A stretch of DNA of 25,541 nucleotides from a virus (lineage: Duplodnaviria; Caudoviricetes). Both the position numbers and the translations under genes were made by a program. The notes beneath the pieces are model-generated. The model made no database searches. It was not told the origin of the DNA and was given only the letters and a program-made list of their open reading frames with translations. Positions 1-25,541 of the stretch are shown in pieces (position 1 is the stretch's first letter; every line of letters begins with the position of its first letter). The DNA is taken from the IMG/VR virus record IMGVR_UViG_3300031977_003074, positions 1-25,541 of that record; one strand, given 5' to 3'.

Positions 1-342
1 CATGCGGTCATTCAGATCTGCAAGGTGGTTAGTTAAATCACGACGGAAGATTGGGTCTGCGTCTGCAAAGAACATCTGGTGATGCTTGTCAGCCAACTTT
101 AGGTTGTAACCTAGAAGATGCTCTGGGAAACCATCATGACCCTTACCTTCAGAGATAATCTGGTTCATGTAGTTCTCACCAACGTAGAAAGGACGTTGAC
201 GAGCGTGTTCTTCAGCAGTGCAATAAACGTTTTGTTTAAAACCCTTCCACGTGTGGAGTTTCGCATATTCGTCAAGAATTGCCAGAAGTTCTGGGTTATT
301 AACTTCGATATGCTTCAGATATTGATCATTTACCTTAGTCAT
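1..342 (-). CDS. Hypothetical phage protein, 3' end runs off the window (MTKVNDQYLKHIEVNNPELLAILDEY...GHDGFPEH...)
   Basis: Read manually; absent from the ORF track because no stop lies in the window. ATG at 342-340 overlaps the TGA of the upstream gene (ATGA coupling), and the frame is open for 114 codons to the edge. Confidence 0.8.
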   Translation of the reverse strand, partial: MTKVNDQYLKHIEVNNPELLAILDEYAKLHTWKGFKQNVYCTAEEHARQRPFYVGENYMNQIISEGKGHDGFPEHLLGYNLKLADKHHQMFFADADPIFRRDLTNHLADLNDRM

Positions 343-1076
343 ACGATTGGTGTATCCTTATTTAAACCTGCTGAGAAGTGACGTATAATTACTGGCCCAG
401 TTTCAGGTTTTGTTATCGCCCAATTAAGTGCGTTATAATAGTTCCATCTCAAGTCGTCGTCAAAGATCCCGACTTTGAGATCCTTATATTTTTCTTCTTT
501 TTCAGTTAACCACCAGAGTGAGAACTGATCCCAAGACTTGAGACTGTCCGCGTACCCTTTAGGCCACCAAGTATCGTTCATTTGACGATACGTTAAGTCC
601 CACCAATCATCCATAAATTCACGTACGATTGGTTTCGTCATATCATATAAACACACTGCACCGCACAATGTAAACTTCGCCTTACCTTCTGGTGTGTCGA
701 AGTCTCGTTCTGCGTAGATGTAATCACGGTCATCTGTTAGAGCAGAGAAAACCATATCATGGTCTTTAATCTCATCCCAAACCTTTACGATGTCTTCGTG
801 CTCACATTCCATGTCAGCGTCAATGTACATGGTCAAGTCGTAAGGTGACTTCGCCATGCCCCATAACTTAGCGCGGTAGTGGTCATCACAGAAGATAACG
901 TCGTCTGCAACATCCCTACCTCTATCGTCAAGGAATCTTTCCTCAGTTACTAGACAGATCTTACATTCGTCTTCTGGTTCGTAGAAGTCACGAATCGACT
1001 CTGCCAAGTTAACCGCGTACAGATAGAAGTTATGCTTCTGTGACGCGACGATTACAAATCCTTTACTCTTTTCCAT
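339..1076 (-). CDS. Putative GT-A fold glycosyltransferase (nucleotide-diphospho-sugar transferase-like)
   Basis: N-terminal GFVIVA strand, 'A..LAESIR' helix, 'RAKLWGMAKSPYDLTMYIDAD' (K...SPYD.T.Y.DxD motif) and a later 'WDQFSLW' motif typical of GT8-like/GT-A enzymes. Confidence 0.75.
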   Translation of the reverse strand: MEKSKGFVIVASQKHNFYLYAVNLAESIRDFYEPEDECKICLVTEERFLDDRGRDVADDVIFCDDHYRAKLWGMAKSPYDLTMYIDADMECEHEDIVKVWDEIKDHDMVFSALTDDRDYIYAERDFDTPEGKAKFTLCGAVCLYDMTKPIVREFMDDWWDLTYRQMNDTWWPKGYADSLKSWDQFSLWWLTEKEEKYKDLKVGIFDDDLRWNYYNALNWAITKPETGPVIIRHFSAGLNKDTPIV

Positions 1077-1524
1077 TCTCTTCGGCCTCTAGCATTTCTT
1101 GAAGAATCATGATTGAGTACAAGTCTACCTCAATGCGTGACTTCGCACGACGTAGTTTTGCCTTCAACTTGCGGTTCTTAGAGTTCTTAATCTCTTCGAC
1201 CTCGAACGCCTCCAACTTGTAGTTGAAGAGTTTCTCAAGTTTACGCGCCTTCCTATGTTCTAGTTCGCGCTGTTTTTCTTCTTCTGCTTCGGCTGTTTTA
1301 CGAACGACACGGTCTTCCGTTTCCTTGTCAATCGTTTCTTCACCTAGTGACGCAACAACCTCATCAAATAATTCGTTGGGATTGCCATCACGATCTAATC
1401 TGTTTAACAACATTACCTGACGGGTAACACGACCAACATCGTCTTCCATTTCTAGGATACAGTTCAACTGTTCTTTTGCGTCTGTTTCCCAGAAGGCGTT
1501 ATCCATCCATCTTCTGTAACTCAT
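1063..1524 (-). CDS. Hypothetical protein with charged, helical C-terminal half
   Basis: ORF track gives 1063..1539 from a TTG. The ATG at 1524 (MSYRRWMDNAFWE) has a GGAGA ribosome-binding site 8 nt upstream. Overlaps the start of the downstream glycosyltransferase gene. Confidence 0.75.
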   Translation of the reverse strand: MSYRRWMDNAFWETDAKEQLNCILEMEDDVGRVTRQVMLLNRLDRDGNPNELFDEVVASLGEETIDKETEDRVVRKTAEAEEEKQRELEHRKARKLEKLFNYKLEAFEVEEIKNSKNRKLKAKLRRAKSRIEVDLYSIMILQEMLEAEENGKE

Positions 1525-1572
1525 TAAGTCATTCTCCAAAAAGGTTCAATCAATTCAAATGTATATAGTGGG

Positions 1573-1600
1573 AAAATAAAGTGGGCCTTTGCAGACCCAC
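1573..1600 (-). terminator. Rho-independent terminator downstream of the giant repeat gene
   Basis: Minus strand GTGGGTCT-GCAA-AGGCCCAC (8-bp stem with one G-U pair, GNRA loop) followed by TTTATTTT. Confidence 0.8.
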
Positions 1601-1638
1601 CTATTATTACACCCCATATTATACACTATACGGTTGGA

Positions 1639-4600
1639 TTATGCAACCCTTACGTATAAAGTATATGTCTCAACCGTCGAGTAAGTTGGTTGAATAGTAG
1701 TACCAGTGTAGTTACCGATAAATGCACGTGAGTAATTACCAGTGAAGTCACGAGAATAGTTTCCAGTGAAGTCACGAGCGTAGTCACCAGTGTAGTTACC
1801 TGCGTAAGTTGATACACGAGTTCTGCCATAATCGAATGAGTAAGCAGAAGTACGTAGTCTTGAGTAAGCCGAGACACGTACACGTGAGAATGTATCAACA
1901 GAGTTACGAGTGTAATTACCGATGAAGTCACGCGAGTAGTTACCTACAAAGTTACCAGCGTATGCAGAGACACGGTTGCGGATGTAGTTACCTGCAAATG
2001 TGCGAGCATAGTTTCCAGTAAAGTTACCTACGAAGTCACGAGTGTAAGTACCTGCATATTCTCCTGCGAATGTACGCTGATAGTTTCCAACGAAGTCACC
2101 AGCAAACTCACGAGTGTACTGACCAGAGAAGTCACGAGTGTACTCACCCGCAAATGTGCGGTTGTAAGTTCCAGTGTATTCTCCAGCGAAGTTGCGAGAG
2201 TATGTTCCAGTGTACTGACCAGAGAAGCCGCGTGAGTAAGTACCAGTGTATTCCCCTGCAAATCCGCGTGAGTAAGTACCTGAGTAAGTCGAGATACGGT
2301 CACGTGAGTAAGACTCAACACGAGTTCTTACGAAGTTGCGAGAGTAATTACCGATGTAGTCACGAGAGTACGCACCAGTGTATTCGCCAACGAAGTCACG
2401 AGAGTAGTTACCCGCGTAAGTTGAGAAGCGAGTGCGGACATACGCTGATACACGGTTGCGAGTAAAGTTGCGAGAGTAGTTACCCGCAAAGTCGCGTGAG
2501 TATGCACCAGTGTACTGGCCAGAGAATCCACGTGAGTAAGTACCAGTGTAAGTAGATACACGGTTACGTGAGTAAGTAGAGATACGCTCACGAGTGAAGT
2601 TACGTGAGTAGTTGCCTACAAAGTTACGTGCGTAGATTCCAGTATATTGACCAGAGAAGTTACGGCTGTATGTTCCAGTGTAAGTTGAAACACGGTTACG
2701 TGAGTACGAAGAAGTACGAGTACGTGAGAAGTCACGACTGTAGTTTCCTACGAAATCACGTGCGTAGTAACCAGTGTACTCACCAGCAAAGTCACGAGAG
2801 TAAGTACCAGCGTATGTCGATGGACGTGTACGCGAGTAAGAAGAAACGCGAGTACGACTAAAGTCACGTGAGTAGTTACCAGTGAACGTGCGGTTGTAAG
2901 TACCAGTGTATTCACCTACAAAGTTACGTGAGTAAACGCCAACGTATGCAGATGGGCGAGTACGTGAGTAAGTTGAAACACGGTTACGAGTGAACGTAGT
3001 AGTGTAGTTACCAGTAAATGTACGGTTGTAAGTACCAGTGTACTCTCCAACGAATCCACGTGAGTAAGTGCCTGAGAACGTTGAAGTACGTGCACGAGAG
3101 TAAGCAGATACGCGAGTTCTAGTGTAGTTACGCGCATAGTTACCAGTGAACGTGCGGTTGTAGGTGCCAGTGTACTCACCAACGAATGTGCGAGAGTAGT
3201 TACCCGCATATGATGATGGACGTACACGTGAGTAAGCAGAAACGCGAGTGCGAGTAAATGCACGTGCGTAATTACCTACGAAGCCACGGTTATAAGTTCC
3301 AGTGTACTCACCGACGAAGTTACGGTTGTAAGTACCAGTGTACTGACCAGAGAAACCACGTGAGTAGTTGCCTACGTACTGTCCAGAGAATCCACGAGTA
3401 TAGTTACCAACGTAGTTTCCTGCGAAGTTACCTACGTAATCACCGATGAAGTTACCCGCATAGTTGCGTGAGTAGTTACCAGTGAACGTACGTGCGTAGT
3501 TTCCTGCAAAGTTACCAGCGAAGTTAGTCACACGGTCACGAGTGTATGCAGACGAACGGTTGAGAACGTATGCAGATACACGAGTACGTGCGTATGCGCT
3601 GTAACGAGTTCTAGTTGAAGTACGAGTGTATTCACCAACATAGTTACCAGTATATTCACCTGCGAATCCGCGAGCGTAGTTACCCACATAGTTTCCTGCA
3701 AAGTTGCGGCTGTAGTTACCTACGAAGTTACCTGCGAAGTTTGTGACGCGGTCACGAGTGAAGTCACCAACATAGTCAGTGATACGAGTTCTTGCGTACG
3801 CTGAGTAACGTGAACGTACAGAGTCACGAGTTGACGTACGAGTAAAGTTACCTACGTAATCAGTTACACGAGTACGAGCATATGCACTAACACGGTTACG
3901 AGTTGAATCACGCGTTGAAGTACGAGTGAAGTCACCGATGTAGTTAGTGATACGAGTACGTGCGTAAGCAGAGTTACGAGTACGTGAGTAAGATGACGCA
4001 CGAGTTCTTGAGAATGCGCCTGCGTAGTTAGTTACGCGAGTTCTTGCGTATGCAGAGTAACGAGTACGAGTTGATGTGCGAGTTGAAGTACGTGCGTAGT
4101 TACCTACGAAGTTACCAACATAATCACCAACGAATGTACGTCCGTAGTTGCCCACGAAGTTACCTACGTAATCACCGACGAATGTACGGCCATAGTTACC
4201 TACGAAGTCTCCCGCAAATCCACGTGCATAGTTACCTACGAAGTCGCCTGCGTAGTATCCAGTACGTGTATAGTATCCAGTACGTGTGTAGTCTGCAGCG
4301 TAGTTACGCGCATAGTTACCAATGAAGTTACCAACATAGTACAATGTACGAGTGTAGTAACCAGTGTTAGTAGAAACACGAGTACTGTTACGAGTGTAGT
4401 CTAGTGTTGCTGCACGGTTACGAGTATATGTACCAGTTGCAGTGTAGACGGTTGCACGAGTACGAGTGTAGTCTAGTGTTGCTGCACGGTTGCGAGAGTA
4501 TGCAACAGTAGAGACACGAGTACGTCCATAGTTCTGAGATACAGTACGTGCATAGTTACGGACAGAAGTACGAGTGTAGTATGCTACACCAGTGTAAGTT

Positions 4601-7600
4601 CCACCACCAACAGTTGACGTACGAGTCGATGTACGTGTTGAAGTACGAGTGTAGTAAGTTGTGCCACCGTAAGTAGTACGGGTATAGAAGTACAACTCAC
4701 CGTACAACCAACGTGAGTATTCTGCGAAACTAGTACCACCAGTACGTGCATAGTTACCAATGAAGTTACCAGTAAAGTTTCCTGCGTAGTCAGTACCAGC
4801 CGCAGTAGAACTTGTGTTACGAGCGTAATCACCGACGAAGTTTCCGCCTACGAAGTACTGCGGGAATGTACGGTTATAGTTACCGACGTAACTGACGTTA
4901 CGACTATAGTTACCAGTATACGTTACGCCACGAGTATAGTTACCTACGAAATCACCTGTATAGTACAATGTGCGAGTATAGTTACCCGTGTATGTTACGT
5001 TACGAGTGTAGTTACCAGTAAAGTCACCAGTGTAGTACAAAGTACGAGTGTAAGTACCAGTTGCAGTAAATGTCTGAGTACGGTCACGAGTAAACGCACG
5101 AGCGTAGTTACCAGTGTAGTACAGAGTACGAGTGTAACTTAGAGTACGAGTAGACGTACGAGTCGAAGTACGTGCATATGCGCTGTAGCGAGTACGTGTT
5201 GAAGTACGTGCGTATGCTGAACCACGGTTACGAGTATAGTTAGTAGCACGAGTACGAGTGTACGCCGAACCACGGTTACGAGTATAGTTGGTTGCACGAG
5301 TACGCGCATATTCACCAACGAAGTTACCCGCAAAGTCACCAGCGAATCCACGAGAATAGTTTCCTACGAAGTCACCAGCATAGTTTCTTGTGTAGTTACC
5401 GACGAAGTTGCGGCCATAGTTACCCACAAAGTTGCGAGCATAGTTACCAACAAAGTCTCCGGTAAAGGTAGTTGCATAGTTACCGACAAAGTTACCAGCG
5501 TAGTTACCGACGAAGGTACGTGCATAGTTACCTACAAAGTTACCAGTGAAGGTAGTAGTGTAGTTGCCTACGTAGTTACCAGCGTAGTTACCAGTGAATA
5601 GACGCGAGTAGTTACCCACGAAATCACCAGTAAAGGTAGTCGCATAGTTGCCAATAAAGTTACCAGCAAAGTTTGTGACGCGATCACGAGTGTATGCAGA
5701 ACCGCGAGTACGAGTAGAAGTACGCGCATAAGCTGAGTAACGAGTACGTGCAGAAACACGAGTCGATGTACGAGCGTAGTTACCAACATAGTTTCCTGCG
5801 AACGCACGTGAGTAGTTGCCCACGAAGTTGCGAGAATAGTTGCCTACGAAAGTACGAGCGTAGTTACCAATGAAGTTACCTGCAAAGTTTGTAACACGGT
5901 CACGGACATATGATGATACACGTGCGCGTGAGAAGATACCAGCAAAGTTGGTTACACGGTCACGAGTAAAGTTAGTTGCACGTACACGAGTGTAGTCAGC
6001 AGAGTATGCAGAAACACGAGTACGCGAATAAGTTCCCGCGTATGCCGATACACGGTTGCGTGAGTATGTTCCTGAGTATGCTGAAACACGAGTACGTGAG
6101 TAAGTACCTGAGTACGCGCTAGTGCGAGTACGAGTATAATTACGTGAGTAGTTTCCTACGAATCCACGGCTGTAGTTACCAGTGAAGTTACGTGAGTAAG
6201 TTCCCGCATAAGTTGAAACACGGTTGCGTGAATAAGTTCCAGTGTAAGAACTAACACGTCCACGAGTAAATGCGCGAGCATAGTTCCCTTGGAAGTTACG
6301 AGTGTAGTTTCCTACGAAATCACGTGCATAGGTACCACTGAACGTTGAGTTACGAGTACGTGAATAAGTTCCTGCGAAACTAGAAACACGGCCACGAGTA
6401 AAGTTACCAACGTAGTTACCAGCGAATCCACGGCTGTAGTTACCTACGTAGTTTCTTGAGTAGTAACCAGTGTACGCTGAGTTACGAGTTCTTGAGTAAG
6501 TACCAGTGAACGAAGAAACACGTCCGCGTGTGAATGAGTTAGTATATTCACCAACAAATGCACGGTTGTAGTTACCTACGAATGTGCGGCCATATGTACC
6601 AGTGTATGAAGATACACGAGTACGACCATACTCACCAGCGTAAGCAGAAGTACGCGTACGTGAGAATGCACCAGTATATTCACCGATGAAGTCACGTGAA
6701 TAGTTTCCTGCGAAACCGCGTGAGTAGTTGCCTACGTAAGTTGATACGCGAGTACGTGAATACGTTCCAGTGTATGAAGATACACGAGTACGTGCGAACT
6801 CACCAGTGTAGTTTCCTGCAAACCCACGAGTATACTCTCCAGCGAATCCGCGAGAGTAAGTTCCTGAGTAAGTAGAAATACGGTTACGTGAGTAAGTACC
6901 AGAATATGAACTTACACGAGTACGACCAAACTCACCAGTATAGTTACCTGCAAATCCGCGGCTGTAGTTTCCTACAAATGCGCGAGCATAGTAACCAGTG
7001 TACGATGAGTTACGAGTACGTGAGTAAGTACCTGAGAAAGATGATGTACGAGTACGCGAGAATTCACCTGCATAGTTACCTTGGAAAGAACGAGTATACT
7101 CTCCAGTAAATGCACGAGAATATGTACCAATGTATGCAGAGACGCGGTTACGTGCGTAAGTGCCAGTGTAAGTACTGATTCTGTTACGTGAGTAAGTTCC
7201 AGTATACGCTGAGTTACGGACACGGTTGTATGTACCAGTATAGGTAGATACACGGCCACGTGCATAGGTTGAGGTACGAGTGCGCGAGAAAGTTCCGGTG
7301 AAGTCTGTTACACGGTTACGAGTGAACGTTGACAAACGTGCACGAGAGTAGTAACCTGTAAATCCACCAGTAAATCCTTGTAGACGTACACGAGTGTAAG
7401 TAGACTGACGGTTTAAAATGTACTCGCCAGTAAACGTACGTGAGAAATTGGTGACACGGTCACGACTGTAAGTCGATGGACGTGTACGACTGTATTCACC
7501 GATAAAGTCCCCTACATAATTACCGGCAAAGTTACGACTGTAGTTACCAGCGAAATCGCGAGTGTAATTACCAACGTAATTACCTGCAAAGTCACGAGTA

Positions 7601-8487
7601 CTAGTTCGAGTAGAGACACGACTAAAGGTCGATGCGCGATCACGAGTATATGCTGATACGCGAGTACGTACGTATGAACTGTTACGAATACGCGAATAAG
7701 AAACTTCCGCAGTATTACGACGTGTGTTCAGTGCAGTACCAACTGCCTTCCATGTGCCTGGGGCCGTTGGTGCGCCTTGTGCAGATGAACGTAACTGGTA
7801 AGAACCAATTGCACCCGCAGTTGCACGTAGAGTTTTAATTCTTTGACCTAGAGTGTACTGAATCTGTGCGTCAGTCATCTCTTGGAAACCGTCGAAGTTT
7901 CCGCTACCGTCGTACTTAGTCGCGACCGGACGAACTGCATCGATTGCAGTCATGTTGGTGCGCAAGTAGATATTGTAGGTGGTTGATGAACCGTCGCCAC
8001 GAGTGTCTTGGAAGACATTCGGGATGAAGACAGTGTAATCAACGCCTGGGCTTGATGATGCTAGTTTGAATGTACCTACGTAATCATTTTGTGCAAGATT
8101 ACCTAGAACACGGTTAGCAAGTGAATTCAAATCCCCGTCTACCATTTCGTAGAAGCCAGGGTTTGTTGTATCGTAGTATCCTACTGGACGGACAAAGTCT
8201 GCACCGGATTCATCTGCTGGACCACCGTTTTGATAAACAGTAGTAGTAGTTGTACCGGAAGTGATTTGTGATGCTGGGTGAGTTCCCGTCGCTTCATTAA
8301 AGAAGGTATCGACGAATGTACCGATGCTCACATCACCTGTTAGACTAATGTGGCCGACATCACTTGAAGGTGCTGCGGCTAGTGCTTGTCCCACTGCATA
8401 CGCAAGATAGTTTTCTTCCGTAGGAGTGAATTCCTGTAGGTCACCATTCGAATTTTTGATTTTTAATGGGATGCTCGATGCTGACAC
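1639..8487 (-). CDS. Giant 2282-aa putative virion fibre protein: ~263-aa N-terminal domain, 2000-aa Y/F-x-R/G-x tetrapeptide repeat insert, and a short C-terminal strand
   Basis: Single 6.85-kb open frame; GTG start preceded by GAGAG; late promoter upstream; terminator downstream; follows a tail fibre chaperone gene. The virion role is inferred from context. Confidence 0.85.
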   Translation of the reverse strand: MSASSIPLKIKNSNGDLQEFTPTEENYLAYAVGQALAAAPSSDVGHISLTGDVSIGTFVDTFFNEATGTHPASQITSGTTTTTVYQNGGPADESGADFVRPVGYYDTTNPGFYEMVDGDLNSLANRVLGNLAQNDYVGTFKLASSSPGVDYTVFIPNVFQDTRGDGSSTTYNIYLRTNMTAIDAVRPVATKYDGSGNFDGFQEMTDAQIQYTLGQRIKTLRATAGAIGSYQLRSSAQGAPTAPGTWKAVGTALNTRRNTAEVSYSRIRNSSYVRTRVSAYTRDRASTFSRVSTRTSTRDFAGNYVGNYTRDFAGNYSRNFAGNYVGDFIGEYSRTRPSTYSRDRVTNFSRTFTGEYILNRQSTYTRVRLQGFTGGFTGYYSRARLSTFTRNRVTDFTGTFSRTRTSTYARGRVSTYTGTYNRVRNSAYTGTYSRNRISTYTGTYARNRVSAYIGTYSRAFTGEYTRSFQGNYAGEFSRTRTSSFSGTYSRTRNSSYTGYYARAFVGNYSRGFAGNYTGEFGRTRVSSYSGTYSRNRISTYSGTYSRGFAGEYTRGFAGNYTGEFARTRVSSYTGTYSRTRVSTYVGNYSRGFAGNYSRDFIGEYTGAFSRTRTSAYAGEYGRTRVSSYTGTYGRTFVGNYNRAFVGEYTNSFTRGRVSSFTGTYSRTRNSAYTGYYSRNYVGNYSRGFAGNYVGNFTRGRVSSFAGTYSRTRNSTFSGTYARDFVGNYTRNFQGNYARAFTRGRVSSYTGTYSRNRVSTYAGTYSRNFTGNYSRGFVGNYSRNYTRTRTSAYSGTYSRTRVSAYSGTYSRNRVSAYAGTYSRTRVSAYSADYTRVRATNFTRDRVTNFAGIFSRARVSSYVRDRVTNFAGNFIGNYARTFVGNYSRNFVGNYSRAFAGNYVGNYARTSTRVSARTRYSAYARTSTRTRGSAYTRDRVTNFAGNFIGNYATTFTGDFVGNYSRLFTGNYAGNYVGNYTTTFTGNFVGNYARTFVGNYAGNFVGNYATTFTGDFVGNYARNFVGNYGRNFVGNYTRNYAGDFVGNYSRGFAGDFAGNFVGEYARTRATNYTRNRGSAYTRTRATNYTRNRGSAYARTSTRTRYSAYARTSTRTSTRTLSYTRTLYYTGNYARAFTRDRTQTFTATGTYTRTLYYTGDFTGNYTRNVTYTGNYTRTLYYTGDFVGNYTRGVTYTGNYSRNVSYVGNYNRTFPQYFVGGNFVGDYARNTSSTAAGTDYAGNFTGNFIGNYARTGGTSFAEYSRWLYGELYFYTRTTYGGTTYYTRTSTRTSTRTSTVGGGTYTGVAYYTRTSVRNYARTVSQNYGRTRVSTVAYSRNRAATLDYTRTRATVYTATGTYTRNRAATLDYTRNSTRVSTNTGYYTRTLYYVGNFIGNYARNYAADYTRTGYYTRTGYYAGDFVGNYARGFAGDFVGNYGRTFVGDYVGNFVGNYGRTFVGDYVGNFVGNYARTSTRTSTRTRYSAYARTRVTNYAGAFSRTRASSYSRTRNSAYARTRITNYIGDFTRTSTRDSTRNRVSAYARTRVTDYVGNFTRTSTRDSVRSRYSAYARTRITDYVGDFTRDRVTNFAGNFVGNYSRNFAGNYVGNYARGFAGEYTGNYVGEYTRTSTRTRYSAYARTRVSAYVLNRSSAYTRDRVTNFAGNFAGNYARTFTGNYSRNYAGNFIGDYVGNFAGNYVGNYTRGFSGQYVGNYSRGFSGQYTGTYNRNFVGEYTGTYNRGFVGNYARAFTRTRVSAYSRVRPSSYAGNYSRTFVGEYTGTYNRTFTGNYARNYTRTRVSAYSRARTSTFSGTYSRGFVGEYTGTYNRTFTGNYTTTFTRNRVSTYSRTRPSAYVGVYSRNFVGEYTGTYNRTFTGNYSRDFSRTRVSSYSRTRPSTYAGTYSRDFAGEYTGYYARDFVGNYSRDFSRTRTSSYSRNRVSTYTGTYSRNFSGQYTGIYARNFVGNYSRNFTRERISTYSRNRVSTYTGTYSRGFSGQYTGAYSRDFAGNYSRNFTRNRVSAYVRTRFSTYAGNYSRDFVGEYTGAYSRDYIGNYSRNFVRTRVESYSRDRISTYSGTYSRGFAGEYTGTYSRGFSGQYTGTYSRNFAGEYTGTYNRTFAGEYTRDFSGQYTREFAGDFVGNYQRTFAGEYAGTYTRDFVGNFTGNYARTFAGNYIRNRVSAYAGNFVGNYSRDFIGNYTRNSVDTFSRVRVSAYSRLRTSAYSFDYGRTRVSTYAGNYTGDYARDFTGNYSRDFTGNYSRAFIGNYTGTTIQPTYSTVETYTLYVRVA
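1699..7698 (-). repeat. Coding low-complexity repeat with 12-nt/4-aa periodicity (YTRN, FAGN, RVSA, YTGT, STRT units), plus 44-aa higher-order repeats at 6151-7074 and 2347-3270
   Basis: Seen directly in the translation. Synonymous variation between units shows the constraint is at protein level. Confidence 0.95.
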
Positions 8488-8531
8488 AATTATCGCTCTC
8501 TATGTTAAGTTAAAGGGGTTAACGATGTTTT

Positions 8532-8539
8532 TATTTATA
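8532..8539 (-). promoter_or_regulatory. T4-type late promoter TATAAATA upstream of the giant repeat gene
   Basis: Perfect TATAAATA on the minus strand, about 45 nt upstream of the start at 8487. Confidence 0.8.
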
Positions 8540-8541
8540 AG

Positions 8542-8581
8542 AAAACGATACGCAGAAACCCATCAATCTGCGTATCATTTT
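8542..8581 (-). terminator. Stem-loop, probable intrinsic terminator (possibly bidirectional)
   Basis: GATACGCAGA (8547-8556) and TCTGCGTATC (8567-8576) form a perfect 10-bp inverted repeat, flanked by A and T tracts. Confidence 0.7.
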
Positions 8582-8591
8582 TCACTTCTGT

Positions 8592-8599
8592 TATTTATA
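8592..8599 (-). promoter_or_regulatory. T4-type late promoter TATAAATA (second copy, upstream of the stem-loop)
   Basis: Perfect motif just after the stop codon of the chaperone gene. Confidence 0.6.
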
Positions 8600-8603
8600 T
8601 TGC

Positions 8604-9071
8604 TTAGAGAGACGGATGTTCTGGCCAGACGACCTGAGACGGATGCATAATAACAGACATATCTAGTGTAGAAGGTAGGTCACGAAGTTCTTGACGGTAT
8701 GCAAGAATCTCATTTGTTTTCTCTTCAGAGAGTGGTGAGTCTGGTAACAATGCCCAATCTGTCTGTGCAATACGCATATTTCTTTCGGTGCGTATTTCAT
8801 TTAAGATGATCTCAGTATCCCACACCCATTCAGATCCATTCCAATCTGCATGAACGTTTGGTCTTTCTGGCACTTCTACAAACTGATACAACTCATTGTC
8901 CCAGACGCGAGTATTCATATACTCAGATACAGACAAACCTTCTAGGTCATAAATTCTATGGACAGTATGAACGATATCTAAACGTTCACCGTCTTCTGGG
9001 TATATACCAGAATCCATGTCAGTTCTTAGTATTACGCCATTATCATTTATCAAGGCGACTTTAGGGTGCAT
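8604..9071 (-). CDS. Phage tail fibre assembly chaperone-like protein
   Basis: C-terminal 'IRTERNMRIAQTDWALLPDSPLS...AYRQELRDLP...WPEHP' matches the R..RN..L..TDW..LPD.P...YRQ.LRDLP...WP signature of phage tail assembly chaperones. Confidence 0.85.
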   Translation of the reverse strand: MHPKVALINDNGVILRTDMDSGIYPEDGERLDIVHTVHRIYDLEGLSVSEYMNTRVWDNELYQFVEVPERPNVHADWNGSEWVWDTEIILNEIRTERNMRIAQTDWALLPDSPLSEEKTNEILAYRQELRDLPSTLDMSVIMHPSQVVWPEHPSL

Positions 9072-9086
9072 TTTATATTTCTCCGA

Positions 9087-9968
9087 TTATATGGTGGGTT
9101 CGTATAGACCTAGATTCGGATCTGGTCTACCAACGAACATTGGTTGTAGTGCATCTGGATAGGTATTGTTCTCAAACCCTTGTCCTGAACTATGTATTTC
9201 TTGGAAAGAATAAACGGCACCTTGACTAGGTGCAACAGTTCTTGCCAAACTAGTTGTGTAAATAATTGAGGCGAGTATCTCACTGTAAGGTGGACTACCG
9301 TATGCACCGCTTTGACGTGAGTATATTTTATTGGAAGTCGTTGTAGAACTGTCCCAAATAAGACCATATCGTCTAACATAAAAAGAGACGTTAGCAGAAT
9401 CAAGCACACCGGCATTATAGTAATCCAATCCGTTAGGGCCGTTCCATCCAGTTGTTAAGGTTCCGTTTATAACTTCACGGCTTGATACATATGTACCGTG
9501 ACTGAATGGATTGAAATAAACCTCGTTTGGATTAAGGGTGATTTCACCCTCACTTGACCTAAACATTCTTGTGTCGAATGTCACTGGACCAGTTAACGGA
9601 CCACCGTAAGATGATGCAATTGTGTCACGACATTGTAGACCATAATTTTCGCTGGGTGGAATATTAGCATTCGCAGCGTCTCTTAGTATAACATAGTTAA
9701 TAGGTTGACTGTAATTACTTGCCCAACCATAAGAGAAAACCCAATCAAGATCATCACCACTAATAGTTCTAGTACCAAGCAACAAGAAAGACCCGCCAGT
9801 ACTTGGACGATCAATATTAACTAATACAAGGTCGGATATTTTTGCGGACAAAGTTTGGCCTGGGAGAACACTACCTTTTGAGAACTGGAATGTTCCACGG
9901 CCTACCGTGCGACTATCAAATAAAATGTCACCACTTCGATTTTGTATTTCTAATCCATAATCTGCCAT
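9087..9968 (-). CDS. Putative fibre-tip / receptor-binding protein with 'YGL...FDS' motifs
   Basis: Begins MADYGLEIQNRSGDILFDSR and has a second internal unit NYGLQCRD...VTFDTR. Resembles small proteins encoded after gpJ-type tail tips. Function inferred. Confidence 0.6.
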   Translation of the reverse strand: MADYGLEIQNRSGDILFDSRTVGRGTFQFSKGSVLPGQTLSAKISDLVLVNIDRPSTGGSFLLLGTRTISGDDLDWVFSYGWASNYSQPINYVILRDAANANIPPSENYGLQCRDTIASSYGGPLTGPVTFDTRMFRSSEGEITLNPNEVYFNPFSHGTYVSSREVINGTLTTGWNGPNGLDYYNAGVLDSANVSFYVRRYGLIWDSSTTTSNKIYSRQSGAYGSPPYSEILASIIYTTSLARTVAPSQGAVYSFQEIHSSGQGFENNTYPDALQPMFVGRPDPNLGLYEPTI

Positions 9969-9977
9969 TATGATTTC

Positions 9978-10283
9978 CTATAGTCGTATACACGTATAAC
10001 CAAAGAGTGCACTACCTCCAGTTTGGTTATTAATTCTAAATGAAGTATATCCTGAAACTGAAGAGTCATATGTAATATTAGTTACCGTGTATGGATTGCC
10101 GCCACTTCCAGTAGGTCCGTTAACATAGACGTAAGAAAAACCTTCAGGTATAGTAATAGTTGAACTACTGCCACTTATAGTAACTGTTGCTGACGCAACC
10201 ACTTTGACATAAGATGGCATGTATCGGGAATCGAATGCAACGTATCCCGCAGGCGTCCAAACTTTTAATCCGTAATCTGCCAT
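9978..10283 (-). CDS. Small putative fibre-tip protein ('MADYGL' paralog)
   Basis: Begins MADYGLKVWTPAGYVAFDSR; beta-rich and S/T/G-rich; shares its N-terminus with the next gene. Confidence 0.6.
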   Translation of the reverse strand: MADYGLKVWTPAGYVAFDSRYMPSYVKVVASATVTISGSSSTITIPEGFSYVYVNGPTGSGGNPYTVTNITYDSSVSGYTSFRINNQTGGSALFGYTCIRL

Positions 10284-11180
10284 TTAAAACTCCAATAAGG
10301 GTACACGTGTATCGTGCAGTTTATCTTGTCCCTTCAATTTTTCTAATTCCTCAAGGAGAATGGCCATCCATTCGATAAAACCCTTCCCCGCGTCTTTTTG
10401 ACTTTCTTTCAAAGCAATACCAGATATACGTACGTCGTACATATAAGTAGGATACTTTTCATCATGAGCAAACATTTTCAATTCACCTCGCTCATGCGCG
10501 TCTTTTAGTTCAAGGTATTGAAGAGTATCTTCACCTACCGTCAAACCTTTAAATCTGTAGGGTAAGACTTTCCGCGACATGAATACAAGTCGCGTACTTA
10601 ATTCGTCAATACCCATGCTGTGTTGTAAAGTTTTTATGTAACGTTTGAACATATCCACTTCACTCACAGTGATGTCCGGCACATTGTCTGCAACTAACCT
10701 ACCGTCTGCAAGTTTGTTCCAGTCTTCAACTACTGCCTGTTGTTCATACTTTCTAGTGAGATTGACAGGGTCTTCATGTGGCCTAACCGGATCTTGACTT
10801 CTATCTCTAAGACTATGATCCTGAGAGGTAAGATTGACTTGATTGAACAAGATCACCGCGTCGGGTGCGTCTTCACTCTCTGCCAGTTTCTGATATAACT
10901 TAACCCCTCTTGGAGTTAGGTAATCATCCCCGTCTATCAACACTGCATATGGTACACCATCAGCATCAAATATGTCAAGGAAAGAATTCTTTCCTGTTGC
11001 AGCGGTACCGTCGCTGTCTGTTACAAAATAACGAACTTCGTTTTCCTCACAGTAGGTTATCGCTTGTTGACGAAATTCTACGTGAGTTGTATTTATTATT
11101 ACTGTCGTCTTATCTATTGGTAGTGTTTTAAACTGTCGCTTTAGTGCATAAATGTTGTGGCTAGATAAAACATAAAACAT
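10284..11180 (-). CDS. Putative GT-A (GT2-like) glycosyltransferase
   Basis: 'TVIINT', 'SDGTAATGKNSFLDIF', 'VLIDGDDYLTP' (DxD) and 'GED' motifs; paralog of 19168..20046. Confidence 0.75.
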   Translation of the reverse strand: MFYVLSSHNIYALKRQFKTLPIDKTTVIINTTHVEFRQQAITYCEENEVRYFVTDSDGTAATGKNSFLDIFDADGVPYAVLIDGDDYLTPRGVKLYQKLAESEDAPDAVILFNQVNLTSQDHSLRDRSQDPVRPHEDPVNLTRKYEQQAVVEDWNKLADGRLVADNVPDITVSEVDMFKRYIKTLQHSMGIDELSTRLVFMSRKVLPYRFKGLTVGEDTLQYLELKDAHERGELKMFAHDEKYPTYMYDVRISGIALKESQKDAGKGFIEWMAILLEELEKLKGQDKLHDTRVPLLEF

Positions 11181-11183
11181 ATA

Positions 11184-12638
11184 TTATAACAATCCTAATC
11201 GAACTCTTCTTGCGCTACCCTCATAGATATCAATTCGTTCGTTGGTGATTTCCATGTGGTCTGTACCAGTTAGGTCAGTACCAATATCTATCTGTCCGGT
11301 AACTGTTGCGTTAGACAGTTCAACTCCATTAGCGGTAACGGTAAATGGATTCACACCACCTGTACCATCGGTCGCAGTTGGAGTGACAATTTTAAATGTG
11401 TCTGCAGCGACAACGAAGTCCGCAGTAGTTCCGTCATTGGTAAACTCCAATCCAGAAACATATGGATCTGTAGTAGTACCTGCGGTCAAGTTCAATTGCC
11501 ACTGTGCAGATACACCACCTGTTTGTGCGTCTACATATGCAGTCAGTGATTGTTCTGCTGCAGCGATGTCGCTGTCAATTTGTGCCTGAAGAGTTAGGTC
11601 ATATGCACTTATTGCAGATTGAATTAAACCGTTCTCTTCAACGATTTCAGTTCTTAGATCATCAATCGCACCAGTGATTGCAGTTGAAGTAACTTCACCT
11701 GTTTGTGGATCGCGAATGAATACCGCGTTGTCCAGTTCAGTGAGACTATTACTAATAGAGGTTATCTGTCCACCCTGAGTACTAACAGTAGAACTCAATA
11801 CTGATCTTGCGTCAGCCTCTGCATCGACACGTGCATTTAGGTCACTATCAACTGAGATAAGTGATGCAGACACACTGTCTAATGCCTGAGACAATACAGT
11901 AATACCGGAATCGTTTGTATCGATTCGAGTCTCTAGAGTTTGTAACGCACCACCAACAGCCTCGATAACGTCACTGTCTGAGATTGTGATACCACTGTCA
12001 ATCAACTGTTGTAGGTTGACATCAAGTTGAGTTACGTTGGCAGCAACGATACTTAGATCACTGTCTGTTGCGTCGATACGTGTGTATAGATTGCTTACCG
12101 CGTTTGCGTTCGCAGTGATACGAGTATTTGTAGATTGATCTAACAATATCAGTTCAGCGTTGACTGAATCTACTATTCCAGCAAGAACAGTGATCGCGCT
12201 GTCATTCGCCTCAATCTGAGAAGTCAGTGTAGTGTTTGCGTTAGCGATTGCAGAAGCAAGTAGGTCTGAGTCAATACCACCCAAGACCATACTGTCAAGT
12301 TGTGCTTGAGTTGCAATCTGTGCCTGAGCAAGTACAAGGACACCCGAATCAGTTGCATCGATACGCGAAGTCAACTGAAATATAGCGGACGCGTTCGCAG
12401 AGATATCTGAATCTAGATATGAGACATCAGTCTCGATAGTGAACTGCTGAAGATATTCCTCATTGATTACGGTCAAGAAGTAATCAGAGTCAAGGACATT
12501 GTTAATGATGTTAGTAATATCAGCCGAGTCAATAGTGATATTACCAACCGCAGAATCCAATCCCGCAAAGTTCTGGTTGATCTTTAGTATCGCTGCGTTG
12601 ATGTTATCCGCAAGATTTACTACCTGTATGTTACTCAT
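11184..12638 (-). CDS. Coiled-coil tail fibre protein with a gpJ-like (DUF1983-like) C-terminal region
   Basis: N-terminal 'KINQNF' anchor; long heptad-like A/I/L/S/D/T-rich stalk; 'SAQWQLNL...YVSGLEF...ADFVVAADTFKI' resembles the gpJ central-fibre domain; ends in RIDIYEGSARRVRLGLL. Confidence 0.7.
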   Translation of the reverse strand: MSNIQVVNLADNINAAILKINQNFAGLDSAVGNITIDSADITNIINNVLDSDYFLTVINEEYLQQFTIETDVSYLDSDISANASAIFQLTSRIDATDSGVLVLAQAQIATQAQLDSMVLGGIDSDLLASAIANANTTLTSQIEANDSAITVLAGIVDSVNAELILLDQSTNTRITANANAVSNLYTRIDATDSDLSIVAANVTQLDVNLQQLIDSGITISDSDVIEAVGGALQTLETRIDTNDSGITVLSQALDSVSASLISVDSDLNARVDAEADARSVLSSTVSTQGGQITSISNSLTELDNAVFIRDPQTGEVTSTAITGAIDDLRTEIVEENGLIQSAISAYDLTLQAQIDSDIAAAEQSLTAYVDAQTGGVSAQWQLNLTAGTTTDPYVSGLEFTNDGTTADFVVAADTFKIVTPTATDGTGGVNPFTVTANGVELSNATVTGQIDIGTDLTGTDHMEITNERIDIYEGSARRVRLGLL

Positions 12639-12858
12639 GTTTACCCTCTACTAAACGAAAAAGCAAGTCTTTTATTTGGGACATATCTTCTTTCAGAGTC
12701 TTGACTTCTTCTGAAAGTGTGTTAATATGTTCCATCTTTTCTTGTTCTGCTTTTTTCTGTTTCCTCGCTCTTTCTATTTCAGTTCTGTTGGTATTTAGGA
12801 TGGCCCCTGTGCGACCATCCCTTACTAAGTTATTATGTCCCTTGACCGGCTGTCTCAT
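12631..12858 (-). CDS. Small conserved T4-like phage protein with C-terminal coiled coil
   Basis: 'VKGHNNLVRDGRTGAILNTN...LKEDMSQIKDLL' pattern, as recalled from small genes following VrlC-like genes in marine T4-like phages; overlaps both neighbouring genes. Confidence 0.75.
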   Translation of the reverse strand: MRQPVKGHNNLVRDGRTGAILNTNRTEIERARKQKKAEQEKMEHINTLSEEVKTLKEDMSQIKDLLFRLVEGKHE

Positions 12859-15800
12859 TATACTACCAGTGCAATCGCACGTAGATCACGGATACGCGGT
12901 ACTTTAGATGAGTTGTTAGACTTCAACACAATCTTGACTTGGAATACAGAGAACGAATCTGTCTCGATAGTGTATTCATAGTCGCGGAATGTAGATGCGT
13001 TATCGTCACTTGGCATTGCTGTGTCGATCTCACCCTGTACCCAATCAACCACTGGATCACCGTTGTCATCAACTGCGAACAATGCGTCTTCATCTACCGC
13101 ACTGCGCATGTACACTTCGAACTCTGCACCAGATGGTCGGTTTGCAGCAAAGATGACCTTCAGAGCCACAGACGATTCATCAATGGTAATAGGAGTCGTA
13201 ATGTGTTGCGCTTCGTCACCGTTACCGATGATGTACTCTAGTGCAAGTACTGAACTGCGCTGTAGGTCAACCACTGGAGATACCTTGGTATCAGTCGTTG
13301 ACAAGTTCAGAGACATTGACAGTGTAGTCAAACCACCTGCGTTCTCTGGTGATGCAACAATACGTGGTGTGTCAGTTACGTTCAACGTGTTCAACATTGC
13401 AGGCGTAGTTTTGGTGGTATACGCGTTTTGCATAGATGAACGGTTAGTACCGAAAGACGAACCTGACGCAGTAGTGGCAAATGCACTCATACGAGTCGCT
13501 GTCGGAAGTACATTCGCAATCTGAGGAACATACTGGTTGATCATGACCTGTTGAGTTGCAACAACAGAGGCACCACCACCATTACCTGTTCCAGCTGCGG
13601 CAGTTGTTTCGATGTAGTAACCACCCCACTCTGGATTTTTAACTAGGTGCGTACCATTCAGTTCAGTTGCAGATACACCACCTGCACCACCTGTTGCACC
13701 ACTTATTACTACAGTGTCGTCAAGACTGAAACCATGACCCTCATGGTTAACGAACATCAAGGTAGAACCTGAAGTTGCTTCGAATGGGTTTGCACTTAGA
13801 GTGACGCGTGGTAGTGGAGCATTCTCCAATACAACCGAACCTGAAGTGTCAAACTCCGCACGTTCTAGTTCAAACATCATGTCACGAGTCTGGTCAGCAG
13901 ACCAAGTCGAACCATTCTGTGATAGGAATAAAGATCCTAGAGTTGGTTGACGTGATACGATGGTGTCACGACTTGGACCTAGTACGTAGTCGTAAGTCTT
14001 CGCGATGTACGCGTTGTATTCTGTGGACTCTGCCAACAATACTATCGCATACTCTGCACCCGCCTGCAAATAAATTGGTTCATCAAATTCAACTACAGTC
14101 GGTGCAGCTTTAATGTCTTCGATGTCAGTTGACTCATTGAAAGGAGTAACAACTACATCAGCGGGATCAATAAACTTAGATGCGTTTCGTATTGGTGTTG
14201 CAGTTGGGTAACCGTTCTCCATGCGACGGATCTGTACTTGTAGTGGAATAGTGTCGTCCTTAGATGACATGAATATATTCGCACGAGTGATGAAGATACC
14301 ATTCGGGTTTTCTGCCTGATCTACAATGAACGACTGTGCAAGTGGATCAAGTTGACGGAACGGTGGACGGAATCGAGTCTGGACTGAACCACTAGATTCG
14401 TAGAATGCACTTGTGATAGTCAACGCATCGTCACGATTACCTGAACTCACATCCATCAAGACAAACTCTTGAGAGCCTGTTCTGAACTGAAGTGCGTCTG
14501 TGTTCGGTAGGAAGAACTCACCATGTAGTTCACCCTTAGCGTCAGTGACTAGCGCAGTCGCACCATCTGGGTGACCTGTTGCGCTTGCAAATGCGCTACC
14601 AACCTCAGTAGAGTTATCTGAGAACAGTGTTGGAGAACCAACCTGACGTACCCACGCACTCACATCTACATTACCAAAGAATGCATACATGTTTGCGTTT
14701 GGACGTAGACCCTTCGCAGAGAAGTTAATACGACGCGAGCGCATGAATGGAATGACAGTCTCACCTGCAACCTCTTGACCTAATAGAGTCTGTGGAAGTT
14801 GGAATGTCTGGAAGTTTCCTTGAACTTCACGTCCCTGCATTATTACGCTAGTATTGCGCAACTGAGTAGGAGACTGTTCCCCGACGTTGATCCATAGGTC
14901 ATCCCATGGCAAGAAGAACGTCTGTACTGGCGCTGGTAATGTACGAGTCTCAACCCACTCATCCGATGATGGTGATAAAGTCAAATGACCTTGTTGAGTG
15001 ATAACTGCGAACGGGTTAACGTTCTCTGTGTCAGTAGCTAACAACTGTGACACGTGAGGTACGTGTGCAGAGATAGGTAGAGTGACTAGGTCACCGTTCT
15101 TGGTTCCGCCCTGAGTGTAAGTCAATCTTACAGAGTTGTTTCTAAAAGAAGCACGTAGGTTACCGTTGCCGTCCAATGCGGCACGATATTCGTCATTCTC
15201 GACATCTGAGAAAGAGAAGTCTCTGAAGTTGTCTGCAATGAAACCGGCCTTAGTTCTTGCGTTGCCGTTTTCGTCCAACACATTGAGAGTACTAGTGTTA
15301 ACTTCTAACAAACTCAATGTGGTTAGTTCGAATAGATTCTCTACTCGACGTTCCAATCTACCAAGATCTTTCATGGTGAATCGTTTGTTAGGAATAGTAG
15401 TAACCGTCACATCCGATGTACTGAACGTGTATGGCTTCATGGTAATCTTGTGTAGTGCAAGTGAACCGTTAGGGATCTCTGGTTCTGTTGGATACTCTGA
15501 AGGTTCACCTAGAATGAGTTCTAGTGCACCGAATCCTACGTTACCGAAACCGTCTGTTGCCTTAGCCACAAGTAAGTCTATACGTGGTAAATAGTATTCT
15601 ACATTAGGTATTACAATAGAAGATGCGTTCTGTGGCAACTCCGAAACAGAAAATTCGTTTGTAAAACTATCTACACGATCTGGACGGAAGTCCAATACGT
15701 CACGCAAAGATACAGTTACACCAGATGCATACGTGTGGTCCGGAATATTCTCGTATGATGGATACGATGACGCGGAGAAATACTTACCCGCAGTACGTTC

Positions 15801-17720
15801 ATAGTGTGTGAACTCTACGCGTACTTCTGCCTCTGAACCTGTAGGCATGACGTAACCTGACTTGATGTATGCTTTTGCAATGTCATAGAAGTTATCACGT
15901 TGACCACCGTCCATAGTGAACTGGAAGGTAATGTCGTCAGCGTCTGCCCAATCAGTTGTAACCGCAGTACGTACTTTAACAGATACAATGTCTACACCAT
16001 CAACAACACCAAGATTTACTGGACGTGCTTCCCAGTCTACGGATGGTAGTGATTGTTCTATTACACTAGTAACTAGATTCTTTGTTTTAGGTGCAGCATC
16101 AATCGTTTCATACGTAAGAACAGTATGTAGTGTTCCGGCGGTTAGTCCTGATATTGTACCAGAAGTTAGCGTGATTGGCAAGACCGGACCATTAACTTCT
16201 GCAACAACCCACTGAGAAAACTCAAGGCCGGGTAATGTGATCTCGCCATTGTTATCAGCAGTTACTTGGTGATATCTCTGACCAGTGTATTGAATAGTCT
16301 GTCCCTGTAGTGGTTTTGGTGCACCACTTGGAAGAGGGAATAGTAGACTGTTGTCCGCAGTACCGTACAGTGCGTTTCCACTTGTAGCCTGTAATGGCAT
16401 CTCGTACTGAGTCAATGGGTCTTTCAGGAAAGATACTTCACTGAACGCGTGACCTGTATTCATGCGAATGTTGAACAGATAGACGCGGTAACCAACTGAG
16501 TCTTTTTGTACACCACGGACGTTTGCAAAACCAATAGTAGGTGCAGATGATCCGATAGTTCCTGACTTCAACTGTACGTATCCGAATGTGTCGATACGCG
16601 GTAGACCCTCTGAAGCATCTGCCTCAAGGTCTGCATAGACCCAGTTACCATAAATCGCAGGCACCGAATCGTTAGTCTTAGTGATAGTGTCACGTGCCTT
16701 AGGAAGACGGATATCTTCTGTACCGATCTCTAGACGGTAACCGTCAACGTATGCAATACCTTCTGTTACGTCTAGGTTTAGGTTGAAGGTATCTTTGTCT
16801 TCTGGGATAACAGTGAACCCTTCCACAACATAATCACCAGATTCTTCTTTGGTGCGTTGTGCAAGTAGATCATTGATAGTGTTGTATGCATCGAACGATC
16901 CGACTTCACGAGTCACGATACCTTCTACGATACGTGCAACAAAGACGAAGTCATCTCCTGCCTGTGCACGAGTCGTTGGTGTCAATGCAATTTTAAATCT
17001 GTGTGCGCCTGGGGCCGTACGGTCAACAACTTCACCTTGGTTATCGAACAACTGAGTGTCTTCGTTCTCAGTAATGATTGACTGTTCGATACCGAACCCA
17101 AAGTCTACAGTTGGTTTGTCACTGTACTTGTCGATGAATACGCTACCGCCCGCCATATAGACGAAGTGACCCTGTACAAAGAAGTCACCTGAGTGGAAGT
17201 GTGCCTTGGTACCACGTCCCGCAGCGGGAACGTCACCGTCTGCTGCGACAAACATGTCAACCGCAACCAATGATGGTGATGATACTACACTTAGTTCGTC
17301 ACCCGCAACAACGCGAGGTGCTACGGTTGAATCAGTTGCACCTGTAGTGTTAGTGTACTGGACGTACAGTGTCGCTGGGTCATCATCCGTAGCAGAGTAT
17401 GCCTCGATAACCTTGAATTCAATTGAACCGTTGGTTAGAGTCGAACCGATAACAAGTGGTTCGAACACACTGTTCGGTGAAAGACGGATGTACTCCATCT
17501 TGTTATTGACTGTAGCGCCACCTGCGTTTACTAACGCACCTTCTTTGAAGATGTTGCGACCGAATCGTGCAATCTCTTCTTGAATAATAGTTTGAGATTC
17601 AATTAGTTCGCGAGCCTGTAATGCGCGACCACCTTTGAATAGTACACGGTGGTAACCGTCTTCAGGATTGTAGTAATCGCGGTAAGTCTCTCGAAATGTT
17701 TTATCTGTAAAATCTGCCAT
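12858..17720 (-). CDS. Large virion structural protein, VrlC-like / DUF4815-like
   Basis: N-terminal 'YRDYYNPEDGYHRVLFKGGRALQARELIESQTIIQEEIARFGRNIFKEG'; internal 'LAQRTKEESGDY', 'AYVDGY', 'RFTMKDLGRLERRVENL', 'DPLAQSF', 'GSLFLSQNGSTW'; C-terminal 'PRIRDLRAIAL'. Confidence 0.85.
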   Translation of the reverse strand: MADFTDKTFRETYRDYYNPEDGYHRVLFKGGRALQARELIESQTIIQEEIARFGRNIFKEGALVNAGGATVNNKMEYIRLSPNSVFEPLVIGSTLTNGSIEFKVIEAYSATDDDPATLYVQYTNTTGATDSTVAPRVVAGDELSVVSSPSLVAVDMFVAADGDVPAAGRGTKAHFHSGDFFVQGHFVYMAGGSVFIDKYSDKPTVDFGFGIEQSIITENEDTQLFDNQGEVVDRTAPGAHRFKIALTPTTRAQAGDDFVFVARIVEGIVTREVGSFDAYNTINDLLAQRTKEESGDYVVEGFTVIPEDKDTFNLNLDVTEGIAYVDGYRLEIGTEDIRLPKARDTITKTNDSVPAIYGNWVYADLEADASEGLPRIDTFGYVQLKSGTIGSSAPTIGFANVRGVQKDSVGYRVYLFNIRMNTGHAFSEVSFLKDPLTQYEMPLQATSGNALYGTADNSLLFPLPSGAPKPLQGQTIQYTGQRYHQVTADNNGEITLPGLEFSQWVVAEVNGPVLPITLTSGTISGLTAGTLHTVLTYETIDAAPKTKNLVTSVIEQSLPSVDWEARPVNLGVVDGVDIVSVKVRTAVTTDWADADDITFQFTMDGGQRDNFYDIAKAYIKSGYVMPTGSEAEVRVEFTHYERTAGKYFSASSYPSYENIPDHTYASGVTVSLRDVLDFRPDRVDSFTNEFSVSELPQNASSIVIPNVEYYLPRIDLLVAKATDGFGNVGFGALELILGEPSEYPTEPEIPNGSLALHKITMKPYTFSTSDVTVTTIPNKRFTMKDLGRLERRVENLFELTTLSLLEVNTSTLNVLDENGNARTKAGFIADNFRDFSFSDVENDEYRAALDGNGNLRASFRNNSVRLTYTQGGTKNGDLVTLPISAHVPHVSQLLATDTENVNPFAVITQQGHLTLSPSSDEWVETRTLPAPVQTFFLPWDDLWINVGEQSPTQLRNTSVIMQGREVQGNFQTFQLPQTLLGQEVAGETVIPFMRSRRINFSAKGLRPNANMYAFFGNVDVSAWVRQVGSPTLFSDNSTEVGSAFASATGHPDGATALVTDAKGELHGEFFLPNTDALQFRTGSQEFVLMDVSSGNRDDALTITSAFYESSGSVQTRFRPPFRQLDPLAQSFIVDQAENPNGIFITRANIFMSSKDDTIPLQVQIRRMENGYPTATPIRNASKFIDPADVVVTPFNESTDIEDIKAAPTVVEFDEPIYLQAGAEYAIVLLAESTEYNAYIAKTYDYVLGPSRDTIVSRQPTLGSLFLSQNGSTWSADQTRDMMFELERAEFDTSGSVVLENAPLPRVTLSANPFEATSGSTLMFVNHEGHGFSLDDTVVISGATGGAGGVSATELNGTHLVKNPEWGGYYIETTAAAGTGNGGGASVVATQQVMINQYVPQIANVLPTATRMSAFATTASGSSFGTNRSSMQNAYTTKTTPAMLNTLNVTDTPRIVASPENAGGLTTLSMSLNLSTTDTKVSPVVDLQRSSVLALEYIIGNGDEAQHITTPITIDESSVALKVIFAANRPSGAEFEVYMRSAVDEDALFAVDDNGDPVVDWVQGEIDTAMPSDDNASTFRDYEYTIETDSFSVFQVKIVLKSNNSSKVPRIRDLRAIALVV

Positions 17721-17728
17721 GATTAATC

Positions 17729-19120
17729 CTAAACGGTAATTACGATCTTGATATCTTCTTGTTGTTCTGCATCACGACGGATACGATGACGTGATTCGAT
17801 ATACAATACGTCACCCGAAGAACGGTCAATACCATTCTGAGGTTCAACAGAAACAAGTGCGACGGCAACCTGACCTTCTTGGTTGATTACCTCACCACCA
17901 GAAGTGTCGAAGTCTTTGAATCCAGTTTCTTCGTTCTGGTGGAAATATACAGTCTCACCGTCAGTTCCGTCTACCCATGCACTTGCACCAGAAGTGCTAG
18001 TGATCATGCGACCAGACTCGAATGTTGACGCAGAGGCCAGAGTCATAGTTGGTAGTACGTTTGCTGACTGTGCAGTGAATGCATCACCTGTTGGTGTTAC
18101 TGGATTGCGAATCAAACCCATCTGACGGAACTCAGTACCATCGACTAGGAAAGTGCCGTTGACATCGCCATCTGGTTTGATGTTGGTCATGATTGAACTT
18201 GTTTTCAAATCATTTATTGGGTTGTAACCTAGACCTTCCGGTGAAGTGATGACCGGAGACAATACAGCCTCAGTCGTACCGTCACCAATGATACGAACAG
18301 ATGCGTTGGTGTAACCAGAACCAAAGTCGTCCATGACAACTTTTAGTATACCGTCACCTGACATGATAGCAGTTGCCTGTGCACCAGTGCCGTCACCGTC
18401 GATAATAATAGTAGGTGCAGTTGTATAACCCTCACCTGCAACATCAACCTTCAGTGCGAGGATCTGACCACCGATTGCGTTCATCTTGACCGTGGTCTGT
18501 AGATCTTCGATTGAGTCACCTGTTGGTAGATCTGGTTCTGCTTCTTGTACAGGAATATGATTAGAAGACAGGAATTGGAAGATACGCTCTGGAGTTAGTG
18601 TGTACAGGAATTTCCACACATAACCGTCCGTAGTAGTAAATGGTTTCCACCACTCACGGACATTGTACATTGGAGCAGTTGGATCTGTCTCTGCACTCAT
18701 AGGTGCATGGAAACCCCAGTTAGGTTCGACCGTTGAGTTTATTGCATTTCCGCTCAAGTCTGTTGGTGCAACCATACAAACGTAAACTTCCTTTGCGTCG
18801 TTCATGACGTACCAAGGAGTCCACGGTTCGACGATGTCTGACGGGATGCTGTCATCCCATGCAGCGTATCGAGAACCACTTGACCAGTTTACTCTCTTCG
18901 CGACGAACGTTGCGTCTTCAATAGCCTTGATTGATTGCAGACCGTTGCGAAATTCACGTTCGACTCGTGGAGAGTCAATCGGATCAACTACTGTATCCTG
19001 AACATTGAATGGATCGGATTTGGCGATACCGATATAATATGAGTTAGTCGTTCCCTTCAAGTCCTCAAGTAGGTCTTTCGCCAAACGTCTGCTCATAGTT
19101 TGTCGTACTATAGCTGGCAT
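17729..19120 (-). CDS. gp8: Baseplate wedge subunit, T4 gp8-like
   Basis: 'YYIGIAKSDPF', 'RVNWSSGSRY', 'YVMNDAKEVYVC', 'STVEP', 'DGYVWKFLYT' and C-terminal 'SGDVLYIESR..I.R...QQEDIKIVI' motifs of marine T4-like gp8. Confidence 0.85.
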   Translation of the reverse strand: MPAIVRQTMSRRLAKDLLEDLKGTTNSYYIGIAKSDPFNVQDTVVDPIDSPRVEREFRNGLQSIKAIEDATFVAKRVNWSSGSRYAAWDDSIPSDIVEPWTPWYVMNDAKEVYVCMVAPTDLSGNAINSTVEPNWGFHAPMSAETDPTAPMYNVREWWKPFTTTDGYVWKFLYTLTPERIFQFLSSNHIPVQEAEPDLPTGDSIEDLQTTVKMNAIGGQILALKVDVAGEGYTTAPTIIIDGDGTGAQATAIMSGDGILKVVMDDFGSGYTNASVRIIGDGTTEAVLSPVITSPEGLGYNPINDLKTSSIMTNIKPDGDVNGTFLVDGTEFRQMGLIRNPVTPTGDAFTAQSANVLPTMTLASASTFESGRMITSTSGASAWVDGTDGETVYFHQNEETGFKDFDTSGGEVINQEGQVAVALVSVEPQNGIDRSSGDVLYIESRHRIRRDAEQQEDIKIVITV

Positions 19121-19151
19121 TATCTTCTTTCCTGTTAGAAATAATATTCTT

Positions 19152-19159
19152 TATTTATA
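19152..19159 (-). promoter_or_regulatory. T4-type late promoter TATAAATA upstream of gp8
   Basis: Perfect motif in the short intergenic gap. Confidence 0.8.
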
Positions 19160-19167
19160 CCGATTTG

Positions 19168-20046
19168 TCAAGAGTCTTTCAAGAAATTATTTAACCACAC
19201 TTCTTTCTGGTGATGGTTCATCAAAAGATCTTTGTAAATCACTGGAAGTTCGTAGGGGCTACTGCGCCATTCTTGTACATGAAGACGCGCTTCCTCTCGC
19301 ATTGGTTCTAGGTAATCATAGTAGTCATGCACTTTCTGTGCACTACCTTCGGTGGTCCTATCAATACAATACATGTCACTGGACATTGTCAGAAAATAAC
19401 AGAGATTACCTTTCTGGTGTTGTCCTAGTAGTTTGTACGTGTAGGCATGATCCTCACCATTACCGATGTCTTCGTTCATCTTAAACTGCGCAGACTTACG
19501 ACTCTGCAACATAATGAAGTCAATGGATACGGGACGTTCGTCGATGAAGAGGTGACTCTTCTGTGGTCCCATATTGGGATGAGGTGCAGCCATTGATGTA
19601 CCCCACACACTCGCGTGATACTCATCGTTGACCCACCAGTAATGACCTGACTCCAGTGCCCAGTTACAAATACAGTCACACGGTACCACACCCAAAACAT
19701 CAATGCATGGGAAGTGTTTGACGTGATTGTATAGAGACTGTAGATACGAGGGATACAGAAAGTCGTCACCGTCAATCTGTGAGACGAAGTCCGCATCACT
19801 CTCTAGGAATACCTCCAGACAAGCGTTCTTACCCTTGCCTGGCTTTCCGTTACTTTCTGTATTGACTACACGAAACGGTTGATCAAGTTCTAAGACCTGT
19901 TCATAGTACCCCTCACGAGTACTATTGACAACGATCACAACCTCCCACTCAACCGGAGTTATCTTAACGACTCCCTGAACAGATCGAATCAACCGCTCCA
20001 ACTTTGGGACATCGTTTGATGTCAACAGAGTTGTCATGAGTTTCAT
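19168..20046 (-). CDS. Putative GT-A (GT2-like) glycosyltransferase
   Basis: 'VVIVVNS', 'ESNGKPGKGKNACLEVF', 'SQIDGDDFLYP' (DxD) and 'GED' motifs; start overlaps the stop of the upstream oxygenase gene. Confidence 0.8.
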   Translation of the reverse strand: MKLMTTLLTSNDVPKLERLIRSVQGVVKITPVEWEVVIVVNSTREGYYEQVLELDQPFRVVNTESNGKPGKGKNACLEVFLESDADFVSQIDGDDFLYPSYLQSLYNHVKHFPCIDVLGVVPCDCICNWALESGHYWWVNDEYHASVWGTSMAAPHPNMGPQKSHLFIDERPVSIDFIMLQSRKSAQFKMNEDIGNGEDHAYTYKLLGQHQKGNLCYFLTMSSDMYCIDRTTEGSAQKVHDYYDYLEPMREEARLHVQEWRSSPYELPVIYKDLLMNHHQKEVWLNNFLKDS

Positions 20047-20600
20047 TATTCTGCCTCGAAGAAAAACGTCTGGAATAATCGACTGTCTTGTGGAGTTGTC
20101 CCGAAGCCAGGGACTACGCTTCTATGATAATACATTGAGTCGTAAATTACAAGTCTATTGTATACGTTTTTCGCTTCTGCGACGATGTCCCAATCACTCT
20201 CATCGTGTTGGTAATCATTGAAGTCTATAAATTGATCTGAGGAATGTTTCATGATTCCGGTAGGTCTATGTCGATAAATCGCGGTACCAGAATCAAGTGG
20301 AGCATTCGGAGTTAGATACAACACCGCCGCATGAGACATTTCATCGTGGTGAATCCATGTCTCTGCGGTTTCGGTCGTATATTGAAAAGACGTGTTGTAT
20401 TTGTCAATAGGAAAGTACGTGATGCGTTTTCCTATGATGTTTTCAAAACTTCTCTTAAGTCCGTCGATGTAACCACCTGCATTGGTGCATGGTGCTGTAC
20501 GTAGGCCCGGATAGTTACCTGAAACATTAAATGGTAAGGATAATGCAAAATCCCGAACTGAATCGGGATCTGCATAAAAATCATCAATAATTGTGAACAT
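20046..20600 (-). CDS. 2OG-Fe(II) oxygenase superfamily protein (DUF6445-like)
   Basis: 'IIDDFYADPD.VR', 'YPGLRT', HxD motif (WIHHD), 'AAVLYLTP...GT', 'NRLVIYDS..YH' distal His, and C-terminal 'RLFQTFF' Arg. Confidence 0.8.
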   Translation of the reverse strand: MFTIIDDFYADPDSVRDFALSLPFNVSGNYPGLRTAPCTNAGGYIDGLKRSFENIIGKRITYFPIDKYNTSFQYTTETAETWIHHDEMSHAAVLYLTPNAPLDSGTAIYRHRPTGIMKHSSDQFIDFNDYQHDESDWDIVAEAKNVYNRLVIYDSMYYHRSVVPGFGTTPQDSRLFQTFFFEAE

Positions 20601-20623
20601 TATATACCTATATTATGTAAGTG

Positions 20624-23600
20624 TTACAACTCCCCAAGTCGTACTCTTCGAGCAGCACCTTCGTAAATATCAATACGTGTAGGTGAGAACTCAATACGAT
20701 CTCCGGTATCAGCAGTATTTAGAATACCACTAAGATCGATTATACCACCAGTAGTAGAACCTGTGGTACGTGTACCAGTAGTGATCTCTTCGAACACTGC
20801 ATCCGTTGTAGTGTCGATGCGATTCTGTGTAGAACGCCAGATACGTCCAGTGTTGATGTGCCACCAAATATCACCTTCGTAAATAGTGTCCACAGTACGG
20901 AACTGTCGAATAGCAGCAGATGCAGTCGAACTAATGTTTGATGGTAAGTTGGTCGATGTGTCGAACAATACCGCGTTACCGAATCCACCAACTGGACCCT
21001 GCGCACCCGTTGTACCAGCGACACCCGTCGCACCCTGTGGACCATCTGGGCCAGGTTGTCCTTGACCACCTTGAGGGCCCGGAGAACCTTGTGGCCCGTC
21101 TGGTCCGTCCGGACCTGTTTGTCCCTGAACACCCTGTGGTCCAGTATTACCTTGGGCACCTTGAGGACCGTTATTACCTGTCTGACCTTGGATACCTTGA
21201 GGACCAGTCGAACCCTGAGCACCTTGGGGACCATTGTTACCAGTCTGCCCTTGGATACCTTGTGGTCCAGTATTACCTTGGGCACCCTGCGGTCCATTGT
21301 TACCTGTTTGGCCTTGGATACCCTGTGGTCCAGTATTACCCTGAGCACCTTGAGGACCGTTGTTTCCGGTTTGTCCCTGAATACCCTGTGGTCCGGTATT
21401 ACCCTGAGCACCCTGTGGTCCATTGTTACCAGTCTGACCTTGGATACCTTGTGGTCCGGTAGAACCCTGAGCACCCTGTGGTCCGTTATTACCAGTCTGA
21501 CCTTGGATACCCTGAACACCTTGAGCACCTTGTGCGCCTTGAGGTCCGTTATTACCAGTTTGTCCCTGCAATCCCTGTGGACCAGTCGAACCCTGAGCAC
21601 CCTGCGGTCCATTGTTACCAGTTTGTCCCTGAATACCTTGAGGACCAGTAGAACCCTGCGCTCCTTGAGGACCATTGTTACCCGTTTGACCCTGCAATCC
21701 CTGTGGACCAGTTGAACCTTGTGCCCCTTGTGGGCCATTGTTACCAGTCTGTCCCTGCAATCCTTGTGGTCCGGTAGAACCCTGAGCACCTTGAGGACCA
21801 TTGTTACCCGTTTGACCTTGGATACCTTGGGCACCAGTCGAACCTTGCGCTCCTTGTGGTCCATTGTTACCCGTTTGTCCCTGAATACCTTGAGCACCAG
21901 TTACGCCCTGCGCTCCTTGTGGTCCATTGTTACCAGTCTGACCTTGGATACCTTGAGGACCAGTAGAACCCTGCGCTCCTTGAGGACCGTTGTTTCCGGT
22001 CTGTCCCTGCAATCCTTGTGGACCAGTTGAACCTTGGGCACCTTGAGGACCGTTGTTTCCCGTCTGACCTTGTAGACCCTGAGCACCTTGTGCACCTTGT
22101 GCACCAGTAGGGCCAGGAGTACCTGTAGTACCTTGGATACCCTGAACACCTTGTGGTCCCTGCGGTCCTTCTGGTCCGTCTGGACCTTGTGGGCCAGGTT
22201 CACCTGTATTACCTTGCGGTCCCTGCGGGCCAGGAGTTGTACCCGCTGGACCTTGTGGGCCAGGTTCACCCGTATTTCCTGTTGGACCCTGTGGGCCAGG
22301 TGTCGTTCCTGCTGGACCTTGTGGGCCAGGTTCACCTGTTGCACCACTTGGACCTTCTGGTCCGGTCTGACCTTGAATACCTTGGGCACCAGTTACACCC
22401 TGAGCACCAGTAGGGCCAGGTTGTCCTTGTAGACCCTGCACACCAGTTGCACCCGTAGCACCTTGTGGACCAGCAGGGCCAGGGTTACCTTGAAAACCTT
22501 GAGCACCATCTGGTCCAATTGGTCCTTGTGGTCCTTCAGGGCCAGGATCTCCTTGCAACCCTTGGATACCCGTTGTACCTTGTGGACCCTGCGGTCCTTC
22601 TGGGCCTGGGTCTCCAGTAAGACCTTGTGCGCCTGTAGTTCCTTGTGGACCCTGCGGTCCTTCTGGGCCTGGGTCTCCAGTAAGACCTTGTGCGCCTGTA
22701 GTTCCTTGTGCACCTTGTGGTCCTTCTGGGCCTGGGTCTCCCTGCAACCCCTGAATACCTTGTGGTCCAGTAGCACCTTGTGGTCCTTCAGGGCCAGGAT
22801 CTCCCTGCAATCCTTGGATACCTTGTGGTCCAGTAGCACCCTGCGGTCCTTCTGGGCCTGGGTCTCCCTGAAGTCCAGTAATACCCTGTGGTCCAGTAGC
22901 ACCCTGCGGTCCCTCTGGGCCTGGGTCTCCCTGAAGTCCAGTAATACCTTGAGCACCCTGAGAACCTTGTGGTCCTTCAGGGCCTGGGTTACCTTGCAAT
23001 CCTTGAATCCCCTGCGAACCTTGTGCACCTTGCGCACCAACTGGGCCAGGGTTACCCTGCAATCCTTGGATACCTTGAGCACCCTGAGAACCTTGCGGTC
23101 CTTCTGGGCCTGGATTACCCTGAAGACCCTGAATACCTTGCGAACCTTGTGCTCCCTGTGGTCCCTCTGGGCCAGGATTTCCTTGAAGTCCAGTAATACC
23201 CTGAGCGCCTTGTACACCTTGAGGACCAACTGGGCCTGGGTTCCCTTGAAGACCAGGAATACCCTGAGCACCTTGGGTACCTTGAGGTCCAGTCTCGCCA
23301 GGGTTACCTTGAAGACCCTGAATACCTTGGGCACCTTGGGCACCCTGTGCACCGACTGGGCCTGGGTTACCTTGAAGACCCTGAATACCCTGAGCACCTT
23401 GGGTACCTTGAGGACCAACTGGACCACCTCCACCTTGTGGACCGACTGGACCGATAATACCTTGAGGACCAACTCCACCGTCTGGACCCTGTGGACCAAG
23501 ATTACCTTGACCACCAACCGGACCTTGTGAGCCAACAGAACCCTGTGGTCCCAAAGGGCCCTGAGCACCCTGAGAACCCGTCACACCTTGTGGGCCTGGA

Positions 23601-23965
23601 GCACCCTGAGGGCCAACACCACCAATATCCGTATTCTCAATCAGAGTATTGATGTTTTGTACTTCGGTACTTAAAGTTGATGTTGTGGTGTTTAGATTAG
23701 TGATTAATGTATCGTGTGTATCAACACGTGCGTCTAGTACATTAATATCGTTTTGGTCGGATAGATTTGCAGCATTGACTGCTTCGGTGACTGCTTGGTC
23801 AACGTAGTTAGATAGAAATTCAGCAGTAATGCCACCTTCACCTGCAATGTCAAGAAGGGCGTAGATTTCTGCGAAGTTGGCATTGATTTTTTCACTGGCT
23901 TGACGGAGCGTATCACCTGTACCGTCGTTTACTGCACCACCAGTGTTAAGAGTCTGTCGAGTCAT
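20624..23965 (-). CDS. Collagen-like tail fibre protein with a T4 gp9/gp10-type N-terminal anchor
   Basis: N-terminus '[33 protein letters not shown]'; about 880 aa of Gly-X-Y; C-terminal globular region ending [17 protein letters not shown]. Confidence 0.9.
20981..23623 (-). repeat. Gly-X-Y collagen repeat (about 290 triplets) built from 21-aa/63-nt units
   Basis: Units such as [21 protein letters not shown] and [21 protein letters not shown], with two GTTP interruptions. Confidence 0.95.
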
Positions 23966-24006
23966 CTTCTGTTCTTTCTCTTATTGGGTTGAAGGGAATC
24001 TGACTC

Positions 24007-24014
24007 TATTTATA
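24007..24014 (-). promoter_or_regulatory. T4-type late promoter TATAAATA upstream of the collagen fibre gene
   Basis: Perfect motif in the intergenic gap, about 40 nt upstream of the ATG. Confidence 0.8.
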
Positions 24015-24025
24015 TGTTTTAGTTT

Positions 24026-24700
24026 CTACTTAAGACTGTAGTCAATGAATTCATCGTCAGAACCACCACCTGCGCCCTGAGATTCGGTAGGGTAGTCACC
24101 TTCTTTAGATACCTTGTAGAGTCTCTCTACGATTTGTGATGAAGGGTTCTGTTGTTCAACAAACTCTCCACGAGTGTATGTAACCGGACCATCTACAAAA
24201 GACGTAGGCCAGTCTGTACCTTCTGGAACGAATAGATCGGTGTCTGGTATGTATTGAGTACCATCCCAATATGCCTGATAGACTCTGAACGTGTATATAC
24301 CATATACCGCTGTTCGTTCTACCCAATAGAATTGTGGAGATGTTGTAGAGTATTCGAATGTGGCGGGTTGTGGTGGAGTTGCACTGTCACTGTCAGTACC
24401 ACCCCCTGCACTATCGCTATCATTTATAACACCACCCGCAGAGTCTCCTTCTGTGATGAAATAGAGAGTCGAGACTTCAGGAGTTAATGCGTCATACTCT
24501 GCCTGATTACCCGTCCACATTTTAATGTTCAGGGCGCCAGGGTTCTGGTTAAGTATCTCTGAAACACCACCAAGAGAACCACCAGAAAGTTCGACGAAGT
24601 TTTGGTTGATCTGGTCAAATGCAGATTGTAACGGATTTATCTCAGTCCCGTCAATCTGCGTGACGATCAATGCATCATCAGAATCAAGTAACTGCGCCAT
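24026..24700 (-). CDS. Small fibre-like / baseplate-associated structural protein
   Basis: 'QINQNFVEL' anchor-like motif; 'KMWTGNQAEYDAL....TLYFIT' motif common in phage minor tail and fibre proteins; G/D/S linker; beta-rich C-terminal domain. Confidence 0.65.
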   Translation of the reverse strand: MAQLLDSDDALIVTQIDGTEINPLQSAFDQINQNFVELSGGSLGGVSEILNQNPGALNIKMWTGNQAEYDALTPEVSTLYFITEGDSAGGVINDSDSAGGGTDSDSATPPQPATFEYSTTSPQFYWVERTAVYGIYTFRVYQAYWDGTQYIPDTDLFVPEGTDWPTSFVDGPVTYTRGEFVEQQNPSSQIVERLYKVSKEGDYPTESQGAGGGSDDEFIDYSLK

Positions 24701-25541
24701 TAGCCACCACCTTCACCAGCGTCTAGGGTTTCATAATCTTGTGTTAAGTCTAGCGTCCCGTCGTCTAATGTTGGTGGTTTAACACTCACCCAATCTGCGA
24801 TACTATCGTTGAAGTCATCGACGATCTGTTGTAGAGTGATGTTCTCGTACTTGTCGAGTGTCTCAAGTGAACTAATGATGATACCTTCACCAGTGTCCTT
24901 CTCTGCTTGTGTACGCGCATCCACTGGGTCATTCTCTTCCATGACAAGTAATGTGTAAGTAGACTGTAGATCATCCATAACCGCAGACGATAGAACAACT
25001 GGATAACTTGGTGGTTCTAGTGGGTCAGTAGTCTCACCCGCCATAGTATTCAGATGTGCATTACTTTCAGTCTCTACCTCAGCCGCAAGATACCAACCAG
25101 CTGGATGCAACATCTTCTTATACAGTGTCTCGTAGTCTGCAAGAGACATACCTGTTTTCAAAAGAACTGAGAAGATCTGATACTTACGATCATCCTGAAT
25201 GTACTTCAGTCTATTATTCAGATCACAGTCTTTATCATTTAACTTAAAGATGAAACGTTTAGGATAGATGACCTGCACGTCTTGATTGAAGAAGGCCTGA
25301 AAGAATTGTTCGACCGACATCTCCGTGCCTTTCGAACGATAGAACTGTGACAACAGACGCGCCATCATGCGCTTGTCTTGTACTGGGTGGAAAGAGTCAG
25401 ACTCTAGTCCGTCACTGATCTCTGCGAATAGAGAGTCCAATACTTCGAGCTCGGCAGTCGAGATATCTCGTACGTGAAATAGATTGTAAATCTGTTCTTC
25501 GAACGTAGTTGATCCATCAAGAGGTTCGACCGCATAGTACG
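24700..25541 (-). CDS. gp7: Baseplate wedge subunit, T4 gp7-like (5' end lies outside the window)
   Basis: The frame stays open from 25440 to the window edge (YYAVEPLDGSTTFEEQIYNLFHVRDISTAELEVLDSLF...). Motifs 'FYRSKGT', 'YPK' and 'IQDDRKYQIFS...LHPAGW'; lies upstream of gp8. Confidence 0.7.
   Translation of the reverse strand, partial: YYAVEPLDGSTTFEEQIYNLFHVRDISTAELEVLDSLFAEISDGLESDSFHPVQDKRMMARLLSQFYRSKGTEMSVEQFFQAFFNQDVQVIYPKRFIFKLNDKDCDLNNRLKYIQDDRKYQIFSVLLKTGMSLADYETLYKKMLHPAGWYLAAEVETESNAHLNTMAGETTDPLEPPSYPVVLSSAVMDDLQSTYTLLVMEENDPVDARTQAEKDTGEGIIISSLETLDKYENITLQQIVDDFNDSIADWVSVKPPTLDDGTLDLTQDYETLDAGEGGG

Follow-up and report, generated by a model that had tools for sequence, protein, structure and literature searches.

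The predicted hairpin gene and its surroundings

The stretch of DNA analysed here (25,541 nucleotides; hereafter the window) forms part of the record of a T4-like virus, and the runs that contain the stretch are marine. Every gene in it lies on the minus strand. The gene block comprises baseplate wedge genes, a gene for a DUF4815 protein, a tail-tip fibre, a collagen fibre with a gp9/10 N-terminus, two glycosyltransferase-like genes, a DUF6445 gene and a tail-fibre chaperone gene. Directly downstream of the last of these is a very long ORF, whose product we call the hairpin protein (Table 1). Gene context makes it likely that this protein sits on the virion.

Table 1. Positions, in the window, of the hairpin gene, its parts and the adjoining chaperone gene
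Feature	Residues	Position	Strand	Remark
ORF encoding the predicted giant hairpin protein	2,282 residues	1639-8487	minus
N-terminal base domain	1-262	7702..8487	minus	conserved
Outgoing arm, period-4 repeat	263-1204	4876..7701	minus	from pairing register and self-alignment
Irregular distal region (tip and bulges)	1205-1321	4525..4875	minus	register shifted by one relative to the arms
Variable bulge, outgoing arm	1222-1236	4780..4822	minus	7 amino-acid changes in the run X4 allele
Tip segment RWLYGELYFY	1259-1268	4684..4713	minus
Predicted two-residue turn	Tyr1262-Gly1263	4704-4699	minus	from register analysis
Variable bulge, returning arm	1296-1302	4582..4601	minus	4 amino-acid changes, same contig
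Returning arm	1322-2263	1699..4524	minus	complementary to the outgoing arm in a single ungapped register
C-terminal strand	2264-2282	1639..1698	minus	conserved; found in both the short and the long members of the family
Tail-fibre assembly chaperone gene (PF16778)		8604..9071	minus	directly upstream of the hairpin ORF

Searches with the whole protein, the base, the short family members and the knob described below gave no credible match in Pfam, PHROGs or the PDB sequences. For the base, the atlas yielded unnamed viral clusters of 310–328 residues (0.90–0.91). In 50,697 annotated phage records, the protein has a single relative: it belongs to phage C48C1 (Kyanoviridae; the record names no host) and is labelled hypothetical. 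A literature search, with subscription papers outside its coverage, found no published description of either the hairpin family or phage C48C1; the paper on phiTE (PMC11972413) yielded nothing of relevance. We considered a cyanophage identity and found no support for it: the psbA family is absent from all five related records, two of which are more than 90% complete; this evidence is weak.

Across the family, residues 1–262 and the last 19 residues are conserved and flank an insert of 24 to more than 3,000 residues; the C-terminal strand appears to complete the base. At the small end of the range, P0018–P0137 comprise 78 complete short forms of 292–478 residues that have the same base and last strand and hairpins of about 12–100 residues a side (almost none in P0127). 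At the other end are giant members of up to 3,893 residues (C48C1, which is L038:15001-25044, P0003, P0004, L093 and L101), in which several globular domains are looped out of the returning arm only. P0003 and P0004 also have FG-GAP repeats in the base, and one insert of C48C1 holds a 46-residue tandem duplication.

Arm pairing and the predicted position of the turn

The original prediction held that the midpoint of the insert falls in a unique aromatic segment. That segment indeed reads RWLYGELYFY, with Gly1263/Glu1264 at nt 4701–4696. W1260 is the only Trp in residues 264–2263 (the protein's other Trp is residue 246), and the chance of a single Trp lying within 4 residues of the pairing centre is about 0.005. 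The 10-mer also has the worst period-4 fit among all 10-mers of the 2,000-residue insert, as judged with a profile that was built without residues 1205–1321 and slightly favours that region. The three irregular stretches expected to flank it are present, at residues about 1208–1215, 1225–1233 and 1292–1301. Even positions carry Arg, Tyr, Gly, Phe and Ser, and odd positions carry small residues (Thr, Asn, Ala, Ser, Val), a split that we read as the two faces of a ribbon. Trp1260, Leu1265 and Phe1267 depart from this rule, as they would put large hydrophobic side chains on the small-residue face. A contig of run X2 spans 4462–4813 with zero differences; X2 is possibly the source sample, hence this contig is not independent. 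Contigs from other runs also span the tip.

Do the two arms pair with each other, and in which register? The mutual information between the first half and the reversed second half peaks at i + j = 2524 and 2526. A pair score trained on nine relatives from other clades, which ranks the expected register first in 5/5 test proteins, likewise gives i + j = 2526 as the best antiparallel register here. Shuffling the C-arm in blocks of 4 or 12 residues left the observed score at z = 18 and 16, respectively, with 0/1000 shuffles near it. Gapped self-alignment placed residues 263–1204 against 1322–2263 as 942 pairs with no gap, the inner 117 residues being irregular and shifting the register by one. 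The arm pairing is therefore independently centred on RWLYGELYFY, as the register derived from the two ends had predicted. Locally, the picture is less uniform. The true register came first in 10 of 17 windows of 60 residues; over residues 384–744, which consist of 44-residue repeats, alternative registers score equally, and the true one ranks 2–18 in 6 of the 17. Simple Arg–aromatic counting does not pick out the register everywhere. The register is unique over about 460 residues adjoining the tip, and near the base.

The same centring is found in relatives. Of 54 complete relatives (850–2,282 residues), 50 have their pairing centre at the midpoint derived from the ends, as do 41 of the 45 proteins outside the training set. 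Here “centred” means a pairing sum 2–4 below the end-derived sum, and 41 different lengths are represented. The arms of these relatives are thus equally long. The 54 proteins include near-duplicates, and five more, missed by the anchor pattern, were omitted. The four exceptions are L004, the diverged L033, the short L110 (off by 4) and C48C1, whose outgoing arm is continuous and whose returning arm has six inserts looped out of it. Compared with L002, L004 is missing 24 residues from one arm only; this imbalance may be real or may reflect a repeat collapsed in assembly. Seven of the 50 centred proteins have an inner part of 388–1,068 residues that follows no single register; in the two inspected, a C-arm insert again accounts for this. 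The pair score breaks down on distant, Arg-poor members (P0005–P0013 and P0015–P0017) and on L033. An off-centre segment in homologues, which the original prediction had named as evidence against it, was found in L093, L101 and L038. There, a domain insert in the C-arm displaces the tip, and pairing resumes across the insert; off-centre tips were met only in relatives of this kind. In the short forms (n = 77), the least repeat-like 12-mer has a median relative position of 0.49 and lies within 0.4–0.6 in 45.

A turn at Gly1263–Glu1264 had been proposed. Its placement within the segment stood; the exact residues are more likely Tyr1262–Gly1263. We calculated how well each residue is predicted by partners across the ribbon, conditioned on the residue's own neighbours and cross-validated over 21 proteins. 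For large-face residues, the most informative partners sit at offsets 0 and −2 (0.089 and 0.090 bits); for small-face residues, they sit at −2 and −4 (0.084 and 0.077 bits). Because offset −2 is common to both faces, we take it as the direct pair. The sum falls by two along the diagonal of the non-hydrogen-bonded face in model hairpins (PMC10096425); by geometry, the diagonal on the other face should raise it. Those designed peptides resemble the present case in their two-residue Gly turn and in the aromatic–cation diagonal contacts that arise from a right-handed twist; they are only 12 residues long and served here for the geometric rule alone (PMC10096425). Together, offset −2 and the diagonal rule for twisted hairpins give Gly–Arg, Tyr–Tyr, Phe–Arg and Arg–Ser as direct pairs. 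The direct register is thus most likely two lower than the Arg–aromatic register. This displaces the turn by a single residue, to Tyr1262–Gly1263, and the Gly1263–Glu1264 turn was dropped.

With a tip sum of 2525, Leu1261:Glu1264 would close the turn, followed by Trp1260:Leu1265, Arg1259:Tyr1266, Ser1258:Phe1267 and Tyr1257:Tyr1268. Parity fits as well: with two residues in the turn, the Arg/Tyr face comes to lie on hydrogen-bonded pairs, which is what the arms require. On this register analysis, the chain probably turns at Tyr1262–Gly1263. AlphaFold models of the tip were both weak (mean pLDDT of 40 from a single sequence and 34 from a 13-row gappy alignment). Both leave Tyr1262 and Gly1263 outside a strand, at pLDDT 25–52, and in the second model no other part scores better than the tip segment (pLDDT near 50). 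The better model breaks also at Gly1274–Gly1275 and Gly1294–Gly1295, as in a meander, so the modelled turn is not specific.

Variability and exchange at the tip

Comparison of the tip among homologues revealed the hypervariability that the original prediction had associated with receptor binding. In 57 pairs of proteins with base identity above 90%, the median identity was 32% at the tip and 93% in the proximal arm. The drop was smaller for bare tips (L001-L014: 58% for the tip vs. 82–93% for the arm); it is among knob-type relatives that variability is strongest and exchanges are clear. Close bare-tip relatives have a loop of 7–14 residues that differs in all six lineages, preceded in all six by Tyr-x-Arg-hydrophobic and followed by aromatic-Tyr/Phe-Thr-Arg. 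In 14 bare-tip proteins, the positions no more than 12 residues from the centre are enriched in Trp (83-fold), Met (34-fold) and Pro (17-fold).

Many other relatives carry at the pairing centre a knob of 80 residues, with a Trp, a Tyr-x-Arg-Gly motif and a terminal Tyr; L051 carries two. The atlas held nothing above 0.83 for the knob. Its exchange can be followed at the codon level. The DNA of L013 and L021 is 97.7% identical through codon 888, and the match resumes at codon 961; the knob in between (codons 889–960) has been cleanly replaced. The L021 tip is 87% identical to that of L035, whereas the bases of these two proteins are only 64% identical. On a tree of the bases, bare and knob tips are intermixed, with L031, L073 and L086 positioned among knob bearers. 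A scan of metagenomes with the tip region of the present protein returned six loci of 37–51% identity and no protein with the same tip.

The knob also occurs in other tail proteins and is thus a mobile module of such proteins. In L010, it forms a tandem pair in a small protein. In L019:5881-9378 (also in L013 and L020), a second, non-homologous protein of 1,165 residues, with a different N- and C-terminus, has a mirror repeat with the knob at its centre (residues 648–730), and chaperone-like genes lie on both sides of its gene. In the window itself, the C-terminal part of ORF 24026–24700 (24095–24373, minus strand) gave a weak knob match, with E = 0.009 in the fourth iterated-profile round, a best reversed control of 0.89 and a profile–profile comparison that was not significant. 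In this phage, a knob may reside on another, small tail protein, with the hairpin itself ending bare.

Variation within the phage's own population has a different focus. Among the allele differences listed (13 further rows stand beside them), W1260F and Y1268F, both conservative, are the only changes in the 10-mer, and none affects YGEL. The 11 amino-acid changes of one allele, which runs X4 and X5 each show on a single contig, all lie in residues 1224–1235 and 1296–1302. These two bulges face each other across the arms, and 63 bases of 855, at these sites, account for 22 of the 39 nucleotide differences of this allele (p about 2e-15). That the changes occupy facing sites supports pairing close to the tip. 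The variable surface reaches 30–40 pairs from the turn, and since the bulges vary more than the 10-mer, they may be the host-specific surface.

Comparison with known fibres and possible roles of the tip

Because relatives both vary and exchange this central spot, the tip is likely to be an exchangeable host-contact module. Our preferred reading, which we hold with some reserve, is that the central turn of a very long antiparallel β-hairpin, in a fibre that is likely tail-associated, is the exchangeable end that contacts the host. That the hairpin forms within one chain is very probable; that the distal region touches the host is, from its sequence behaviour, somewhat better supported than its opposite. 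In such a protein, the outgoing arm would be made first and the chain would turn at Tyr1262–Gly1263. The returning arm would then zip back, bringing Arg, Tyr, Phe and Gly to one face and small residues to the other, and the last strand would finally complete the base. On a straight course at 3.3 Å a residue, the tip could be as far as about 330 nm from the base, where Trp1260, Leu1265 and Phe1267 would stabilise the turn and form an exposed aromatic patch suited to sugars or to a membrane protein. A more far-reaching reading, less probable than not, is a receptor-binding fibre made of a single-chain, two-stranded ribbon of up to about 330 nm that needs neither trimer nor metal, that changes length through mirrored gain and loss of repeats under a pairing code, and whose mid-gene turn is a recombining specificity cassette (a bare aromatic loop or one or two knobs) deciding which surface the phage takes hold of.

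The closest parallel is the needle of the T4 long tail fibre, gp37 (D10–D11). Its tip, which makes up the distal pole, is an insertion in the stem, itself inserted in the base, and binds LPS and OmpC (PMC6957217). As in that needle, the hairpin protein has a base of N- and C-terminal parts (which here seem to form one domain) with the stem set into it, a small tip at the turn (here an aromatic loop or the 80-residue knob at the pairing centre), and outgoing and returning strands of equal length, here judged from sequence complementarity and arm lengths. Both occur in a T4-like gene context with a chaperone gene beside the fibre gene. The differences are equally clear. The stem measures about 50 residues a side in gp37 and about 1,000 here, a twenty-fold difference; the arms here, unlike those of gp37, are low-complexity repeats matched by a residue-pairing rule; and seven iron atoms bound by His hold the gp37 trimer together, whereas residues 251–2282 of the hairpin protein contain no His. 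The hairpin protein showed no sequence match to gp37 or to any PDB chain. Profiles PF07484 and PF21939 (collar, gp10 C-terminal) did not match the base, in searches of which one had a silent control, and the atlas gave the gp10 C-terminal cluster for the base only at 0.79, which is the chance level. The protein appears to work like the gp37 needle but does not belong with it, having no His-iron sites, no detectable collar domain, a far longer stem and a repeat pairing rule.

Could three such chains nonetheless form a six-stranded needle of the gp37 type, with the tip aromatics buried as a core that closes the barrel rather than exposed? The nested layout is that of gp37 (PMC6957217). The uniformly small face of the arms could line a barrel, the gene upstream encodes a chaperone of trimeric tail fibres, and the position of the turn is compatible with this arrangement. 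An insert devoid of His, however, rules out iron sites of the gp37 type, and the base failed to match the collar and gp10 C-terminal profiles, which weighs little given the silent control. We consider a trimeric needle possible but doubtful.

A second alternative concerns the tip alone. It could be purely structural, a folding nucleus or a register-setting cap that varies as it is unconstrained, with host contact made elsewhere, by the Arg/Tyr face of the shaft, the bulges below the tip or the inserted domains. The ambiguous registers of residues 384–744 mean that something must set the register. A Gly turn with Trp1260:Leu1265 next to it would correspond to how designed hairpins that fold fast are built. 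Moreover, the allele changes in the 10-mer remain aromatic, the six close bare-tip relatives share the residues that flank the loop, and loops and turns tolerate change for structural reasons alone. A cap, on the other hand, would need no 80-residue knob, let alone two of them (L051) or an exchange of knobs between distant lineages, and the register is already unique by the tip and near the base. We thus regard a purely structural tip as rather unlikely. A folding nucleus had also been part of the original prediction. It stays plausible as a turn with an adjacent hydrophobic pair, not as a conserved sequence: any nucleating role cannot depend on these particular residues because unrelated loops, knobs and the Trp-to-Phe allele replace them. 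Such a role is compatible with the data: mid-arm repeats allow wrong registers, and during synthesis the returning arm has its earliest chance to pair at the tip.

The arms might instead pair between two chains, or the repeats might form a solenoid, the central segment then being a linker or bulge. Covariation cannot separate pairing within a chain from that between two antiparallel chains, and the weak models give short strands with several breaks. Against both versions, pairing runs to within two residues of the centre and the two ends are conserved parts of one base even in the forms of 292–478 residues; a solenoid also leaves a single mirror register over 942 pairs unexplained. Either arrangement is improbable. 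That the central position is due to chance or to assembly can be practically dismissed, for although repeats are prone to misassembly and L004 has lost residues from one arm only, the centre is kept across 41 different lengths, the shuffle tests speak against chance, and contigs from other runs span the tip.

A further comparison is with the β-hairpin tentacles of tail-fibre chaperones such as Alteromonas phage A5 gp9. These are hairpins of variable length that extend from a conserved body, within the host-recognition module of a marine phage (PMC10579305). As described there, the tentacles differ in being at most about 88 Å long and non-repetitive, in belonging to a chaperone with a helical body and in having no exchangeable tip domain (PMC10579305). 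The present analysis adds the face-resolved register with its shifted turn, tip exchange at the level of codons, and allele data for this phage. If our reading is true, the host range of a widespread group of marine T4-like phages could be read from a short window in the middle of one gene. The family would then also offer natural hairpins of about 12 to 1,000 residues a side for studying how register is found. The corrected turn and the pairing table define a small construct (residues about 1200–1325), and phage C48C1 provides a complete, named genome as a starting point.

Two further features of the window concern the fibre genes and their neighbours. Glycosyltransferase-like and oxygenase-like genes flank the fibre genes (339–1076, 10284–11180, 19168–20046, 20046–20600 and 1–342); GT2 and DUF6445 were matched among these, and the rest were judged by eye. 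Their products might modify the Ser/Thr-rich face of the hairpin or the collagen fibre. The latter (20624–23965, minus strand) is a collagen-like fibre of 1,113 residues with the T4 gp9/10 N-terminal motif, and its C-terminal end resembles that of ORF 11184–12638.

Follow-up and report, generated by a model that had tools for sequence, protein, structure and literature searches.

A 2282-aa protein of a marine T4-like phage predicted to fold back on itself as a single-chain fibre of variable length

A 2282-aa protein from a marine T4-like phage, encoded on a 25.5-kb piece of a virus record (25,541 nucleotides, the whole of which is termed the window), is predicted to be a single-chain fold-back fibre, in which a beta-prism base bears one antiparallel hairpin, likely to stick out from the virion and to test host surfaces by means of a variable tip (rough probability, 0.6). 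The sequence and its family establish three related units, a single site with an insert that varies in length, a mirror register with a pairing code, and covariation between the N- and C-terminal segments; the fold itself is a prediction from modelling. The protein matched no family in Pfam or PHROG. In the proposed architecture (Table 1), residues 1-256 would combine with the 13 at the C-terminus into one three-fold repeated beta-prism base and, because the last strand is predicted to close unit 3, the intervening 2,013 residues would run out and then back as one hairpin.

Table 1. Features of the predicted fibre gene and its surroundings in the window.
Feature	Position (nt)	Strand	Remarks
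Gene for the 2282-aa predicted fold-back fibre protein	1639..8487	(-)	GTG start; start position common to relatives
Base unit 1, aa 7-87	8227..8469	(-)	Hairpin, helix, three-stranded sheet; 20-residue loop
Base unit 2, aa 100-176	7960..8190	(-)	Short GDG turn at nt 7998-7990
Base unit 3, N-terminal part, aa 186-256	7720..7932	(-)	Closing strand absent
Outgoing arm, aa 264-1112	5152..7698	(-)	Four-residue repeats, one register; 44- and 28-residue super-repeats
Neck and tip, aa 1113-1411	4255..5151	(-)	Mirror centre aa 1262; tip aa 1215-1310 (nt 4845-4558), most variable
Return arm, aa 1412-2260	1708..4254	(-)	Complementary to outgoing arm at i+j=2524
C-terminal strand, aa 2270-2282	1642..1680	(-)	Middle strand of the unit-3 sheet, as predicted by the model
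Two TATAAATA late-promoter-like motifs	8532..8599	(-)	At 8599-8592 and 8539-8532; flank inverted repeat 8576-8547, precede fibre gene
158-aa partner gene, family not known	1063..1539	(-)	Directly downstream of fibre gene

The region treated in the preliminary description, the first 263 codons of the open reading frame 1639-8487 (-), contains every motif quoted there at the position given, namely PLKIK (7-11) and GDLQEFT (15-21) in unit 1, RPVGY (100-104), PGFYEMV (110-116) and a hairpin (159-176) with GDG at 164-166 in unit 2, and RPVAT (186-190), DGFQEMT (199-205) and ALNTR (252-256) in unit 3. The three units had been proposed to be related, and they do align by profile (72-sequence alignment; U2-U3 probability 95.9, P = 5.8e-9; U1-U3 probability 86.5, P = 4.6e-6), with U1-U2 a weak pair (probability 0.4, P = 0.17). 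Pairwise, units 2 and 3 reached a score of 57 (shuffles 23.7 ± 4.4; 0/2000 reach 57) and unit 1 was not significant against the other units (448-1476 of 2000 shuffles as good); it is the most diverged, tied in only via unit 3 and the repeated secondary structure of the model. The claim that the insert replaces a 3-residue hairpin loop can be refined, in that a loop of this size is specific to unit 2; counting from the conserved [DN]T up to the closing strand gives loops of 20 (unit 1), 8 (unit 2), and 2019 (unit 3) residues. In four relatives (P0251, P0255, P0259, and P0277; two inspected directly), the corresponding unit 1 loop holds 96-178 residues, so this position is permissive in more than one unit.

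That the strand missing from unit 3 is supplied by the extreme C-terminus agrees with the structural models. Residues 1-263 folded alone kept the sheets of units 1 and 2 and formed no beta-strand in 222-263, while in a natural short relative with its own C-terminus the equivalent strands were modelled with pLDDT >=90. A unit-2 profile aligned exactly the two closing strands when compared with the last 30 residues (P = 0.0047), and the best non-self match of the unit 2 closing strand among all 10-residue windows of the protein was 2271-2280 (score 25; next 22). The N-terminal domain might instead be complete alone and the C-terminal likeness due to chance, as could be argued from the confidence of the isolated domain (pLDDT 91.6, pTM 0.87) and from a strand match that is modest by itself. 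This reading was already disfavoured and is highly improbable, since sheet 3 is strandless without the C-terminus, the positions T2274-R2280 belong to the columns that hardly vary across 136 sequences, the match to a known beta-prism domain discussed below requires the last strand, and covariation and register agree. Mean-field covariation (136 sequences, effective 93) placed S263-T2261 second among all pairs, followed by S263-N2259, A260-Q2266, E261-T2261, and N258-S2270, such that 257-263 are coupled with 2259-2270 in hairpin register, as expected if the N- and C-termini meet in one domain. Of the top 20 N-C couplings, 12 fall within 4.6% of the cells (8 row permutations gave 0-3); no covariation signal came from the last strand's invariant core. 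Unit 1 is coupled to the C-terminal segment through T50-V2272, and the couplings F63-R256 and R163-R257 suggest that the three loops meet at one apex.

The insert (1681-7719 (-), 2019 residues) contains 283 Arg and 84 Asp+Glu (net charge about +199) and no Lys, His, Cys, or Met. Four-residue words extend in a single register across both arms, which have 44- and 28-residue periodicity, plausibly the unit of slippage; at the DNA level, the two arms do not form an inverted repeat. Mutual information between mirrored positions was maximal at i+j=2524 (846 ungapped pairs). In that register, the partner of Arg on the large-residue face is Phe, Gly, or Ser in 238 of 244 cases (0.56 ± 0.09 at 200 other registers), a contrast that is descriptive because the rule was read from the same register; T, N, A, S, and V predominate on the other face. 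If the register is extrapolated to the base, the C-terminus comes to lie against 252-264. Overall, the mirror register, the complementary arms, and the N-C covariation in the same register support the out-and-back topology put forward in the preliminary description. The tip is 39-56% identical to four relatives, compared to 74-86% for the arms, and in the family it often contains a small globular-looking segment, a pattern suggestive of a receptor-binding end.

Mechanistically, the ribbon face of Arg, Tyr, Gly, Phe, and Ser would zip through Arg-Phe, Tyr-Tyr, and Arg-over-Gly pairs, with the opposite face probably small and polar. The chain may zip back starting at the tip, and the last strand would lock the register in the base upon completion of the chain. 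Length would presumably change by gain or loss of a 44- or 28-residue super-repeat, retained only if both arms match. About 1,000 pairs could give a maximal length of about 330-350 nm, which coiling would shorten. The base might anchor the protein, perhaps through the product of the 158-aa downstream gene, and the protein would sit on the virion, where its tip would make the first host contact.

Searches returned 37 + 69 viral loci, including the present contig, 58 + 598 proteins (best 120 of 598), and 346 cluster representatives (best 150 of 346). Among the matches listed, at least 298 distinct sequences with the junction motif and the last strand (excluding those that lack either or are ended by a contig edge) have inserts of 101-3081 residues (median, 433) and none is free of an insert. 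Homologues thus vary in insert length at the very site anticipated, and together with the enlarged unit 1 loops this supports the suggested extensible scaffold. The register keeps its offset from the junction (-5 to -7) in 21 of 24 complete long members, including the present protein (exceptions L004, L033, and C48C1). A pair potential learnt from the present protein only peaked at -8 to -4, out of 81 offsets, in 133 of 202 members (22/24 members >1000 residues; about half at 200-1000). Net indels were equal in both arms in 6 of the 13 pairs compared and 8-32 residues apart in the others; one pair had an unpaired 24-residue loss. Two contigs (run X6) are each 264 nt short, one at aa 1851-1939 and the other within 565-675, sites that mirror each other, though linkage of the two deletions is assumed because the contigs are separate. 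The near-identical short members P0128, P0117, P0102, P0093, and P0110 show length differences in multiples of 12 residues that are confined to one arm, reflecting either tolerated bulges or assembly errors. Among 50,697 GenBank phage records, the family is carried by one, Phage C48C1 (OQ984149, Kyanoviridae, host not given), as a 3347-aa hypothetical protein. In C48C1 (L038, 20001-30044), only the return arm has inserted non-repeat, globular-looking segments without a Pfam match (around aa 1800-2050 and from aa 2390 onwards), with a local duplication near aa 2009-2155 and a pairing register that shifts stepwise.

The (-) strand of the window also encodes baseplate wedge, T4 gp8-like, tail-tip, and tail-chaperone genes, the last adjoining the fibre gene here and an inconstant neighbour elsewhere (17 of 64 upstream genes scanned). 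The motif TATAAATA, the T4 late-promoter consensus in the available text of PMC1524935, occurs <=220 nt upstream of the gene at 32 of the 67 distinct loci, compared with none of 67 control stretches taken from within the gene, and is absent from the (+) strand of the window. Two further copies, at 24014 and 19159 (-), lie upstream of a collagen-like gene and the gp8-like gene. Gene context, the late-promoter motif, and tip variability would be in keeping with a role on the virion in host binding. The 158-aa gene was directly downstream in 79 of 79 testable loci (profile built from 39 sequences, mostly out of the same 79 loci) and in GenBank is present only in C48C1; its charged product is a candidate chaperone or anchor of the fibre protein. 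Three proteins with DxD-like motifs are encoded among the fibre genes (339-1076, 10284-11180, and 19168-20046 (-)), of which only 19168-20046 matched Pfam glycosyltransferase family 2; speculatively, they could modify the Thr/Ser/Asn-rich ribbon face or the collagen-like (Gly-X-Y) fibre, a 1113-aa protein (20624-23965 (-)) that ends in a short C-terminal motif common to the 484-aa tail-tip protein (11184-12638).

The mirror code and the covariation would fit pairing within or between chains equally, and two chains, swapping domains as an antiparallel dimer or supplied as tandem paralogues, would complete each other's base with their last strands and yield a rod about twice as long with a base at each end. 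Two tandem paralogues with no intervening gene, usually of differing length and with differing tips, are present at 46 of 106 loci (L045-L107), and a swap would spare the base from waiting 2,000 residues to close. However, pairing between chains is unlikely given the single copy in the present window and 60 of 106 loci, a centre that is a variable, often globular knob, as expected for a tip, a short relative that closes on itself in a single-chain model (a model biased to the monomer), and the precedent of T4 gp37, the needle of which is inserted in domain D10 of its own chain (PMC6957217). A lone two-stranded ribbon may be too floppy, and hairpins from several chains could bundle into a multi-stranded needle like that of the gp37 trimer; gp37, gp10, gp11, and gp12 are all trimers with a related collar fold (PMC6957217, PMC3004832), the small polar face could pack on another ribbon, and confidence in the stalk is low when it is modelled as a monomer. 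Bundling is improbable, as three units are already within the base of one chain, the insert offers neither His nor Cys to metal sites of the gp37 type, and the large-residue face is self-complementary inside one hairpin.

The Arg-rich, Lys-free insert and the inconstancy of the tail-chaperone gene as a neighbour would also suit a nucleic-acid-binding or length-measuring filament rather than a host-catching fibre, but short members are net acidic (median, -0.034 per residue), lengths span 30-fold with variation concentrated at the tip, and the gene sits among fibre and baseplate genes, making such a function quite improbable. If the single-chain fold-back fibre is correct, a single beta-turn can grow from 8 residues to more than 3,000 with the carrier domain undisturbed, its register encoded by a complementary code in the manner of an RNA stem. 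This would bear on the folding of very long chains whose first domain needs their last residues, suggest how marine phages could reach distant hosts in dilute water, and offer a length-programmable single-chain scaffold with a swappable tip. Natural members of 363-450 residues put structure determination directly within reach.

The insertion principle is already known; the literature searched contained no triple base formed by a single chain and bearing one self-complementary hairpin of 100-3,000 residues. T4 gp37 (collar D10 and needle D11) is a homotrimer with a needle that contains seven His-liganded iron sites and an insert of 128 residues, whereas the present protein has three units per chain, a long insert (101-3081 aa in the family) in the third only, and arms that obey a complementary four-residue code; gp37-type His-coordinated iron sites are absent from its His-free insert (1.4-2.7 His per 1000 residues in the family). 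Like the T4 collar, or flower, the domain is predicted, in line with covariation, to be closed around an inserted domain by the extreme C-terminal strand. Pfam Collar and Gp10_C (PF07484, PF21939) gave no match, though the PF21939 control also matched nowhere; hhalign against gp10 was not significant (P = 0.11-0.18), though at the expected place, and a post hoc motif ranked gp10 and gp11 above 342 unrelated proteins. A possible functional analogue is provided by the long thin capsid or head fibres of the flagellotropic phages 7-7-1 and phiCbK (88-114 nm in 7-7-1), which make first contact at a distance and whose structure is given as unknown in the available text of PMC12796354; the present gene sits in a tail cluster. 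Another close system is the domain called MABP, for MVB12-associated beta-prism (8b6v, 2qp2, 3tow, and MPEG1/perforin-2 6sb1 and 6u23), to which the match depends on inclusion of the last strand. No likeness to it was detected by sequence in Pfam (33 members, E up to 10) or the PDB (E up to 1). Its three homologous internal repeats have their counterpart in U1-U3 and U2-U3 (significant; U1-U2 not) and in the secondary structure repeated in the model. Its PXGY signature at the second strand does not recur exactly; units 2 and 3 have conserved Pro and Gly residues ahead of a strand that begins with an aromatic (P147; P240, G244, W246). Tentatively, the protein may be a monomeric stem-loop, in which three collar-like units fused into an MABP-like prism replace the fibre trimer and one loop has grown into a free-standing two-stranded beta-ribbon of up to about 0.35 micrometres, kept in register by a four-residue pairing code, with an exchangeable receptor-binding tip; it would then represent a phage appendage of a new class and connect T4 collar trimers with MABP domains.
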